From assembly GCA_965655805.1 (NCBI GenBank), contig CBFHJN010000002.1, positions 3,143-67,142 on the forward strand: a DNA stretch of 64,000 bases, written 5' to 3'. This DNA comes from Flavobacteriaceae bacterium (lineage in GTDB: Bacteria > Bacteroidota > Bacteroidia > Flavobacteriales > Flavobacteriaceae). Every line of letters starts with the position of its first letter. The stretch's first letter is position 1. The position numbers were made by a program, and so were the translations under genes. Shown here in pieces: positions 1 through 64,000 of the stretch. Under the pieces are notes generated by a model that worked only from the letters and a program-made list of their open reading frames with translations, did no database searches and was not told where the DNA came from.

Positions 1-1539
1 TTTGCTGATTTACATTTAAATAATTGGCAAATTTTTTCAAACTCCAGTTATTTAACCGCGAATTCCACTAGTTCTACATCTAATTTCTTACGCTCATATA
101 ATCGGGTTACCTATAGTTTCAATAAAGCTTGGGCTGGCACCAGATTGGCATTAGAAGATAATGAACAAAAAAGTAAAATAACCAATAACTTCACGGCTTT
201 AAGCCAACGTTTTAAATCCTACGAAGTGTTTTCTGGAATTGGCGATAGTACAGCTGTATTTGCCGAAATTGGTTATAAATACCGTGTAAATGATAGTATT
301 CGAAATGGAAATCTTCAAAAAGTGAATACATCAAACACATTTTATATTGATTCCAAAATTGTTCAAAACACGAAAACAAATTTATCTATTTATGCTAATT
401 ACAGAACCTTAAAAGATGCCGAAAATGAAGAAAATAATGAGAACTCTTTAAATTCACGAATTATTTTTAGTCAACGGTTTTTTGAGCAACTCATGTATTG
501 GAATACCGTTTTTGAAACCAATTCCGGAACGCTTCCGCAGCAAGAATTCACCTATGTAGAAGTAGAATCTGGTCAAGGAATTTACACATGGATAGATTAT
601 AACAATAATGGTATTCAAGAATTAGAGGAGTTTGAAATTGCCCAATTTCCTGATGAAGCCGATTATATTCGCGTGCTTTTACCAAATCAAGTGTTTATAA
701 AAACACATCAAAACAGATTAAGTCAATTGTTGACATTAAATCCGCAGCAATGGATTAATAGCGAAAACAAATTTCAAAAATTCCTATCGCATTTTCATAA
801 TCAAACCTCCTATTTGGTCGATAGAAAAGAACGACGTTCAGGAAGCGAATTTAATTTAAACCCTTTTGAAGGCGAAGAGGCAGACCAGTTAGCATTACAA
901 TTAAACTTCAGAAATGTCTTGTTTTTTAATCGTGGTAAGCAGCATTACACAACATCTTATACGTATTTGAGTAACAAGTCACAAAACACCTTATCGTTCG
1001 GTTTTATTGAAAACGATTTAGAAAGTCATAAGCTGCAATTCACCCATAAATTTGCCACCAGTTGGCTAGCCAATTTAGAATCTAGTTTCAATAAAAACAT
1101 CAGCATTAGCGAGAATTATTCCAGTAAAAACTTTGATATTGATGAGGCGAATATCAACCCTAAAATATCCTATCTACTAAATGACAATACGCGTTTTGAT
1201 GTGTTCTACCAATACACAAGTAAAGAAAATACCATCAGTAATTTCGAAACGTTAAAGCAACAAAAATATGGAGCTGCATTTACTTTTGCCAATTTCGAGC
1301 AATCTGCCATTAGTGGTGAATTCAATTATTTTGATAATAATTTTTCTGGAAGTGTCAATACAGCAGTTGCCTACCAAATGATGGAAGGACTACAACCTGG
1401 AAAAAACTATACTTGGAGCGTATTAGCCCAGAAAAAACTAACCAGTTTTTTAGATTTAAACCTCACCTATTTCGGTAGAAAAAGTGAAACCAGTAAAGTG
1501 ATTCATACAGGAAATGTGCAATTAAAAGCGTATTTTTAA
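1..1539 (+). CDS. C-terminal part of a large outer-membrane beta-barrel-like protein of unknown function (5' end lies outside the window)
   Basis: Frame 1 is open from base 1 (FADLHLNNWQIFS...), so the track start at 145 is internal. Amphipathic beta-strand pattern, terminal ...QLKAYF, and an EF-hand-like loop DYNNNGIQELEE. Confidence 0.7.
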   Translation, partial: FADLHLNNWQIFSNSSYLTANSTSSTSNFLRSYNRVTYSFNKAWAGTRLALEDNEQKSKITNNFTALSQRFKSYEVFSGIGDSTAVFAEIGYKYRVNDSIRNGNLQKVNTSNTFYIDSKIVQNTKTNLSIYANYRTLKDAENEENNENSLNSRIIFSQRFFEQLMYWNTVFETNSGTLPQQEFTYVEVESGQGIYTWIDYNNNGIQELEEFEIAQFPDEADYIRVLLPNQVFIKTHQNRLSQLLTLNPQQWINSENKFQKFLSHFHNQTSYLVDRKERRSGSEFNLNPFEGEEADQLALQLNFRNVLFFNRGKQHYTTSYTYLSNKSQNTLSFGFIENDLESHKLQFTHKFATSWLANLESSFNKNISISENYSSKNFDIDEANINPKISYLLNDNTRFDVFYQYTSKENTISNFETLKQQKYGAAFTFANFEQSAISGEFNYFDNNFSGSVNTAVAYQMMEGLQPGKNYTWSVLAQKKLTSFLDLNLTYFGRKSETSKVIHTGNVQLKAYF

Positions 1540-1581
1540 AGGCTAGTAACACATGTTACATAATAAAGTCAAAAAAAAATG

Positions 1582-1589
1582 TACTTTTG
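1582..1589 (+). promoter_or_regulatory. Bacteroidota sigma-70 -7 element (TACTTTTG) for the metal-efflux operon
   Basis: Exact TAnnTTTG match 6 nt upstream of ATG 1596. The track TTG start at 1587 lies inside this motif. Confidence 0.65.
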
Positions 1590-1595
1590 TTAAGT

Positions 1596-1985
1596 ATGCA
1601 AAAACTAGTTGCCATATCATTCTCATTTTTGATACTTTTTCAAAGCTTAAATATTAGCTTTGAAGATTTTTCGCGTTTTGGTGTGCTTTTAGATCATGCC
1701 GAATACCATCAGGAACAATATGGCGATTCGTTTTTGGAGTTTATTACAGAACACTATGGCGATAGTACATATCACCCAATGAGTGAACATAAAGAACATG
1801 AAGATTTACCCTTTAAAGAACACCACCAAGCTTGTGCGCACAGCACAGTTGTATTCACTTTAGCGGTTCAAGACTATCTTATTACTTACGAACCTTTTGT
1901 AGAAATACCTGTTAATTTTCATTACACAGATTCTATATCCTTATTTGAAAAACCTACCGTTTTTCAACCACCCAAACACGCATAA
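1596..1985 (+). CDS. Small His-rich exported or membrane-anchored protein heading the efflux operon
   Basis: Hydrophobic N-terminus, then HAEYH, EHY and HPMSEHKEHEDLPFKEHH. First gene after the promoter. Confidence 0.7.
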   Translation: MQKLVAISFSFLILFQSLNISFEDFSRFGVLLDHAEYHQEQYGDSFLEFITEHYGDSTYHPMSEHKEHEDLPFKEHHQACAHSTVVFTLAVQDYLITYEPFVEIPVNFHYTDSISLFEKPTVFQPPKHA

Positions 1986-2056
1986 TTCTCGTTATATCTT
2001 TTTTTTTTATTGCATTCCATTTTTAGGATTGCTAACAACTTTATATAAAATGAATT

Positions 2057-5000
2057 ATGTTAGAAAAAATCATAAAATTCAGTTTAAAAAATAAACTGAT
2101 TATTTTATTAGGCGCACTGGCCATTGTTGGTTTTGGTGTGGTTTCCCTAACCCAAATATCTATTGGAGCTGTTCCAGATATTACCAATAATCAAGTACAA
2201 GTAATTACGACATCTCGAAATTTGGCAACTCAAGACGTAGAGCAATTTATAACCTATCCCGTAGAGCTAGAAATGGCTAATTTACCTGGTGTTCAGGAAA
2301 TTCGTTCGGTTTCTAAATTCGGACTTTCGGTGGTTACCATCGTTTTTGATGACGATTTAGGCACTTACTTACCGCGTCAACTCATTGCGGAAAAAATTAA
2401 ATCGGCTTCCGAAAAAATCCCAGAAGGTTTTGGAACGCCAGAAATGGGACCTATAACCACAGGTTTGGGTGAAATTTACCAATATATACTGGATGTTAAA
2501 CCCGAATACAAAGACCGCTATACCATTACGGATTTACGCACCATTCAAGATTGGGTTGTCAAACGTCAATTATCAGGAATTCCTGGAGTCGTTGAAGTCA
2601 ATACTTGGGGCGGATTTTTAAAGCAATATGAAGTTGCCATCAATCCGCAGAAACTGACAGCCATGAACATATCAATTTCAACCATTTATGAAGCACTCGA
2701 AAAGAACAATAGTGTTGCTGGTGGTGGCTATATTGAAAAAACGGACAAGGCCTATTTTATTCGTGGTGAAGGTTTGGTAACATCATTAAAAGACATTGAA
2801 AATATTGTTGTAAAAAATGATGGCACACCAATTTACGTTAAAGATGTAGCAACTGTTGGCTTTGGTCATGCTACCAGATTTGGAGCCATTACGGGAAATG
2901 GGGAAGGAGAAAAAGTGCTTGGCCAAATTATGATGCTGAAAGGTGGCAACTCTAAAAAAATAATTGATGCTGTAAAAGAACGCGTTGCAAGCATTCAAAA
3001 AACACTACCTGAGGGTGTTTATATCAATGGCTTTTTAGAACGAAGCGAACTGATTAATAAAACCACGTTTACCGTTGCTGAAAACCTCATCCTAGGCTCA
3101 CTCATCGTGATTTTTGTAGTGGTTTTACTACTCGGAAATTGGCGTTCTGGATTAGTCGTCGCATCGGTTATTCCTTTAAGTTTACTTTTTGCAATTTCTT
3201 TAATGAATGTTTTTGGTGTCGATGCCAATTTAATGAGTTTAGGTGCTATTGATTTCGGAATTATTATTGATGGAGCCGTTATTATCGTGGAGTTTATAGC
3301 CTTTCAAATTACGGCTCAAAGCGCCAAATTGAAGACTATTTCCAAAGAAGTTATTGATAGCATCACCTTGAAAAGTGCTTCAAAAATGATGAATTCGGCC
3401 ATTTTCGGGCAACTTATTATTCTCATTGTTTTCATACCAATTCTATCATTAAGTGGAATTGAGGGCAAAATGTTTAAACCTATGGCCATGACATTTAGCT
3501 TTGCATTGATTGGCGCCATGATATTGTGTTTAACCTATGTACCTGTCGTGTCTGCGTTGTTTCTAAAACCGTCTAGCCAATCGCCTAAAAACATATCTGT
3601 TAAACTTATGAATCGCTTAACATCTTGGTATGCACCGATTATCAATTGGGCTTTACACAGTAAACGACTCGTTACTGGTTCTGCTTTGGCACTACTTATT
3701 ATTAGTGGTTTCATTTTTAATAATATGGGTGGCGAATTTGTACCTACTTTAGATGAAGGTGATTTTGTAATTCAACCAGTTTTAAAAACAGGAACTTCAT
3801 TAGGAAAGACTATTGAAATCACGACGAAAATTGAACGTATTCTGCTAGAAAATTTTCCAGAAGTTGATCAAGTTGTAAGCAGAATTGGTGCTGCTGAAGT
3901 TCCAACAGATCCCATGTCCATGGAAGAAAGTGATGTTATTATAAAACTGAAACCTAAAAACACATGGGTTTCTGCCAATAGCAAAGATGAACTGGCTGAA
4001 AAGTTTAAAGAGGCTTTAACTATTATTCCAAACATGGAAATAGAATTTACCCAACCTATCGAAATGCGTTTTAACGAACTGATTACAGGTGTTCGTGCCG
4101 ATGTGGCCATTAAAATTTTCGGTGAAGATTTATCCATTCTTTCGAACAAAGCTGAACAAATAAAAGCTGCTATTAGCGATGTAGAAGGCGCCTCTGATAT
4201 TGTAGTTGAAAAAGTAGAAGGCCTCCCGCAAATGAGCGTTAATTATAATCGTTTTAAAATTGCACGTTACGGATTGAATATTTCTGATTTAAATCGTGTG
4301 ATTTCCATGGGATTTGCAGGTGATGTGGTTGGACAGGTTTTTGAAGGTGAAAAACGCTTCGATTTAGCCATTAGACTCGACGATAAAAACCGAAAAAACA
4401 TCACCAATTTACAAAATCTATATGTAGACGTTCCTAGTGGTGGAAAAATTCCATTAAGCGAATTAGCAGATATATCTTACACCACAGGTCCTGCACAAAT
4501 TTCAAGAGACGATACCAAAAGACGAATTGTAATTGGCGTAAACGTCAGGAATCGAGATTTACAATCCGTTGTAACTGATATCCAAAAACGCGTTAACAAA
4601 AATATTCAACTCCCTGTTGGGTATAGCATTACTTATGGTGGCCAATTTGAGAACCTACAAAGCGCTAAAGACCGTTTATTAGTAGCAGTTCCAATAGCCC
4701 TCGTTCTTATTTTTATACTCCTTTATTTTGCTTTTAATTCGGTAAAAGATGCCTTAATGGTTTATTCTGCCATTCCATTAGCTGCAGTTGGAGGTGTTTT
4801 ATTGCTGTGGATTCGCGATTTACCCTTTAGCATTTCCGCAGGCGTCGGCTTTATAGCCCTCTTTGGTATTGCGGTATTAAATGGAATTGTTCTTATTGAA
4901 CATTTTAAGGAACTTAAATCTGAAGGTGTTACCGATATTGAAACACGCATTAAGCGTGGTACTACAGAGCGGCTAAGACCTGTTTTATTGACGGCTTCTG

Positions 5001-6361
5001 CTGCTGCTCTGGGATTTTTACCTATGGCCATTTCAACAAATGCTGGAGCTGAAGTGCAACGTCCTTTAGCAACCGTTGTTATTGGTGGACTCGTTACAGC
5101 TACCATTTTAACACTGGTTGTACTTCCTGTTTTATATGCTTGGATTGAAGAAAAGAAAACACTAAAAATGAAGAAAAATCAGATTACAACAATCATAATC
5201 CTGTTCATGTCTTTGACTGGATTCTCACAGCAAAAACCCATGGATGTAAATGAAACATTTCAGTTAGCGTTAACTAATAATGCTAAAATAAAAGCATCTG
5301 GTTTACAACTCGATGAATTTGATGCTAGAATTTCAAGTGCTTTCGATTTCGATAAAACATCTATTTATTACAGCTATGACGAAAATAATTTAGCTATCAA
5401 TAACGAGCCACTGAACATTTTCGGAGTCTCCCAAGACTTTATATTCCCAACGCGTTATTTTGCTGAAAAGCGCGTAAATCAAGCAGCTTACCAATTAAAA
5501 GCGTCGGAAAACGAAATTCAAGTTTTACAACTCAAACGCGATGTATATTCTAATTATTACGCCTTAAGTTATGCTAAAAACACAGCAAAAGCCTATCAAT
5601 ATTTAGATAGTTTATATTCCAAATTTGCTCAAAATGCCAAACGACGATTTGAGTTAGGCGAAAGTAATTATTTGGAAATGATAACGGCAGAGTCAAAAGA
5701 AAAACAAATGGAAACGCGTTTTACGCAAGCGCAGCAGGCTGTATTCATTCAAACGGAGCAATTAAAGAAATTGGTTCAAATTGATTCGCTTGACACAACC
5801 AACGGACCTTTAGAAAAATTGACATTAACAGCTTTATCCGTTTCTGAAGAAAATCCGGGTTTGCTCTATTTTGAAGAATCAAAAAATTATTATCAAGCCT
5901 TAAAAAACAAAGAAAAACAGGCCTTGTTACCTGACATTTCAGCTGAATATTTTGTTGGCTCCAATAGCACGTTAAATACCAATATCCAAGGCTATCAATT
6001 AGGATTGAAAATCCCGTTATTTTTCTCTGGAAACGCAGCACGCATTAAAGCATCCAAAATTGCTGAAGATGTAGTAAACATGCAACAAACAGATTATAAA
6101 ACCAAATTGCATGGCGAATATCAACGGCTTTTAGCTCAATTAGAACAGCATCAAGCCGCAATTTCCTATTATGAAACCCAAGGAAATATGCTTCAAAAGG
6201 AAATTATAAAAACGGCAAATCGCTCGTTTCAAGAAGGAGAAATAGATTTTTTCCAATACATACAAAGCGTAGAAACCGCAAAAGATATGGAGCTGGAATA
6301 CCTGAAACAATTAAACGACTATAACCAAACGATTATCTCAATAAATCATTTAACTTTATAA
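2057..6361 (+). CDS. czcA: CusA/CzcA-family heavy-metal RND transporter fused to a C-terminal TolC-like outer-membrane factor
   Basis: About 1037-aa RND part with GAVPDITNNQVQ, GAIDFGIIIDGAVIIVE (CzcA-type DFG-D-E relay), RLRPVLLTA and EVQRPLATVVIGGL, followed by an about 377-aa helical OEP/TolC-like domain. Confidence 0.93.
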   Translation: MLEKIIKFSLKNKLIILLGALAIVGFGVVSLTQISIGAVPDITNNQVQVITTSRNLATQDVEQFITYPVELEMANLPGVQEIRSVSKFGLSVVTIVFDDDLGTYLPRQLIAEKIKSASEKIPEGFGTPEMGPITTGLGEIYQYILDVKPEYKDRYTITDLRTIQDWVVKRQLSGIPGVVEVNTWGGFLKQYEVAINPQKLTAMNISISTIYEALEKNNSVAGGGYIEKTDKAYFIRGEGLVTSLKDIENIVVKNDGTPIYVKDVATVGFGHATRFGAITGNGEGEKVLGQIMMLKGGNSKKIIDAVKERVASIQKTLPEGVYINGFLERSELINKTTFTVAENLILGSLIVIFVVVLLLGNWRSGLVVASVIPLSLLFAISLMNVFGVDANLMSLGAIDFGIIIDGAVIIVEFIAFQITAQSAKLKTISKEVIDSITLKSASKMMNSAIFGQLIILIVFIPILSLSGIEGKMFKPMAMTFSFALIGAMILCLTYVPVVSALFLKPSSQSPKNISVKLMNRLTSWYAPIINWALHSKRLVTGSALALLIISGFIFNNMGGEFVPTLDEGDFVIQPVLKTGTSLGKTIEITTKIERILLENFPEVDQVVSRIGAAEVPTDPMSMEESDVIIKLKPKNTWVSANSKDELAEKFKEALTIIPNMEIEFTQPIEMRFNELITGVRADVAIKIFGEDLSILSNKAEQIKAAISDVEGASDIVVEKVEGLPQMSVNYNRFKIARYGLNISDLNRVISMGFAGDVVGQVFEGEKRFDLAIRLDDKNRKNITNLQNLYVDVPSGGKIPLSELADISYTTGPAQISRDDTKRRIVIGVNVRNRDLQSVVTDIQKRVNKNIQLPVGYSITYGGQFENLQSAKDRLLVAVPIALVLIFILLYFAFNSVKDALMVYSAIPLAAVGGVLLLWIRDLPFSISAGVGFIALFGIAVLNGIVLIEHFKELKSEGVTDIETRIKRGTTERLRPVLLTASAAALGFLPMAISTNAGAEVQRPLATVVIGGLVTATILTLVVLPVLYAWIEEKKTLKMKKNQITTIIILFMSLTGFSQQKPMDVNETFQLALTNNAKIKASGLQLDEFDARISSAFDFDKTSIYYSYDENNLAINNEPLNIFGVSQDFIFPTRYFAEKRVNQAAYQLKASENEIQVLQLKRDVYSNYYALSYAKNTAKAYQYLDSLYSKFAQNAKRRFELGESNYLEMITAESKEKQMETRFTQAQQAVFIQTEQLKKLVQIDSLDTTNGPLEKLTLTALSVSEENPGLLYFEESKNYYQALKNKEKQALLPDISAEYFVGSNSTLNTNIQGYQLGLKIPLFFSGNAARIKASKIAEDVVNMQQTDYKTKLHGEYQRLLAQLEQHQAAISYYETQGNMLQKEIIKTANRSFQEGEIDFFQYIQSVETAKDMELEYLKQLNDYNQTIISINHLTL

Positions 6362-6372
6362 TATTAAACAGC

Positions 6373-7518
6373 ATGAAACCACTATATATATTTACATTTT
6401 TATCACTTTTCATGGCTTGTGGAAATTCCGAATCCGATTCGGCAGCAAGTATCGAAACTGATTCTCACGATGACGAAATTAGTTTATCGAAGGCGCAATT
6501 TACCAGCGAAGACATAGCTTTAGGGAACATCTCAAAACATACGTTTAATGAAACCGTAACGGTTAACGGTATGATTGATGTTCCACCACATAACAAATCG
6601 CGCGTTACCACGTATATGGCTGGTTACATTACCAAAACACCATTATTAGTTGGCGAGCAAGTTAAAAAAGGACAACTTTTAGTCACTTTAGAAAACACAG
6701 AATACATTGAACTACAACAACAATTTTTAGAAGTTTCGGAACAATTAAACTATTTAAAAAATGAATACACACGTCAGAAAACACTTTTTGATGAAAAAAT
6801 AACGTCTGAAAAAAACTATTTAAAAGCGGAAAGCACGTATAAAAGTAATTTGGCATTTTACAATGGCTTGGAGAAAAAACTGCAAATGCTAAACATCAAT
6901 CCAAAATCAGTTTTATCAGGAAATATGACTTCCACTATAAATATTTATGCACCAATTGATGGTCATATTACCAAAGTAAATGTCAGCAATGGTGTTTATG
7001 TTTCAGCAAGTGATGAAATTATGGAAATTGTAGATATAGACCATATGCATTTGGAACTTTCGGTTTTTGAAAAAGATATCATGAGGATTAAAAAAGGACA
7101 AAAAATCACCTTTACCATTCCGGAAGCTTCGCAAAAAACCTTTAACGCAGATGTACATTTAGTCGGTACGACTATAAATGAAAATACGAGACGTGTTCAA
7201 GTTCATGGACATATTGAGAATGTAGAAGACAATTTTATAGTTGGTATGTTTGTAGAAGCACAAATAAAGATTGACGAAGTTAAAGGCATGGCATTACCAA
7301 ACCAAGCGGTTATTGCAGTTGGAGATGATCATTTTATTTTGGTTTTAGAGGAACAGACTGCAGAAGGTTATGTGTTTCGTAAAACGAAAGTTGAAATCGG
7401 CAAACAAACGGAAGATTACACAGAAATAGTGAACGCTAAAAATTTATTAAATAAAGATATTATAATAAAAGGAACCACCATGCTTCTTAACGAAGGCGAA
7501 GGTGGTCATGGCCATTAA
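6373..7518 (+). CDS. czcB: RND efflux periplasmic adaptor (CzcB/CusB family), lipoprotein
   Basis: Lipobox FMAC, hairpin and lipoyl segments (APIDGHITKVNVSNG), GMFVEAQI, C-terminal GGHGH. Starts 11 nt after czcA. Confidence 0.9.
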   Translation: MKPLYIFTFLSLFMACGNSESDSAASIETDSHDDEISLSKAQFTSEDIALGNISKHTFNETVTVNGMIDVPPHNKSRVTTYMAGYITKTPLLVGEQVKKGQLLVTLENTEYIELQQQFLEVSEQLNYLKNEYTRQKTLFDEKITSEKNYLKAESTYKSNLAFYNGLEKKLQMLNINPKSVLSGNMTSTINIYAPIDGHITKVNVSNGVYVSASDEIMEIVDIDHMHLELSVFEKDIMRIKKGQKITFTIPEASQKTFNADVHLVGTTINENTRRVQVHGHIENVEDNFIVGMFVEAQIKIDEVKGMALPNQAVIAVGDDHFILVLEEQTAEGYVFRKTKVEIGKQTEDYTEIVNAKNLLNKDIIIKGTTMLLNEGEGGHGH

Positions 7519-7528
7519 AAAGTTTTGC

Positions 7529-9487
7529 ATGTCTAATAATCACAAACATTCTCAAGGTATTTTTGGTAAACGCACAGAGTTATATTTTTCGCTGCTTTGC
7601 GGGTTTTTCCTTGTACTAGGTTTTGGTTTAGAAAAATGGGGAAATCTGGAATCCTATTTTCATTTAACGAGCTATATTATTTCATATGGTTTTGGTGGGT
7701 ATTTTATTACTCAAGAAGCTATTCATAAAGTTGGAAAAGGCTTATTTGAAATCGATTTTCTCATGATTGCAGCTGCTATTGGTGCAGCATATATTGGCAG
7801 TTGGGCTGAAGGTTCGCTTTTATTATTCTTATTTAGTTTAGGACATGCTTTGGAACATTATGCCATGAACAAGGCGAAAAAATCTATTAAAGCTTTAGGG
7901 AATTTATCGCCAAAAACAGCCTTACTAAAAACGGGAAATTCAACCACAGAAATAGCCATTGAAGATTTAAAAATTGGCGATATTATTGTGGTAAAACCGC
8001 ATACTAAAATAGCAGCCGATGGTGTAATTATATCCGGTGAGAGCAGTATTAATCAGGCTCCAATTACAGGTGAAAGTATGCCGATTGATAAACGACCGTT
8101 CCCAGAAAACAAACTTATTCCCGATTTTGCAGACATAGATAAAGAACATATTGCTTTTTCGGGAACCATAAATGGCGATAGTGCATTAGAAATTCACGTC
8201 CTTAAATTAACCCAAGATTCTACAGTTTCTAGATTAATCAAGTTGGTTAATGATGTGGAAACTCAAAAATCACCAACCCAACGATTGACCAAAAAATTTG
8301 AAAAAGCTTATGTACCAATAGTGATTATATTGGTTACTCTTTTATGCTTTGCGTTTTTGGTTATTAACGAGTCTTTTGATGCCAGTTTATATCGTGCCAT
8401 TACTGTTTTAGTGGCAGCAAGCCCTTGTGCTTTGGCAATTTCCACACCAAGTGCGGTTTTGAGCGGCATTGCACGTGCTGCCCAACGTGGTGTTTTAATT
8501 AAAGGCGGAAAAGCTTTGGAAGATTTAGGCAGTATAACCACCATAGCGTTTGATAAAACAGGTACACTTACTGAAGGAAAACCAAGTTTGAAACAAGTTT
8601 TACCGCTTAATGATTTCAATAGACTGGAATTATTACAATTGTTATTTGAAGTGGAAAGCTTAAGCAATCATCCGTTGGCTAAAGCCATTGCTAAAGCCAT
8701 TCAAGAACAAGAACAATTGGTTGATGAAAATCTCGCATCAAACGTAAGCGCTATTCAAGGTAAAGGTGTTGCAGCGGTTTATAAGAATGAAACCGTTTAC
8801 ATTGGGAATCAAAGGTTGATGACGGATAATAATTTAGTTATTTCTAAAGCTATTGATAATCAATTCAATCGCCTTTTAGAAGGTGGTGAAACGGTTATGT
8901 TGGTTGGTTATCGAAATCAGATTATTGGCTTGGTTAGCGTTATGGATATCCCAAGAAAAACAGCTGCTGAAACACTCAAAAAATTAAAAAATATTGGTGT
9001 TAAACATATGATTATGCTCACTGGCGATCATGAGCAAGTTGGTCAAGCTATTGCAAAACAAATTGGCTTAACCGAAAGTCGCGGAAACTTGTTACCTGAA
9101 GATAAAGTAGATGCCATCCGATTATTAAAAGAACGCGATGGAAAAGTTGCTATGGTTGGCGATGGTGTTAACGATGCACCAGCTATGGCCTTAAGTACGG
9201 TAAGTGTTGCCATGGGAGCAGCAGGAAGCGATGTAGCTTTAGAAACAGCTGATGTAGCACTCATGTCTGATAAAATAGACATGTTACCATTTGTAATTGG
9301 GTTAAGTCGTGCCTCCAAACGGATTATTAAACAAAATATTGTTGTCAGTTTGGGTGTGGTTGCCATTTTGGTTCCTGTCACTATTTTAGGGTTGACCAAT
9401 ATAGGTTTGGCGGTTTTATTTCATGAAGGATCGACTATTGTGGTTGTCATAAATGCTTTGCGATTGTTGGGTTTTAAGGAGGATTAG
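7529..9487 (+). CDS. Heavy-metal P1B-type ATPase, P1B-4 subtype (Co/Zn/Cd/Fe class)
   Basis: TGES, SPC in AASPCAL, DKTGTLT, HP, GDGVND and HEGST. No CxxC N-terminal domain. ATG 7529 preferred over the overlapping GTG 7502. Confidence 0.92.
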   Translation: MSNNHKHSQGIFGKRTELYFSLLCGFFLVLGFGLEKWGNLESYFHLTSYIISYGFGGYFITQEAIHKVGKGLFEIDFLMIAAAIGAAYIGSWAEGSLLLFLFSLGHALEHYAMNKAKKSIKALGNLSPKTALLKTGNSTTEIAIEDLKIGDIIVVKPHTKIAADGVIISGESSINQAPITGESMPIDKRPFPENKLIPDFADIDKEHIAFSGTINGDSALEIHVLKLTQDSTVSRLIKLVNDVETQKSPTQRLTKKFEKAYVPIVIILVTLLCFAFLVINESFDASLYRAITVLVAASPCALAISTPSAVLSGIARAAQRGVLIKGGKALEDLGSITTIAFDKTGTLTEGKPSLKQVLPLNDFNRLELLQLLFEVESLSNHPLAKAIAKAIQEQEQLVDENLASNVSAIQGKGVAAVYKNETVYIGNQRLMTDNNLVISKAIDNQFNRLLEGGETVMLVGYRNQIIGLVSVMDIPRKTAAETLKKLKNIGVKHMIMLTGDHEQVGQAIAKQIGLTESRGNLLPEDKVDAIRLLKERDGKVAMVGDGVNDAPAMALSTVSVAMGAAGSDVALETADVALMSDKIDMLPFVIGLSRASKRIIKQNIVVSLGVVAILVPVTILGLTNIGLAVLFHEGSTIVVVINALRLLGFKED

Positions 9488-9521
9488 TAAAATTTATTTT
9501 AATTGATAAAATAGATACGAC

Positions 9522-9554
9522 AAAAAAAATCCCAAGTAGTAACTACTTGGGATT
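9522..9554 (-). terminator. Intrinsic terminator of glyS, lying between the convergent metal operon and glyS
   Basis: Perfect 12-bp stem AATCCCAAGTAG-taa-CTACTTGGGATT with an A8 tract (U-tract on the minus strand). Confidence 0.85.
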
Positions 9555-9592
9555 CATTTATAGTGTAGGTCGACGTTTTGACTTCTGTTGAT

Positions 9593-11134
9593 TTATATTT
9601 TCAACAACCACTCTTTCACATCCACTTCTTTCTTGATAATATCGCGTAAATCGGATATCTTCACACGACTTTGTTCCATAGTATCACGATGACGGATTGT
9701 TACCGTTTGGTCTTCCAACGTGTCATGATCTACTGTAATACAAAATGGTGTTCCGTTGGCATCTTGACGCCTGTAACGTCTTCCAACGGCATCTTTTTCG
9801 TCGTAATCCATATTGAAATCCCACTTCAAATCATCAAAAATTTGACGTGCAATTTCTGGCAAACCATCCTTTTTAACCAACGGCAAAATAGCCGCTTTTA
9901 CAGGAGCTAAAACGGCTGGTAATTTTAAAACCGTTCTGGTTGTGTTATTATCCAATTCTTCTTCCACTAACGCATTAGAGAAAACAGCCAAAAACATACG
10001 ATCTAAACCAATAGAGGTTTCTAAAACATAAGGTGTATAACTCGCATTATCTTCATGATCGAAATATTGTAACTTCTTACCTGAAAACTCTTCGTGTTGT
10101 TTTAAGTCGAAATCTGTACGTGAGTGAATGCCTTCCAATTCTTTAAAGCCAAATGGGAATTTGAATTCAATATCCGTTGCAGCATCGGCATAATGGGCTA
10201 ATTTTTCATGGTCGTGGAATCGGTAATTATCGGTTCCCATACCTAATGATATATGCCATTTCATTCGGGTTTCTTTCCAATACTCAAACCATTCCATTTG
10301 TGTTCCTGGCTTGATAAAAAATTGCATTTCCATTTGTTCAAACTCACGCATTCTGAAAATAAATTGTCTCGCAACAATTTCATTTCTAAAAGCTTTACCT
10401 GTTTGTGCAATTCCAAACGGAATTTTCATACGTCCTGTTTTCTGAACATTTAAAAAGTTCACAAAAATACCTTGGGCTGTTTCTGGACGTAAATATAAAT
10501 CCATAGCATGTTCTGCAGAAGCACCGAGTTTGGTTCCAAACATGAGGTTAAATTGCTTCACATCTGTCCAATTTCTAGAACCAGTTAGTGGATCAGCAAT
10601 TTCTAATTCTTCAATTAGGGCTTTAACATCCAATAAATCTTCAGCTTCTAAAGATTTTCCCATTCTGGTTAAAATGGTCTGAATCTTTTCAAAGTAACCA
10701 ACGACTCTTGGGTTGGTACTTATAAATTCTTCTTTATTAAAAGCATCACCAAAGCGTTTTTCAGCTTTAGCAACTTCTTTATCTATTTTAGCTTCTATTT
10801 TTGCGCAGTAATCTTCGATTAAAACATCAGCACGATAACGTTTTTTAGAATCTTTATTATCTATTAACGGATCGTTAAATGCATCTACGTGACCAGAGGC
10901 TTTCCAGGTGGTTGGATGCATAAAAATGGAGGCATCAATACCAACAATATTATCATGCATTTGCACCATGGCTTTCCACCAGTAATCGCGAATGTTCTTT
11001 TTTAGTTCTGCACCATTTTGTGCATAATCATATACTGCACTTAATCCGTCGTAGATTTCACTACTTTGGAACACGTAACCATACTCCTTTGCGTGAGAGA
11101 TTACTTTTTTAAATTGATCGTCATTGTTTGCCAT
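9593..11134 (-). CDS. glyS: Glycine--tRNA ligase, alpha2 (homodimeric) type
   Basis: LRPETAQG, FRNE, REFEQMEMQ and a C-terminal anticodon-binding domain (GRRYRRQD...ITVD). Confidence 0.97.
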   Translation of the reverse strand: MANNDDQFKKVISHAKEYGYVFQSSEIYDGLSAVYDYAQNGAELKKNIRDYWWKAMVQMHDNIVGIDASIFMHPTTWKASGHVDAFNDPLIDNKDSKKRYRADVLIEDYCAKIEAKIDKEVAKAEKRFGDAFNKEEFISTNPRVVGYFEKIQTILTRMGKSLEAEDLLDVKALIEELEIADPLTGSRNWTDVKQFNLMFGTKLGASAEHAMDLYLRPETAQGIFVNFLNVQKTGRMKIPFGIAQTGKAFRNEIVARQFIFRMREFEQMEMQFFIKPGTQMEWFEYWKETRMKWHISLGMGTDNYRFHDHEKLAHYADAATDIEFKFPFGFKELEGIHSRTDFDLKQHEEFSGKKLQYFDHEDNASYTPYVLETSIGLDRMFLAVFSNALVEEELDNNTTRTVLKLPAVLAPVKAAILPLVKKDGLPEIARQIFDDLKWDFNMDYDEKDAVGRRYRRQDANGTPFCITVDHDTLEDQTVTIRHRDTMEQSRVKISDLRDIIKKEVDVKEWLLKI

Positions 11135-11138
11135 AGTG

Positions 11139-11146
11139 CAAAAATA
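11139..11146 (-). promoter_or_regulatory. -7 element (TATTTTTG) of glyS, 4 nt before the ATG
   Basis: Exact TAnnTTTG on the minus strand, followed by CACT-ATG. Confidence 0.7.
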
Positions 11147-11147
11147 A

Positions 11148-11176
11148 AAAACCGCTTCAACTAAATGAGCGGTTTT
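11148..11176 (-). terminator. Intrinsic terminator of the 11198-12082 gene, abutting the glyS promoter
   Basis: Stem AAAACCGCT...AGCGGTTTT followed by a T-rich tract on the minus strand. Confidence 0.7.
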
Positions 11177-11197
11177 CAGAAAAATATAATAGGTTAA

Positions 11198-12082
11198 TTA
11201 ATTTAGTCGGATTTTTGATGTGCCAAGCACCAGATTATCATGAAAAACAGATATCAGATAATCACCTTTTTCCAATGGCTTTTGTTGATTGATATTTATT
11301 TTGGTACAAACATCTAAATTATCATTTGTGTAATTTACAGATGTTTTACCGCTATATGCTAAATGTTCTTGCCCAAAAACAGCTGTACCACGTACAGAAA
11401 CAATTTTGTTGTCTGGCCCTAAAATTTGAACATACATATCTTTATTGCCTTGTGCCGCAAACTCGTTTTTCAATATTTTGAAACACACTTCTAAATTATC
11501 AGTCTCTAAAGCATTAGATGTTTTAACGTCATAATCGTTTCTATTTGTAATAATTGCATTTACTGACATTTTATCAAGAGATAATGCTGTAATTTCATCA
11601 ATAAATGCCGTAAGCTTTAAATTTTGTGCTTCCAGTTTCGCAAGCGCTAGCTGATTGGATTCGAATTTGCGTAGATGTGTTTCAGAAGTTTCTTTTAATA
11701 CTTCATTTTTTTCTGAAATACTTGCAATTCTATTGAATAAGTTTCTACGCTCCAAAATAAGCGCAGTAATATCAGCTTTATACTTTGAAATTAAAGGATA
11801 ATCCGTTTTTACCAAATTCAATGAATCTAAAGTTGAAGACAATTTAGATTTTGAGTATTGTAACTGTAAAGCTAGTTCCTGATTATCAACACGTGAATAA
11901 TCATAAAGGTTTATCATTTGTGATAATTCACTTTGAACAAGATGAGCTTCTTGTTCCATGATTTCCTCTTGACCTTTTAATGTGCTGTAACTCGATAAAC
12001 TATACGACCCTAATACAACAATGGCTATTACCAATGATCCAATAATTAATTTGTAGTTAAATAATTGAGGGTTAACTATCAT
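11198..12082 (-). CDS. Membrane-anchored coiled-coil protein with a C-terminal beta-sandwich domain, function unknown
   Basis: Single N-terminal TM helix, about 130 aa of heptad-rich sequence, beta-rich C-terminus (LEVCFKI...YVQILGPD...GDYLISVF). No Walker A motif. Confidence 0.7.
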   Translation of the reverse strand: MIVNPQLFNYKLIIGSLVIAIVVLGSYSLSSYSTLKGQEEIMEQEAHLVQSELSQMINLYDYSRVDNQELALQLQYSKSKLSSTLDSLNLVKTDYPLISKYKADITALILERRNLFNRIASISEKNEVLKETSETHLRKFESNQLALAKLEAQNLKLTAFIDEITALSLDKMSVNAIITNRNDYDVKTSNALETDNLEVCFKILKNEFAAQGNKDMYVQILGPDNKIVSVRGTAVFGQEHLAYSGKTSVNYTNDNLDVCTKININQQKPLEKGDYLISVFHDNLVLGTSKIRLN

Positions 12083-12237
12083 CTTAATTAATTTATGGAA
12101 GTAAAACTAAAATTAAAGTTTATTAATTAACTTTTTAATCGACAAACAGAAAAAAAACTTGTTAAAGTTCTACTTTAAATAACAAATGGTTATGCTTTGA
12201 TAAAAAGTTGTAATATATTTAGTATTAAATAATTAGT

Positions 12238-12915
12238 TTGTACCAAGCACTTCTTAACATATTCTTTCCAAAAGTTTGTTACGGCTGTAGCGGATTATTA
12301 CATGACCATGAACAATATGCATGTACGACATGTAGGCATAATTTTCCTGTTACTAATTTTCATTTAAATCAAGATGAAACTGCTTTAAAAGTATTTTATG
12401 GTCGTTTGCCAATTTCAGCGGCAACCGCGCTTTTACGATTTGAAAAGAAAGGTGTTACTCAAAATTTAATACACAACTTAAAATACAAAGGTTATGAAGA
12501 TATTGGCGTTTTTCTTGGCAGCTGGCTAGGTGAGGAATTAAAACATATTCCTGAATACCAAACCGTTGATATGGTGATTCCTGTGCCTCTTCATAAAAAT
12601 AAATTACGAAAACGTGGCTATAATCAGGTTTCAAAATTTGCACAAGAAATCGCTAAAAGCCTAAACGCAGAATATGTTGACGACGTGCTAATAAAAGTAA
12701 CCAATACCAATTCACAAGTTACCAAAAGTCGATTAACGCGTTGGCTGTCTAATGTTGAAATTTTTAAAGTTGTAAATGCTGAAAAAATTCAAAACAAACA
12801 CATTCTGTTGGTGGATGATATTATTACCACAGGTGCTACTTTGGAAGCTTGCGGAACGGTTTTATTAAAAAACAATCAGGTTAAAATAAGCATTGCTACC
12901 ATGGCAATAGCCTAA
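12238..12915 (+). CDS. ComF-family phosphoribosyltransferase-domain protein
   Basis: Two N-terminal CxxC motifs (CYGC, CTTC), RGYNQ, and the PRT motif LLVDDIITTGATL. The TTG start is uncertain. Confidence 0.88.
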   Translation: MYQALLNIFFPKVCYGCSGLLHDHEQYACTTCRHNFPVTNFHLNQDETALKVFYGRLPISAATALLRFEKKGVTQNLIHNLKYKGYEDIGVFLGSWLGEELKHIPEYQTVDMVIPVPLHKNKLRKRGYNQVSKFAQEIAKSLNAEYVDDVLIKVTNTNSQVTKSRLTRWLSNVEIFKVVNAEKIQNKHILLVDDIITTGATLEACGTVLLKNNQVKISIATMAIA

Positions 12916-12970
12916 TGAATGTTTCTTTAGTGATAAATATGTTGTTAATTTGCAAAAAAGAATAGTCGGT

Positions 12971-14581
12971 ATGCGTCAAGCGCTTTTACAAATAATTTTC
13001 AGCCTTTTAATAGTCGGTATTATTGCAAGTTGTGCCAATCGTGGCACTCCAAGTGGTGGTATAAAAGATATTATTCCTCCTAAAATTACCAAATCGGAAC
13101 CTGAAAATTACACGACCAATTTTTCAGAAAATGAAATAAAAATATATTTCGACGAGTATATTAAAATTAATAATATTTCCAGGCAGCTTATCATTTCGCC
13201 TCCCATGGATCCTGCTCCAAATATTATACCGCTTTCCAATGCCAGCAAGTATATCAAAATTAAAATTATGGATACTTTGGCTCCCAATACCACTTATGCC
13301 TTTAATTTTGGGAATAGCATAGTAGATAATAATGAAGAAAACCCGTATCCATATTACAAATACGTATTTTCAACAGGCAATTATATTGATTCCCTTTCTA
13401 TAAAAGGAATTACCGTTGATGCCACCTTAAGAAAACCTGAAGACTTTATTTCTGTGATGTTGTACGAAGTAGATTCTACTTATACAGACTCTATTGTTTT
13501 TAAGCAAAAACCCAAATACGTTACCAATACACTGGATAGCCTTACCACGTTTTCTTTAGAAAATTTAAAGGCTGGCAAATATAAATTAGTAGCCTTAAAG
13601 GATAACAACCAAGATTATAAATTTCAGCCTAAAACAGATAAAATAGCATTTCAAGAAGGCTTTATTAATGTTCCAGTTGATACAACCACATCATTCACCT
13701 TAAAATTATTTTCAGAAGAATTAGAACCTAAAATTATACGACCACGACTTATTTCAGGCGAAAAAATCTCCTTTCCTTTTGAAGGCGATTATGAAAATAT
13801 GACCATTGAAATTACCTCTTCAGTTCCAGACGATTTTCAATCGCGTATCACGAAAGATGCCAAATCAGACAGTTTATACTATTGGTATAAACCGCGTTTG
13901 GAAGTCGATTCACTCCTGTTTCGTGTGCGCAATAAAAATTATGAGCAAGATTTTACCGTAAAAATAAGTGAGCAAAAGCGTGACACCATGAATATAACAG
14001 TGGAACCCAATGGTATTTTAAACTTTAATGAAGATCTTAAAATTTCCAATACCGTTCCGTTTACCAAATTCAGAAAAAAGCTGGTTACTATTTTAGATAA
14101 AGATTCAGTAGCCGTAGATTACAAAGTAAAATTAGATTCGCTATCAAATAGCTACAGCCTAAATTTTGACAAAAAAGAAAGTGAAACCTACCGCATACAA
14201 ATGCTACCAGAAGCATTGACGGATTTCTTCGACAATAAAAATGACACATTAAGTTTTCAGTTGTCCACTAAAACCTATTCGGATTATGGTGATGTTCGTG
14301 TAGAACTTGTAAATGCCAGCTATCCCATTATTGCGCAAATTGTAGACGAGAAAGGTAAAGTTGTAGCTGAACAATACAGCAGAAAACGAGAACCTATTGA
14401 TTTCCGACATATGAAAACGGGTATTTTTTATTTACGTGTGATATATGATACGAATAAAAATAAAAAATACGATTCAGGGAATTACTTGAAAAACATACAA
14501 CCAGAGCGTGTAAGCTATTATAAAGACAAACTGGAAATTCGATCTAATTTTGACCAGATTTACACCTTTACATTATTTTAA
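12971..14581 (+). CDS. Ig-like (Big_5-type) domain lipoprotein
   Basis: Lipobox IIASC, then CANRGTPSGG..D..PP and FDEYI...LIISPP, typical of this Bacteroidota family. ATG 12971 gives a clean signal peptide. Confidence 0.8.
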   Translation: MRQALLQIIFSLLIVGIIASCANRGTPSGGIKDIIPPKITKSEPENYTTNFSENEIKIYFDEYIKINNISRQLIISPPMDPAPNIIPLSNASKYIKIKIMDTLAPNTTYAFNFGNSIVDNNEENPYPYYKYVFSTGNYIDSLSIKGITVDATLRKPEDFISVMLYEVDSTYTDSIVFKQKPKYVTNTLDSLTTFSLENLKAGKYKLVALKDNNQDYKFQPKTDKIAFQEGFINVPVDTTTSFTLKLFSEELEPKIIRPRLISGEKISFPFEGDYENMTIEITSSVPDDFQSRITKDAKSDSLYYWYKPRLEVDSLLFRVRNKNYEQDFTVKISEQKRDTMNITVEPNGILNFNEDLKISNTVPFTKFRKKLVTILDKDSVAVDYKVKLDSLSNSYSLNFDKKESETYRIQMLPEALTDFFDNKNDTLSFQLSTKTYSDYGDVRVELVNASYPIIAQIVDEKGKVVAEQYSRKREPIDFRHMKTGIFYLRVIYDTNKNKKYDSGNYLKNIQPERVSYYKDKLEIRSNFDQIYTFTLF

Positions 14582-15347
14582 ACTGATCACGATCATCTAG
14601 AAATTTTAGTTTTTCACGATATCTTGAAATATGTTTTTTATCTAGAGCTATTATTTCAATATGATCTTTATTTGGCCTAATAGGTGAAATATTATTCCCT
14701 AAAACATCATAAACTGTGGAGTGACCTGAATATTCATTTTGTGCTTCATCCTCACCAATCCGATTCACACCAACGCAATAACACATGTTTTCAATAGCAC
14801 GTGCTTGCAATAGCGCATCCCAAGCAGCAATACGTGGTTTTGGCCAATTGGCTACATAAATTAACGCATCATAATCTGTAGTATTTCTAGCCCAAACAGG
14901 AAAGCGCAAATCATAGCAAATTTGTAAGCAAATATGCCAATCTTTATAATTTACAATTACCTGTTCTTGACCTGATGTAAACACCTTGTGCTCACCAGCT
15001 AATGAAAACGAATGGCGTTTATTATAGGTTTTAATCGTTCCGTCAGGAAAAACAAATAACATGCGGTTATAGAATTTGCCATCTTCTTCAATTATCAAAC
15101 TTCCTGTTATGGCCGCATTGGATTCAGCAGCTCGTTTTTGCATCCATGTAACTGAATCGCCATCCATAGATTCCGCAACAGCTTGGGCATTCATAGTAAA
15201 ACCGGTTGTAAACATTTCGGGCAGCACAATAACATCAACAGGTTTTTTAATGCTTTGTATTTTCTCCTTAAAATGTTCTTGATTGGCTTCTGCATTTTCC
15301 CAAACCAAATGCGTTTGGATTATGGCAACGTTCAATAATTCTTCCAT
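14568..15347 (-). CDS. yafV: Nitrilase-family omega-amidase
   Basis: Catalytic triad in LPEMF, YNKRH and ICYDLRF. Co-oriented with ybdL. Its 3' end overlaps the Big_5 gene by 14 nt. Confidence 0.85.
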   Translation of the reverse strand: MEELLNVAIIQTHLVWENAEANQEHFKEKIQSIKKPVDVIVLPEMFTTGFTMNAQAVAESMDGDSVTWMQKRAAESNAAITGSLIIEEDGKFYNRMLFVFPDGTIKTYNKRHSFSLAGEHKVFTSGQEQVIVNYKDWHICLQICYDLRFPVWARNTTDYDALIYVANWPKPRIAAWDALLQARAIENMCYCVGVNRIGEDEAQNEYSGHSTVYDVLGNNISPIRPNKDHIEIIALDKKHISRYREKLKFLDDRDQFKIM

Positions 15348-15360
15348 ACGATATAAAGGT

Positions 15361-16503
15361 CTACAAATTATTTAATATATCAGCAGCTTTTTTTAGTGTT
15401 TCGTTCGTTTTTGCAAAACAAAATCTTAAAACTTGATCATCTTTGTGTTCTAAATTAAAAACAGACAAGGGAATTGCTGCTAAACCATTTTCATTAGTCA
15501 ATCGTTTTGCAAAGTGGACATCGGGTTCATTCGTAATATTGGAATATCCTAACACCTGAAAATAGGTGCCTTGACTTGGCCTGAAAGTAAATTTAGAATC
15601 TTGAATTAAGCTTAAAAAATAGTCTCGTTTTTCTTGATAGAAATCGCTCAAACCCAAATAATGATTAGCGTCTTGAAGGTAATCAGCCAACCCTTTTTGC
15701 ACGGCACTATTTACCGAAAACACATTAAATTGATGAACTTTCTGAAATTCTTCCATTAACGCCTTTGGTGCAGAGCAGTAACCCATTTTCCATCCTGTAT
15801 TATGAAATGTTTTCCCAAAAGATGCTACTATAAAACTGCGTTGTTTTAGACCTGGAAACAGGCAAACACTTTGGTGTTTTAAACCATCAAAAATCATGTG
15901 TTCATAAACCTCATCACTTAAAACTATAATATCTGTTCCATCTAGTAATGCTTGTAGTTTCAGCATATCCTGTTCAGATAAAACCGTTCCACTCGGATTA
16001 TGAGGCGTATTAATAATTATCATTTTAGTTTTAGTCGAAATTTTATTGGCAACTAAATCCCAATTTATTGAATAATTTGGCGCTTCTAATTGTATAGCAA
16101 TCGGTTTTCCACCGTTAATTTTTATGGCAGGTTCATAACAATCATAAGCTGGTTTAAAAATCATCACCTCATCATCTTTATGAATAAAAGCAGAAATTAT
16201 GGTATAAATAGCCTGTGTAGCTCCAGCGGTAACCGTTATTTCGGAATCAGGATTGTAACTGGTATTGTAGAGTAATTCAAACTTTTTAGCAATCGCTTCT
16301 CGCAATTCCAAATTTCCAGCCATTGGTGCATACTGATTAAAACCGGAATTCATGGCTTGGCTAACGAAGTCAATTAGTTTCTGATCGCTCTTAAAATTAG
16401 GAAATCCTTGCGATAAATTAATAGCATTATGTTTATGCGCTAAGGCACTCATAACTGAAAAAATACTGGTTTCTACTTGTGGTAATTTAGAAATATGTCT
16501 CAT
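15361..16503 (-). CDS. ybdL: Methionine/glutamine aminotransferase, class I PLP enzyme
   Basis: AINLSQGFP, PHNPSG, SDEVYEH, SFGKTFHNTGWKMGY and LRFCFAK. Confidence 0.92.
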   Translation of the reverse strand: MRHISKLPQVETSIFSVMSALAHKHNAINLSQGFPNFKSDQKLIDFVSQAMNSGFNQYAPMAGNLELREAIAKKFELLYNTSYNPDSEITVTAGATQAIYTIISAFIHKDDEVMIFKPAYDCYEPAIKINGGKPIAIQLEAPNYSINWDLVANKISTKTKMIIINTPHNPSGTVLSEQDMLKLQALLDGTDIIVLSDEVYEHMIFDGLKHQSVCLFPGLKQRSFIVASFGKTFHNTGWKMGYCSAPKALMEEFQKVHQFNVFSVNSAVQKGLADYLQDANHYLGLSDFYQEKRDYFLSLIQDSKFTFRPSQGTYFQVLGYSNITNEPDVHFAKRLTNENGLAAIPLSVFNLEHKDDQVLRFCFAKTNETLKKAADILNNL

Positions 16504-16531
16504 ATTTGTAAAGGTAATAAGTTCTATTTAA

Positions 16532-16576
16532 CTTCTCGATACATCCGGATTATAAATAGGGACCCTCGAAGTGACG
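16532..16576. repeat. REP-like extragenic element, family A, copy 1
   Basis: CTTCTCGATACA - 21 nt - CTCGAAGTGACG. Both 12-mer arms recur exactly at 20479-20525. Confidence 0.75.
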
Positions 16577-16636
16577 GAAATATAAGGAAGTTAATAGATA
16601 TCTTTTTTATATTTACAGCACACAAAATTATAAACC

Positions 16637-18766
16637 ATGAAATTAATAAGATTATTAGTACTTTTCCTTGTTTTTCAGGCATCAGCGCAACAAGGTGGCA
16701 TGTGGATTCCTTCACTTTTAGAAGGTATGAATGAAGCCGAAATGACTGCTTTGGGCAGTAAATTATCTGCAAAAGACATTTATGATGTTAATAACTCCAG
16801 CCTTAAAGATGCCATTGGGCATTTTAATGGTGGTTGCACCAGTGAAGTGATTTCTGACAAAGGATTAATTCTTACCAATCACCACTGTGGGTTTGGTGAA
16901 ATCCAATCGCATTCATCTCTAGAAAATGATTATTTAAAAGATGGCTTTTGGGCTATGAAATTAGAAGATGAATTACCTAACGACGGTCTTTATATTGAAT
17001 TTATTGTACGTATTGAAGACGTAACAACACAGGCATTAGCTGGAGTTACAGAAGATATGACAGAGCGCGAAAAGCAATCTACTATAGATAAAAACACAAA
17101 CACGCTTCAAACTCAAGTAACCAAAGAAGCTTGGCAAGACACTAAAGTCAAATCGTTTTTTAAAGGGAATCAGTATTTCTTATTTGTAACCGAACGTTTT
17201 GAGGATATTCGTTTAGTAGGTGCGCCTCCAACCAGTATTGGGAAATTTGGAAGCGATACCGATAATTGGGTTTTCCCAAGACATACAGGCGATTTTTCTA
17301 TGTTTCGTATTTATGCAAATAAAGATAACAAGCCAGCAAAATATAGTAAAGATAATGTGCCATATAAACCAAAACATCACTTACCAATTTCTTTAGATGG
17401 TGTTGAGGAAGGCGATTTTACCATGGTTTTTGGTTTCCCAGGAACAACCGATGAATACTTACCAGCTGTAGCTATTGAGCATATTACTCAAGAATTCAAC
17501 CCAAGCAATATTGCCATTCGTGAAGCAGCTTTAAAGGTCATTGATGCCGAAATGAAGGTGAATGATGATGTACGTATTAAATACGCCTCAAAACAAGCGC
17601 GAATTGCGAACGCTTGGAAAAAATGGATTGGCGAAAATTTAGGTATTAAAAAAAGTAATGCGGTTGAAAAACGTCGTGAGTTTGAAGCCACATTTACCAA
17701 AGCCCTAAAAGAAAAAGGATTGGAAGACAAATACGGTCATATTCTACCAGATTTTGACAAGCTATATAAAGATTTTGCCGAAGTCAACATTAAACGTCGA
17801 AACTTTATTGAAGTCTTTTTGGTAACTAATGAACTGATGACGATGACGTTTAGAGCCTATCAAGTAGAGCAAGCTTTACAGCGTGATCCTGAAAGTTTGG
17901 ATAAAAATCGAGCTTATATTACAGGTGTTTTAGAGGGTATTCATAAAGATTATAGCGTAAAAGTAGATCGCGGTGTTTTTGAAAACGTGATGCCATTTTA
18001 CAGTAAAAATAATGTTGATCCAACCATTTATGATAAAACAGCTTTTACTGATTTAGATTCAGCTTTAGCCTTATTTGAAGGATCTGCTGAAGATGTGATT
18101 AAAAAACTAAATAACGATGCCGCTTATAGCTATGCGAAACCGTTTATTGTCGATTTCTACACAAATTTAAATCCAGAATTTCAACAAAAAAATGATCCGA
18201 TTACGGCACTTCAAACAGAATATATGACAGCGCTTATGAAAGCCTTACCAAACGAACGCTACTTTCCAGATGCTAACGGAACCTTACGTGTTACTTATGG
18301 ACAGGTTAATGGGTATTCACCTAGAGATGCTGTGTATTACAATCCAGTAAGTTATTTAGATGGTGTCATTGAAAAGTACATTCCAGGTGATTACGAGTTT
18401 GATGTCCCTCAAAAATTAATCGACCTATACGACGCTAAAGACTATGGTCAGTATGCAGATGCGAATGGAAAAGTACCAGTTTGCTTTTTAGGAACCAACC
18501 ACACAACTGGTGGTAATTCTGGAAGTCCTGCTATTGATGCACACGGAAATTTAGTCGGTTTAAATTTTGATCGTGTTTGGGAAGGTACCATGAGCGATAT
18601 GAATTACGACCCAGAAATCTGTAGAAATATCATGGTCGATTTACGCTACGTATTGTTCATCGTAGATAAATACGCAGGTGCTTCACACTTGATTGACGAA
18701 ATGACTTTGGTACATCCTAAAAGTGGAAAAAGCAAATCAAAAAATAAGAAGAAAGTTAAGAACTAA
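16637..18766 (+). CDS. dpp11: S46-family dipeptidyl peptidase, DPP11-like (Asp/Glu-specific)
   Basis: Signal peptide QASA/QQ, GGMW, TNHHC, DFSMFR, TTGGNSGSP, and FDR (Arg at the S1 site, where DPP7 has Gly). Confidence 0.85.
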   Translation: MKLIRLLVLFLVFQASAQQGGMWIPSLLEGMNEAEMTALGSKLSAKDIYDVNNSSLKDAIGHFNGGCTSEVISDKGLILTNHHCGFGEIQSHSSLENDYLKDGFWAMKLEDELPNDGLYIEFIVRIEDVTTQALAGVTEDMTEREKQSTIDKNTNTLQTQVTKEAWQDTKVKSFFKGNQYFLFVTERFEDIRLVGAPPTSIGKFGSDTDNWVFPRHTGDFSMFRIYANKDNKPAKYSKDNVPYKPKHHLPISLDGVEEGDFTMVFGFPGTTDEYLPAVAIEHITQEFNPSNIAIREAALKVIDAEMKVNDDVRIKYASKQARIANAWKKWIGENLGIKKSNAVEKRREFEATFTKALKEKGLEDKYGHILPDFDKLYKDFAEVNIKRRNFIEVFLVTNELMTMTFRAYQVEQALQRDPESLDKNRAYITGVLEGIHKDYSVKVDRGVFENVMPFYSKNNVDPTIYDKTAFTDLDSALALFEGSAEDVIKKLNNDAAYSYAKPFIVDFYTNLNPEFQQKNDPITALQTEYMTALMKALPNERYFPDANGTLRVTYGQVNGYSPRDAVYYNPVSYLDGVIEKYIPGDYEFDVPQKLIDLYDAKDYGQYADANGKVPVCFLGTNHTTGGNSGSPAIDAHGNLVGLNFDRVWEGTMSDMNYDPEICRNIMVDLRYVLFIVDKYAGASHLIDEMTLVHPKSGKSKSKNKKKVKN

Positions 18767-18788
18767 TTAGATTCTATTAAATACAATG

Positions 18789-18824
18789 AAAGCCTTACAG
18801 ATTTTAAAAACCTGTGAGGTTTTT
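18789..18824. repeat. REP-like palindrome, family B, probably also a bidirectional terminator
   Basis: AAAGCCTTACAGATTTT-AAAAACCTGTGAGGTTTT between convergent genes. Related to 20559-20595. Confidence 0.65.
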
Positions 18825-18851
18825 GCATTTATGAAACCCATAGTTATAGAA

Positions 18852-19409
18852 TTACTCTTTTATTTTAAAAGTCGTAATCATTTGGATGACTTCAGGTAAG
18901 TAGGTTTCATAATTTTGTTCCGTAGCCCAATAATTTATAACATAATCTTGATTCTGATAATTAAAAAGCACCTTTAAAGTATAATACATAACACCATTAT
19001 AGGTTTTACCATATTTAATAAGGTAATACTTTCCATAAATAGGGTGATTGTCAGATTCATATTTCGGATTAGGATTGCCTTTTTCTTTCAAACCGTCAAC
19101 ATAGGTGTTTAAAGTTTCTTCAATATTTTTACTTTTATAAGTTTCAATATCATAAGCATCCACATAAACATAGCATGAATTGTAATTTTGGGCTAATTGA
19201 TTTTTACTAATTGGGGAATGTGCTAATGTATTATGCAACTCGTAAAATGAGCACCATGCTTCTGGAATGATTAGTTCATAATTTGCCATCAAGGTTTTTA
19301 CTTTATCGGTATCTAAACAGACAAATTGTTTAGGATTTTTTTTTGTTGAACCGCAACCTAATAACAAAACCGCCATTGCAATTATCAATACACTTTCTTT
19401 AATTCTCAT
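18852..19409 (-). CDS. Hypothetical lipoprotein, possibly PsbP/DcrB-like fold
   Basis: Lipobox LLLGC. The C-terminal YVINYWATEQNYETYLPEVIQMITTFKI resembles PsbP-type ends. Confidence 0.6.
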   Translation of the reverse strand: MRIKESVLIIAMAVLLLGCGSTKKNPKQFVCLDTDKVKTLMANYELIIPEAWCSFYELHNTLAHSPISKNQLAQNYNSCYVYVDAYDIETYKSKNIEETLNTYVDGLKEKGNPNPKYESDNHPIYGKYYLIKYGKTYNGVMYYTLKVLFNYQNQDYVINYWATEQNYETYLPEVIQMITTFKIKE

Positions 19410-19541
19410 AATTTGTTAGCTGTATTTAAAAAATTATGTTTTCAATTTAGAAAATTAATTTGAAGGAATAAATACTATAGGTTTTTTTTAATTATAAACA
19501 CTTTAACATATAATTAAAAGATTACAAGCTTAAATTATCCT

Positions 19542-19549
19542 TACATTTG
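19542..19549 (+). promoter_or_regulatory. -7 element (TACATTTG)
   Basis: Exact TAnnTTTG 20 nt upstream of ATG 19570. Confidence 0.55.
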
Positions 19550-19569
19550 GTTTATAAATACTTACAATA

Positions 19570-20475
19570 ATGAAACACGTATTTTCGCTCTGCACACTAC
19601 TGCTCACGTTCCAAATGCTCATGTCCCAATCCTTAAACAAACAGGTAAAAGATGAGGACGGCAAAGACATGCTTTTAGGAACCGTTAATAAAACAGGATT
19701 AACACAAGCACCTTTTGGCGAGTGGTTTAATAAAAACCACGACGCATATGCCGTAAATGACAAAATTGTAAACCAACTAAAAGATTCACTTAAGCAATAC
19801 ACCATCAAAGTGTTTTTAGGCACTTGGTGTGGTGACAGCAAACGTGAAGTGCCACACTTTTATAGTGTATTAGAAACGGCCGACTTTCCTATGAATCAAT
19901 TAGAGGTTATTGCTTTAGACCATGCAGATACAGCTTATAAACAAGGTCCAAATGATGAGGAAAAAGACCTAAATATTCACCGAGTACCAACCTTTATTTT
20001 TTATAAAAATGGTGAAGAAGTGAATCGGATTGTGGAGTTTCCTAACGAAACATTGGAGCGCGATATGCTAAAAATTGTAAACCAAGAACGTTACTACCCA
20101 CATTACTATGTGGCCAATACCTTGTTTAATTTTATAGAGAAAAACAGCTTGGAAGATCTTAAAAAGAGTGAACCTAATTTTCTGGTCACGTTTTTAGAAT
20201 ACTCGGAAGGCAGCAAAGAATTAAATACACTTGGAAATGTTTATTACTATGACAAGCAATTTGACAAAGCTGCGTATGTTTTTGATTTAAATGCCAAGCT
20301 ATTTCCTAATCGCCATATTGTTTACACCAGCTTGGGGAAATTACAGTTTGAAACCAAAAATTATCCAGAGGCCATAAAAAATTATTACCAGTCCTTAAGC
20401 CTATTTCCTGATGATACTAATGCTTTGGAAATGATTGAGAAGATTAAGGCTGCTATTATTGAAAACAAGGGTTGA
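19570..20475 (+). CDS. Exported thioredoxin-like protein (WCGDS, CxxS) with C-terminal TPR repeats
   Basis: Signal peptide LMS/Q, FLGTWCGDSKREVP, RVPTFIF (cis-Pro), and TPR helices (LNTLGNVYY...YTSLGKLQF...A). Confidence 0.8.
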   Translation: MKHVFSLCTLLLTFQMLMSQSLNKQVKDEDGKDMLLGTVNKTGLTQAPFGEWFNKNHDAYAVNDKIVNQLKDSLKQYTIKVFLGTWCGDSKREVPHFYSVLETADFPMNQLEVIALDHADTAYKQGPNDEEKDLNIHRVPTFIFYKNGEEVNRIVEFPNETLERDMLKIVNQERYYPHYYVANTLFNFIEKNSLEDLKKSEPNFLVTFLEYSEGSKELNTLGNVYYYDKQFDKAAYVFDLNAKLFPNRHIVYTSLGKLQFETKNYPEAIKNYYQSLSLFPDDTNALEMIEKIKAAIIENKG

Positions 20476-20478
20476 TTG

Positions 20479-20525
20479 CTTCTCGATACATTTTTTTCGT
20501 CCCTCTAAAAACACTCGAAGTGACG
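20479..20525. repeat. REP-like extragenic element, family A, copy 2
   Basis: CTTCTCGATACA - 23 nt - CTCGAAGTGACG. Arms identical to 16532-16576, spacer different. Confidence 0.75.
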
Positions 20526-20558
20526 CGAAAGTAAATTTTACTGCATACTAAAATAAAT

Positions 20559-20595
20559 AGACCTCACAGTTCCAAAAATCAGAATTGTGAGGTCT
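20559..20595. repeat. REP-like palindrome, family B, copy 2 / terminator
   Basis: AGACCTCACAGTTC-caaaaatca-GAATTGTGAGGTCT, a 14-bp stem with one G-U pair. Confidence 0.7.
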
Positions 20596-20625
20596 TTACT
20601 ATTTTACAAAAACGTGTTTTATACG

Positions 20626-20844
20626 TTATGTTGCATACGTATGGTTCATACCTTTTTTTTCTACAAAGTATTTAATGATATATATAATTGAGCCAAAAAT
20701 AGGCACAAAAATCACGAACAGCGTCCATAAACGTTTGAACAACGGTTTTTGTTCGTTTTTAAATATGAATACTAAACTTGTTAAAAATAAGGCTAATGCA
20801 AGAATTGCACTAATAATTAAAATTACTGGATTTACTATAGTCAT
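20626..20844 (-). CDS. Small two-TM protein of the PLDc_N (phospholipase D N-terminal) type
   Basis: KRLWTLFVIFVPIFGSIIY matches the K..W...P..G..Y pattern. Confidence 0.75.
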   Translation of the reverse strand: MTIVNPVILIISAILALALFLTSLVFIFKNEQKPLFKRLWTLFVIFVPIFGSIIYIIKYFVEKKGMNHTYAT

Positions 20845-20974
20845 ATTTTAAAGTGGTTAAGATTTGGATGACATTTCAAGTTTTTAAAATCATTTGAATT
20901 TTGAATGAAGATAAAATAAAATTTGTGGATAGAAAAATTCTGTTGATTTACTTTAACCGGTCAGGTCTTTCTTT

Positions 20975-22747
20975 TTAAATAATTTCCATTTTCTTCAATA
21001 AGAAACTCGCATTCATATTCTGGCAAATGCCTTTTTTAAATTTATAATCGAAAAAGAGTTCGTCATTAATAATCTGTGCATCGAAATAGTAGTTTTTTAC
21101 GGGTTCTAAATCCGTTTCTATTTCGCACAAGCTTAAATCATGCGTGGCAATAATTCCTGTGGCATTGGAAGCCACCAATTTCTCAACAAACTTTTTAGAA
21201 CCAATAGCTTTATCGGTGGAATTGGTACCTTTTAAAATTTCATCAAGAATAATAAAATAGGGTTCGTTTTGAATAGCTTCTACAATGAATTTTAAACGCG
21301 TTAATTCTGAAAAGAAGTAACTACTATCATCGGTTAACGAATCGCTAGTACGCATGCTTGTAATTAATTTAATTGGTTGATAATTACTTGATGCTGCACA
21401 AACTGGCAACCCAACATTCGCCATAACAATATGTAAGGAAACCGTTCTTAAAAACGTACTCTTCCCAGCCATGTTAGCTCCTGTAACAATAAAAAATTGA
21501 TGATTATTTATTGTTAAATCACTAGCTACACGTTTTTCTGAATCTAATAATGGGTGACCTAATTGTTTGGCATTGATGGTTGTTTCAGACGTTATAATAT
21601 TTGGAAACACATAATTTGGATGATTAAAGGCATAATTTCCTAAACTGTTATAGGCATCAAAAAAAGAAACCACATCAAACCAATGCGACACTGTTTCGTG
21701 ATACTGTGCTATCCACTGTTCTACTTTATAACTGTTTTTTAAATCGAGAAGAAAAAAACCATTTCCTAAAATAGCCGAAATCAAGTTATTTCTATTATCT
21801 AAAGCGTCCAAATGTTTTGAAAACTTGGCAAAGATAGCAGACGCTTTTTGGTTTTTTAATTGAATCTGTTCTTGCTTCTCTTTGAGTAAATTGGATGTAA
21901 ATGTTTCCTGTTCAATCTGATCTAAAAGTGTGGCATATTGTCTAAAGGTGTCTTTTACTTTATCGGTATTACTAGATAGGTTATTTATCTTTTTCAAATA
22001 GACACCCGTAATGAGTAAACCTAAAACCAACCAACATAAAACAAATACGGCTGGAATAATTTCCAATATGGATAATACAATAACTAAAACAGAAGCCAAA
22101 CTGAAAGCTATAGGAAACCAACGCATCATTTTTGGTAAAAACAACTGGTGATTTTTTAGCCAGTCAATAATGTTTACGGCTGGTGTTTCTACCTTTATCA
22201 AGGTGGCAACACCTGAAAAATGTTGCCGCCAATCTAGTTTATTGGCGAGTTCTTTAATGACTTCTTGTCGCGATCCAACCTGGTGAATATCATTAGCATT
22301 TAAGGCATCCGCTAATTTTTTAGTGCCTTCGTTTATGCTTGTTCTATTGATAAACTGAAAGAAGGAGCCTTTCCCAAACAAATCAATGTCTAAACTGTAA
22401 AAATGCTTCGGATTTTGAAATTCAGAACCAGTTGGACGCTCATGAAAAATTCCAGAAGCTATAGCCAATTCATCCTCATTAATAGTAACTAATGCTTTAT
22501 GAAGATTTCGTTGGTATTTAATATCTGTGTATTTAGCAAGCGTAAAAATGAAACTTGCAATTCCTAATATTCCAATACCTAATGCTAATTGCGAATTCTG
22601 AAATGTTGCATAAATACCCAACCCTGTCACTAAAAAAATACTCAAGCGTAACATACTAAACGTAAATAGTTTTTTATTATACGTTTTTACAGTGGCTTGA
22701 TGGTTTTCTAATTGGTGTTTATAATAGGTGTTGGGTTCGTGGTTCAT
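20975..22747 (-). CDS. Membrane-anchored MutS-like ATPase (core and domain V only)
   Basis: TGANMAGKSTFLR, SYFFSEL, ILDEILKGTNS and ATHDL. Hydrophobic segments near aa 28-75 and 205-250. No mismatch-binding domain I and no Smr domain. Confidence 0.88.
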   Translation of the reverse strand: MNHEPNTYYKHQLENHQATVKTYNKKLFTFSMLRLSIFLVTGLGIYATFQNSQLALGIGILGIASFIFTLAKYTDIKYQRNLHKALVTINEDELAIASGIFHERPTGSEFQNPKHFYSLDIDLFGKGSFFQFINRTSINEGTKKLADALNANDIHQVGSRQEVIKELANKLDWRQHFSGVATLIKVETPAVNIIDWLKNHQLFLPKMMRWFPIAFSLASVLVIVLSILEIIPAVFVLCWLVLGLLITGVYLKKINNLSSNTDKVKDTFRQYATLLDQIEQETFTSNLLKEKQEQIQLKNQKASAIFAKFSKHLDALDNRNNLISAILGNGFFLLDLKNSYKVEQWIAQYHETVSHWFDVVSFFDAYNSLGNYAFNHPNYVFPNIITSETTINAKQLGHPLLDSEKRVASDLTINNHQFFIVTGANMAGKSTFLRTVSLHIVMANVGLPVCAASSNYQPIKLITSMRTSDSLTDDSSYFFSELTRLKFIVEAIQNEPYFIILDEILKGTNSTDKAIGSKKFVEKLVASNATGIIATHDLSLCEIETDLEPVKNYYFDAQIINDELFFDYKFKKGICQNMNASFLLKKMEII

Positions 22748-22765
22748 ATTAAAGTGTTAATCTTT

Positions 22766-23680
22766 TTAGAATGTTAATACATCAATTTGATTGAACATAC
22801 TAATAATACTTTCTACAGCATTTTTATAAAACTCGGGATGAATGTTTTCAAAATCATCCGTTGGTTGATGGTAATCGTCATGGTCTTCTACTCCGAAGTA
22901 TAAAAAAGGAATTCCTTTTATATTAAATGGTGCATGATCCGAAGAAAATAGCCAGTTTTGTTTACCATCAGTTCCGTCATGACCGGCTATGATGGTAATG
23001 TTATCAGATTTTTCTAAATTTTCATATACTGTTTCCAATTGTGGATGACTTTTTACACCTGTTACATATAATTCTTTTTGATCATTTCGAGAAACCATAT
23101 CTAAATTAATATTAAGTATGATAGCTTCTATATCCACCACAGGATTATCGACAAAAAATTTAGAACCTCGAAGTCCTAATTCTTCAGCATCAAAAAAAGC
23201 TAAAATAACAGAATGCTTTGGTGGATTTTTCTGAAACGTTTCAGCAAACGCAAATAAGGCACTTACACCGGACGCGTCATCATCTGCTCCATTATAAATT
23301 TGACCATTTTTTATACCTTCATGATCATAATGCGCACTGATTACAATATATTTTTCCGGAAAATCTGTTCCTTTTATGGTGCCGAGTATATTAACACCAT
23401 TGTATTCTTTTTCACGACTTTTAAAAGTGAATGGCTGTTCAAAATTTGATGCTAAAGGTGTTACATTTAGCAATCTTAACTGCTCAACAATGTAAGTTTT
23501 TGCTTTCACGGCTCCAGTAGTTCCAGTACGCCTACCTTCATACGCGTCAGATGATAACTCCTTGACATGTTCAAGTAAATTATCAGGATTAAAACTGTAT
23601 GAGTCATTGATTTGTCCTGAAGAATTACAGGAAAACAGCAAAATAAAAGCTGCTGACAGAAAAATATTAATGCGTTTCAT
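22766..23680 (-). CDS. M28-family metallopeptidase lipoprotein
   Basis: SAHYDH, GADDDASG, DAEELGL, NLDM, SDH and YH. Lipobox LLFSC from ATG 23680 (the track TTG at 23710 lies in the terminator). Confidence 0.9.
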   Translation of the reverse strand: MKRINIFLSAAFILLFSCNSSGQINDSYSFNPDNLLEHVKELSSDAYEGRRTGTTGAVKAKTYIVEQLRLLNVTPLASNFEQPFTFKSREKEYNGVNILGTIKGTDFPEKYIVISAHYDHEGIKNGQIYNGADDDASGVSALFAFAETFQKNPPKHSVILAFFDAEELGLRGSKFFVDNPVVDIEAIILNINLDMVSRNDQKELYVTGVKSHPQLETVYENLEKSDNITIIAGHDGTDGKQNWLFSSDHAPFNIKGIPFLYFGVEDHDDYHQPTDDFENIHPEFYKNAVESIISMFNQIDVLTF

Positions 23681-23708
23681 TTGGATATAATTATAAGTAT
23701 AAAGAAAC

Positions 23709-23737
23709 AAAAAATCCCAAGATAAAACTTGGGATTT
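23709..23737 (-). terminator. Intrinsic terminator of sdhCAB
   Basis: AAATCCCAAG-ataaaa-CTTGGGATTT with an A-tract on the left. Confidence 0.8.
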
Positions 23738-23758
23738 ATATACATTTAAAAAAATAGT

Positions 23759-24505
23759 TTACCCTTTTAAGGACGCTTTTAAATACTCACGATTCATACG
23801 TGCAATATTTTCTAATGAAATTCCTTTAGGACATTCCACTTCACAAGCACCAGTATTCGTACAATTACCAAAACCTTCTTCGTCCATTTGTTGTACCATG
23901 TTTAAAACACGATCTGTTGCTTCTACTTTACCTTGCGGTAACAAAGCAAATTGCGATACTTTGGCTCCTACAAAAAGCATAGCTGATGAGTTTTTGCAAC
24001 TCGCTACACAGGCACCACAACCAATACAGGTTGCAGCGCTAAAGGCATCGTCTGCATCATGCTTATTTACTGGAATAGCATTAGCATCAATGGTATTTCC
24101 AGAGGTGTTTACTGAAATAAAGCCACCTGCATGTTGGATACGATCAAAAGCACTTCTATCAACCACTAAATCCTTAATAACCGGAAATGCGGTTGCTCTA
24201 AATGGCTCTATAACTATAGTATCGCCATCTTTAAACATACGCATATGTAATTGACATGTTGTTACACCACGATCTGGACCATGGGCTTCTCCATTAATAT
24301 ATAAGGAGCACATACCACAAATTCCTTCACGACAATCGTGATCAAATTCTACAGGCTCATCACCTTTATTGATTAGACCTTCATTTAATACGTCTAACAT
24401 TTCTAGGAAAGACATATCTGGCGAAACATCACTAATTGGATATTCAACTAATTTGCCCTTATCGTTTGCGTTTTTTTGACGCCATATTTTTAACGTTAAA
24501 TTCAT
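23759..24505 (-). CDS. sdhB: Succinate dehydrogenase/fumarate reductase Fe-S subunit
   Basis: CREGICGMC...[12 protein letters not shown] and [11 protein letters not shown]. Confidence 0.97.
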
Positions 24506-24516
24506 AGCTTTCCTTC

Positions 24517-26514
24517 TTATTTATAACTTCTTTCTTTCACTTCAATATTTTCGTAAACCAAATCTTCTTTATGTAAAACCGCATCTTTTGGCTCTCCTTT
24601 ATACTCCCAAGCTGCAACGTATTGGAATTCTTTTCTACGTTGTGCTTCGCCTTCATCTGTTTGGTATTCTTCTCTAAAATGACCACCTGCAGATTCTTCA
24701 CGTAACAAGGCGTCTTTTGCAAATAATTCACCTAGCTCCAAATAATCAGCTACACGTAAGGCTTTGGCTAATTCTTCATTAAATTCTTCATTAGTTCCAG
24801 TTACGCGAACATCTTTCCAGAATTCGGCACGTAGTTCAGCAATTTCTGAAATAGCTAATTTTAAATCCTCTGCATTTCGAGCCATGCCACATTTGTTCCA
24901 CATAATCTTACCTAAGCGTTTGTGGAAATGATCTACAGAATGCGTACCGTTATTATTAATTAAATGTGCAATATTATCACGTACACTCTTCTCTGCTTCG
25001 TCAAATGCTGCAGAATTCGTAGGAATCGTTCCAGTTCTAATATCATTAGCTAAATAATCTCCGATTGTATAAGGCAGTACAAAATAGCCATCGGCTAAAC
25101 CTTGCATTAATGCTGAAGCTCCTAGCCTGTTGGCTCCATGATCTGAAAAGTTCGCCTCACCAATTGCATATAAACCTGGAATGGTAGTTTGCAAATTATA
25201 ATCTACCCAGATGCCTCCCATAGTATAGTGAACGGCTGGGTAAATCATCATAGGTGTTTCGTATGGATTTTGATCTACGATTTTCTCATACATCTGAAAC
25301 AAGTTACCATATTTATTTTTCACCACTTCTTGCCCTAATTTTCTAACAAGAGCATCATCATTTTCATCTAAACCTTTTATGTGAGCTTGCTCTTTTCCGT
25401 AACGCATAAATGCAGCAGCAAAATCTAAATAAACGGCTTCACCCGTAGCATTAACACCAAAACCAGCATCACAACGTTCTTTAGCAGCACGCGATGCTAC
25501 ATCACGAGGCACTAAATTTCCGAAGGCAGGATAACGACGCTCTAAATAATAATCGCGATCTGCTTCTTCCAATTGTGTTGGTTTTAATTTACCAGCTCGA
25601 ATGGCTTCTACGTCTTTTTTATGTTTTGGCACCCAAATACGTCCATCGTTTCGTAACGATTCTGACATAAGGGTTAATTTAGATTGATGATCTCCTGAAA
25701 CAGGAATACACGTTGGGTGAATTTGCGTATAACATGGATTAGCAAAGTAAGCACCACGTTTGTGTGCTTTCCAAGCAGCAGTTACATTAGAACCCATGGC
25801 ATTCGTTGACAGGAAAAACACATTTCCATATCCTCCAGTTCCTAAAACTACTGCATGAGCTGAATGACGCTCAATTTCTCCAGTTACTAAATTACGTGCA
25901 ATGATACCACGTGCTTTGCCATCAACAATTACGACATCTAACATTTCATGACGACTATACATTTTTACTTTACCACGACCGATTTGACGGTTTAATGCCG
26001 AATATGCTCCTAATAAAAGCTGCTGACCTGTTTGACCAGCTGCGTAAAATGTTCTTGAAACTAATACACCACCAAAGGACCGATTATCTAAATATCCACC
26101 ATATTCACGTGCAAAAGGAACACCTTGCGCCACACATTGGTCAATAATATTCGCCGATACTTCTGCCAAACGATATACGTTAGCTTCACGCGAACGGTAA
26201 TCACCACCTTTTACGGTATCATAAAATAAACGGTAAGTGGAATCACCATCACCTTGATAGTTTTTAGCTGCATTAATTCCACCTTGTGCAGCAATAGAGT
26301 GCGCACGTCTGGCAGAATCTTGAAAACAAAATGCTTTTACATTATAACCCAATTCTGCTAACGTTGCCGCTGCCGAACCACCTGCTAAACCCGTACCAAC
26401 AACAATAACGTCTATTAAACGCTTGTTGGCTGGATTCACCAAGTTGATTGAGTTTTTATGATTAGTCCATTTATCTTTTAAAGGACCTTCTGGTATTTTA
26501 GAATCTAAAGCCAT
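24517..26514 (-). CDS. sdhA: Succinate dehydrogenase/fumarate reductase flavoprotein subunit
   Basis: GTGLAG FAD-binding motif, [20 protein letters not shown] and [11 protein letters not shown]. Confidence 0.97.
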
Positions 26515-26528
26515 ATTAGATATGTTTA

Positions 26529-27215
26529 TTAGTGATTAAAATGATGGAATAATGCAATGAAAATAAAGCCTAAAGGAATACCTATAGCGTAAACTTTCGC
26601 AAAACCTATTAATCCTTTTGTGTATTTATTATTAGCACCAACCGACTGAAAAGCAGACATAAAGCCATGCAATAAATGCAGTGCTAGAAACACGAATGCT
26701 AAACAATAAGCTCCAACACGAAGTGGGTTTTCAAACTTATGAACTAACTCTTCGTAGTATCTGAAACCGCTATTCACATTATCTGGATCAAGAAGACCAG
26801 ACATATCGCCTTTAAAATATTTGATATTGATTTCTGGCGCCCAAAAATCGATGAAGTGAAGAATCATAAATGCTAAAATGGCCAAACCACTCCAGATCAT
26901 ATTTCTACTCATCCATGATGAATTAGCGCTTCCGTTATTTTTGGCATAACTGATTTTCCGTGCCTTGTTATTTTTAATTTCCAGAACGAATCCCATAATA
27001 AAATGAAAAATGACACCAAAAATTAAAATCGGTTGAATAACGTATTGTATTAACCAAAAGGTTCCCATAAAATGAGAGACCTCATTAAACGTATCTGCAC
27101 TGAATACCGACAAGATGTTAATAGCAAAATGCTGTAGTAAAAAAATCATTAGGAAGAATGCCGAAAGTGCCATGGCAAATTTTCTTCCAATCGAAGAATT
27201 CAAAATTCCGCTCAT
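26529..27215 (-). CDS. sdhC: Succinate dehydrogenase cytochrome b membrane subunit (single anchor)
   Basis: [12 protein letters not shown], five TM helices with heme His residues (LQH, IFH, ILH, ALH). First gene of the operon. Confidence 0.95.
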
Positions 27216-27239
27216 TGTTGAAGTTTAATATTTATATAA

Positions 27240-27247
27240 CAAAGATA
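27240..27247 (-). promoter_or_regulatory. -7 element (TATCTTTG) of sdhCAB
   Basis: Exact TAnnTTTG 24 nt upstream of the sdhC ATG. Confidence 0.7.
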
Positions 27248-27291
27248 CGCTTCCAATCAGTTTTAGACAAAATACAATGATGAATAATGAG

Positions 27292-27312
27292 TATTTAGAA
27301 TGATTTTAAACA
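27292..27312. promoter_or_regulatory. Fur-like palindromic operator upstream of sdhCAB
   Basis: TATTTAGAAT-G-ATTTTAAACA, 2 mismatches from the palindrome TATTTAGAAT-N-ATTCTAAATA. Confidence 0.55.
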
Positions 27313-27316
27313 GAAT

Positions 27317-27352
27317 AAAAAAATCCGCTTGATTCTACCATCAAACGGATTT
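27317..27352 (-). terminator. Intrinsic terminator of the 27374-28255 gene
   Basis: AAATCCGCTTGAT...ATCAAACGGATTT stem (one mismatch) with an A-tract. Confidence 0.7.
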
Positions 27353-27373
27353 CATAAATATTTAAATTTTCTA

Positions 27374-28255
27374 TTATTCAACCATAGGAATTAAGCCGCG
27401 CAAACCCATATCTACTAATTGCTCACCAGCTTGTGGCTCATATTTTCCATCGGCATTAATTTCGGTCCACTCAAAACTATTATTTACAGAAAATGACAAC
27501 GTTACAACCACATCTTGCGTTTCATTACCAGAAATGATTAAGCCATTTTCAAATTCACCGGTTACTACACAAGAGCCTTGTGGAATTGGCGATGAATTAA
27601 ATAACGGATTCGGAACCGTTGTTGCTCCAGGAGGTGCTTGCCCTTGAGACGTAAAACCTAAAGCTTCAAAAGCCCAAAAACCTTGCAATTTATTTTCGTT
27701 TACAGGAAAATTAGCACCATTGAAAGTAAGTATTGGTATGTAGGTGTTATAACCTACAAAACTGGCTAATGTTCCCGAATATTCATTACCATCTGCTGCT
27801 AAAAAATCAATAGCACCTTCTTGATATGCTAATGATACGCGCACCCAACTGTAATTTCCAGAAGCAACTTGACTTAAAGGTATTGTTAAAAACGTTTCAT
27901 TATTTCCTGCAAATTTAGCCTGACTGAAATCTATAGCTTTTTCACCTCCTAAACTTGTTGATGGTCCTTCATAAACAATTGCACCCTCTCCTAATAAGGT
28001 AGTTGCTGTTGGTGCCAATTCAATATAATGCGAACTCATTCTAGCAAAATCTGGTGATTGCGCAGCATTTCCCGCTGGAATTGTTGCTGGATTACCTAAA
28101 TTATTTAGACGCACTTGATTGGGATCAAATTTAAACTTGATTACTAAATTAGCGCCTTCAGGATTCGGTTCGTTTATAGGTTCATTAAAAGATTCATCAC
28201 TGCAAGACCATAAGCTTATTAAAGCTAAACAAAATAAAAATCGTAGGTTTTTCAT
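27374..28255 (-). CDS. Hypothetical surface lipoprotein, beta-rich
   Basis: Lipobox LWSC followed by acidic SDES. 293-aa ORF co-oriented with the upstream BNR gene. Confidence 0.7.
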   Translation of the reverse strand: MKNLRFLFCLALISLWSCSDESFNEPINEPNPEGANLVIKFKFDPNQVRLNNLGNPATIPAGNAAQSPDFARMSSHYIELAPTATTLLGEGAIVYEGPSTSLGGEKAIDFSQAKFAGNNETFLTIPLSQVASGNYSWVRVSLAYQEGAIDFLAADGNEYSGTLASFVGYNTYIPILTFNGANFPVNENKLQGFWAFEALGFTSQGQAPPGATTVPNPLFNSSPIPQGSCVVTGEFENGLIISGNETQDVVVTLSFSVNNSFEWTEINADGKYEPQAGEQLVDMGLRGLIPMVE

Positions 28256-28304
28256 ATTAAAGGGTATTTGGGGTTAATAACTCAAAAATAAATAAAAAAG
28301 TATA

Positions 28305-31148
28305 TTATTTAATTTCTAAATCAACAGATTCTCCTAACAAATGTACGTTATAAATGCCTTTAGGTAAATAGTAAGTACCGTTTTGAGCTTTTATAATATC
28401 TAAATCTTTTTGTGCTTTCATCAGTGCTTTTCTACCTTTTTCAGAAATAGAAACATCATAAGAAATATAGTTGAAACCTGCATCTAAATCGGCTGCAATA
28501 CTTTGCAAGACATCATTATTTGCAGAACGGATTTCAAGGGTTTGTTTACCAGCATTTTTTACAAATACTTTAATTGTGGTTTCTGGAACGTAAGGCTCAA
28601 AATACTGACTCCATGAACTTCCCCAACGTGATGAATAGCGAATAGATTGCATAGGAAATACGGTCACGTTTTCAGCTAACAATGTTTCGTTTACGCGTTG
28701 AATCGGCTCCATATTCGCGATATACAAACTTCTTCCATGTGTGCCTAAAATTAAATCGTTGGCTTCTGGATGAATTACCAAATCATGAACTGCCACTGCT
28801 GGTAAACCATTTGAAAAGGCTTCCCAAGAAGCGCCTTGATTAAAAGACACATAAGCACCATTATCGGTACCGACATATAAAATATTTTCGTTTTCTGGAT
28901 CTTCTTTTATGACATTCACTGGCGACATTGGTATATTGGAAGCAATGCTTTTCCAATTTTTTCCGTAGTCTTCAGAGACATAAAGGTAAGCCGAAAAATC
29001 ATCCCAACGATACCCATTGAGTGCTACATATACACGTTCTTTTTTATGTTGAGATGCAATTACGCGAGTAACCCATAAATCTTTAGGAAAACCAGAAGAG
29101 ATTATATCCCAAGAACCACCAGCATTTTTAGAAACCTGCATCAAACCATCATCACTTCCTGTATATAATAACCCGAAGTTAAATGGCGATTCACTAATAC
29201 TAGTTAAGGTTCCATAGGCTACATTCCCTTTTTTTCCTCCATTAGTTAAATCTGGACTGATGGCTTGCCACGTATCACCTTGATTCATAGAACGCATTAA
29301 TTTATTACCACCTAAATATAAAATATCTTGATTATGTGGTGATAATAAAATAGGTGTTTGCCAATTAAAACGATAAGGCGTTTCACCTAACTCATGTTTA
29401 GGCTGAATATAAGTTTGGTCATTGGTTTCTCGGTTTATTCGATAATAATTCCCAAATTGATATCCTGTAAAAACGATATTCGAATTTCGGTTATCTATTT
29501 GAATTTGCATGCCGTCGCCACCCATCAATTCTTTCCAAGGGTATTGCCCACTTTGATGCCAGCTTTTATTTTCGCGTGCCTTATGCGAGCCAACCCAAAC
29601 ACCATTATCTTGCAAACCACCATATATATTATAAGGCTTTTCATTATCAACATTTATAGCATAAAACTGTCCAACCGCATTCACATTGAGTTTTTCCCAA
29701 TTTTCACCATCATCATAACTCATATTTAAGCCACCATCATTACCATCTATTAAATGACCTGCTTTTTTAGGATTTACCCATAAAGCTTGATGATCCGCAT
29801 GTACATTTTCCCGACTGATAGATGTAAATGTTTTTCCGCCATCTTTCGATTTTAAAATAGGAACTCCCAGAACATAAATTCCGTTTTCATCCTGCGGATC
29901 TACACGAATTTCACCAAAATAATAACCGTAACTGAAGTATAAACCTTCTAAATAATCATCGTGTGTTTTTTTCCAAGTTTTCCCACCGTCGATACTTTTA
30001 TAAACTTCAGCACCAATTACTGGTGTATCAAATAGCATGGCATTGGCATCTTCTAAATAATGCGCTAAATCAATTGGTTTTACTGTTCCAGAACGCACTA
30101 ATTGCTTCACGTTGTCTGCACGATATTTCTCTTGAAAACCATTTGTTTTCAAATAATTATTGAGCTTTTTATCATCTAAATCCAATAACTGTTCAACAGT
30201 CATAGATTTAAAGTCCTCTTTAGTTAAACCACGTATTTCGCTTTTTTCTTCGTTTTTAGGTCTGTGAAATTGACTATCATGTAAAGCGTAAATTGTGTTT
30301 TCATCATAAAGGGCTAAACCAATTCGGCCCACACCCATACCAGTAGGAAAACCACTAGCTTCCGTAGATACTTTTTGCCATGTATTTCCTGCATCTGTGC
30401 TTTTATATATTGCTGAATTCTCTCCGTTTCCAGAGAAATTCCAAGCTTTTCGATCACGCGTCCAAGATGATGCAAATAAGATATTAAAATTATTTGGCGC
30501 GTGTTGTACATCAATAATCCCACTAGATTCGTCAACAAACAAAGTACGCTTCCACGTTTTTCCACCATCTACTGTTTTGTATATACCACGCTCATCATTC
30601 GTTGAGTATAGATGACCGGTTGCTCCAATAATGACTTCATCTGGATTATTAGGGTTGATTAAAATACGTCCAATATGATGCGAATCTGACAATCCTACAT
30701 GCTCCCAATTCTTTCCGTTATTTACCGATTTTAAAATACCAATTCCAGCATAACTAGAACGTGACGAATTATTTTCGCCTGTACCAACCCAAATAGTTCG
30801 TGTTGGCCAATGCACAGCAATATCGCCTACATTTTGCGTGTTAGCCGAATCTAAAATTGGATTGAAAGACGCACCATTATTATTGGTATGCCAAACACCT
30901 CCTGATGCGTAAGCTACGTAAAACTCAATCGGGTTTTCTGGATTTACATCCAAATCCGTTACACGACCACTCATGACCCTTGGTCCAACATTGGTAAACG
31001 GAATGTTTTTAACTATTGAAGATTTTGATAAAACCTGCTTTTCCTGCAGCGATTTTTGTATGGCTATAGATGTCGTTGCTGGTTGTTGTCCAAAGACTAT
31101 GGAAACAAAAAACACTAAACAAAGATTAATAAGTTGAAAACGTTTCAT
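28305..31148 (-). CDS. Secreted BNR/Asp-box (Vps10/sortilin-like) beta-propeller protein, putative glycosyl hydrolase
   Basis: Signal peptide VFG/QQ and many S/T-x-D/N-x-G-x-T/S-W boxes (SVNNGKNW, TVDGGKTW, STDAGNTW, SIDGGKTW, SYDDGENW, SEDYGKNW). Confidence 0.88.
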   Translation of the reverse strand: MKRFQLINLCLVFFVSIVFGQQPATTSIAIQKSLQEKQVLSKSSIVKNIPFTNVGPRVMSGRVTDLDVNPENPIEFYVAYASGGVWHTNNNGASFNPILDSANTQNVGDIAVHWPTRTIWVGTGENNSSRSSYAGIGILKSVNNGKNWEHVGLSDSHHIGRILINPNNPDEVIIGATGHLYSTNDERGIYKTVDGGKTWKRTLFVDESSGIIDVQHAPNNFNILFASSWTRDRKAWNFSGNGENSAIYKSTDAGNTWQKVSTEASGFPTGMGVGRIGLALYDENTIYALHDSQFHRPKNEEKSEIRGLTKEDFKSMTVEQLLDLDDKKLNNYLKTNGFQEKYRADNVKQLVRSGTVKPIDLAHYLEDANAMLFDTPVIGAEVYKSIDGGKTWKKTHDDYLEGLYFSYGYYFGEIRVDPQDENGIYVLGVPILKSKDGGKTFTSISRENVHADHQALWVNPKKAGHLIDGNDGGLNMSYDDGENWEKLNVNAVGQFYAINVDNEKPYNIYGGLQDNGVWVGSHKARENKSWHQSGQYPWKELMGGDGMQIQIDNRNSNIVFTGYQFGNYYRINRETNDQTYIQPKHELGETPYRFNWQTPILLSPHNQDILYLGGNKLMRSMNQGDTWQAISPDLTNGGKKGNVAYGTLTSISESPFNFGLLYTGSDDGLMQVSKNAGGSWDIISSGFPKDLWVTRVIASQHKKERVYVALNGYRWDDFSAYLYVSEDYGKNWKSIASNIPMSPVNVIKEDPENENILYVGTDNGAYVSFNQGASWEAFSNGLPAVAVHDLVIHPEANDLILGTHGRSLYIANMEPIQRVNETLLAENVTVFPMQSIRYSSRWGSSWSQYFEPYVPETTIKVFVKNAGKQTLEIRSANNDVLQSIAADLDAGFNYISYDVSISEKGRKALMKAQKDLDIIKAQNGTYYLPKGIYNVHLLGESVDLEIK

Positions 31149-31266
31149 AAAAAAGGTGGTTAGTTATTTAAAATTGAAAAATAACCATTAAGCATCTAGC
31201 ATCAAAATTTGATGTTAAAGTTTAACAAAAGTGAAGCGATATTTTCCTAAACTACCATGAAATATG

Positions 31267-31274
31267 TAGCTTTG
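31267..31274 (+). promoter_or_regulatory. -7 element (TAGCTTTG) of pepP
   Basis: Exact motif. It lies downstream of the track start 31257, which supports ATG 31296. Confidence 0.6.
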
Positions 31275-31295
31275 AGAAAATCAATTTATCATTTT

Positions 31296-32588
31296 ATGAA
31301 ATACCATCTTATAGACAATCAATTATTTATAAAAAACAGAAAAAACTTTATGTCTCAAATGACGTCTAATAGTTTAGCTGTTTTTAACTCGAATGATGTA
31401 TATCCAATAGGTGCAGATAGCACCATACCGTTTCAACAAGACCGAAATATATTTTATTTAAGTGGTGTAGATCAAGAGGATAGCATTTTGGTACTTTTTC
31501 CAGATTGCCCAAATCCGAAACACCGAGAAATTCTGTTTTTAACGGAAACCAACGACCATATTGCTGTTTGGGAAGGTGAAAAACTAACTAAAGAAAAAGC
31601 ACTAGAAACGTCAGGTGTAAAAACCGTGTATTGGCTTCAAGATTTTGATAAAATTTTCAAGGAAATTATGGCGCAATGCGAAACAGTGTATATTAATACC
31701 AACGAGCATTATAGAGCCAATACAGACACACAAACACGTGAAGACCGTTTCAATAAAAAACTAAAAGAACAATATCCAGCCCACAGTGTCGCGAAAAGCA
31801 ACCCTATTTTACAGCGTTTACGCTCAATTAAAGATCCGATTGAGTTAGACATCATGCAACAAGCCTGCAATATTACAGAGAAGGGATTCAGACGTCTATT
31901 AAATTTCGTAAAGCCTGGCGTTATGGAGTATGAAATTGAGGCTGAATTGATGCATGAATTTTTAAGAAATCGCTCCAAAGGATTTGCGTACACACCAATT
32001 GTAGCTTCTGGAAATAGTGCTAATGTGTTGCATTATATTGAGAACAATCAAGAGTGTAAAGCTGGCGATTTAATTTTACTTGATTTTGGTGCAGAATACG
32101 CTAATTATTCGAGTGATATGACCAGAACCATACCTGTTTCGGGCAAATTTAACGACAGACAAAAACAAGTGTACAATTCCGTAAATCATGTAAAAAAAGA
32201 AGCCGAAAAGATGTTAGTTCCAGGAACCATTTGGGCAGATTATCATGTAGAAGTTGGTAAATTAATGACTTCTGAACTTTTAAAATTAGGTTTATTAGAT
32301 AAAGCCGATGTTCAAAATGAAAATCCAGATTGGCCAGCTTATAAAAAATATTTCATGCATGGAACGTCTCACCACATCGGTTTAGACACGCATGATTATG
32401 GTTTACTTCATGAACCGATGCAAGCAAATATGGTTTTTACAGTAGAACCAGGAATTTATATTCCGAAAGAAGGTTTTGGTATCCGTTTGGAAGATGATTT
32501 AGTCATTCAAAAATCGGGAGCACCTAAAAATTTAATGGGAAATATTCCAATTGAACTTGAAGAAATTGAGGATATTATGAATTCGTAA
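31296..32588 (+). CDS. pepP: Xaa-Pro aminopeptidase (M24B)
   Basis: LDFGAE, SDMTRT, HGTSHHIGLDTHD, TVEPGIY and GIRLEDD. Confidence 0.93.
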   Translation: MKYHLIDNQLFIKNRKNFMSQMTSNSLAVFNSNDVYPIGADSTIPFQQDRNIFYLSGVDQEDSILVLFPDCPNPKHREILFLTETNDHIAVWEGEKLTKEKALETSGVKTVYWLQDFDKIFKEIMAQCETVYINTNEHYRANTDTQTREDRFNKKLKEQYPAHSVAKSNPILQRLRSIKDPIELDIMQQACNITEKGFRRLLNFVKPGVMEYEIEAELMHEFLRNRSKGFAYTPIVASGNSANVLHYIENNQECKAGDLILLDFGAEYANYSSDMTRTIPVSGKFNDRQKQVYNSVNHVKKEAEKMLVPGTIWADYHVEVGKLMTSELLKLGLLDKADVQNENPDWPAYKKYFMHGTSHHIGLDTHDYGLLHEPMQANMVFTVEPGIYIPKEGFGIRLEDDLVIQKSGAPKNLMGNIPIELEEIEDIMNS

Positions 32589-32614
32589 TATTCAAAAAAT
32601 TATTCTTTAGATTT

Positions 32615-32648
32615 AAACCTCGCTAATTAATTTTAGTGAGGTTTTTTC
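32615..32648. terminator. Bidirectional terminator between pepP and brnQ
   Basis: AAACCTCGCTAA-ttaatt-TTAGTGAGGTTT followed by TTT. Overlaps the brnQ stop codon. Confidence 0.75.
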
Positions 32649-33916
32649 TTTTGAATGACATTCACAATCACGAACATTACCACTGCTGGCAACACCCAAC
32701 CCAAACTATAATTCGCAAGCGGAATGACATCCATTACACCTTGTAAATTATCAATAGGAACTAAAAACTTTAAAAAGTCCGGAATACTAAATATAAAGGT
32801 GACGAGTACAACGGCCTTAAAAACTACAGGTGAGGCAAATTTTTCTGGAATGGCATTTAACAAAATCAATATTATGGTAATTGGATAAATAAACATCAGT
32901 GCAGGTAGCGCAATATCGATTATAAAAGCCACATCAAAACTCCCAACTAACACACCAATTACGGATGAAATTACAGCTGTTAAAATATATGTTTTTCGAG
33001 AATTTTGAAATAAACCACTCACATAATCTGATGTACCAGTCACAACGCCAACGGCTGTTGTAAAACACGCCAACGCCACTAATACACTTAAGAACTTGGT
33101 TCCGATTTGACCTAGTGTTATTTGACTTAAACTGGTTAAAATTTCAGTTCTGGAGGCATCTTCTGTAAAACTGGATTGTAGCAAATATCCGCAAGCAATT
33201 AAACCAGCATAAATAATAAAAAGTCCGAAACCTGCAATAAGTCCAGATTGCGAAATGAGTTTTTTCTTTTCGGCATACGTTTCTTTTGAATGTGTATTTA
33301 ATGATACGACAATTACCGCACCAACTACCACACCTGCAATAGCATCAAAGGTTTGATAGCCTTCTAAAATTCCGGATGTAATTACCGCAAATGGCGAACT
33401 TACTGTTGCAGAGACTGATTCAGATGAACCATCATAAATCCCTAACACGATAATAACTAACAATATTATAACAATTAAAGGTGTTAAATATTTACCTATT
33501 AAACTTAATAACCGAGAACGATTCATCACAAAGAGAAATACCAAAGTAAAATAAATGCAGCTTGTGAGCAGTGCTGGCGAATCAAAAAAAGGTTCAATAG
33601 CCATTTCATGAGTTACCGAAGCGGTTCGAGGTGCTGGAATAGCAACGGCAATACCATACATAAGTATACAATAAATGGAACTAAAAAGTGGTGACACTTT
33701 TTTGCCGAAATCGAACATGGTTCCTTGTAATTTGGCATGTGCAAAAACCCCTAAAATAGGTATAACAACAGCCGTTAGAGCAAAACCGAAAACAACTAAA
33801 TACCAATTACTTCCAAATTGCGCACCCAAAAAAGGTGGCAAAATTAAATTTCCTGCACCAAAAAAAAGAGAAAATAAGGCGAAGACTACTATAAATGTCT
33901 GTTTGGTTTTATTCAT
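32633..33916 (-). CDS. brnQ: Branched-chain amino acid transport system II carrier
   Basis: LFSLFFGAGNLILPP, APRTA, GYQTFDA, ACFTTAVG and about 12 TM helices. Confidence 0.93.
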   Translation of the reverse strand: MNKTKQTFIVVFALFSLFFGAGNLILPPFLGAQFGSNWYLVVFGFALTAVVIPILGVFAHAKLQGTMFDFGKKVSPLFSSIYCILMYGIAVAIPAPRTASVTHEMAIEPFFDSPALLTSCIYFTLVFLFVMNRSRLLSLIGKYLTPLIVIILLVIIVLGIYDGSSESVSATVSSPFAVITSGILEGYQTFDAIAGVVVGAVIVVSLNTHSKETYAEKKKLISQSGLIAGFGLFIIYAGLIACGYLLQSSFTEDASRTEILTSLSQITLGQIGTKFLSVLVALACFTTAVGVVTGTSDYVSGLFQNSRKTYILTAVISSVIGVLVGSFDVAFIIDIALPALMFIYPITIILILLNAIPEKFASPVVFKAVVLVTFIFSIPDFLKFLVPIDNLQGVMDVIPLANYSLGWVLPAVVMFVIVNVIQKKKPH

Positions 33917-33966
33917 AAAACTATTGAAAAACGAAATAGATTAATTTTTTAGAAATTAAACTCTAC

Positions 33967-33974
33967 TATCTTTG
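33967..33974 (+). promoter_or_regulatory. -7 element (TATCTTTG)
   Basis: Exact motif 17 nt before ATG 33992. Confidence 0.6.
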
Positions 33975-33991
33975 TCCAAGATACTTTAAAA

Positions 33992-34765
33992 ATGATATTA
34001 GACTATAAAGGTACTCCTGTTTTTTATTCCGACCAAGGTGAAGGTACACCAATCGTGTTGCTTCACGGATTTTTAGAAAACAGCACGATGTGGCAACAAT
34101 TAGCACCAGAACTTACTAAAACAAATCGTGTTATTAACATCGATTTATTGGGTCATGGCGAAACGGGTTGCTTGGGTTATATTCACAGTATGGAGTTGAT
34201 GGCAGAAACTGTTCAGGCTGTTTTGAACCATTTAAAAATTGATAAAAGTATTTTTATTGGCCATTCCATGGGTGGCTATGTAGCATTAGCATTTGCCGAA
34301 AAATTCCCAAATCAAGTGCTAAAATTGTGTTTAGCCAATTCTACAGCACAAGCAGATAGTACTGAACGAAAACTCAATAGAGATCGTGCCATTTTAGCAG
34401 TAAAAAAGAACTACACCATTTTTGTTCGGATGGCTGTTGGGAATTTATTTACCATTGAAAATCAGTCTCTGTTGAAAGCTAAAATTTCAAAAGTGAAGCA
34501 GGAAGCACTAAAAACGCCTTTGCAAGGAATAATAGCCGCTTTAGAAGGTATGAAAATCAGAGAAGACCGAACTGACATTTTAAAAAATGTATCATTCCCA
34601 AAACTCATGATTATTGGCCGTAAAGATGCCGTTATTTCATCTGATTCGCTTATCGAAGAAGCCAAATCTACACATACCAATTTTGTTATTTTTCCTGATG
34701 GACATATGAGTTATATAGAAAATGCAGAAATTTTCCTACAAGAAATAGTGCATTTCATCGAATAA
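33992..34765 (+). CDS. Alpha/beta-fold hydrolase
   Basis: LLHGF, DLLGHG, nucleophile elbow GHSMGG, D in GRKD and H in DGHMS. Confidence 0.9.
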   Translation: MILDYKGTPVFYSDQGEGTPIVLLHGFLENSTMWQQLAPELTKTNRVINIDLLGHGETGCLGYIHSMELMAETVQAVLNHLKIDKSIFIGHSMGGYVALAFAEKFPNQVLKLCLANSTAQADSTERKLNRDRAILAVKKNYTIFVRMAVGNLFTIENQSLLKAKISKVKQEALKTPLQGIIAALEGMKIREDRTDILKNVSFPKLMIIGRKDAVISSDSLIEEAKSTHTNFVIFPDGHMSYIENAEIFLQEIVHFIE

Positions 34766-34827
34766 TTAATGATTTTGTCGATTTAATTAGTTTTTTTGAT
34801 AGCTTTATAAAAGTAAAACCTATAACT

Positions 34828-35106
34828 ATGAAACCTACTAACCACAGAATCAATTTCATACCAAAATTATATTGTAATTTGTTTGGTCATGATTTTCACG
34901 TTTCAAGAAAAGTAACATTACATGTTAAGGAGTATGAATGTAAGCATTGTAAAAAGCAGGCTACAACCAATGGTAATGGAAAACTAACAGAGTTGACACC
35001 TAAATTTCAGGAAATAAACAGCATTTTAGAGCAAATTTACACACGCAGAGCTATGCGTTTAGCTTCGTCTAACTATATGGAAACTAAATTACGCATTACA
35101 GGATAG
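34828..35106 (+). CDS. Small Cys/His protein, DUF1660-like
   Basis: YCNLFGHDF...YECKHCKK gives a C-x4-H...CxxC putative zinc site. Confidence 0.6.
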   Translation: MKPTNHRINFIPKLYCNLFGHDFHVSRKVTLHVKEYECKHCKKQATTNGNGKLTELTPKFQEINSILEQIYTRRAMRLASSNYMETKLRITG

Positions 35107-35113
35107 TTCATTT

Positions 35114-36160
35114 CTATTCATTAAAACTTTTCCATCCTTGCGCTTTTAGCGGAATTTTGCTTTCCGCACGCGTAACTAAATGCATTCCTGCACTAGCTTC
35201 TTGCATAAAACCAATAACACTAAAATTAGGATTGGCTTGAATTTTAGGAAAATCTGCTTGCGAAATAGTGAACAACAATTCATAATCTTCACCTCCATTT
35301 AAGGCAACCGTTGTGCTGTCAATATTAAATTCTTCACAGGTAGAAATAACTTGTGGGTCTAGAGGAATTTTGTTTTCGTACAAATCACATCCAACATCAC
35401 TATGTTTACATAAATGAATGATTTCTGACGATAAACCATCGCTAATATCAATCATAGCTGTTGGTTTCACATCTAATTCTTTCAATAAACTAACAATATC
35501 TTTTCGTGCTTCAGGCTTTAATTGCCTTTCCACAATATATGTATATTGATCTAAATCTGGCTGACTGTTTGGATTCACTTTAAACACTTCTTTCTCGCGC
35601 TCTAATATTTGCAATCCCATATACGCACCTCCTAAATCCCCAGAAACCACTAATAAATCATTCGGTTTGGCTCCACTTCTGTAAACAGCCTGATCTTTTT
35701 CAACTTCACCAATTGCTGTTACGGAAATTAACAAACCAGAAGTAGAGGATGTGGTATCACCTCCTACCACGTCAATTCCATAAATATTGGCTGCAGTATG
35801 TATACCGTCATACAATTCTTCCAAGGCTTCTAAAGGAAATCTATTTGAAACGGCTATGGAAACAGTGACTTGCGTTGCTTCCGCATTCATAGCATAAATA
35901 TCAGATAAATTTACCATAATGGCTTTATATCCCAAATGTTTTAAAGGCATATAACTTAAATCGAAATGAACACCTTCTACCAAAAGATCTGTAGACACTA
36001 CGACTTGCTTTTTACCAAAATCTAAAACGGCAGCATCATCGCCTATACCTTTAACAGTCGATTTTTGGGTGATTTTAAAATTAGTTGTCAAATGGTCTAT
36101 CAGAGCAAATTCGCCTAAATCATTTAATTGGGTACGCTGTGGATTTTTATCTTCTATCAT
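35114..36160 (-). CDS. thiL: Thiamine-monophosphate kinase
   Basis: LGEFALI, GIGDDAAV, NLSDIYAM, GGDT, DISDGL and GGEDYEL. Confidence 0.96.
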   Translation of the reverse strand: MIEDKNPQRTQLNDLGEFALIDHLTTNFKITQKSTVKGIGDDAAVLDFGKKQVVVSTDLLVEGVHFDLSYMPLKHLGYKAIMVNLSDIYAMNAEATQVTVSIAVSNRFPLEALEELYDGIHTAANIYGIDVVGGDTTSSTSGLLISVTAIGEVEKDQAVYRSGAKPNDLLVVSGDLGGAYMGLQILEREKEVFKVNPNSQPDLDQYTYIVERQLKPEARKDIVSLLKELDVKPTAMIDISDGLSSEIIHLCKHSDVGCDLYENKIPLDPQVISTCEEFNIDSTTVALNGGEDYELLFTISQADFPKIQANPNFSVIGFMQEASAGMHLVTRAESKIPLKAQGWKSFNE

Positions 36161-36164
36161 ACTG

Positions 36165-36172
36165 CAAAAATA
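36165..36172 (-). promoter_or_regulatory. -7 element (TATTTTTG) of thiL, 4 nt before the ATG
   Basis: TATTTTTG-CAGT-ATG on the minus strand. Confidence 0.7.
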
Positions 36173-36449
36173 AGAACCTTAACCCAATAAGTACATATGT
36201 AATGTCATTAAATTATTAACGACAATACTACATCCAGTACCTATAATTCAAAAAAAAAGGAAAAACCGTGACATTTATTTATATTCCGTTAATTTTGTTT
36301 TGTAAAAATTACATAATAAACATTTTACAAGCTTTTGAATTGCATTATTTATAAAGCAATAAAAATTAGAATGAATCGTTTAAAATCAGGTTAAGCATTG
36401 CTGTCCTACTAATTGCCAAAATTTCAAAATATTCACTATCAAAAAAATT

Positions 36450-37940
36450 ATGAAACACTTTATTAAAGTACCCTTATCTATCAAAGCCTTCATGTTATGT
36501 GCTGTTATTATTTCAATAACTTTTTCCTGTGATGACGAACCCGTTGAAACCGTTGCAACGGTAACAGATTCTGATAATGATGGCATTCCTGATGATCAAG
36601 ATAATTGCCCTACTATTTCTAACCCAAATCAAGCAGATTCAAATAATGATGGTATTGGAGACGTTTGTGATACTACTGTTCCTGCTGACACAGATAACGA
36701 TGGCATTCCAGATGCTACAGATAATTGTCCAACAATAGCCAATCCGAATCAAGAAGATGATGATAATGATGGCATTGGAAATGTATGTGAAGATACACCT
36801 GCCACAACGCCTTTATTTCCTTGCGAGAACGGCATGGCTGGACCTTACCCATGTGAGGGTTATGATTTAATGAGCCATATTCCAATTCATATTATTGGAA
36901 AACCAAATGCAGAAGGTAATGATTCTTGGGGTTGGACAGACAGCACAACAGGAAACGAGTATGCACTAGTTGGTACAACACAAGGCACGGCTTTCGTAGA
37001 TATTACAGACCCTATAAATCCTATATTTCTAGGACGTTTAGCCTCTGCTAATCCTGCTGGTAACGGAAATATTTGGCGTGATGTAAAAGTATATAATGAT
37101 CATGCATTTATTGTAAGTGAGGCTAGTGGTCATGGCATGCAAGTTTTTGATTTAACAAGATTGCGCAATGTGGCAAATCCTCCTCAAAATTTCATGGCAG
37201 ACACACATTATACAGGTTTTGGTAGCGCTCACAATATTGTTATCAATGAAGATTCTGGCTATGCTTATATTGTAGGAACTAGTCGCGGTGGAACATATGC
37301 TGGAGGCCCTTTATTTATAAATATTCAAAATCCGTTAAACCCAATTAATGAAGGTGGATTTTTTGGCTACTCGCATGACGCACAGGTTTTAAATTATAAC
37401 GGTCCTGACACCGACTATAGTGGTCAGGAAATTTTAATAGGCAGTAATGAAAACGAAGTGGTTATTGTAAATGTTACCGACAAATCAAATCCTCAAATTA
37501 TATCCTCTATTGCTTATACCAATATTGGTTATACACACCAAGGTTGGTTTACGGAAAACCTGAAATATTTTATTTTGGGTGACGAAACAGATGAACAGTC
37601 ATTTGGTGGAAACACGCGAACTATTGTTTTCGATTTTACCGATTTAGACAATCCAGCATTTCATATGGATTATAATGGTCCAACTGCAGCCATCGATCAT
37701 AATGGTTATGTAAAAGATAACACCTTCTATCTTGCTAATTATTCTGCTGGTGTCCGTTTTATTGATATTTCTAATATTGGTTCAGGAACGATGACCGAAG
37801 TCGGTTATTTTGACACCTATCCAGATAATAATAGCACTAGTTTTCATGGCGCTTGGAATGTTTATCCATATTTTGCAAGCGGCAATATTGTTGTTAGTGA
37901 CATTGAAGGTGGCTTGTTTATTGTAAAAAAACAAAACTAA
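36450..37940 (+). CDS. Choice-of-anchor B / LVIVD-repeat lipoprotein with two thrombospondin type-3 repeats
   Basis: Lipobox TFSC-DDE, CENGMAGPYPC...GNDSWGW, WRDVKVY, HGMQVFDL, YTHQGW, DHNGY and GAWNVYPY. Confidence 0.85.
   Translation: MKHFIKVPLSIKAFMLCAVIISITFSCDDEPVETVATVTDSDNDGIPDDQDNCPTISNPNQADSNNDGIGDVCDTTVPADTDNDGIPDATDNCPTIANPNQEDDDNDGIGNVCEDTPATTPLFPCENGMAGPYPCEGYDLMSHIPIHIIGKPNAEGNDSWGWTDSTTGNEYALVGTTQGTAFVDITDPINPIFLGRLASANPAGNGNIWRDVKVYNDHAFIVSEASGHGMQVFDLTRLRNVANPPQNFMADTHYTGFGSAHNIVINEDSGYAYIVGTSRGGTYAGGPLFINIQNPLNPINEGGFFGYSHDAQVLNYNGPDTDYSGQEILIGSNENEVVIVNVTDKSNPQIISSIAYTNIGYTHQGWFTENLKYFILGDETDEQSFGGNTRTIVFDFTDLDNPAFHMDYNGPTAAIDHNGYVKDNTFYLANYSAGVRFIDISNIGSGTMTEVGYFDTYPDNNSTSFHGAWNVYPYFASGNIVVSDIEGGLFIVKKQN
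36567..36791 (+). repeat. Two tandem TSP3 Ca-binding repeats inside the choice-of-anchor B gene
   Basis: DSDNDGIPDDQDNCPTISNPNQADSNNDGIGDVC and DTDNDGIPDATDNCPTIANPNQEDDDNDGIGNVC. The similarity is also visible in the DNA. Confidence 0.9.
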
Positions 37941-37946
37941 AAAAAA

Positions 37947-39278
37947 GTGAAACCATACATCATAAGTTTATTCACGATACTTGTTATTTTAGGTTGTTCA
38001 TCAGATACGGATACAATTTCTGAAATCACTACAACTCCTGTGGCCATTACATCAGTTACAACTCTTGGTGGTTCTAAAAATGAGAGTGGTCAATCCGTTA
38101 TTAAAACATCAGATGGTGGTTATGCCATTTTAGGTTTCACACAAAGTATAGATGGTGATATAACTGATAAACTTACTGAAACTTATGATTATTGGGTACT
38201 GAAATTCAATATGAATCACGAGTTGCAATGGTCTAAAACCTATGGTGGATCCGGAGATGATCGTGGTGAAAAAATAGCACAAACACCAGATGGTGGCTTT
38301 GCCATTTTAGGTTATAGCAGCAGTAATGATGGTGATATAACAACAAATGCAGGCGCTCAAGATTATTGGTTAGCCAAACTCGATACTAACGGAAATTTAT
38401 TGTGGCAAAAATCATATGGTTATATAGGTTCTGATCGTGGAACAACTATGATAATAACTAATGATGGTGGTTTTTTTATAACAGGAATTTTAGATGTTTC
38501 GGCATCTGGTGGTGCTGGAAATACTAAAAATGCTAGTTCCAAGCATGCAGGAGGCGATTATTGGGCTTTAAAATTAGACAGTCAAGGCACCATTGAATGG
38601 AGCAAATATTATGGCGGCAGTTTCACAGACTCTCCTTTTGATGCCATCCAAACAAACGATGGCGAATATATTATTGTTGGTTCATCAGATAGCGATGATG
38701 TAGATATCACCAATAATATTGGAGATTATGATTTTTGGGTGATAAAAATTTCTAACTCGGGAGCTATTATTTGGGAGAAAAACTTTGGAGGAACTCAAAT
38801 AGATGAAGCGCGTGGTATTGTTGATTCGGGTGACGGAAATTTCCTAATTATTGGCGACACACGTAGTAGTGATATTCAAATTTCCAATAATAAAGGAGCC
38901 GCAGATTTATGGCTCATAAAAATAACACCTTCAGGAAATCTTATTTGGGAAAAAACCTTTGGTGGTAGCAGTTTTGATGCTGGACGCTCAATTTCAAAAA
39001 CAAACAACAATAACTTCATTATATCTGGTAGTTCCCGAAGCACTGATGGTAATTTATCAAACAACAATGGTCGAAATGATGCCTGGATACTGAAAGTCGA
39101 TTCCAATGGAACAATCATTAACCAAAAAACAGTAGGTGGATTGGCAATTGACTATTGCTACAGCGCAATTGAATTAGACGACAGCACCATTATTGCTGTT
39201 GGCGAAACGAGTAGTGCTGAAGGTGATATTTTAGAAAATAAAGGATTTACAGACTTGTTAGTAATAAACATAAAATGA
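37947..39278 (+). CDS. Beta-propeller repeat lipoprotein of unknown function
   Basis: GTG start, lipobox ILGC-SSD, and about seven ~55-aa repeats (W.K.YGGS..D....T.DGG....G...D.W..K.D..G). Confidence 0.8.
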   Translation: MKPYIISLFTILVILGCSSDTDTISEITTTPVAITSVTTLGGSKNESGQSVIKTSDGGYAILGFTQSIDGDITDKLTETYDYWVLKFNMNHELQWSKTYGGSGDDRGEKIAQTPDGGFAILGYSSSNDGDITTNAGAQDYWLAKLDTNGNLLWQKSYGYIGSDRGTTMIITNDGGFFITGILDVSASGGAGNTKNASSKHAGGDYWALKLDSQGTIEWSKYYGGSFTDSPFDAIQTNDGEYIIVGSSDSDDVDITNNIGDYDFWVIKISNSGAIIWEKNFGGTQIDEARGIVDSGDGNFLIIGDTRSSDIQISNNKGAADLWLIKITPSGNLIWEKTFGGSSFDAGRSISKTNNNNFIISGSSRSTDGNLSNNNGRNDAWILKVDSNGTIINQKTVGGLAIDYCYSAIELDDSTIIAVGETSSAEGDILENKGFTDLLVINIK

Positions 39279-40045
39279 AAAAAATCATATCTATATTAGT
39301 TTTGTCACTTGTTATGCTGTCATGTACAGATGATAATGACGATAATTTATCTCCTCCACAACCTCAAGCGGAAATAACATTTAATTTTACTCATAATTGG
39401 GATGAAACTACCATCAATAGTAGTAATCTTCAATCCGAAACCGTTACGAACGCCAATGGTGAAATTATGACAATGACGAGATTACGCTACTTGGTATCAC
39501 GTTTAGAATTAACCAATTCAAACGGACAAACATATAGTTTTGATGGGTATAAGTTTACCGATTTATTGGATGAAGCCACCTATAACTTTTCACCTGTAAA
39601 TAATAGTATTCCAATTGGAACGTACACCTTAAAATTTATATGGGGATTTAATGAGACAGATAACACAGATGGTGCCTATCCAGATTTAAATAGTGCCTCA
39701 TGGAATTGGCCTGCTATGTTAGGTGGTGGTTACCACTTTATGCAACTCGACGGCATGTATAATTTAGACACAACTGGAATGCCTTATAATTTTCACAATG
39801 GAACCGCTCGTGTAAGTCCAGATGTTTTTGAGCAGAATTTTGCCGAAATATTACTGCCAACTACAATAAACATTACAAACAACGCAACTATTGAAGTAAA
39901 AATGAATATTGCCGAATTCTTTAAAAACCCAAACACTTGGGATTTAAATGTATTGGACACGCCATTAATGCCTAATTATGATGCACAAAAAATGATGCAG
40001 GCTAATGTGGCAACGGTATTTTCAATAGGAACCATTTCACAATAA
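39275..40045 (+). CDS. mbnP: MbnP-family putative copper-binding lipoprotein
   Basis: Lipobox MLSC-TDD, motif SWNWPAMLGGGYHFMQL (WxW at 39701-39709), FHNG. ATGA overlap with the upstream gene, and directly upstream of an MbnH-like gene. Confidence 0.75.
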   Translation: MKKIISILVLSLVMLSCTDDNDDNLSPPQPQAEITFNFTHNWDETTINSSNLQSETVTNANGEIMTMTRLRYLVSRLELTNSNGQTYSFDGYKFTDLLDEATYNFSPVNNSIPIGTYTLKFIWGFNETDNTDGAYPDLNSASWNWPAMLGGGYHFMQLDGMYNLDTTGMPYNFHNGTARVSPDVFEQNFAEILLPTTINITNNATIEVKMNIAEFFKNPNTWDLNVLDTPLMPNYDAQKMMQANVATVFSIGTISQ

Positions 40046-40053
40046 ACATAAAT

Positions 40054-41124
40054 ATGAATAAATTATTAACATACACACTTGTCATTTGTTGCGCTTTTTT
40101 AACGAGTTGCAATGACGAAAGTATGGAGACCTATGTTAATAAACCCACAGCCCAACCATTACCTATTCCAACATTATTTGAGCAACTCTTAATCAATCCT
40201 ATCATTCCAATTGATAATCCGCAGACAGTTGAAGGTATTGCTCTGGGGAAAAAATTATTTTTTGATCGCATACTTTCTGCTAACAATACACAAGCCTGCG
40301 CCTCTTGCCACAGTCCAAGAAATGCTTTTACAGATAACTCCCAATTTAGTGATGGAATTGATGGTATTTTTGGAACCAGAAACTCGATGCCTTTGTTTAA
40401 CCTAGCGTGGAATTATGACGAAAATTTCTTTTGGGATGGTCATGCTTTTAGTTTGGAACATCAAGCCCTAGAACCTGTTGAAAACCCTATAGAAATGCAC
40501 AATACTTGGGAAACTGTTATTTCCAGACTCCAACAGCACCCTGAATATCCAAATCTTTTTACTGCTGCTTTTGGCGAAGGTGCTATTAATAGAGAAAAAG
40601 CAACCAAAGCCATTGCGCAATTTGAACGCACGCTAATTTCAGCTAACTCCAAATTTGATAAATATTTATTAGGTGAGGCCACATTAACACCTCAAGAAAC
40701 CAACGGTTTAAACGTTTTTATGGACGAAACACGAGGCGACTGTTTTCATTGTCATGGGAACGCAAATAACCCCTTATGGACTGATAATATGTTTCATAAT
40801 AACGGGCTGGATGCTACCTTTTCAGATTTAGGATTAGGTGCTGTAACTGGCGATCCTTCGGATAATGGCAAATTTAAATCGCCTTCGCTTCGTAATTTAG
40901 CCTATACAGCTCCTTACATGCATGATGGTCGGTTTCTTACTTTAGATGATGTCATCAATCACTACAGTGAAGGTTTACAAAACTCACCAACCATAGATCC
41001 CTTGATGAAAAAAGTAGCCCAAGGCGGTGTGCAATTAACCGATCAAGATAAAGCGGATTTAAAAGCTTTTTTACTCACATTATCCGATCCGTCTTTTATA
41101 AATAATCCAGAATTTCAAAATTAA
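40054..41124 (+). CDS. mbnH: Di-heme bCcP/MauG-superfamily protein, MbnH-like lipoprotein
   Basis: CASCH and CFHCH, GKKLFFD, RNSMPL, FFWDG and FKSPSLRNL...PYMHDG. Lipobox LTSC-NDE. Confidence 0.85.
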   Translation: MNKLLTYTLVICCAFLTSCNDESMETYVNKPTAQPLPIPTLFEQLLINPIIPIDNPQTVEGIALGKKLFFDRILSANNTQACASCHSPRNAFTDNSQFSDGIDGIFGTRNSMPLFNLAWNYDENFFWDGHAFSLEHQALEPVENPIEMHNTWETVISRLQQHPEYPNLFTAAFGEGAINREKATKAIAQFERTLISANSKFDKYLLGEATLTPQETNGLNVFMDETRGDCFHCHGNANNPLWTDNMFHNNGLDATFSDLGLGAVTGDPSDNGKFKSPSLRNLAYTAPYMHDGRFLTLDDVINHYSEGLQNSPTIDPLMKKVAQGGVQLTDQDKADLKAFLLTLSDPSFINNPEFQN

Positions 41125-41243
41125 ACTTCGTGCCATTCTATCCTTTTTAGCCGTATGGCGATTAGCATATTTTCATAACTTTTGTCTATACACATATCTG
41201 TTAATATCATGTAAGGTTATATGGTAATCCATGACTTATATTG

Positions 41244-41251
41244 TATATTTG
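41244..41251 (+). promoter_or_regulatory. -7 element (TATATTTG) of the suf operon
   Basis: Exact motif. The track TTG start at 41241 overlaps it, which supports ATG 41283. Confidence 0.7.
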
Positions 41252-41256
41252 CATAC

Positions 41257-41277
41257 TATTTAGAGCAAATCTAATTA
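41257..41277. promoter_or_regulatory. Fur-like operator over the suf transcription start
   Basis: TAT-TTAGA-GCAAA-TCTAA-TTA, a perfect TTAGA-N5-TCTAA inverted repeat starting 5 nt after the -7 element. Confidence 0.6.
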
Positions 41278-41282
41278 AGACT

Positions 41283-41612
41283 ATGATAAAAGTTTCTGAA
41301 ACAGCAAAAAAGAAAGTCGTTGAATTAATGACTGAAGATGGCTACAACGCAACAACCGACTATGTTCGTGTTGGCGTAAAAAGTGGTGGCTGCTCTGGTT
41401 TGTCTTACGATTTGAAGTTTGATAAAACCCAAGTAGATGGTGATAAGGTTTTTGAAGATAATGGCGTTAAAATCATTATAGATAAAAAAAGCTTTTTATA
41501 CCTCATTGGAACCACTTTAGAGTATTCTGGTGGTTTAAACGGAACAGGTTTTGTTTTTAACAATCCCAATGCCAATAGAACCTGTGGTTGTGGTGAATCA
41601 TTTTCACTGTAA
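41283..41612 (+). CDS. sufA: A-type Fe-S carrier (HesB/IscA/SufA)
   Basis: GGCSGLSY and C-terminal CGCGESF. Confidence 0.93.
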   Translation: MIKVSETAKKKVVELMTEDGYNATTDYVRVGVKSGGCSGLSYDLKFDKTQVDGDKVFEDNGVKIIIDKKSFLYLIGTTLEYSGGLNGTGFVFNNPNANRTCGCGESFSL

Positions 41613-41616
41613 AAAA

Positions 41617-41645
41617 GCCCATCCTAACCTTCCCAAAGGAAAGGA
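41617..41645. repeat. REP-like element, family C, between sufA and sufB
   Basis: GCCCATCCTAA-CCTTCCC-AAA-GGAAAGG-A, a GC-rich hairpin resembling a recurrent Bacteroidota extragenic motif. Only one copy in this window. Confidence 0.5.
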
Positions 41646-41665
41646 ATTAAAAAAGAAAAACACAC

Positions 41666-43114
41666 ATGAGTAAATATACAGAAGACGATTTAAGAGAAGA
41701 ACTAAAAACCAAGGAATACGAATACGGTTTCTATACAGATATCGAATCGGATACATTTCCTGTTGGTTTAAATGAAGATATCGTTCGGGCTATTTCTAAA
41801 AAGAAAGAAGAACCCGAATGGATGACAGAATGGCGATTGGAAGCCTTTCGTGTTTGGCAAACTATGGAAGAGCCTGATTGGGCGAATGTACACTATCAAA
41901 AACCCGATTTTCAAGCCATTTCCTATTACTCTGCTCCTAATAGTAAACCAAAATATGATAGTTTGGACGACGTGGATCCAGAATTACTGGAAACCTTCAA
42001 AAAACTAGGTATTTCCATAGATGAGCAAAAAAAACTTGCCAATGTAGCAATGGATGTGGTGGTTGATTCTGTTTCCGTAGCAACAACTTTCAAAAAAACA
42101 TTAGGTGAGAAAGGTATTATTTTCATGAGTATTTCGGAAGCTATTAAAGAGCATCCTGAACTCGTCAGAAAACATTTAGGAACGGTTGTACCACAAAAAG
42201 ATAACTTTTATGCCGCTTTAAATTCGGCTGTTTTTAGTGATGGTTCGTTCTGTTACATTCCAAAAGGCGTTCGCTGCCCAATGGAATTATCTACCTATTT
42301 CCGAATTAATCAAGCAGGAACTGGTCAGTTTGAAAGAACCCTTGTAGTTGCAGACGAAGGTAGTTATGTCAGTTATCTAGAAGGTTGTACAGCGCCAAGT
42401 CGTGATGAAAATCAACTACACGCTGCTGTCGTAGAACTGATTGCCCTAGATGATGCTGAAATTAAATACTCAACCGTTCAAAACTGGTATCCAGGAAACG
42501 CGGAAGGAAAAGGTGGTGTTTTTAACTTTGTAACCAAACGTGGTTTATGCGAAAAGAACGCTAAAATTTCATGGACGCAAGTAGAAACAGGTTCGGCAGT
42601 AACATGGAAATATCCAAGCTGTGTGCTAAAAGGTGATAACTCGGTAGGCGAATTTTATTCCATAGCAGTTACTAATAATTTTCAGCAAGCTGATACGGGA
42701 ACCAAGATGATCCATTTAGGAAAAAACACCAAATCGACTATTATATCTAAAGGTATTTCAGCCGGAAAATCGCAAAATTCCTATAGAGGTTTAGTACAAA
42801 TTAGCGCACGCGCTGAAAATGCTCGAAACTTTTCGCAATGTGATAGTTTGTTGATGGGTAATGAATGTGGCGCACATACCTTCCCGTATATTGAAGCTAA
42901 AAATAAATCGGCCATAATTGAACACGAAGCAACGACTAGTAAAATTGGTGAAGATCAAATTTTTTATTGCAACCAACGTGGCATTGACACCGAGAAAGCC
43001 ATCGCACTTATTGTAAACGGCTTTAGTAAAGAGGTATTAAATAAACTCCCAATGGAATTTGCTGTTGAAGCGCAAAAACTTTTAGAAATTAGTTTGGAAG
43101 GTTCTGTTGGCTAA
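41666..43114 (+). CDS. sufB: Fe-S cluster assembly protein SufB
   Basis: [31 protein letters not shown] and EHEATTS. Confidence 0.98.
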
Positions 43115-43146
43115 ATAAAATAATCAATCTTTTTAGGAATATTAAT

Positions 43147-43578
43147 ATGAAAAAAACAGCCATTCTTTTACTATTATCTATTGTTTTTATTAGTTGTAAA
43201 AATGATAGCAAAAGCGAAGAAACAACCACAAAAACGGAATCTATTGATTTGGATGGTCCTAATAGAACAGCAAAACAAAGTGACGGACTTACCTTATTAA
43301 AAGGTGAATTTGTTTATTATGAAGATGCAGCCGTTCTACAAACACATCGTGAAGTATACGGTGTTGTTTTAGATGATAAAATGACCGAACTTAATAAAAT
43401 GGCTGAAGCCTATAAAAAAGAACCAACAGATTACGCAACGGTTTCTATCCGTGGCAAAATTATACCCAAACCAGAAAACGAAGAAGGCTGGCCTTTTCGT
43501 GTAGAAATAAAAGAAATTTTAAGTGTTTCAGCTTCAAATCCTGAAACGAATAATGTAGTAAAATTGGAATCCAAATAA
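43147..43578 (+). CDS. Lipoprotein inserted between sufB and sufC, possibly with an NlpE C-terminal OB-fold-like domain
   Basis: Lipobox FISC-KND. LKGEFVYYEDAAVL...VSIRGKI resembles the NlpE_C start. One nt separates its stop from the sufC ATG. Confidence 0.65.
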   Translation: MKKTAILLLLSIVFISCKNDSKSEETTTKTESIDLDGPNRTAKQSDGLTLLKGEFVYYEDAAVLQTHREVYGVVLDDKMTELNKMAEAYKKEPTDYATVSIRGKIIPKPENEEGWPFRVEIKEILSVSASNPETNNVVKLESK

Positions 43579-43579
43579 G

Positions 43580-44332
43580 ATGTTAAAAATAAACAATTTA
43601 CACGCAAGTGTCGACGATAAAGCCATTTTAAAAGGCATAAATTTAGAAGTAAATCCAGGCGAAGTTCACGCTATTATGGGGCCAAATGGATCCGGAAAAA
43701 GCACGCTGGCTTCTGTAATTGCCGGAAAAGAAGAATATGAAGTTACCCAAGGTAGCATTGTTTTAGAAAATGAAGATATTGATGAGTTAGCTGCTGAAGA
43801 GCGTGCACACAAAGGTATTTTCTTATCTTTCCAATATCCTGTTGAAATTCCTGGTGTCTCAGTTACCAACTTTATCAAAACGGCTATTAACGAAACCCGT
43901 AAATCTAAAGGTTTAGAGGACATGCCAGCAAAAGACATGCTAAAACTTATTCGTGAAAAAGCAGAGCTATTAGAAATGGATCGTAAATTCTTGTCACGCT
44001 CTTTAAACGAAGGTTTCTCGGGTGGTGAAAAGAAACGAAATGAAATTTTCCAGATGGCTATGTTAGAGCCAAAATTGGCAATTTTAGATGAAACCGATTC
44101 TGGTTTAGATATTGATGCCTTGCGCATTGTTGCCAATGGTGTTAACAAACTTAAAAGTAAAGACAATGCGGTTATCGTTATTACGCACTACCAACGTTTA
44201 TTAGATTATATCGTTCCAGATTTTGTTCATGTATTACACGAAGGACGTATTGTAAAAACAGGTGGTAAAGAATTAGCACATGAACTGGAAGAAAAAGGTT
44301 ACGACTGGATTAAAGAAGAAGTAAACGCGTAG
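43580..44332 (+). CDS. sufC: Fe-S cluster assembly ATPase SufC
   Basis: GPNGSGKST, FQYP, FSGGE, ILDETDSGLD and ITHYQRLL. Confidence 0.98.
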   Translation: MLKINNLHASVDDKAILKGINLEVNPGEVHAIMGPNGSGKSTLASVIAGKEEYEVTQGSIVLENEDIDELAAEERAHKGIFLSFQYPVEIPGVSVTNFIKTAINETRKSKGLEDMPAKDMLKLIREKAELLEMDRKFLSRSLNEGFSGGEKKRNEIFQMAMLEPKLAILDETDSGLDIDALRIVANGVNKLKSKDNAVIVITHYQRLLDYIVPDFVHVLHEGRIVKTGGKELAHELEEKGYDWIKEEVNA

Positions 44333-44411
44333 TAACATTCAAAGTTTAGTATTCCAAATTCAAGGTTGTGAAAACCTATTAATTGAATTGGAAAACTTTA
44401 AAGATTAAAAC

Positions 44412-45725
44412 ATGGAATTAAAAGATAAATTAGTATCCTCATTTATGGCCTTCGAAGATGGTATCGATATCGATTCGCCAGTGCATGATATTAGAAGTGA
44501 AGCTATAAAAACCTTTGAAAGCAATGGTTTTCCTAGTAAGAAAGATGAAGCTTGGAAATACACGTCCCTAAATAGCATTTTGAAACACGATTATAGTGTA
44601 TTTCCAAAACAGGAAAATGCGTTAGATTATCAAGATGTTAAAAAGTACTTTATTCACGATATTGATACCTATAAAATTGTTTTTATAGACGGTAAATATT
44701 CGTCGTATTTATCTGAAACAACGCATGAAGGTATTGATGTTTGCCTGATGTCATCCGCTTTAAACAAACCAAAATATCGCTTAATAATTGAAAACTATTT
44801 CAATAAAATAGCTACGAAAGACAGTATAACTTCATTAAATACGGCATTCTCGCAAGAAGGTGCTTACATTCACATTCCAAAGAATAAAATGGTAGCGAAG
44901 CCGATTCAGATTATTCATTTTTCCACAGGAAATGAATCGGCTCTCATGTTACAACCGCGTAACTTAATTGTGGTAGATGAAAATTCGCATGTACAAATTA
45001 TAGAGCGTCATCAAAGTTTAACAGACAATCCTGTTTTAACAAATTCTGTTACCGAAATTCATACAAATAAGCGTGCTATTGTGGATTATTATAAAATTCA
45101 AAATGACAACGCGAATGCATCTTTAATTGATAGCACGTTTATTAATCAGAAGCGTGAAAGTCATACATCTGTGCATACCTTCTCATTTGGAGGAAAACTA
45201 ACCCGTAACAATTTGAATTTCTACCAAAATGGTGAACGCATAGATTCCACCTTGAAAGGCGTGACTATTATTGGCAACAAACAACACGTAGACCACAATA
45301 CTTTAGTACACCATATTGAACCTAATTGCGAAAGTCACCAAGATTACAAAGGTATTTTTGGAGATAGTTCCACAGGTGTTTTTAACGGAAAAGTTTTGGT
45401 AAATAAAGAAGCGCAAAAAACCAATGCCTTTCAAGCCAACAATAATATTTTAATTAGTGATAAAGCGAGCATTAACACCAAACCACAATTGGAAATTTTT
45501 GCTGATGACGTAAAATGTTCTCATGGTTGTACGATCGGTCAACTTGACGAAAGTGCCATGTTTTATATGCGTTCCAGAGGAATTCCTGAAAAGGAAGCGA
45601 AGGCTTTATTGATGTTTGCTTTTAGTAACAACGTCTTGAGTTCTGTAAAAATTCCTGAAATAAAACAACGTATTACAAAAATTATTGCTCATAAATTGGG
45701 TGTAAATATTGGTTTCGATTTGTAG
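44412..45725 (+). CDS. sufD: Fe-S cluster assembly protein SufD
   Basis: EAWKYT, KPQLEIFADDVKCSHG and FYMRSRGI. Confidence 0.97.
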   Translation: MELKDKLVSSFMAFEDGIDIDSPVHDIRSEAIKTFESNGFPSKKDEAWKYTSLNSILKHDYSVFPKQENALDYQDVKKYFIHDIDTYKIVFIDGKYSSYLSETTHEGIDVCLMSSALNKPKYRLIIENYFNKIATKDSITSLNTAFSQEGAYIHIPKNKMVAKPIQIIHFSTGNESALMLQPRNLIVVDENSHVQIIERHQSLTDNPVLTNSVTEIHTNKRAIVDYYKIQNDNANASLIDSTFINQKRESHTSVHTFSFGGKLTRNNLNFYQNGERIDSTLKGVTIIGNKQHVDHNTLVHHIEPNCESHQDYKGIFGDSSTGVFNGKVLVNKEAQKTNAFQANNNILISDKASINTKPQLEIFADDVKCSHGCTIGQLDESAMFYMRSRGIPEKEAKALLMFAFSNNVLSSVKIPEIKQRITKIIAHKLGVNIGFDL

Positions 45726-45790
45726 TTAAAGCGGAAATAGAATTCTTATTTCGGTGCGTAGCAAACTTTTTTTGTATCTATTTCAATCAA

Positions 45791-45845
45791 TCTGTTGTGT
45801 CTTTTTGCTAAAAAAAGCAAAAAGCATGTCGCTAGTATCTTGGCT
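45791..45845. repeat. Degenerate Flavo-1-like extragenic element
   Basis: TCTGTTGTGTCTTTTTGC-taaaaaaa-GCAAAAAGCATGTCGCTAGTATC. Central hairpin, and flanks resembling the reverse complement of the Flavo-1 motif as I recall it (TCCGCTATATCTTTT...AAAAGGATGCCGCT..ATC). Needs a covariance-model check. Confidence 0.4.
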
Positions 45846-45858
45846 ATTTTTAAATTAA

Positions 45859-46248
45859 AAACAAAGTAAAGACTTCTTTTTACGTTTCAGCTATATTCCA
45901 AATCCAAAGGAGGTTGAGTTTAATATAAACGCCATTCAGTTAATTCCTCACTTAAAATTTGATGTTGTGACGGAATATAATAAAGGATTCTACTTTTTAG
46001 CTGGCCCAAGAATGAGTTTCATTTTATCAGCTGAATATCAATCTGGAACTGATGTTACAGATTTTTATAAAGGTACCAATTTTGCAGCGCAATTAGGTTT
46101 TGGTATTAATATAGCCAACATGTTTGCTATAGAAATTTTAGGCGATTATGGTTTTTCAGATATTTTTGAGGCTGAACCCATGGAAATCAGAACAGCAGGA
46201 GGTTATCTAAATTTTAATATTAATATTGAATCTTTGTTAAGTAAATAA
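45859..46248 (+). pseudogene. 5'-truncated outer-membrane beta-barrel (PorT/OmpA-like) gene fragment
   Basis: The frame is open from 45859, after TAA 45856-45858, with no start codon before GTG 45967 and no signal peptide. FYFLAGPRMSF...FAAQLGFGI...ILGDYGFSDIF is the C-terminal half of such barrels. Confidence 0.65.
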
Positions 46249-46301
46249 TCTGCATTTTCAAAAATCTATTTAGGAACAGATATTCCACATCACTGTTATT
46301 T

Positions 46302-47156
46302 TTACTGGCTACAATTACCGCTTAACATGTCATCTTGAGTAGGATTGTACTCACACCCTGAAGGACTAAAATTACTGATCACAATGGTACCATTAGCAAC
46401 TAAATTAGTTAAGGCACAATAATTATTTAAGCTAACGTTATTATTAATTACTAGGTCATCAACATAAATCAAATTCTCTAAACCATCAAAAGAAATTAAA
46501 CTTGGATTAGATTTCACATCTAAACCTATTTGACTTTCGCCCATAATGCTAGTACAATTTTCTAATCCCACAAAATTAATTAAAGCTGGGTTTTCATTAA
46601 CAAATAGGAATCCACAACTTGTTAAGTTATCTAACCCTTCAAAATTGACTAAACCATTATTATTCTCCAAAATAAAATTTCCTACATACTCAGCAGTATT
46701 AAATCCATTAAAATTAATTAGTGAGTCATTATAATAAATAGATAATTCTCCTATGTTTGCTGGTATATTTATGTTTCCTATAGTTAACAAATTATCGTTT
46801 TCAAAAATAAAAATTCGATCTAAAAAAATTTGATTTGTCAGATTTATTCCTTCTAAACTTGCAAGACTAGTATCTATTATATGAATTTCATTAACTTGAT
46901 TAATACCTGACAATGGTAATAAGCTGTTTATATCATTATTTATAGAAGTCCCAATAATTAAGTTTCCATTAATTCCGGTATAGCATAATGCACCAAAAGC
47001 GTTTACTTCGGCTTGAGTTCCTAAAGTAACGTCTCCTTGAAAAACTCCATTATCTGTACATGGTTCTAAATTTATTACTTGTTCTTGTGCATCATTTTCT
47101 GAAGAACAAGAAAAAACAAACATAATAGTTAAAATAATTAGGTCTAATTTTTTCAT
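46302..47156 (-). CDS. Receptor L-domain / leucine-rich repeat surface lipoprotein
   Basis: Lipobox VFSC-SSE, GDVTLGTQAEVNAF...INGNLII, ~22-aa L..F.GL.NL repeats. Visibly more AT-rich, and antisense to the suf cluster. Confidence 0.8.
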   Translation of the reverse strand: MKKLDLIILTIMFVFSCSSENDAQEQVINLEPCTDNGVFQGDVTLGTQAEVNAFGALCYTGINGNLIIGTSINNDINSLLPLSGINQVNEIHIIDTSLASLEGINLTNQIFLDRIFIFENDNLLTIGNINIPANIGELSIYYNDSLINFNGFNTAEYVGNFILENNNGLVNFEGLDNLTSCGFLFVNENPALINFVGLENCTSIMGESQIGLDVKSNPSLISFDGLENLIYVDDLVINNNVSLNNYCALTNLVANGTIVISNFSPSGCEYNPTQDDMLSGNCSQ

Positions 47157-47256
47157 CTAGTCTTTTTTTGTGATTATGCCACAATATATAAATATTACAC
47201 TAAAATTTATAAGAATTTTAACCCCTTTCAACAATCACTTTTAAAACTACAATCAC

Positions 47257-47264
47257 TAAATTTG
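47257..47264 (+). promoter_or_regulatory. -7 element (TAAATTTG) of sufS, 4 nt before the ATG
   Basis: TAAATTTG-TACT-ATG. Confidence 0.7.
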
Positions 47265-47268
47265 TACT

Positions 47269-48483
47269 ATGTTAGATTGGAATAAAATAAGAAAAGACTT
47301 TCCCATACTTTCCCGTAAAGTAAATGGAAAACCGCTAGTATACCTAGATAACGCAGCCACATCACAAACACCTCAACAGGTTATTGATGTTATTGTGGAT
47401 TATTATAGTAAATACAACGCCAATATTCATAGAGGCGTTCATACCTTAAGTCAAGAAGCCACAGATAAATACGAAGCTGCCAGACATACCATTCAAAAAC
47501 ACGTTAATGCCAAACATGCACATGAAATTATCATGACAGCAGGAACAACGCATGGTATTAATTTGGTTGCCAATGGCTTTTCGACTTTATTAAAAAAAGG
47601 TGATGAAATTTTAGTTTCAGCTTTGGAACATCATAGTAATATTGTGCCTTGGCAAATGCTTTGTGAACGAACTGGAGCAACCTTAAAAGTGATTCCTATG
47701 AATTTGGATGGCGAATTAATCATGTCCGATTATGATCAATTGCTTTCCGAAAAAACCAAACTCGTTTTTGTTAATCATATCTCAAACGCATTAGGAACTA
47801 TTAATCCTATTGCCGAAATGATAACGAAAGCACATCAAGTTGGTGCAGCTGTTTTGGTGGATGGTGCACAAGCTTGTCCGCATATCAAACCAGATATGCA
47901 AGCTTTGGATGTGGACTTTTACGTAACATCGGCTCATAAAATGTGTGGTCCAACAGGTGTAGGAATGCTCTACGGAAAAGAATCCTGGCTCAACAAATTA
48001 CCACCTTATCAAGGTGGTGGCGAAATGATTGCTGAAGTCAGTTTTGAAAAAACGACTTATGCGGATTTGCCGCATAAATTTGAAGCCGGAACACCCAACA
48101 TTTGTGGCGGCATTGCTTTTGGAGCAGCAATCGATTATATGAACAACATTGGTTTTGAAGCCATTGCCAATTATGAACAGGAACTTTTAGAATACGCAAC
48201 CCAAGAGCTATTAAAAATAGACGGCTTGAAAATATATGGCACTGCCAAACATAAAACATCGGTTATTTCCTTTAATTTAGATGGTATTCACCCCTATGAT
48301 GTGGGAACTCTTTTAGATAAAATGGGTATTGCCGTTCGTACAGGTCATCATTGCGCACAACCTATTATGGACTTCTTTAAAATTCCAGGAACTATAAGAG
48401 CATCTTTTGCATTCTATAATACGAAAACTGAAGTAGATGCTTTAGTAGCAGGTGTTAAAAAAGCGCAGATGATGTTATCATAA
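47269..48483 (+). CDS. sufS: Cysteine desulfurase, SufS type
   Basis: YLDNAATSQ, EHHSN, SAHKMCGP, FEAGTP and RTGHHCA. Confidence 0.97.
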   Translation: MLDWNKIRKDFPILSRKVNGKPLVYLDNAATSQTPQQVIDVIVDYYSKYNANIHRGVHTLSQEATDKYEAARHTIQKHVNAKHAHEIIMTAGTTHGINLVANGFSTLLKKGDEILVSALEHHSNIVPWQMLCERTGATLKVIPMNLDGELIMSDYDQLLSEKTKLVFVNHISNALGTINPIAEMITKAHQVGAAVLVDGAQACPHIKPDMQALDVDFYVTSAHKMCGPTGVGMLYGKESWLNKLPPYQGGGEMIAEVSFEKTTYADLPHKFEAGTPNICGGIAFGAAIDYMNNIGFEAIANYEQELLEYATQELLKIDGLKIYGTAKHKTSVISFNLDGIHPYDVGTLLDKMGIAVRTGHHCAQPIMDFFKIPGTIRASFAFYNTKTEVDALVAGVKKAQMMLS

Positions 48484-48496
48484 AAATTTTAAAACT

Positions 48497-48819
48497 ATGA
48501 AATTAGAAAAAATCATTTTTGTTGTTATGTGTATGGTTACTTTTTCCTGTACAAAACCAAATGCTACAATAATGTATATTGCCAATGAGCAGGTAGATTG
48601 TGTTGGTGTTGGACCACAAAAATGCTTACAAATTAAATTTAGTGGTGAGGACGACTGGACTTTTTTTTACGACCGTATAGTCGGTTTTGAATACGAACCT
48701 GGTTTTTCTTATAATTAGAAGTTACTAAATCTAACATCGAAAACTCACCAGCTGATGCTACTTCAGTTAGATATACATTAGTGCACGTTTTAGAAAAATC
48801 TGAAACATTCATCGAATAA
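48497..48819 (+). pseudogene. DUF4377-family lipoprotein with a 1-nt deletion frameshift
   Basis: Lipobox TFSC, VDCVGVGPQKCLQ...GFEYEPGFSY, stop at 48716. The -1 frame from 48715 continues LEVTKSNIENSPADATSVRYTLVHVLEK to TAA 48817-48819, completing the domain. Confidence 0.85.
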
Positions 48820-48875
48820 AATTAAAATCAAAAAAATTTGGCTTCCTTTTTGCAACCACATTAAAAACGACTTTT

Positions 48876-49676
48876 ATGAAATACATCAGTTTATTAATAT
48901 CATGTTTTTTTATAGTTTCTTGCGGAAATGCTAAAAACTCGACTAATTCATACCAACCAGAACCACTTTCTGGAATTTATAAAATTTCGAAGGTTGGAGA
49001 AACAGCATTAAGTTCAGCAGACGTTGTAATAAACTTTGCGATAGAAAAGAATACGGTATCTGGATTCTCTGGCTGTAATCAGTTTTCTGGCAGCTATGAA
49101 TACCAAGGTTCGTCTTTGAATTTTGGACCTTTAGCAAGCACACGAAAAATGTGTCTACCAGAAGCCAACCACCTTGAAAAACAAATTACGACGGCTTTAC
49201 AGAATACCAAACAGTATTCTGAAACTCAAAAAAATATTTTACTTTATAATCAAGAAGGCTCGATAGTAATGACTTTAGAAAAACCACTTAAGTCAGAATC
49301 AGAAACTAAAGTTGGAAACCTTGAGAATTATCAACTTGAATACCTAGCCGTATCACGTGGATCGTTTATAATGATCCGCTTTGAAAACAACAGTTTATCG
49401 TTTCAAAAGGATAGAAATTCGAAACCACAGGTATTGGATTTATCTGAAACTGAAGTGGCATCTTTACATTCCAAAGTAAATAAATTAAACTTAAATACTT
49501 TTACCAGTTTAGAGCCGCCAACCAAAGCACATCAATACGATGGTGCAGCTGGCGCCACATTAAAGCTAACCGAAAATGATGTAACCCATCAAACACCAAC
49601 CTTTGATCATGGAAATCCGCCAAATGCTATTGAAGCACTCGTTTCTGAATTAATAGCACTGTCTGAAAAGCCGTAA
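48876..49676 (+). CDS. META-domain (HslJ-like) lipoprotein with a second C-terminal domain
   Basis: Lipobox IVSC, GFSGCNQFSGSY...FGPLASTRKMC. The C-terminal part carries DGAAGA...TFDHGNPP. Confidence 0.85.
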   Translation: MKYISLLISCFFIVSCGNAKNSTNSYQPEPLSGIYKISKVGETALSSADVVINFAIEKNTVSGFSGCNQFSGSYEYQGSSLNFGPLASTRKMCLPEANHLEKQITTALQNTKQYSETQKNILLYNQEGSIVMTLEKPLKSESETKVGNLENYQLEYLAVSRGSFIMIRFENNSLSFQKDRNSKPQVLDLSETEVASLHSKVNKLNLNTFTSLEPPTKAHQYDGAAGATLKLTENDVTHQTPTFDHGNPPNAIEALVSELIALSEKP

Positions 49677-49703
49677 ATAATTGAATAGAAGTATTAGTTA
49701 TTG

Positions 49704-49711
49704 TATTTTTG
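49704..49711 (+). promoter_or_regulatory. -7 element (TATTTTTG) of sufE-sufT-DUF2480
   Basis: Exact motif. The track TTG start at 49709 lies inside it. Confidence 0.6.
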
Positions 49712-49720
49712 TGTAAAATT

Positions 49721-50149
49721 ATGACGATGCAAATTGAAGATATCCAAAACGAAATTATAGACGAGTTTTCCATGTTTGAAGATTGGGAAGAGCGCTATCA
49801 ATATATGATTGATTTAGGGAAAGAGTTACCCTTAATTGATTCTGCATACAAAACGGATAATAATTTAATAAAAGGCTGCCAAAGCAAAGTGTGGGTACAT
49901 GCCGATTTGATAGAGAATCAGATTGTTTTTACGGCGGATAGTGATGCCATTATAACCAAAGGTATTATTGCTATTTTAATTCGTGCATTTTCAAACCAAA
50001 AACCACAAGATATTATTGATGCTAACACCGATTTTATAGATAAAATTGGATTAAAAGATCATTTATCACCAACACGTGCCAACGGATTGGTTAGCATGAT
50101 TAAACAATTAAAAATGTACGCTATTGCGTATCAAACACAACTAAATTAG
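49721..50149 (+). CDS. sufE: Sulfur acceptor SufE
   Basis: DWEERYQYMIDLGK, IKGCQSKVW, ADSDAIITKG and LSPTRANG. Confidence 0.95.
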   Translation: MTMQIEDIQNEIIDEFSMFEDWEERYQYMIDLGKELPLIDSAYKTDNNLIKGCQSKVWVHADLIENQIVFTADSDAIITKGIIAILIRAFSNQKPQDIIDANTDFIDKIGLKDHLSPTRANGLVSMIKQLKMYAIAYQTQLN

Positions 50150-50223
50150 TTTTGAATTTGTTGTTAGTTTTAGGAAATTTAGACAACTAAACAACAAACA
50201 TCTTAACAAAAAACGATAAGAAA

Positions 50224-50547
50224 ATGAGTGAAACAATAGACACAACAGCTTTAGGTGAACAAATTGTTCGCGTTATAAAAACCATATACGATCCAGAAAT
50301 CCCAGTAGATATTTATGAGTTAGGATTAATTTACGATGTATTCGTTAATGAGGATTATGATGTAAAAATCTTAATGACCTTAACAACTCCTAATTGTCCA
50401 GTTGCTGAAACCTTACCTTTAGAGGTTGAAGAAAAAGTAAAATCTATAGACAATGTAAAGTCTGCAGAAGTTGAAATTACTTTTGATCCACCTTGGAGTC
50501 AGGATTTAATGAGCGAAGAAGCCAAGCTAGAATTGGGCATGCTTTAA
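50224..50547 (+). CDS. sufT: DUF59 Fe-S maturation protein SufT
   Basis: IYDPEIPVDIYELGLIY, LTTPNCP and DPPW. Confidence 0.92.
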   Translation: MSETIDTTALGEQIVRVIKTIYDPEIPVDIYELGLIYDVFVNEDYDVKILMTLTTPNCPVAETLPLEVEEKVKSIDNVKSAEVEITFDPPWSQDLMSEEAKLELGML

Positions 50548-50562
50548 AAAGCACTTAAAACT

Positions 50563-51069
50563 ATGGCAGAAGATATTATAAACCGCGTTTCTAATAGCAA
50601 ACTCGTCTCCTTTGATTTGGAAGATTATTATCCAAAAGGTTCGCGTATGCTTTTAGACATTAAAGATTGGCTTTTTGAAGGCATGGTGCTGCGTGAAAAA
50701 GATTTCAGAGAATCAGTTAAAAATCACGATTGGCAGCAATATCAAGATGCCTATGTCGCAATTCACTGTTCGGCTGATGCTATTATTCCTGCTTGGGCTT
50801 ATATGTTGGTTTCCATTTCTTTAGAATCTATTGCTAAAAAAAGTATTTTAGGTAATTTAGAATTACTTGAAATAAGTTTATATCAAGATATTATTTCAAA
50901 TTTAGATGTTTCTGAATTTAAAGATAAACCCGTAATTGTTAAGGGTTGCTCTAAAAAACCGGTTCCGGAAAATGCTTATCTTATGATTACCAATAAATTA
51001 AAACCTATAGCAAAATCAATTATGTTTGGTGAAGCGTGTTCAAGTGTACCATTATTTAAAAGAAAGTAG
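50563..51069 (+). CDS. DUF2480-family protein
   Basis: EDIINRVSNS.L..FDLE, LREKDFR, CSADAIIPAWAY, KGC and FGEACSSVP. Confidence 0.85.
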   Translation: MAEDIINRVSNSKLVSFDLEDYYPKGSRMLLDIKDWLFEGMVLREKDFRESVKNHDWQQYQDAYVAIHCSADAIIPAWAYMLVSISLESIAKKSILGNLELLEISLYQDIISNLDVSEFKDKPVIVKGCSKKPVPENAYLMITNKLKPIAKSIMFGEACSSVPLFKRK

Positions 51070-51112
51070 TATTTTTGTAACCAAAATAAATACTAATTAA
51101 TCCATAAACCCT

Positions 51113-52057
51113 ATGAAAAGAATATTTACTATTGGTTTAGTGCTGCTTGCGACAGCCACGTTTTCGCAAACAAAAGAAGAACTTAAAGAGCAAAAAGCAG
51201 AGAAACAAGCTGCTGCCGATGCGCTACAAGCTGAAGCTGATGATTTACAAAAACAAATTGACGAATTTCCAGGTTGGAAGTTTGGAGCATTTGGTACAAT
51301 TGGTGCTAGTTTTTCTGAATTCAATAATTGGTATGGGCAAGGAACACCTAACAACTCATCCGCCAATATTAATATTACAGCTAATCCGTTTGCGAAATTA
51401 GATCGTGAAAAGTATTTTTGGTATAACACGGCAAATATTAACTTAAGTTGGATAAAATTTGATGACAAAGACGATCCAACAGACGATGATAGTTTTAGAG
51501 AAGCTAATGATGTGTTTAATGTAACATCACTTTTTGGTTATAAAATAGCTAAAAATTTAGCCGCTTCTACTTTAGCTGAATATCGAACCACCTTAATCAA
51601 TAACTTTAATGATCCAGGTTATTTAGATGTTGGTGTCGGTATAACGTGGACACCAATTGACAATTTGGTTGTGGTGGTTCATCCGTTAAACTACAATTTT
51701 GTATTTGCTGATAATGATGCTATTTTCGAATCGTCTTTAGGTGCTAAAGTGGTTGCTAATTATGGTCGTTCTTTCGGTAAGTTAGACTTTAACTCCAACC
51801 TATCAGCCTTTATGAGTTATGAAGACTCTAACCTATCTAACTGGACTTGGATTAATGCCTTAAGCTACAAATTATGGAAAGGTATTGGATTAGGTTTTGA
51901 GTTAGGCTTAAGAGACAACAAACAAGAAGCTGTTAACTTTGCCTATAAAAATTGGGAAGCTGCGTTACCAGCAACTACTGAACCTCAACCAACTTTTGAT
52001 AACGTAGATAACGACTTACAAGTATATTACACGTTTGGTTTGAGCTATGCGTTCTAA
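51113..52057 (+). CDS. DUF3078-family outer-membrane beta-barrel with an N-terminal coiled coil
   Basis: Signal peptide TFS/Q, coiled-coil KEEL...LQKQI, FSEFNNW..QG..N, terminal GLSYAF. Confidence 0.8.
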   Translation: MKRIFTIGLVLLATATFSQTKEELKEQKAEKQAAADALQAEADDLQKQIDEFPGWKFGAFGTIGASFSEFNNWYGQGTPNNSSANINITANPFAKLDREKYFWYNTANINLSWIKFDDKDDPTDDDSFREANDVFNVTSLFGYKIAKNLAASTLAEYRTTLINNFNDPGYLDVGVGITWTPIDNLVVVVHPLNYNFVFADNDAIFESSLGAKVVANYGRSFGKLDFNSNLSAFMSYEDSNLSNWTWINALSYKLWKGIGLGFELGLRDNKQEAVNFAYKNWEAALPATTEPQPTFDNVDNDLQVYYTFGLSYAF

Positions 52058-52076
52058 ATCAGATTAATATTTATTT

Positions 52077-52118
52077 AAAAAGCACCACATTTAGAAATTC
52101 CAAAATGTGGTGCTTTTT
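52077..52118. terminator. Bidirectional intrinsic terminator
   Basis: AAAAAGCACCACATTT...AAATGTGGTGCTTTTT, a perfect 16-bp inverted repeat between convergent genes. Confidence 0.9.
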
Positions 52119-52141
52119 TATTAGTGATATGCGGTTTACGA

Positions 52142-54397
52142 TTAGTCTCCTTTAAATTCTTTATTGTTTTTCTTACGCTTAAAGAGTTTTTTAAAGAAGC
52201 CATCTTCTTTTTCTAACCTACAATCTAAATCGTTTAATACCTCAATGCTTGGTGGTTCAAAGGAACTTTTTGTAATAGAATTGAATTCCGAATCTTCGTT
52301 TAATTTCTGATAAAATTTAGCAAACATGGGCAATGCAGAATTAGCACCTTGCCCTAAACTTGTTGTTTTAAAGCCAATCCCATAATTGTCATTTCCCACC
52401 CAAGTAATCGTAACTAATTTAGGTGTAATGGCCACAAACCAGCCATCTTTATTATCTTGTGTCGTTCCTGTTTTGCCTGCAATAGCGTTTGTCAAGTTGT
52501 AAGTGCTTCGTAATCGTGAAGCTGTTCCATGATTAACGGTGGATTTCATCATTTCCAATAAAACCTGTCTGGTATAATCGCTATAAGCTTGATTTTCTGT
52601 AATTCCAGGTTTAAAATCAACAATCAGATTGCCATTTTTATCTTCAACTTTGGTTATCATATAAGGTTTTACAGCATAACTATCATTTACATAACTGGCA
52701 TAAGCACCTATTAATTCCTTTAAATTTATTTGGGCTACACCTAGTGCTAATGAAGGTTCGGAAGGTAATTCTTTGGTAATCCCCATTTTTTGAACTTGCC
52801 GCTGAACTTTGGAAATCCCAACATCATTTAACACTTTTACCGCAATGGTATTTACAGAATTACTCAAAGCCATTTCCAGATTATAATTAATATCCGTTTT
52901 TTCGTTGGGATCTTGACCTGAATTGGTTGGTGTCCAGTTTTTATAATTGGTATACGTAACGGCATCAATGGAATAATATGAACACGGTTTCATACCATTT
53001 TCAATAGCAGCTGTATAAACAAATGGTTTAAATGTAGAACCTACTTGACGTTCACTTTGCGATACATGATCGTATTTAAAATAGCGGTAATCAATACCTC
53101 CAATATAAGTTTGAATAGCTCCCGTTTTCGGATTTATGGACAACATACCTGTATTTAGAAGTTTGAGATTCTGCTGTAAACTATCTTTATCGGATAACTG
53201 TTTTGTAGTATCACCTTTCCATGTAAACACATTCATATTACGTTTCACAGAGAGTGAATCATGAATAGCAGCTTCCGAAACACCATTCTTTTTTAATCGT
53301 TGATATTCTGGTAAGGCTTGTAGCGCTTTCGTATACACATTCGCATTAAAACTCCAAGGTGCATTTTTGCCATAAGATGCTTCATAGGCGGCTTGTAATT
53401 CCGTTAGATGCTCTTTCATGGCTTCTTCTGCCATAGTTTGCATAGTGGCATTTAACGTTGTGTAGACCTTTAAGCCATCTTTATATATATCATAGGTTTC
53501 ACCATTAGGCTTTTTATAATCTTCCAGAACCTGTTGCAATTGCTGTTTCACCTGCGCTCTAAAATAAGGTGCCAAACCTAAATCGTGATTGAAGGAATGG
53601 TAATCTAAAATAAGTGAGTCGGTTTTTAAATTATTGACTTTTGCTTCTTCTAAATAATCATACTTAACCATTTGATCCAAGACAACATTGCGTCGTGATT
53701 GACTTCTTTTAATTGATTTTCTGGGATTATAATAAGTTGTTGCTTTCAAGGTCCCTATTAAAGTAGCGGCTTCTGGAATGGACAATTGAGTAGCCGATTT
53801 ATTAAAAAACTTCTGTGAAGCGCTTTCAATACCATAGGTATTATCTGAAAATGGAACCGTATTTAAATAAAGCGTTAAAATTTCTTGTTTGGAATAGACA
53901 TCTTCAATGCGTTGTGCAACAATGGATTCTTTAAATTTATTGATGAGCATGCTGAAAAGCGCGTAATCCTTTCTTCCATATAAATTTTTTGCTAATTGCA
54001 AGGTGACGGTACTTCCACCTCCTGCCGATTTATCTTGAAGCAGAAAGCTCTTGAAAAACACACGCAGCAAACTGACATTATCTATACCATCATGCTCGTA
54101 AAAGCGTACATCTTCCGTAGCTACCAAAGCATCGATAAGATGTTTCGGAAAATCTTCATATTCCAATGGTTGTCTATCGTAGATATAATATTTACCAATG
54201 AGTTTCTCGTTTTCATCAAGAACTTCTGTGGCTTCTGCCTGCTTTAAAGTTCCTAATTCCTCATGGGTTGGCAGCTTTCCGAAGAATCCAAAATAAATAC
54301 TGGCATACAGACAAACAAAGAATAAAACGATGGCTGAAATTATTATGAGCGGCCATTTTACCCATGTTTTTTTTAGTAAGACACGTAGTTTATCCAT
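52142..54397 (-). CDS. Class A penicillin-binding protein (PBP1A; transglycosylase-transpeptidase)
   Basis: N-terminal TM, EDVRFYEH, GGSTVTLQLAKN, STFK, SVN and KTGT. Confidence 0.95.
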   Translation of the reverse strand: MDKLRVLLKKTWVKWPLIIISAIVLFFVCLYASIYFGFFGKLPTHEELGTLKQAEATEVLDENEKLIGKYYIYDRQPLEYEDFPKHLIDALVATEDVRFYEHDGIDNVSLLRVFFKSFLLQDKSAGGGSTVTLQLAKNLYGRKDYALFSMLINKFKESIVAQRIEDVYSKQEILTLYLNTVPFSDNTYGIESASQKFFNKSATQLSIPEAATLIGTLKATTYYNPRKSIKRSQSRRNVVLDQMVKYDYLEEAKVNNLKTDSLILDYHSFNHDLGLAPYFRAQVKQQLQQVLEDYKKPNGETYDIYKDGLKVYTTLNATMQTMAEEAMKEHLTELQAAYEASYGKNAPWSFNANVYTKALQALPEYQRLKKNGVSEAAIHDSLSVKRNMNVFTWKGDTTKQLSDKDSLQQNLKLLNTGMLSINPKTGAIQTYIGGIDYRYFKYDHVSQSERQVGSTFKPFVYTAAIENGMKPCSYYSIDAVTYTNYKNWTPTNSGQDPNEKTDINYNLEMALSNSVNTIAVKVLNDVGISKVQRQVQKMGITKELPSEPSLALGVAQINLKELIGAYASYVNDSYAVKPYMITKVEDKNGNLIVDFKPGITENQAYSDYTRQVLLEMMKSTVNHGTASRLRSTYNLTNAIAGKTGTTQDNKDGWFVAITPKLVTITWVGNDNYGIGFKTTSLGQGANSALPMFAKFYQKLNEDSEFNSITKSSFEPPSIEVLNDLDCRLEKEDGFFKKLFKRKKNNKEFKGD

Positions 54398-54457
54398 TGT
54401 TTATGGTAACGTTTGAATCGGCTATTTATGTGAAATTTTATAAATTGAATATTGCTA

Positions 54458-55669
54458 TTATTCCTCCTCGTCGTAATCTGGATATAAAAAGTGATTATAC
54501 GGAAAACGCGTCACATGAATGTCACGAACCTCATCATAAACGCGTTTTTTAAATTCCTTCATATTCTGCTTGTTTAAAGCGGAAATAAATAAGGCATTAT
54601 TACCAACTCGATTCATCCACGTTTTTTGCCATTCCTTTAAAGAGTAATGCACTTCGGTACGTTCTACCTCTAAATCAGTTTCATCATAAGGTTCGGCTTG
54701 ATAAGCATCAATTTTATTAAAAACCATGATGGTTTCTTTATCACCACTACCAATTTCGCCCAAGACTTTATTGACGGACTCAATATGATCTTCAAAATTA
54801 GGATGCGAAATATCTACCACATGCAACAGTAAATCGGCTTCACGAACCTCATCCAAGGTACTTTTAAAACTGTCCACCAATTGGGTTGGTAGCTTTCTAA
54901 TAAATCCTACGGTATCAGTTAATAGGAATGGTAAATTCTGAATCACCACTTTACGAACCGTTGTATCTAAGGTTGCGAATAATTTATTTTCGGCAAACAC
55001 ATCGCTTTTACTAATGGTATTCATTAATGTGGATTTTCCAACGTTGGTATAACCTACTAAAGCTACACGTACCATTTTACCACGATTACCACGTTGAACA
55101 GCCATTTGTTTGTCAATGGTTTTAATTTTATCTTTCAGCAAAGAAATTTTATCCCGAACAATACGTCTATCTGTTTCAATTTCCGTTTCACCAGGTCCAC
55201 GCATACCAATTCCACCTTTTTGGCGTTCCAAGTGCGTCCACATACCTTTAAGTCGCGGTAATAAGTATTCGCATTGTGCCAATTCTACTTGAGTTCTGGC
55301 ATAACTAGTTTGGGCACGTTGGGCAAAAATATCAAGGATTAAATTAGTTCTATCTAAAACCTTACATTCTAAAATTTTACTAATATTGCGTTCTTGAGCA
55401 GCCGATAATTCATCATCAAAAATGGCAGTCCCAATATCGTTATCTGCTATAAATTTACGGACTTCTTCCATTTTACCTTTTCCAATAAAGGTTTTTGGGT
55501 TTGGCATATCCACTTTTTGGGTGAAACGTTTTAAAACTTCACCACCAGCAGTATAGGTTAGAAACTCCAACTCGTCTAAATATTCTTTAGATTTGTCTTC
55601 ATCCTGACTTTTTGTAATAACGCCAATTAATACGGCACGTTCGTGCGTTACATCTATTTTTTCTATCAT
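54458..55669 (-). CDS. hflX: Ribosome-splitting GTPase HflX
   Basis: ILDIFAQRA, GPGETEIE, GYTNVGKS, LFATLD, DTVG and NKID. ATG 55669 lies downstream of the -7 element. Confidence 0.97.
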   Translation of the reverse strand: MIEKIDVTHERAVLIGVITKSQDEDKSKEYLDELEFLTYTAGGEVLKRFTQKVDMPNPKTFIGKGKMEEVRKFIADNDIGTAIFDDELSAAQERNISKILECKVLDRTNLILDIFAQRAQTSYARTQVELAQCEYLLPRLKGMWTHLERQKGGIGMRGPGETEIETDRRIVRDKISLLKDKIKTIDKQMAVQRGNRGKMVRVALVGYTNVGKSTLMNTISKSDVFAENKLFATLDTTVRKVVIQNLPFLLTDTVGFIRKLPTQLVDSFKSTLDEVREADLLLHVVDISHPNFEDHIESVNKVLGEIGSGDKETIMVFNKIDAYQAEPYDETDLEVERTEVHYSLKEWQKTWMNRVGNNALFISALNKQNMKEFKKRVYDEVRDIHVTRFPYNHFLYPDYDEEE

Positions 55670-55683
55670 AAGCTTTAAAAGTA

Positions 55684-55691
55684 CAAAGTTA
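55684..55691 (-). promoter_or_regulatory. -7 element (TAACTTTG) of hflX
   Basis: Exact motif 14 nt upstream of ATG 55669. Confidence 0.65.
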
Positions 55692-55833
55692 AACAATTGT
55701 AGGCGGTTTAATTTTTATATTTTTAACGCGATTGCTGAAATTTTTGAGTGAGATGCAAAAAACAGCCATAAAGAAAGAAGCGGTTATGCCTCATTCTTAA
55801 GAGCTGTTTTTGATCATTATTAAGTCCAATATT

Positions 55834-55992
55834 TTATAAATCCATTTTTTTATTTAAATATTTAATTTTTAAATCAAGATATGTAAATAGTTTTTTAATG
55901 AATTTTATTGTAAAAAACAGTAAAAATATAATTCCGACAAAAATTATTATTTGCCATATAATCATGAATAAATTAATTTCATTTAATTCCAT
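55834..55992 (-). CDS. Unannotated 52-aa single-pass membrane protein (below the track cutoff)
   Basis: Translated by hand: MELNEINLFMIIWQIIIFVGIIFLLFFTIKFIKKLFTYLDLKIKYLNKKMDL*. The ATG is 1 nt after the upstream TAA. One TM helix and a Lys-rich tail. Confidence 0.7.
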   Translation of the reverse strand: MELNEINLFMIIWQIIIFVGIIFLLFFTIKFIKKLFTYLDLKIKYLNKKMDL

Positions 55993-55993
55993 T

Positions 55994-57382
55994 TTAATTC
56001 GTTTTTGTTATTGATATAGGCTGACCATTTAATATATTTATTACTAATGTGTAATTGAAAGACTCACTCCAACTCACCGGAATGCCATCAATGTCAATAC
56101 CATAAGTCATTGTTCCTTCAAAATAAATTGTTACAACATTATTAACATTATCAATTGAATGAGCCATCTCATCATCTGATTGATTCCAAGAGGTTAGCGG
56201 CCAAAATCCTATTGTTTCTGAATTTACTTCTAAAAGTTCATATGCTTGATTATTTGTTGGGTTTTCTAATTTAGAAATTACATTAATTTCTAATTTGGCT
56301 AAAGTACCTGCATAATTAATAGTAAATTCGGTTTTAATATTTCCATTTTGTACAGTTGTGTTTTGTCCAAGTTCTAATGTCTGGTCATCTAAAAAGAGTT
56401 GAAAATCATTAACTGAATTAAAACTTAAAGTATTGTTTAAATCTAATGTGCTATCAATCACATACGAATCACCTTCATCAAGTATATCATTTAATTGAAT
56501 TTCTATAATATGGATTGGGTTTGGAACAAAACAATTTGTTTTACAAGTTATTGTCGTTGTTGAACTACCTGAACTACCTCCATGATTGGGATTACTATTT
56601 GGATTTGTTGGGTTATAGTCTGGAGCATTCCCACCATTACTTGGGTATCCACCTCCACCATCACAAGAAACTAATGTTGGGATGTTCACATAACCTCCAC
56701 TTGTTGCCGTATTAATTGTTCCCCACAGTGGGCATGCTGAACCTACGCTATAAGGGTGTTGCTCAGACCCTAAACAATTTGTAGCTTCTTGGTATACATA
56801 ATTGTCTTCATAACAACTACCGTTATAATAGTATTTTCCAAAAATATCATCGGTTAATCCATCATCATTAATTTCGATAAACGTAACTTTCCTTTCCATA
56901 TCAACAGGTTGTAAAAAGTTTATCGCCGTCTTTTCATCATCTGTTAATTCATATTGGATCAAATATGCCATATACGAACCATCAGTATCTTCAACTAGCA
57001 GTAAGTTTTCTAAAAGTCCATTGTCCACTTCTCTGAAAACAGGAAAAGTATAGGTGTATTTTGTACCATCAAAAATTTCTTTACAATAGTCCGTATTGAC
57101 AGTAAATCCATTTTCTTCACTATAAACTTCGCGACCATTAATAGATGTTGCTTTAGATTGCACTTTTAATTTGGTTTCAATTTTTTCCAATTAGGTAAGT
57201 AAACTTTTCTTTTCAAGAATTTTATCCTTACGTAACGTAGTAATTTTAAAATCAGATTCTGTTTTTGAACTTTCATTTGATTGATTCGTAAAATCGTCTT
57301 TCTGGCAACTGGCCAAAATTAATGAAATTCCAAAGAGCAGAATTCCCAATTTTAAATAGTTTGTGATTTGGGTTTGTTTCAT
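55994..57382 (-). pseudogene. 462-codon surface lipoprotein gene split by one in-frame TAA (57191-57193)
   Basis: The 63-aa ORF with lipobox LASC-QKDD and the 398-aa ORF are in the same frame: ...KSLLT*LEKIETK.... Architecture is an N-domain, a Cys/Gly/Pro/Asn linker and an ~170-aa C-domain. Confidence 0.85.
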
Positions 57383-57480
57383 AGGTTGTATTGGTTTAAA
57401 GTTAGTATAAAATGTTTAAAATTCTGTTTAAAATAACTGATTCATACTGAAATCCTGAACCAAATTATTCCGCAATAATC

Positions 57481-57488
57481 CAAACCTA
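57481..57488 (-). promoter_or_regulatory. -7 element (TAGGTTTG) of the accessory lipoprotein cassette, next to an A11 tract (57491-57501)
   Basis: Exact TAnnTTTG on the minus strand, 98 nt upstream of ATG 57382. Confidence 0.5.
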
Positions 57489-57553
57489 CTAAAAAAAAAA
57501 ATGATTAGAACTAGCTTTTTTGGTGAAATATGTACCGTTCATCGAAAACCCAA

Positions 57554-57577
57554 AAAACCGTTACGGTTTTCCCGTAA
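57554..57577. promoter_or_regulatory. Interlocking palindromes, candidate transcription-factor operator
   Basis: AAAACCGT-T-ACGGTTTT (57554-57570) overlaps TTACGG-TTTTC-CCGTAA (57561-57577). Confidence 0.55.
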
Positions 57578-57683
57578 AATGGTCCAGTTTCAGCACTTTT
57601 GCTTTTTTGGCACTATGAATTTTTAACTTGTAATCCTGTTTTTTACTTCCCAATTCATACTTTTAACCCAAACACTAAAATTA

Positions 57684-58649
57684 ATGACCAGCACACAAAA
57701 GTCAGCAGATTCTTCAAGCACTTTTACTATTGCTTTTTATAATACCGAAAACTTGTTTGATATTTATAATGATCGTAGCAAACACGATCGGGATTATTTG
57801 CCCAATTCAGAAAGACGTTGGACGCAAAAACGTTACCAAAATAAAATTCAGAAATTGGGATTCGCTATTTCTAAAATTGGTTCAACTGAAAACGGAAAAT
57901 CACCGAGTATTGTTGGTTTGGCGGAAGTAGAAAATGGGAAAGTGATTCGCGATTTACTAAATTCAGAACATTTAAAGGATATTTGTTACGATTTTGTTCA
58001 TTTCAACTCCAAAGATGAACGTGGCATGGATGTCGCCTTAATTTATAACACAACCGAATTTACAGTAACGCATTCAGAAATTCATGCATTGACCTTTGAT
58101 AGACCTGAAGGTGGTGACGATTTTACACGTGATGTACTTTTAGTAACGGGATTGTTGAAAGGTGAAAGCATTTCAATTATAGTCAACCATTGGGCTTCTA
58201 GACGCGAAGGTACGAGGCTATCTGAAGCCAAACGCCTGCTGTCATCAGAAAAAGTAGGTGTTATCATTCAAAATTTAAAACAAGCTCATGAAGATGCTAA
58301 AATTATCGTGATGGGCGATTTTAATGATGATCCGAACTGTAAGAGTATTGAGCAGTTAACAGAAAGCAACAATTTATTCAATCCAATGAATACCTTGCGC
58401 TCGTATAATCGTGGGAGTTTGGTGCATCATTTAAGATGGCATTTATTTGATCAGATTATGATTTCTACTAATTTTTTTAAACCAGATGGCGACCTTTTGG
58501 AATTTGATGAAGCCAATATTTTTGATGCTGATTTTTTAAAAGAATACAAAGGAAAATATAAAGGCACTCCGTTTAGAACTTATGCTGGCGACAAACATAA
58601 AGGTGGTTATAGCGATCACTTTCCGGTTTATATAACATTGAAGACATAA
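57684..58649 (+). CDS. Endonuclease/exonuclease/phosphatase (EEP) family protein without a signal peptide
   Basis: AFYNTENLFD, GLAEVEN, DERGMDVA, NHW, MGDFND, FDQI and SDHFP. An in-frame TAA at 57624 excludes an upstream signal peptide. Confidence 0.92.
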   Translation: MTSTQKSADSSSTFTIAFYNTENLFDIYNDRSKHDRDYLPNSERRWTQKRYQNKIQKLGFAISKIGSTENGKSPSIVGLAEVENGKVIRDLLNSEHLKDICYDFVHFNSKDERGMDVALIYNTTEFTVTHSEIHALTFDRPEGGDDFTRDVLLVTGLLKGESISIIVNHWASRREGTRLSEAKRLLSSEKVGVIIQNLKQAHEDAKIIVMGDFNDDPNCKSIEQLTESNNLFNPMNTLRSYNRGSLVHHLRWHLFDQIMISTNFFKPDGDLLEFDEANIFDADFLKEYKGKYKGTPFRTYAGDKHKGGYSDHFPVYITLKT

Positions 58650-58656
58650 GCTAGTC

Positions 58657-59028
58657 TTAAACCGCTTGCCAAAGTATAACGGACAATAAAATACAAGCTA
58701 CTGGAAATAACCAAAGCAAAATAATAGAGTGGTTTTGAGATTTCTTTTGAATCATTTTAGCATTTAAAACTTGACGCTTTCTACCAGCAAACTGCATCCA
58801 GTTTTTAAACCATATAAATATGCAAGCCATGATAAAGAGTATCCATGCTTTATCTTTAGATATGGTATTAAGATGCATTTGACTCGAAAATCCAGCAAAA
58901 AACATACCCAACACTAATAAAATTGAACATTGTAAAAAGGATATATAACTTGTAGCAATTTGATGTGCTTTTTTGTTCTTACGGTTTTTGTAATACTTAA
59001 AAATACTAAAGAATAAAGAATTAAACAT
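58657..59028 (-). CDS. Hypothetical three-TM membrane protein
   Basis: Three hydrophobic helices with basic loops (YKNRKNKK, GRKR). 123-aa ORF. Confidence 0.7.
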   Translation of the reverse strand: MFNSLFFSIFKYYKNRKNKKAHQIATSYISFLQCSILLVLGMFFAGFSSQMHLNTISKDKAWILFIMACIFIWFKNWMQFAGRKRQVLNAKMIQKKSQNHSIILLWLFPVACILLSVILWQAV

Positions 59029-59050
59029 AGTCTGGCTTATGTGAAAATTA

Positions 59051-59083
59051 AAAACCTGCTAAATATAGTATTTAGCAGGTTTT
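59051..59083. terminator. Intrinsic terminator closing the TonB receptor-DUF5689 operon
   Basis: AAAACCTGCTAAATA-tag-TATTTAGCAGGTTTT, a perfect 15-bp stem. Confidence 0.88.
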
Positions 59084-59105
59084 AATAGTATTAAATTAAC
59101 AACTT

Positions 59106-60503
59106 TTATTCGGTTGCAAACACGTTGAAATTATCAACTTGGTATGCACCATCTAAAGTTGTATCAGTTCCAGAACCTGTAACTTTAAAGGCTACGTAAA
59201 GCGTTCCTGTGTAACCAGAAATATCAATTAAACCAGAATCTACCATTTCATACCAGCTATTATCCATAGTAGGTAAGCTAGCTGATACAGGCTCCCAAGT
59301 GGCAGCTAAAACATCGGTTCCATCAAAATCCGTTGAAACAAAAACCTCTAAAGTATTTGCAGCCGATTCTAAATGGTGTTGTGCAGCTGTAAAGTTTAAA
59401 CGCTCATCATCTTGCGCATCCATATCAATTCCAGGAGATACTAACCAAGCAATATTTACTGGACTTCCTGAATTAAATGTACTGAATTCTGTATAACCAT
59501 TGTTATCAAATGTTTTTTCTCTCCAAATCCAAGAACCCGCTTCTGCAAAGTTTGTCCAGCCTGGAATATCTAAATTGGTATTGTTAGTTACTGATTCAAA
59601 ATCTTCACTAAAAATAGCAACTGCTAATGAACAACGCGCTCCATCAAGGTTTACATCGTCAATAGAGTTTAAAGCCAATACTACAGAAGCACCATCAAAT
59701 GTTTTGTTTACTACAGCCTTTAGCGTACCATTTCCTGTTGGTAATAATTCATTTTTGAAAGTAGAAAAACCACTGGTTTCAAGATTAATGGTAGTATAGT
59801 TAACTCCACCACATGATTGAAGTTGTCTTTTCGTATCAAAATCTTCCATGGGATCAAAGTAACGCTTACCTGCTAAATTATCAGCAAACTCCACATTATC
59901 TAATTGTACAAAAACTCCAACAAGACTTGAATTTATTTGAGAAACAGATACGTTTAAAGGGACTATTTCTTCTGTAACCGCAGATCTGAATACGTGTGTT
60001 CTAGCTCGTGTTTGACCTAAACTAGTAACTGTTGTTCCGTATTGATCCGTTTCAATACCACCACCAATAGCAGTAACACCATTACCAACACGTTCTTCAC
60101 CAATATATAAATCTTTCAAGCTTACGTATACCTCACGGCCAAAGTTAAACTGATTGTACATATCTACTTGGTTTATAATAACTTTAATAGCTATCGTTGG
60201 GCTTGTAGGACTATCTTGGAGATAAAACTCTTTGAAAAAATTTCCTGATTTATCAGAAGAAGATACATAACCTTTTATGTAAATATTTTCATCAATTGGC
60301 TCTAAAAAATCGCCTTCAGAATACATAGCTTTAGCTTCAGAAATAGATATTTCAATTCCGTTAGCTAATAAGGTATTCAAACGTGCATTTTCTTCATCAC
60401 CTAAACTTGTAGGAATGGTATAATCATCATCTTGTACACAAGATACAATAGCTAAACTAGCAACTACTGTTAATACTAAGGTTAAAAATTTATTTGTTTT
60501 CAT
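59106..60503 (-). CDS. DUF5689-domain surface lipoprotein (tandem OB-like folds) with a C-terminal beta-sandwich domain
   Basis: Lipobox IVSC-VQDDDY, IKGYVSSSDKSGNFFKEFYLQD, GREVYVSLKDL.IG, VFVQLDNVEF, SGFSTFK...PTGNG, then FSEDFES...WLVSP. Confidence 0.8.
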   Translation of the reverse strand: MKTNKFLTLVLTVVASLAIVSCVQDDDYTIPTSLGDEENARLNTLLANGIEISISEAKAMYSEGDFLEPIDENIYIKGYVSSSDKSGNFFKEFYLQDSPTSPTIAIKVIINQVDMYNQFNFGREVYVSLKDLYIGEERVGNGVTAIGGGIETDQYGTTVTSLGQTRARTHVFRSAVTEEIVPLNVSVSQINSSLVGVFVQLDNVEFADNLAGKRYFDPMEDFDTKRQLQSCGGVNYTTINLETSGFSTFKNELLPTGNGTLKAVVNKTFDGASVVLALNSIDDVNLDGARCSLAVAIFSEDFESVTNNTNLDIPGWTNFAEAGSWIWREKTFDNNGYTEFSTFNSGSPVNIAWLVSPGIDMDAQDDERLNFTAAQHHLESAANTLEVFVSTDFDGTDVLAATWEPVSASLPTMDNSWYEMVDSGLIDISGYTGTLYVAFKVTGSGTDTTLDGAYQVDNFNVFATE

Positions 60504-60541
60504 AATAAATAATACGTTTAATTAATTTTTCTTTTTCTTTT

Positions 60542-63358
60542 TTAGAATCTAAAGTTAACATTTACAAAATAAGTAGCACCACGTCCGTACCAATATTTTG
60601 GTCCAAATTGACGTTTAGGGGTTTGATTGTCAGCTAACAACTCTGTATAATTTGCATTTCTACCTTGTTCAAAACCACCTGTCTTATAAACCTCGTCCAA
60701 TAAGTTATTAACACTAGCAAATAAGCCAATGTAGTAATCACCTATTTTCCATGATTTTCCACCCGTTAAGTTTACAGTAAAATAGGCATCAATCTCTTCT
60801 TGCTTTAATAATTCCGTCGCTACATCTTGATCGTAATTATTAATAGGCAATCCATCATTTGCTAAATAAAAGTTTTGTGTTCTCAAAAGTGGACTCACAT
60901 CTATATAAGCATTGGCAAGGTAATTTACCGTTGCACCAAAGAACCAGTAATCTGGATCGCGATATTCAAAACCTAATGAATAGGCTTGTTGTGGGCCACC
61001 AGCTACTTTATAATCTTTTAAATTAGATGTAACCGTTGGTGTTTTATTAAGACCAAAACTAGTTGATGTTAAATATAGATTAGGATTGTTATCATAGGTA
61101 TATTGACCAACCGATGCTACACCTTTTAATTTAATAGTTGGTGTTACTTGCGCTTCAATACCCAATTCCGCACCAACATGTTTTTTATCAACACCTTGCA
61201 ATACTTCCTGAACAAATGCAGATGTGTCATTAAAAGCATCTTGAGGATCTTGGTTATCGTCTGTTATAACTTCGGCGTTTGTAATACCATCCGCATAATA
61301 GAATCCAATTTCGTTGGCATCTTCAATTTTGGTATAGTAACCTGTTAATTTAGCCTTTACAATTGGCGATCTGAAAATATAACTAGCATCTACAGAAGTA
61401 ACTTTCTCTTCTGTTATGTTTTCAACCACACTATTGCTATCTCTTGAATTCGAGTAAGAATTTCTAATAGTTGGTGCTTTTGTAACGTAACCACCATTCA
61501 CATCTATTAAATGCTTACCAGTTATTTTATAAGTAATACCTGCTTTTGCACCAATACCCATAAAGTTTAATTTTTCGCCCTTTCCAGAGGAGTTATCCTC
61601 TAAAACAATACTAGGATCGGCATTATCAAGTCTTAATTGACCTTCATTTTGCCATAAACCTTCACGTTGGTAGGATGTACTTGTTACACTTCCTGAAAGA
61701 TAGAAATCTACTTTACTATATTTAAATTGTGCTTGCGCATATCCTGAAATAATATCTGCATTGATATTATAGTTATAACGGAATTTATCCCCTTCACCTA
61801 AAACACGATCTGGATTTTGGAAATCGTATTGGAAGTTATCAAACGAATCTACATTTAAAACGCCAGAACCACCTAATAAATCAATGATTTCACCAAAGTT
61901 TTTAGACTTTAAATTTTTGTAGTTAACAGCTGCATTTAAAACTATATTCTCACTAATTTCTGTGTTGAAAATGGAATTAACAGTGATTTGTTTATCATCT
62001 GTACGATCTTCATATAATACATAGGCATTGGTATCACCAGCTGCAGCATTTGTAACATTGGCATCTAAAATACGTTCCCAATCTATTTGACCGTCATTCA
62101 TAAAGTTTTGTTCAGCAATATAAGCTCCTGCATAATCAGGACCATCATTATCTGCTAAAAAATAACTTGGTAAATCTTGATAGTATGCAGGACTTGGGTT
62201 TCCACCTCCACTATAATCTAAACGGCTATTTCCAATTTTACCATATTGGTAACCAACATTGGTATTTAAAGTTGTTTTACTATTAATATCCCAATAATGG
62301 TTTAACATAAATATTGGTTCTTCAATTTCCTTGATACGTGAATTTTTCTTTTCACCATCTAACCAACCCCAATATTCGTTGTATTTAATGTCTTTTAAAT
62401 CGTAAACCTCTTGTGTGTTTGGTGAGGATTTTCCACGACGATTTGGCGTGTACATAGATGTAAAGTTCAAACTATGTTTATCATTAATTTGCTTTTCAAC
62501 AGCAACGAAGAATGAATTAGCATCGTACAAAGTAGCATCTTGATACCCTTCATTTCCCCAGCGTCTTCCGCCCATTACAGCGTAAGACCATCCACCTTCT
62601 AATAAACCAGATGCATAACTAGCCATTACACGGTTGGTATAACTTCTATTGGAAGATGAATATGTCACACGACCACCTTCACGATATTGTGAGGCACGTA
62701 CATTCATATTCGTTGTTCCTAAAATACCACCAAAATTATAAGCTGAAGGCGCTAAACCTGTTGTTAATTCTTGATTACGAAGCATATCATTTAATCCTCC
62801 CCAATCACTCCATTGTGGTCTACCATCGTAGATTTTGTTCATTTCGATACCGTTAATTAAAACCGAACCGTTTTCTGAATCTAAACCTCTAACTCTAAAA
62901 AATGAAGAACTCCACTCAAAAGCAGCTGTTCGCTGAAAAACATCTTGTGATGATTGCAATAAACCTGAAATATTATCAAGTCCACCTGTATCATCATCCA
63001 ATTCATCTTCTGTAAGCTGAATGGTAAATAAATCTGCAGATGTATCGCGTTCCAATGTCATGTCTGTAATATTTACAGTCTGACCTTCATTAATCACAAT
63101 TGGATATCTTTTAAAAACGTATTCGTCTTTAGATATTCTTAAAATTTGATCTCCTAACGGTAAATCCGAAGAGAATTCGAACATTCCATTTTCATCCGTT
63201 GTGGTAGTCGTGTTTGTACCTTCAATGGTAACCGTTACATTTCGAATTGGATTTAAAGAAATGACATCAGTTACACTTCCTTTCACAACCGTTTGCTGCG
63301 CAAATGCAGTAATAGTAGCGAAAAATCCAAATAAAAAAACAATTAAACTTTTTTTCAT
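60542..63358 (-). CDS. TonB-dependent receptor-like outer-membrane protein with an N-terminal carboxypeptidase-regulatory-like domain
   Basis: Signal peptide AFA/QQ, VKGSVTD...NVTVTIEG...TTDENGMF, plug FRVRGLD...VLINGI, barrel ending YGRGATYFVNVNFRF. Confidence 0.9.
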   Translation of the reverse strand: MKKSLIVFLFGFFATITAFAQQTVVKGSVTDVISLNPIRNVTVTIEGTNTTTTTDENGMFEFSSDLPLGDQILRISKDEYVFKRYPIVINEGQTVNITDMTLERDTSADLFTIQLTEDELDDDTGGLDNISGLLQSSQDVFQRTAAFEWSSSFFRVRGLDSENGSVLINGIEMNKIYDGRPQWSDWGGLNDMLRNQELTTGLAPSAYNFGGILGTTNMNVRASQYREGGRVTYSSSNRSYTNRVMASYASGLLEGGWSYAVMGGRRWGNEGYQDATLYDANSFFVAVEKQINDKHSLNFTSMYTPNRRGKSSPNTQEVYDLKDIKYNEYWGWLDGEKKNSRIKEIEEPIFMLNHYWDINSKTTLNTNVGYQYGKIGNSRLDYSGGGNPSPAYYQDLPSYFLADNDGPDYAGAYIAEQNFMNDGQIDWERILDANVTNAAAGDTNAYVLYEDRTDDKQITVNSIFNTEISENIVLNAAVNYKNLKSKNFGEIIDLLGGSGVLNVDSFDNFQYDFQNPDRVLGEGDKFRYNYNINADIISGYAQAQFKYSKVDFYLSGSVTSTSYQREGLWQNEGQLRLDNADPSIVLEDNSSGKGEKLNFMGIGAKAGITYKITGKHLIDVNGGYVTKAPTIRNSYSNSRDSNSVVENITEEKVTSVDASYIFRSPIVKAKLTGYYTKIEDANEIGFYYADGITNAEVITDDNQDPQDAFNDTSAFVQEVLQGVDKKHVGAELGIEAQVTPTIKLKGVASVGQYTYDNNPNLYLTSTSFGLNKTPTVTSNLKDYKVAGGPQQAYSLGFEYRDPDYWFFGATVNYLANAYIDVSPLLRTQNFYLANDGLPINNYDQDVATELLKQEEIDAYFTVNLTGGKSWKIGDYYIGLFASVNNLLDEVYKTGGFEQGRNANYTELLADNQTPKRQFGPKYWYGRGATYFVNVNFRF

Positions 63359-63418
63359 ACTAGAATTTATAATTAAAAATATTGATACTTTGCGTTAAAT
63401 GTTAATTAAATAAGCGTG

Positions 63419-63426
63419 CAAATTTA
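63419..63426 (-). promoter_or_regulatory. -7 element (TAAATTTG) of the TonB receptor operon
   Basis: Exact motif on the minus strand, 60 nt upstream of ATG 63358. Confidence 0.65.
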
Positions 63427-63446
63427 CATTATTTATAATAAATATC

Positions 63447-63454
63447 TACTTTTG
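63447..63454 (+). promoter_or_regulatory. -7 element (TACTTTTG) of the secreted EEP gene
   Basis: Exact motif 46 nt upstream of ATG 63501, back-to-back with the receptor promoter. Confidence 0.65.
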
Positions 63455-63500
63455 GCGTGAGATTTGTATTAACATAACTTAAACATAACAATAGAGACTA

Positions 63501-64000
63501 ATGAAAAATTTTAAAGTTTGGATTACTGTAATCCTTGTATGCTTTACCATCACTGCGAAAGCTCAACAAGGGAAAAAATTTAAAATTCATACGGTAGCCT
63601 TTTATAATCTAGAAAATTTATTTGATACCATTAATGATCCGAATAAAAATGATGAAGCTAGCCCAATCATGGAAATGAAGATCAACACGAGCGAAATTTA
63701 CAAAAAGAAAGTATCAAACATGGCTCGTGTTTTAGCAGATATTGGTACAGATACTGCCAAAAATTCACCAGTAATTATCGGTGTTTCGGAAATTGAGAAT
63801 CAAGATGTTTTAGAAGATGTTGTGAATGATCCGCAATTGATTTCTAAAGATTATGGTATTGTGCATTATGATTCGCCAGATCGTCGTGGCATTGATGTGG
63901 GTTTAATTTATCAGAAAAAATATTTCACACCTTTACACACTAGTAATCATGAACTAATTATTTACGATGATCTTTCTCGTGAGCGTGTTTATACCAGAGA
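63501..64000 (+). CDS. Secreted EEP-family nuclease/phosphatase, running off the window end (absent from the ORF track)
   Basis: Translated by hand: MKNFKVWITVILVCFTITAKA/QQGKKFKIHTVAFYNLENLFDT...IIGVSEIEN...HYDSPDRRGIDVGLIY, with no stop before 64000. Confidence 0.92.
   Translation, partial: MKNFKVWITVILVCFTITAKAQQGKKFKIHTVAFYNLENLFDTINDPNKNDEASPIMEMKINTSEIYKKKVSNMARVLADIGTDTAKNSPVIIGVSEIENQDVLEDVVNDPQLISKDYGIVHYDSPDRRGIDVGLIYQKKYFTPLHTSNHELIIYDDLSRERVYTR

What the first reader, a model, noticed from the sequence alone, without database searches (positions are those of the whole stretch)
5150..5240. Complete Gln-rule signal peptide buried at the CzcA-TolC fusion junction
Seen: after a full-length RND (about 1037 aa), the ORF reads ...EEKKTLK-MKKNQITTIIILFMSLTGFS/QQ. 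This has a Met at 5168 in an A-rich context, a basic n-region, a hydrophobic h-region, and a G-F-S cleavage site followed by Gln at 5228. Six other secreted proteins in this window have the same /Q pattern. Known: an outer-membrane channel cannot easily stay tethered to an inner-membrane RND, and Bacteroidota signal peptidase I products often start with Gln. Inference: the fusion is a polyprotein that signal peptidase cuts to release the TolC domain at 1:1 stoichiometry, or the TolC part is translated from the internal ATG. Such fusions are common in Bacteroidota annotations, but I know of no demonstration of this mechanism.
Basis: partly seen in the sequence, partly recalled or inferred. Interest (0 to 1): 0.62.

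Follow-up and report, generated by a model that had tools for sequence, protein, structure and literature searches.

The report
Metal pump and exit-channel polyprotein
One gene of this marine Bizionia encodes an inner-membrane metal-efflux pump followed by its outer-membrane exit channel, joined by the channel's own export signal, so the cell most likely makes one chain and cuts it in two, a design common across Bacteroidota for which I found no published study.

Summary
ORF 2057-6361 (1434 aa) is a full CzcA-type RND pump. It is followed in frame by K-M(5168)-KKNQ, an 11-residue hydrophobic core, TGFS|Q(5228), and a 377-aa channel that folds like TolC.

The junction is a real, conserved signal peptide. 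Of 136 distinct fused junctions from across Bacteroidota, 134 keep a Lys/Arg-rich linker, a hydrophobic core and a small residue followed by Gln. Residue -1 is A, S, G or T, and -3 is small or aliphatic.

The Met is not conserved. Only 50 of 134 junctions have an ATG in the linker, and 55 of 134 have no ATG, GTG or TTG. Close orthologues carry CTC, ATT, TTT or CTA at that codon. A second fused paralogue in this same genome has no usable start.

Stand-alone homologues begin exactly at this segment, and one relative has an in-frame TAG just before it.

Internal initiation at 5168 may add to this here but cannot be the general mechanism. Nothing has been shown biochemically, and I found no paper on it.

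The parts
2057..6361 (+). Single ORF, 1434 aa: CzcA-type RND pump + internal signal peptide + TolC-like outer-membrane factor (158.9 kDa precursor)
2057..5146 (+). RND (HME/CzcA) pump proper, residues 1-1030. The last helix, TM12, is about residues 1003-1031 (nt 5063-5149)
   Evidence: Pfam ACR_tran 5-1030 and TIGR00914 1-1041. TM12 aligns to ZneA 985-1022. AF2 helix 3-31 of the model that starts at residue 1001
5147..5182 (+). Cytoplasmic linker, equivalent to the signal-peptide n-region: EEKKTLKMKKNQ (residues 1031-1042), net positive
   Evidence: The K/R-rich linker is conserved, with a mean of 3.8 K+R in the 12 residues before the core across 134 junctions
5168..5170 (+). Internal ATG (Met1038) in an A-rich context. 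It is the relic or optional start codon of the former stand-alone OMF gene
   Evidence: Met in 97 of 112 close homologues but an ATG in only 50 of 134 junctions phylum-wide. Stand-alone homologues start here
5183..5215 (+). h-region ITTIIILFMSL (residues 1043-1053): in-to-out helix, a 13th TM segment of the precursor
   Evidence: AF2 helix 40-55 of the model
5216..5230 (+). c-region TGFS (-3 Gly, -1 Ser) and +1 Gln1058: predicted signal peptidase I site between nt 5227 and 5228, obeying the Bacteroidetes Q-rule
   Evidence: Gln is present in 112 of 112 close homologues and at the predicted +1 position in 134 of 136 junctions (site defined as the first [ASGT]-Q after the hydrophobic core)
5228..6358 (+). 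Mature outer-membrane factor, 377 aa, 43.5 kDa: 4 beta-strands plus long helical hairpins in two repeats
   Evidence: Pfam OEP with two stretches. AF2 mean pLDDT 88.4. Foldseek best hits are TolC, TOprJ1, SilC, CmeC and CusC, E 5e-17 to 6e-16, TM 0.65-0.69
6373..7518 (+). Periplasmic adaptor (CzcB-like MFP) with a lipoprotein-type N-terminus (…LFMAC)
   Evidence: Pfam HlyD_D23 and TIGR01730
7502..9487 (+). P-type (E1-E2) ATPase, overlapping the end of the adaptor gene. It fits a metal-export context
   Evidence: Pfam PF00122 and PF00702

Best explanation
The gene encodes a two-membrane polyprotein.

1. The ribosome makes one 159-kDa chain.
2. The CzcA part inserts into the inner membrane with its 12 helices, and its C-terminus ends in the cytoplasm.
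3. The Lys-rich linker stays inside. The following 11-residue hydrophobic core inserts in-to-out, like a 13th helix, and starts Sec translocation of the TolC-like part into the periplasm.
4. Signal peptidase I cuts after Gly-Phe-Ser1057.
5. The released 43.5-kDa channel begins with Gln1058. The genome's glutaminyl cyclase converts this to pyroglutamate, and the channel then goes to the outer membrane by the usual chaperone/BAM route.
6. The pump keeps the uncleaved signal peptide as a C-terminal extra helix (115.5 kDa).

The result is one channel protomer per pump protomer, matching the 3:3 stoichiometry of a tripartite pump. The adaptor comes from the next gene.

Shown here: the fusion, its domains and fold, the conservation of every signal-peptide feature, and the non-conservation of the start codon. 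Inferred: membrane topology, the cut itself, pyroGlu formation, and outer-membrane insertion.
For: 1. Anatomy. A full RND is followed by a full OMF in one frame. The OMF part has a TolC/CusC/SilC fold.

2. Junction conservation. There are 136 distinct fused junctions from family-wide and phylum-wide genome searches. Of these, 134 have a K/R-rich linker, a hydrophobic core and [A100/S20/G8/T6]-Q. Residue -3 is A, G, V, I, S, L, M or T. The uncharged span has a median of 18 residues, which is signal-peptide-like. In alignment A1, Gln1058 is the only position of at least 90% conservation between TM12 and the mature domain.

3. Start codon not required. ATG occurs in the linker in only 50 of 134 junctions, and 55 of 134 have none of ATG, GTG or TTG. 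Orthologues of 56-59% identity carry CTC, ATT, TTT or CTA in place of ATG. The second fused paralogue in this same genome (G000:C1, L066) has no ATG; its only GTG is the first codon of the hydrophobic core.

4. Homology to a true signal peptide. Stand-alone OMF homologues of about 397-405 aa start exactly at this segment with MKK…A|Q. Of 48 such proteins, 40 have [ASGT]Q. L135 is a split relative with …KK-TAG-AE-ATG-KTK…FG|Q in the same frame.

5. Machinery and rule. The genome has LepB and a plant-type glutaminyl cyclase, PF05096. Six ordinary signal peptides in the window end in |Q. The Q-rule is published (PMC5837995, PMC10653852). Mass spectrometry shows a pyroGlu N-terminus at the A|Q site of a stand-alone Tannerella OM efflux protein, Tanf_07615.

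6. Geometry. Only about 6 residues separate the cut site from the first helix of the OMF fold. From published AcrAB-TolC structures (5NG5 is among the hits), I infer that this helix sits about 100 Å from the inner membrane in an assembled pump. An uncut chain therefore could not assemble.
Against: - No biochemical evidence exists for any member: no western blot, N-terminal sequence or fractionation was found.
- In this gene and its close clade the Met is kept in 97 of 112 sequences. The ATG sits in an A-rich context of the kind I recall favouring initiation in Bacteroidota, so some internal initiation cannot be excluded.
- No signal-peptide predictor such as SignalP was available, so site calling rests on my own heuristic.
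- Sequences share ancestry, so the 134 of 136 are not independent trials, although they fall into about 76 clusters below 50% identity.
- Gln is also kept in fused genes assigned to Ignavibacteria and Chlorobiota MAGs, lineages where the Q-rule may not hold. The Gln might therefore have another role, or these genes were transferred.
Confidence: 0.7

Rival explanations
1. Internal translation initiation. Ribosomes start at ATG 5168 inside the long ORF and make an ordinary pre-OMF of 397 aa (45.7 kDa) with an N-terminal signal peptide. The full-length read-through product is minor or non-functional.
For: Met1038 sits exactly where stand-alone homologues start. The context is very A-rich (AAAACACTAAAAATG). 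Met is kept in 97 of 112 close homologues.
Against: ATG is absent from the linker in 84 of 134 fused junctions, and no ATG, GTG or TTG occurs in 55 of 134. Orthologues carry CTC, ATT, TTT or CTA at this codon. The paralogue in the same genome lacks a usable start. The A-richness is explained by Lys codons of the positive linker. No Bacteroidota -7 promoter motif (TAnnTTTG) lies within 1.6 kb upstream. This reading also does not explain why the stop codon is absent in well over a hundred genomes.
Confidence: 0.13
2. Permanent tether. The hydrophobic segment is an uncleaved 13th transmembrane helix and the TolC-like domain stays covalently attached to the pump.
For: The ORF is continuous. AF2 models the segment as a helix. 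Uncleaved signal-anchors exist in other proteins.
Against: A plain anchor gives no reason to conserve -3/-1 small residues and +1 Gln in 134 of 136 junctions. The uncharged span (median 18) is short for a stable anchor. Only about 6 residues link the site to the OMF fold, far too few to reach the outer membrane (plus known pump geometry). The domain keeps all four beta-strands of an outer-membrane barrel protomer.
Confidence: 0.07
3. Cutting occurs, but by a protease other than signal peptidase I, for example a periplasmic or intramembrane protease, or at a different site.
For: Nothing in the sequence identifies the enzyme directly.
Against: The conserved features are exactly the signal peptidase I (-3, -1) rule plus the Bacteroidetes +1 Gln. 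They are the same as in N-terminal signal peptides of stand-alone homologues.
Confidence: 0.07
4. Artefact or decay: a lost stop codon from a sequencing error or a recent mutation, producing a meaningless fusion.
For: A single base separates the fused and split forms (L135 has an in-frame TAG).
Against: Stop-free frames of 1429-1523 aa occur in about 90 of 151 Flavobacteriaceae genomes and in many other families. Named lineages include Prevotella, Pedobacter, Algoriphagus, Saprospiraceae and Ignavibacteria. 112 full-length protein homologues were found.
Confidence: 0.01

Closest known systems
CzcCBA / CusCBA / ZneCAB heavy-metal (HME) RND tripartite efflux systems of Proteobacteria
   Same: It has the same three parts: an HME-type RND pump (TIGR00914; TM12 aligns to ZneA, PDB 4K0E), a TolC/CusC-fold outer-membrane factor, and a CzcB-like adaptor. 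It sits in a metal-export gene context beside a P-type ATPase.
   Different: Pump and channel are one ORF in the order RND-OMF-MFP, not three genes in the order C-B-A. The channel's signal peptide is internal. The OMF is short (377 aa mature) and too diverged for a sequence hit in the PDB. It is not a lipoprotein, unlike CusC.
Bacteroidetes Q-rule signal peptides (Sec / signal peptidase I substrates with +1 Gln cyclised by glutaminyl cyclase; PMC5837995, PMC10653852)
   Same: It has a positive n-region, a short h-region, small -3/-1 residues and +1 Gln. The genome encodes LepB and a plant-type cyclase. A stand-alone Tannerella OM efflux protein has an MS-verified pyroGlu start.
   Different: The signal lies about 1040 residues into the chain, behind a 12-helix membrane protein. 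After cutting it would stay attached to the upstream protein instead of being degraded.
Bradyrhizobium japonicum FbcH cytochrome b-c1 precursor (recalled from memory: Thöny-Meyer et al., PNAS 1991; not retrievable in the paper library)
   Same: A polytopic inner-membrane protein is fused to an exported partner through an internal signal peptide. The precursor is split into two subunits of one complex at fixed 1:1 stoichiometry.
   Different: There both products stay at the inner membrane. Here the released part must cross the periplasm and insert into the outer membrane as a beta-barrel trimer. The protein families are unrelated.
Stand-alone OMF genes next to czcA in other Bacteroidota (for example split relative L135, and 48 stand-alone representatives)
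   Same: They have an orthologous OMF domain, and the same signal peptide lies at the same distance from the conserved ...LA(I/L)ENN motif.
   Different: A stop codon and a start codon separate the two genes. Here the stop is absent.

Membership tests
HME-RND pump (CusA/CzcA, TIGR00914; Pfam ACR_tran) | Full-length match above the curated cut-off | tested here: met
   TIGR00914 scores 1172.6 bits against a cut-off of 701.45, residues 1-1041. ACR_tran covers profile positions 1-1020 of 1021.
HME-RND pump (CusA/CzcA, TIGR00914; Pfam ACR_tran) | 12 TM helices with a cytoplasmic C-terminus; proton-relay and metal-binding residues | not tested
   Topology is inferred from full-length homology to ZneA and CusA. 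Individual residues were not examined.
Outer-membrane factor (TolC/OEP, PF02321) | Two OEP repeats | tested here: met
   PF02321 scores 78.6 bits against a cut-off of 22, with two stretches from residue 1065.
Outer-membrane factor (TolC/OEP, PF02321) | TolC fold: 4 beta-strands plus long alpha-hairpins per protomer | tested here: met
   AF2 mean pLDDT 88.4, with strands at 102-108, 119-128, 293-302 and 310-318 and helices up to 69 residues long. Foldseek hits to TolC, SilC, CusC, CmeC and OprM at E down to 5e-17, TM 0.65-0.69.
Outer-membrane factor (TolC/OEP, PF02321) | Trimeric channel located in the outer membrane | not testable with these tools
   Needs cell fractionation or a solved structure.
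Sec / signal peptidase I signal peptide obeying the Bacteroidetes Q-rule | Positive n-region, 7-15 residue h-region, small residues at -3 and -1, Gln at +1 | tested here: met
   KKTLKMKKNQ / ITTIIILFMSL / T-G-F-S | Q. Conserved in 134 of 136 junctions.
Sec / signal peptidase I signal peptide obeying the Bacteroidetes Q-rule | Located at the N-terminus of the translated precursor | tested here: not met
   It begins at residue 1038 of 1434, and most homologues have no start codon in front of it. It is therefore an internal signal peptide, which works like one but is not a classical N-terminal one.
Sec / signal peptidase I signal peptide obeying the Bacteroidetes Q-rule | Signal peptidase I and glutaminyl cyclase present in the organism | tested here: met
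   TIGR02227 hit at G000:C86. PF05096 hit at 305.9 bits at G000:C62.
Sec / signal peptidase I signal peptide obeying the Bacteroidetes Q-rule | Cleavage and a pyroGlu N-terminus observed | not testable with these tools
   No proteomic record was found for any fused member.
Bacterial membrane polyprotein split at an internal signal peptide (FbcH type) | Signal-peptide features are conserved independently of any start codon | tested here: met
   55 of 134 junctions have no ATG, GTG or TTG in the linker, yet keep the cleavage motif.
Bacterial membrane polyprotein split at an internal signal peptide (FbcH type) | Two separate polypeptides detected from one ORF | not testable with these tools
   Needs a western blot or mass spectrometry.

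The most novel reading that the evidence does not exclude
Across Bacteroidota, an outer-membrane beta-barrel channel may be routinely and obligatorily made as the C-terminal part of its own polytopic inner-membrane pump. It would be threaded through Sec co-translationally behind 12 helices and released by signal peptidase I at an internal Q-rule site. The spent signal peptide would stay on the pump as a permanent 13th helix. This would be a natural polyprotein whose two products go to two different membranes. It might also be a way to fix 1:1 stoichiometry in a phylum that I recall initiates translation poorly at internal cistrons.
Probability: 0.55. Interest if true: 0.7.

Novelty: new variant of a known kind. 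Interest (0 to 1): 0.56.

Why it matters
Tripartite efflux pumps are textbook three-gene machines. The large 2021 Chem Rev review of them (PMC8277102), in the first 300,000 characters that are held, mentions no pump-channel fusion.

If the fused form is a cleaved precursor, three things follow:
- It is a natural example of one ORF supplying both membranes of a diderm cell.
- It raises the question of how an outer-membrane protein is handed from co-translational insertion of an inner-membrane protein to the chaperone/BAM route.
- It predicts RND pumps with a 13th helix of unknown role.

There is also a practical side. Thousands of database entries are labelled only "CusA/CzcA". This hides an outer-membrane channel, including in genomes labelled Prevotella and Bacteroidaceae, and it distorts counts of OMF genes. 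The hypothesis can be tested with one tagged construct.

Tried and rejected
1. Sequencing or annotation artefact: rejected because of stop-free frames in many genomes.

2. Internal promoter: no TAnnTTTG motif between 3496 and 5168.

3. Codon test for alternative starts. The hypothesis was that Leu, Val or Ile replacing Met would be TTG or GTG. In the loci with DNA they are CTC, CTA, ATT or TTT.

4. Lineage covariation test. The hypothesis was that non-Q-rule lineages would lack the +1 Gln. It was inconclusive: the Ignavibacteria and Chlorobiota MAG copies still have S|Q, G|Q or T|Q, possibly through gene transfer.

5. Sequence search of the OMF part against the PDB found only the RND tail matching ZneA. 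A fold search was needed instead.

6. Literature. Six full-text searches on the fusion itself or on processing at internal signal peptides, plus a term search inside the held part of the Chem Rev review, found no paper on RND-OMF fusions (one search looked for the FbcH precedent). The FbcH paper is not in the library.

7. Proteomic supplements of the two Q-rule papers hold no fused CzcA entry. One odd entry, Tanf_07885, whose signal peptide could not be predicted, does not look like an OMF.

8. RNA-seq was not pursued, because co-transcription of a single ORF would not separate the hypotheses.
Full report
**1. The observation**

The window holds one open frame, 2057..6361 on the + strand, of 1434 codons. 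Residues 5-1030 match Pfam ACR_tran over the whole profile. Residues 1-1041 match TIGR00914, the CusA/CzcA heavy-metal RND family, at 1172.6 bits against a cut-off of 701. From residue 1065 there are two stretches of Pfam OEP, the TolC family.

The junction reads …LPVLYAWIEEKKTLK-M-KKNQ-ITTIIILFMSL-TGFS-QQKPMDVNETFQLALTNN…. Met1038 is at nt 5168 and Gln1058 at nt 5228. Every coordinate in the finding is right. So are its mass estimates: 158.9 kDa for the full chain and 43.5 kDa from Gln1058.

A heuristic scan of the window finds six ordinary N-terminal signal peptides ending [ASG]|Q, at 16637+, 19570+, 31148-, 51113+, 63358- and 63501+.

**2. Surroundings**

- Downstream lies a CzcB-like periplasmic adaptor with a lipoprotein-type start (6373-7518).
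- Overlapping its end is a P-type ATPase (7502-9487).
- Upstream is a small His-rich ORF with no Pfam match (1587-1985).

This is a metal-export cluster.

**3. The channel part is a complete outer-membrane factor**

A sequence search of residues 1000-1434 against the PDB found only ZneA, matching the TM12 tail. The OMF part is therefore diverged.

An AlphaFold2 model built on 55 homologues has mean pLDDT 88.4. It shows TM12 (model residues 3-31), a second helix over the hydrophobic junction segment (40-55), and then the two-repeat OMF protomer with four beta-strands and helices up to 69 residues long. Foldseek places it with TolC, TOprJ1, SilC, CmeC, CusC and OprM, at E 5e-17 to 1e-15 and TM 0.65-0.69.

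**4. The fusion is real and widespread**

- All 112 full-length protein homologues at 61% identity or above in the queried region (residues 980-1434) are fused.
- A six-frame search of 151 Flavobacteriaceae genomes gave stop-free frames of about 1435-1515 aa spanning the junction in about 90 genomes, often with two or three paralogues each.
- The same search over 401 genomes of the phylum listed about 150 further fused frames from many families.
- Named records include Flavobacterium, Maribacter, Algoriphagus, Pedobacter, Mucilaginibacter, Dyadobacter, Saprospiraceae, Prevotella, Bacteroidaceae, Porphyromonadaceae, Marinilabiliales, Ignavibacteria and a Chlorobiota MAG.
- This genome carries a second fused paralogue on contig C1, with a 1472-aa frame.

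An artefact is excluded.

**5. The junction is a conserved signal peptide**

I collected 136 distinct junction sequences with their DNA. In 134 of them a K/R-rich linker (mean 3.8 K+R in the 12 residues before the core) is followed by a hydrophobic core and then [A 100 / S 20 / G 8 / T 6]-Q. Position -3 is A, G, V, I, S, L, M or T in all but five cases. One of the two misses, L046, has TA|Q just outside my search window. Only L127 truly lacks the Gln.

The same test with other polar residues after a small residue gives 13-45 of 136. The uncharged span from the last linker charge to the site has a median of 18 residues. That is the size of a signal-peptide h+c region, not of a stable anchor.

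In alignment A1, Gln1058 is the only position conserved at 90% or more between TM12 and the mature domain. Among the 112 close homologues the Gln is invariant and -1 is always A or S. The 134 junctions fall into about 76 clusters below 50% identity, so this is not one inherited accident.

**6. The segment is homologous to a real N-terminal signal peptide**

An exhaustive profile-free search of 1.8 billion representatives with residues 1000-1434 returned 150 best hits. Seventy carry RND TM12 upstream, so they are fused or fragments of fused genes. Forty-eight are stand-alone OMFs of about 370-425 aa.

Several stand-alone proteins align from their first residue to Met1038. They begin MKK…, then a hydrophobic core, then A|Q, at the same distance from the …LA(I/L)ENN motif. 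Forty of the 48 have [ASGT]Q in the expected place.

One relative, L135, is a split form in the same reading frame: …KTFTKK-TAG-AE-ATG-KTKIIL…FG|QNTK. One base therefore separates the fused and split states.

**7. Polyprotein or internal start?**

If the channel were made from the internal ATG, a start codon should be conserved. It is not.

- Only 50 of 134 junctions have an ATG anywhere in the linker, 79 have ATG, GTG or TTG, and 55 have none.
- Among orthologues of 56-59% identity to this OMF region, the Met codon is CTC (L010), ATT (L011), TTT (L013) or CTA (L014), or the position is gone (L016, 52% identity).
- The second fused paralogue in this very genome has no ATG. Its only GTG is the first codon of the hydrophobic core, which would leave no n-region.
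- No Bacteroidota -7 promoter motif lies between 3496 and 5168.

Within the close clade the Met is kept in 97 of 112 sequences. That is no better than the neighbouring Lys residues (110 and 111 of 112). The A-rich context follows from Lys codons.

So the family as a whole must be made as a precursor. For this gene, internal initiation may add some product but is not needed.

**8. Why the chain must be cut**

A simple anchor gives no reason to keep the (-3, -1) rule and +1 Gln. Only about six residues lie between the site and the first helix of the OMF fold. In assembled pumps of the AcrAB-TolC type (for example 5NG5, among the hits), that part of the channel lies, by established structural knowledge, roughly 100 Å from the inner membrane.

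The organism has LepB and a plant-type glutaminyl cyclase. The Q-rule is documented (PMC5837995, PMC10653852). For a stand-alone Tannerella OM efflux protein, the pyroGlu N-terminus at A|Q has been seen by mass spectrometry.

**9. Mechanism proposed, and what is inferred**

1. One chain is translated.
2. The RND part inserts with its C-terminus in the cytoplasm (inferred from family topology).
3. The positive linker stays inside and the h-region inserts in-to-out, starting translocation of the OMF part.
4. Signal peptidase I cuts after Ser1057.
5. Gln1058 is cyclised.
6. The 43.5-kDa channel follows the normal route to the outer membrane.
7. The pump keeps a 13th helix (115.5 kDa).

The gain is a fixed 1:1 supply of pump and channel protomers. 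All steps after translation are inferred.

**10. Comparison with what is known**

The parts are those of CzcCBA, CusCBA and ZneCAB systems. The architecture (RND::OMF then MFP) and the internal signal peptide are not described in the literature I could search.

The nearest mechanistic precedent I recall is the Bradyrhizobium FbcH cytochrome b-c1 precursor. That paper is not in the library, so this comparison rests on memory.

The scan's own notebook holds 46 notes on the same fusion in other genomes, with the same reading. These are not independent evidence. I re-derived the case here and added three things of my own: the start-codon census, the paralogue without a start, and the in-frame split relative.

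**11. Verdict**

This is a new variant of a known kind of system: widespread, mislabelled in databases as "CzcA" only, unstudied, and testable with one tagged construct.

Noticed in passing
G000:C1:119543-121506 (locus L066): This genome has a second fused CzcA-OMF paralogue with a 1472-aa frame. Its junction (…RKEKKNNGGDASYVKKSATVVVVLLSLGGFLTPNSASA|QDG) has a longer linker and no ATG. The same cell must therefore handle at least one precursor without any internal start.
   Followed up: partly
window 1587-1985 (+): A small His-rich ORF (132 aa from TTG, or 129 aa from the ATG at 1596; motifs HAEYH, HKEHE, KEHH) with a hydrophobic N-terminus lies directly upstream of the pump gene and has no Pfam or NCBIfam match. 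It could be a periplasmic metal-binding accessory protein.
   Followed up: no
window 7502-9487 (+): A P-type ATPase ORF of 661 aa starts with GTG and overlaps the adaptor gene by 17 nt. It suggests an operon that combines cytoplasmic and periplasmic metal export.
   Followed up: no
locus L135 (G277:C1:649412-651459): A split relative: the RND ends …KTFTKK, then an in-frame TAG, two codons, and the ATG of the OMF signal peptide. It shows that a single base change converts the split form into the fused form.
   Followed up: yes
locus L127 (G195:C1:9717-11728): The only fused junction among 136 without a small-residue/Gln site (…LLLLIPFFPLKSEILTADK…). It has a Met in the linker and may be cut at LKS|E or started internally.
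   Followed up: no
loci L159, L169, L173: Fused genes in Melioribacteraceae, Chlorobiota and Ignavibacteriaceae MAGs keep +1 Gln (G|Q, T|Q, S|Q), although the Q-rule was reported as specific to Bacteroidetes. This points either to horizontal transfer or to a wider reach of the rule.
   Followed up: partly
locus L180 (Aquiflexum gelatinilyticum, NZ_JANAEZ010000010.1): Here the RND frame ends in a stop just after TM12 and the OMF match continues in another frame, since the match length is not a multiple of three. This is a split or frameshifted version.
   Followed up: no
PMC5837995, supplementary file 3: Tannerella Tanf_07885 has an MS-verified pyroGlu N-terminus preceded by a signal-like segment (…RNIRFTLSALVLFFMPFSSRLIA/Q) whose start the authors could not predict. 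It may be another internal or mis-started signal peptide.
   Followed up: no

Follow-up and report, generated by a model that had tools for sequence, protein, structure and literature searches.

A four-lipoprotein operon in a marine Bizionia bacterium joins two beta-propeller genes to a divergent mbnP/mbnH-type gene pair, and represents an unstudied variant of the MbnP/MbnH pairing, of unproven function, not the standard copper system. The operon is on the plus strand of the window (the whole stretch of DNA analyzed, 64,000 nt) and comprises G1 (36450–37940; 496 aa), G2 (37947–39278; 443 aa, GTG start), G3 (39275–40045; 256 aa), and G4 (40054–41124; 356 aa). All are co-directional and spaced by 6, −4, and 8 nt, confirming from the ORFs the four tightly packed lipoprotein genes of the original prediction. 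To our knowledge, MbnP/MbnH pairs are widespread and have been characterized biochemically only in a methanotroph, with a Trp-derived kynurenine giving a Cu(I) site.

The gene order thiL (minus strand), G1, G2, G3, G4, sufABCD was found in 80 of the 80 best related loci, except where a contig ends, and these loci span ~20 genera of marine Flavobacteriaceae. The proposed synteny of the two propeller genes in relatives therefore held up. Median intergenic gaps across the related loci were 10 nt for G1–G2, 2 nt for G2–G3, and 6 nt for G3–G4 (77 loci; 8 nt in the window), the adjacent, co-directional mbnP/mbnH-type genes. G2–G3 is the tightest junction, with a 4-nt overlap in 16/80 loci, and none of the best 80 loci had G3–G4 without G1–G2. 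Recurrence of the same order and tight spacing in 80/80 loci indicates that the arrangement exceeds chance. A candidate Bacteroidota-type −7 promoter box, TAATTTTG (36290..36297, plus strand), is located ~150 nt 5′ of the G1 ATG and matches what we take to be the Bacteroidota −7 consensus, TAnnTTTG. When eight Bizionia/Hanstruepera loci were compared, TTAATTTTGT was the sole conserved block in the thiL–G1 spacer. In a congeneric genome (G006), all four genes are absent and thiL directly adjoins sufA, with suf intact. Given the shared order, the tight gaps, the single conserved box 5′ of G1, and this joint absence, we conclude on sequence grounds that the four genes are one genuine conserved unit, gained and lost together, and an accessory one that is dispensable within the genus.

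The operon is preceded by genes for a branched-chain amino-acid carrier, an alpha/beta hydrolase, and thiL, and is followed by sufA, sufB, a lipoprotein gene, sufC, sufD, and sufS. The predicted lack of TonB and methanobactin genes was borne out: neither a gene for a TonB-dependent receptor nor one for methanobactin biosynthesis was found within ~8 kb of the operon, and no copper gene was found near it. The operon is immediately 5′ of sufABCD in every complete related locus. However, its 3′ boundary is marked by a separate suf promoter/operator region (41221..41274, plus strand), in which a palindrome ATGGTAATCCAT (41221–41232), a candidate −7 box TATATTTG (41244–41251), and a further element TTAGAGCAAATCTAA (41260–41274) are conserved. 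This block hardly differs between Bizionia and Hanstruepera, while the rest of the G4–sufA spacer ranges from 106 to 2616 nt. No suf-type TTAGA-N5-TCTAA box was found 5′ of G1. Because suf has its own conserved promoter, the spacer is variable, and the thiL–sufA junction is empty in the congeneric genome, the adjacency appears to be conserved synteny that is positional and does not reflect co-transcription. The original prediction was thus right in placing suf directly 3′, whereas the functional tie that it drew was not supported.

Each protein starts with a lipobox followed by acidic residues, as predicted (CDDE, CSSD, CTDD, and CNDE) and as read directly from the sequence: TFS-C27 then DDEP in G1, ILG-C17 then SSDTD in G2, MLS-C17 then TDDNDD in G3, and LTS-C19 then NDESM in G4. 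The Bacteroidota lipoprotein export signal is a polar residue followed by at least two acidic residues at +2 to +6 after the lipidated Cys (PMC5080379). All four proteins match this motif (CDDEP, CSSDTD, CTDDND, and CNDESM), which is kept in their orthologs. At least two acidic residues at +2 to +6 were detected in ~32% of the heuristically predicted lipoproteins of this genome, and four of four is only modestly unusual (~0.01 if independent). The surface location, one of two that were originally proposed, has independent support for G1: some of its orthologs carry a lipobox followed by acidic residues and others, in its place, a T9SS C-terminal sorting domain above the TIGR04183 cut-off. This swap places G1 at the cell surface, whereas the acidic signal itself is common in the genome. 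The operon probably encodes a surface-exposed, outer-membrane module of four lipoproteins. Exposure of a c-type di-haem enzyme at the surface would be unusual.

The G1 protein combines two stretches of thrombospondin type-3 Ca-binding repeats (~36564–36794, plus strand; TSP_3, PF02412, 65.3 bits against a cut-off of 25) with a choice-of-anchor-B/LVIVD-type seven-bladed beta-propeller (~36819–37931, plus strand; TIGR04312, 541.6 bits against a cut-off of 100, covering profile positions 1–364 of 364). The repeats match COMP/thrombospondin at 1e-31 and number from 0 to 5 among G1 orthologs. Choice-of-anchor B is a very large uncharacterized family, and no published function for these propellers was found in the literature. 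Comparison of 28 diverse domains (30–90% identical) revealed invariant H261, H309/D310, H363, E379, and H417/N418, with the His falling on four successive blades together with the invariant Asp and Glu. The AF2 model of G1 (pLDDT 91) had as its top fold match the phosphotriesterase 5HRM (E 1.5e-10, TMq 0.66), and matches of the choice-of-anchor-B profile to the PDB were limited to 5HRM and 5IOJ (E 7e-6). These entries are the phosphotriesterase/haloalkylphosphorus hydrolase of Sphingobium sp. TCM1, a seven-bladed propeller with a binuclear metal site, and the sole relatives of G1 among solved structures are thus binuclear-metal propeller phosphotriesterases. H261 aligns with the His of the ‘NIH’ blade motif in that enzyme; the 5HRM residues in question are presumably metal ligands, and their equivalence in G1 is a candidate only. 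The two proteins are only ~13% identical, G1 differs in being surface-anchored and carrying TSP3 repeats, and there are no phosphate-pathway genes near G1. G1 is accordingly a propeller directed to the cell surface, and its His-lined centre is a candidate metal site.

G2 follows G1 in every locus and is built from an SBBP/CylK-like beta-propeller blade repeated ~7 times, with periodic invariant G/D/W columns. Its score against the SBBP/LipL53 propeller lipoprotein model (NF047494) was below threshold (48.2 bits, cut-off 400), and its sequence indicates a propeller whose repeat type is merely related to SBBP/LipL53. Residues 136–390 match the CylK beta-propeller (PDB 7FH6/7RON) at 1.4e-24; however, the N-terminal Ca-binding domain of CylK is missing from G2, and the shared signal may be blade-repeat similarity only.

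The two CxxCH motifs noted in the MbnH-like protein were confirmed in G4 at 40297–40311 (C82ASCH) and 40741–40755 (C230FHCH), both on the plus strand. G4 is the sole CCP/MauG-family gene in the genome, with no paralog, and scored 201.6 bits against CCP_MauG (cut-off 25.6). Its best NCBIfam model was MbnH (TIGR04039; 272.1 bits, under the cut-off of 362.85), ahead of MauG (188.5), and its top PDB match was MbnH 6E1C (3.4e-54), with ‘NHYSEG’ aligned to ‘IYSEGG’. Both CxxCH motifs, W119, and Y304 are invariant among 77 sequences (the window and 76 relatives). Tyr304, rather than Met, occupies the distal position of the second haem and corresponds in the alignment to the MbnH 6E1C Tyr; we take Y304 to be the MauG/MbnH axial Tyr ligand and W119 the inter-haem Trp. 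By sequence, G4 is a MauG/MbnH-type di-haem enzyme that is nearest to MbnH.

G3 matched the Pfam MbnP profile (PF20243) with 90.2 bits (cut-off 27), residues 32–224 corresponding to profile positions 2–181 of 189. It failed the NCBIfam equivalog TIGR04052 (MbnP_like_WxW; 18.6 bits, cut-off 140), as did a typical Flavobacteriales MbnP at 51.5 bits. In PDB searches with its AF2 model (pLDDT 86, the WNW loop being the lowest-confidence region), the six chains of 7L6G were the sole matches with E ≤ 0.001 (prob 1.0, TM 0.49–0.57), and the model accordingly indicates that G3 has the MbnP fold. The WNW motif of the original prediction is present, W143-N-W145, at 39701–39709 (plus strand), within the loop A141-S-W143-N-W145, which has Ala where the family-wide M-x-W-x-W has Met. 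Typical MbnPs and 7L6G carry GM-x-W-x-W, and the 7L6G segment ‘AWNW’ aligns with the typical WxW. One alignment places the G3 WNW against the WxW of typical Bacteroidota MbnPs, although the equivalence of W143 and Kyn174 hinges on the placement of a 4-residue insertion, for which MAFFT gives two registers.

The motif proved to be variable in the G3 subfamily (n = 80, the window and 79 relatives). The first position (W143) is W in 57/80 and F in 23/80, the third (W145) is V in 63/80 and W in 17/80, and W-x-W is kept in the window and in 16 of its 79 relatives. Phe cannot yield kynurenine, and loci with Phe at position 143 retain a fully intact MbnH (G4). Because WNW is variable and the Phe variants keep an intact MbnH, conversion of W143 to kynurenine cannot be the conserved mechanism, and the Trp143-kynurenine Cu site that had been proposed, which also has Met replaced by Ala, is not supported. 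Two further features of typical Bacteroidota MbnPs, a second conserved His and a C-terminal HxHN, had no counterpart in G3 in the alignments. By sequence, M-x-W-x-W is degenerate in this subfamily and the known copper-site motif is lost. Conservation is instead found at H40, W42, H154, H174, W222, and M232 (98–100%, n = 80), and Y153 is also subfamily-invariant. H174 is the family-wide His, its aligned counterpart in 7L6G being the His in ‘MVHVG’. By homology, the metal of G3 would most likely be copper.

The MbnP and MbnH of the Methylosinus trichosporium OB3b methanobactin operons (7L6G, 6E1C) are likewise an adjacent pair of an MbnP-fold and a MauG-like protein, and G4 and G3 keep their Tyr position and H174, respectively. 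In contrast to that pair, G3 and G4 are lipoproteins whose genes share an operon with those of two propellers; the M-x-W-x-W loop of G3 is degenerate, and both proteins score under their NCBIfam equivalog cut-offs. The MbnP and MbnH of typical Bacteroidota cassettes are also lipoproteins in which acidic residues follow the Cys, and G4 is 40–52% identical to their MbnHs; however, their invariant Met is missing from G3 along with the His residues noted above. The usual neighbors in the inspected Bacteroidota loci were a small Cys-motif membrane protein and a ~300–330-aa ‘CDxCGC’ protein, both absent here, where the propellers take their place. SCO1/SenC and a cytochrome c were beside MbnPH in one scanned locus (L125), and a second locus (L127) showed the same gene order. 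A TonB transporter had been expected as the usual neighbor, which was not so in these loci, so that lacking a TonB gene is nothing special within the phylum. No choice-of-anchor-B gene was near the typical MbnPH loci inspected. No propeller–MbnPH adjacency outside Flavobacteriaceae was seen among the matches listed for 300 sampled Bacteroidota genomes, nor when 14 genomes holding both families were re-scanned in full. Conversely, G1–G2 occur without MbnP/MbnH at the same thiL–suf junction in other genera (G329 and G333), and MbnH-like genes are altogether missing from two genomes with G1–G2 (G154 and G329). The propellers are thus not obligate MbnH substrates, contrary to one option originally raised.

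The explanation that we prefer, to which we give about an even chance as a whole, is an accessory surface module in which a remodelled MbnP/MbnH pair serves the propellers. By analogy to MbnH acting on MbnP, G4 would oxidatively modify its dedicated partner G3 via peroxide-derived high-valent haem. The oxidation target and the resulting metal site would have been remodelled in the G3 subfamily, leaving the canonical Met-x-Trp(Kyn)-x-Trp loop unused; the conserved residues suggest a new site of H174 with M232, H154, and H40, and W42 or W222 as the likely oxidized aromatic. Because G1–G2 exist without G3–G4, the pair would be an add-on, not required for propeller maturation, that may provide, for example, metal capture, buffering, or delivery to the G1 centre. 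We counted against this explanation the sub-threshold scores of G3 and G4 with the MbnP and MbnH equivalog models, the commonness of the acidic signal in this genome, the unusual surface exposure that it asks of a c-type di-haem enzyme, and the two alignment registers for W143. A bolder version, which we consider improbable, is a cell-surface metalloenzyme system in which G1 is a metal-dependent propeller enzyme and a kynurenine-independent MbnP/MbnH was recruited to feed or protect the G1 metal, oxidizing, e.g., W42 or W222. If this is true, the oxidation would create a protein-derived metal site of a new kind beyond the outer membrane.

That the operon is instead a canonical MbnP/MbnH copper system, with Trp143 of WNW converted to kynurenine in a 7L6G-type Cu(I) site and the propellers as partners or extra substrates, is also unlikely. 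The MbnP fold of G3, the closeness of G4 to MbnH, the 17 sequences with W-x-W, and the alignment of WNW with the typical WxW, and hence with 7L6G ‘AWNW’, are all consistent with it. It is, however, at odds with the Phe variants beside an intact MbnH (23/80), with Ala in place of the Met that typical MbnPs and 7L6G invariably carry at position −2 from the Trp, with the missing second His and HxHN and the low TIGR04052 score (18.6 versus 140), and with propellers in genomes without any MbnH. Both G1–G2 and typical MbnPH are found by themselves, and the two halves may thus be neighbors with separate functions, a point that was also counted against the preferred explanation. Two self-contained modules sharing a promoter or neighborhood, i.e., a G1–G2 propeller pair (enzyme or adhesin) and an MbnP/MbnH metal pair, would fit this, as well as the lack of a nearby choice-of-anchor-B gene at typical loci and of adjacency outside Flavobacteriaceae in the two surveys. 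We nevertheless regard it as doubtful, given that the tightest junction (median 2 nt, overlapping in 16/80) is the one between the halves, that all four genes are jointly missing in G006, that G3 motif remodelling coincides with the G1–G2 association, and that 0/80 best loci have G3–G4 without G1–G2. Far less probable is a suf-linked function in oxidative stress or iron supply, in which G4 would be a peroxidase of the periplasm and the cluster would aid Fe-S assembly by, e.g., iron capture or copper/peroxide protection. Its constant position 5′ of sufABCD and the status of G4 as the only CCP/MauG-family gene point that way, whereas the separate, highly conserved suf promoter/operator and 106–2616-nt spacer, the lack of the TTAGA-N5-TCTAA box 5′ of G1, the congeneric species with thiL next to an intact suf, and Tyr304, not Met, at the distal haem position (presumably that of the ligand) argue against it.

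Until an activity or phenotype is demonstrated, the practical value of the cluster, which the genus can dispense with, is modest. The natural Trp-to-Phe G3 variants with an intact MbnH offer a direct test for other MbnH targets or products. For the choice-of-anchor-B family, the surface location, the invariant four-His centre, and the kinship to binuclear-metal hydrolases provide a functional lead.

Four co-directional genes lie on the forward strand of the window: G1 (36450-37940, lipobox C27-DDEP), G2 (37947-39278, C17-SSDTD), G3 (39275-40045, C17-TDDNDD) and G4 (40054-41124, C19-NDESM). The ORFs are separated by 6, -4 and 8 nt, and each product begins with a signal peptide running into a lipobox Cys that is followed by acidic residues. 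In the family scan, G1 combined thrombospondin type-3 (TSP3) repeats with a full-length choice-of-anchor-B domain (TIGR04312, 541.6 bits), and G2 matched SBBP-type propeller families only weakly, whereas in the PDB it matched the propeller of CylK at 1.4e-24. G3 scored 90 bits against Pfam MbnP (cut-off 27) and 18.6 bits, below the cut-off of 140, against the NCBI MbnP_like_WxW model. G4 matched CCP_MauG, its top NCBIfam match being the MbnH family at 272 bits, below the 362.85 cut-off. A WNW motif is present in G3 (39701-39709, forward strand) and two CxxCH motifs in G4 (40297-40311 and 40741-40755, forward strand). Upstream, the operon is flanked by thiL and by genes encoding an alpha/beta hydrolase and a branched-chain amino-acid carrier, and downstream by sufA, sufB, a 143-aa lipoprotein gene, sufC, sufD and sufS; neither a TonB-dependent receptor nor a methanobactin gene was found in these flanks. 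The original prediction had described these ORFs (at exactly these positions), their lipoboxes and motifs, and the lack of TonB and methanobactin genes. These observations were confirmed, and its interpretation, a copper-handling or protein-modifying complex, is supported in part. A sigma-70 promoter and terminator scan gave background-level results and was not used. The DNA derives from a marine Bizionia species (Flavobacteriaceae); the named homologs closest to G3 belong to Bizionia echini, B. myxarmorum and Hanstruepera, and automatic annotation already labels such genes, e.g., as 'MbnP family protein'; no description of the G1-G4 architecture or of the degenerate MbnP motif was found in the literature searched.

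In a comparison with 40 relatives, the same four-gene block occurs in seven of the eight genomes of the genus (that of the window included) and in four other genera of the family. A genome-collection scan with the G2 alignment returned 571 relatives, from which the best 80 loci, one per species, were analyzed. Some 20 named genera are represented, among them Bizionia, Hanstruepera, Formosa, Algibacter, Flaviramulus, Seonamhaeicola, Flavivirga, Winogradskyella, Lacinutrix, Wocania, Olleya, Tamlana, Mangrovimonas, Jejuia and Hyunsoonleella. The order thiL (reverse strand), G1, G2, G3, G4, sufA, sufB, lipoprotein, sufC, sufD was kept in all 80, contig-end cuts excepted, and the two propeller genes are syntenic with G3-G4 in relatives. 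Across these loci G1 is present in one to three copies, the median gaps are 10, 2 and 6 nt, and a 4-nt overlap is frequent at the G2-G3 junction. The sole conserved block of the thiL-G1 spacer, TTAATTTTGT, is located some 150 nt ahead of G1 and agrees with the Bacteroidota -7 promoter consensus. Gene order and spacing indicate that G1-G4 are a real, conserved operon. Among the flavobacterial loci there also ranked a G2 relative with 54% identity to that of the window whose contig (L120, CAXPPN010000032.1) bears the actinobacterial label 'MAG: Aeromicrobium sp.'; the contig is probably mis-binned.

We considered whether G1-G4 and suf form one functional operon. The adjacency itself, noted in the original prediction, stands (sufA is the next gene downstream), but a functional tie is not supported. 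The final ~90 nt upstream of sufA are near-identical in Bizionia and Hanstruepera, and the remaining G4-sufA spacer varies from 106 to 2616 nt. Within the conserved leader block (41221-41274 in the window) are ATGGTAATCCAT, which is palindromic, TATATTTG, a -7 box, and TTAGAGCAAATCTAA; the block is likely the operator of some suf regulator. Because this block is conserved and the remaining spacer is variable, suf appears to have its own promoter and operator. A suf-type TTAGA-N5-TCTAA box was absent upstream of G1, and its two matches in the window were no more than expected by chance. In addition, a 99% complete genome of the same genus (G006) lacks G1, G3 and G4, and, with all four genes gone from the junction, thiL lies ~370 nt from sufA (L152, G006:C4:117001-137000, about 9556-9925), which represents a natural deletion or empty site. 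The four genes are thus dispensable as a unit, and suf can do without them. Given the separate suf promoter block and the empty junction, we rejected a joint functional operon and conclude from sequence that the relation of G1-G4 to suf is positional. Within the suf operon, the 143-aa lipoprotein gene (43147-43578, forward strand) between sufB and sufC keeps its position across many genera with 35-88% identity, and its single match, weak and sub-threshold, was to the NlpE C-terminal OB domain.

Together, G3 and G4 make up an MbnP/MbnH-type pair. The closest solved structure to G4 is MbnH (6E1C, 3.4e-54), ahead of classical peroxidases and MauG, and 77 sequences (the window and 76 relatives) share both CxxCH motifs, W119 and Y304 without exception. 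Y304 is aligned with the Tyr in the 'IYSEGG' of MbnH, a position that holds the MauG-type axial Tyr and, in classical peroxidases, Met; an ordinary peroxidase is an unlikely reading of G4. G3 is the fastest-evolving of the four proteins (36-44% identity between genera vs 62-72% for G4), and searches of PDB sequences with the single G3 sequence or its whole-length profile gave no match. The only significant structural match of its AlphaFold model (pLDDT 86) was MbnP 7L6G (prob 1.0, TM ~0.5, ~13% identity). Among profile searches, 7L6G was reached in the PDB only from the central segment of typical Bacteroidota MbnPs, i.e., those outside the G1-G4 operon, and not by G3 queries; a C-terminal profile, meant to map the Met ligand and the HxH region, did not reach it.

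The copper-site motif of MbnP is degenerate in G3. According to a review, MbnP coordinates copper through one His, one Met, Kyn174 and a solvent ligand, and MbnH generates Kyn174 from the leading Trp of WxW. An invariant M-x-W-x-W-N-x-G-Y motif characterizes typical Bacteroidota MbnPs, together with a downstream YH-x-GG His, and these align with 'GMAWNWQAG' and 'MVHVG' of 7L6G (E 3e-4). In operon-type G3 the loop has the consensus [A/T/V]-S-[W/F]-N-[V/W]-P-x-M-L-G-G-G-Y-H, with Ala at the Met position; its register against typical MbnPs involves a 4-residue insertion, for which MAFFT gave two placements. Of the 80 sequences, 57 keep W and 23 have F at the position of the first Trp, and 63 have V at that of the second. 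The Phe variants are mainly from Winogradskyella and Seonamhaeicola, and all 22 of the 23 with an MbnH gene in the locus have every haem feature in that neighbor. Two further marks of typical Bacteroidota MbnPs, a second conserved His and a C-terminal HxHN, are absent from the G3 subfamily, and the residues conserved at 98-100% in it are H40, W42, Y153, H154, H174 (the family-wide His), W222, M232 and N234. Given the degenerate loop and the Phe variants beside an intact MbnH, kynurenine derived from Trp143, proposed in the original prediction to form the copper site, is not the conserved mechanism, and the metal site has probably been rebuilt.

To place the pair relative to the propellers, we compared their occurrences. 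Two other genera (G333 and G329) carry G1-G2 at the same site, between thiL and sufABCD, without G3 or G4, and a third genome (G154) has a T9SS-type G1 by itself. Pfam MbnP had no match in any of these three genomes, and an MbnH-like gene was absent genome-wide from G154 and G329. In G333, the interval between thiL and G1 has an inserted gene (L040:11699-14623) for a 973-aa protein that combines cytochrome c, PA14 and DUF7133 domains. Typical Bacteroidota MbnPH pairs differ in setting from the thiL-suf operon: in the inspected loci (L125:3851-9334, L127, L130, L133, L136 and L032-L037) they lie in a cassette of a small membrane protein (~125 aa, motif C-x-N-K-x-x-P-x-x-x-C-x-G-K-C), MbnP, MbnH and a ~300-330-aa 'CDxCGC' protein that begins 'ACDxCGC'. 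The scanned flanking proteins of this cassette had no Pfam or NCBIfam match. SCO1/SenC and cytochrome c genes lie beside it in L125, the one locus scanned with Pfam, and L127 has the same gene order. Across 300 sampled Bacteroidota genomes, surveyed for the better-scoring choice-of-anchor-B matches, with 14 genomes holding both families re-scanned completely, choice-of-anchor-B and MbnP genes were adjacent in Flavobacteriaceae only, and none adjoined outside this family among the matches listed or in the 14 re-scans. Because each also occurs without the other, the MbnPH pair appears to be an add-on to the G1-G2 module. As judged from gene content, G1-G2 is independent of MbnP/MbnH, and in the clade with the operon MbnPH is tightly welded to the module.

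Most G1 orthologs are lipoproteins, with 0-5 TSP3 repeats; in place of this anchor, about 10 of 90 combine a type-I signal peptide (..SQTPC) with a C-terminal T9SS sorting domain scoring above the TIGR04183 cut-off. Since both anchors lead to the cell surface, the surface location proposed originally gains independent support for G1. Two to three tandem G1 paralogs with differing anchors occur in Hanstruepera flava (L049) and three other loci (L028, L075 and L059), where neighboring copies are of the T9SS sorting-domain, plain-lipoprotein and TSP3-lipoprotein types. In 28 choice-of-anchor-B domains (30-90% identical to that of the window), H261, H309/D310, H363, E379 and H417/N418 (numbered on the full-length protein) are invariant, and the His residues sit in an 'xHx' motif of successive blades. 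The closest structure to the G1 AlphaFold model (pLDDT 91) is the Sphingobium TCM1 phosphotriesterase 5HRM (E 1.5e-10, TMq 0.66), ranking above generic WD40 proteins. In the PDB, the choice-of-anchor-B profile had no matches other than 5HRM and 5IOJ (E 7e-6), with H261 aligned to the His of their 'NIH' motif. From the invariant His residues and these fold and profile matches, G1 is plausibly a metal-centred enzyme, more than a scaffold. No published function of the choice-of-anchor-B family was found in the literature searched.

We propose that G3 would be matured oxidatively by G4 and would carry a metal, by homology most likely copper, and that G3 may serve the surface module of G1 and G2, perhaps as a source or buffer of metal for the G1 centre. 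The empty-site species is useful for comparison with operon carriers, and the natural Trp/Phe variants together with the G1-G2-only species make the remaining questions directly testable.
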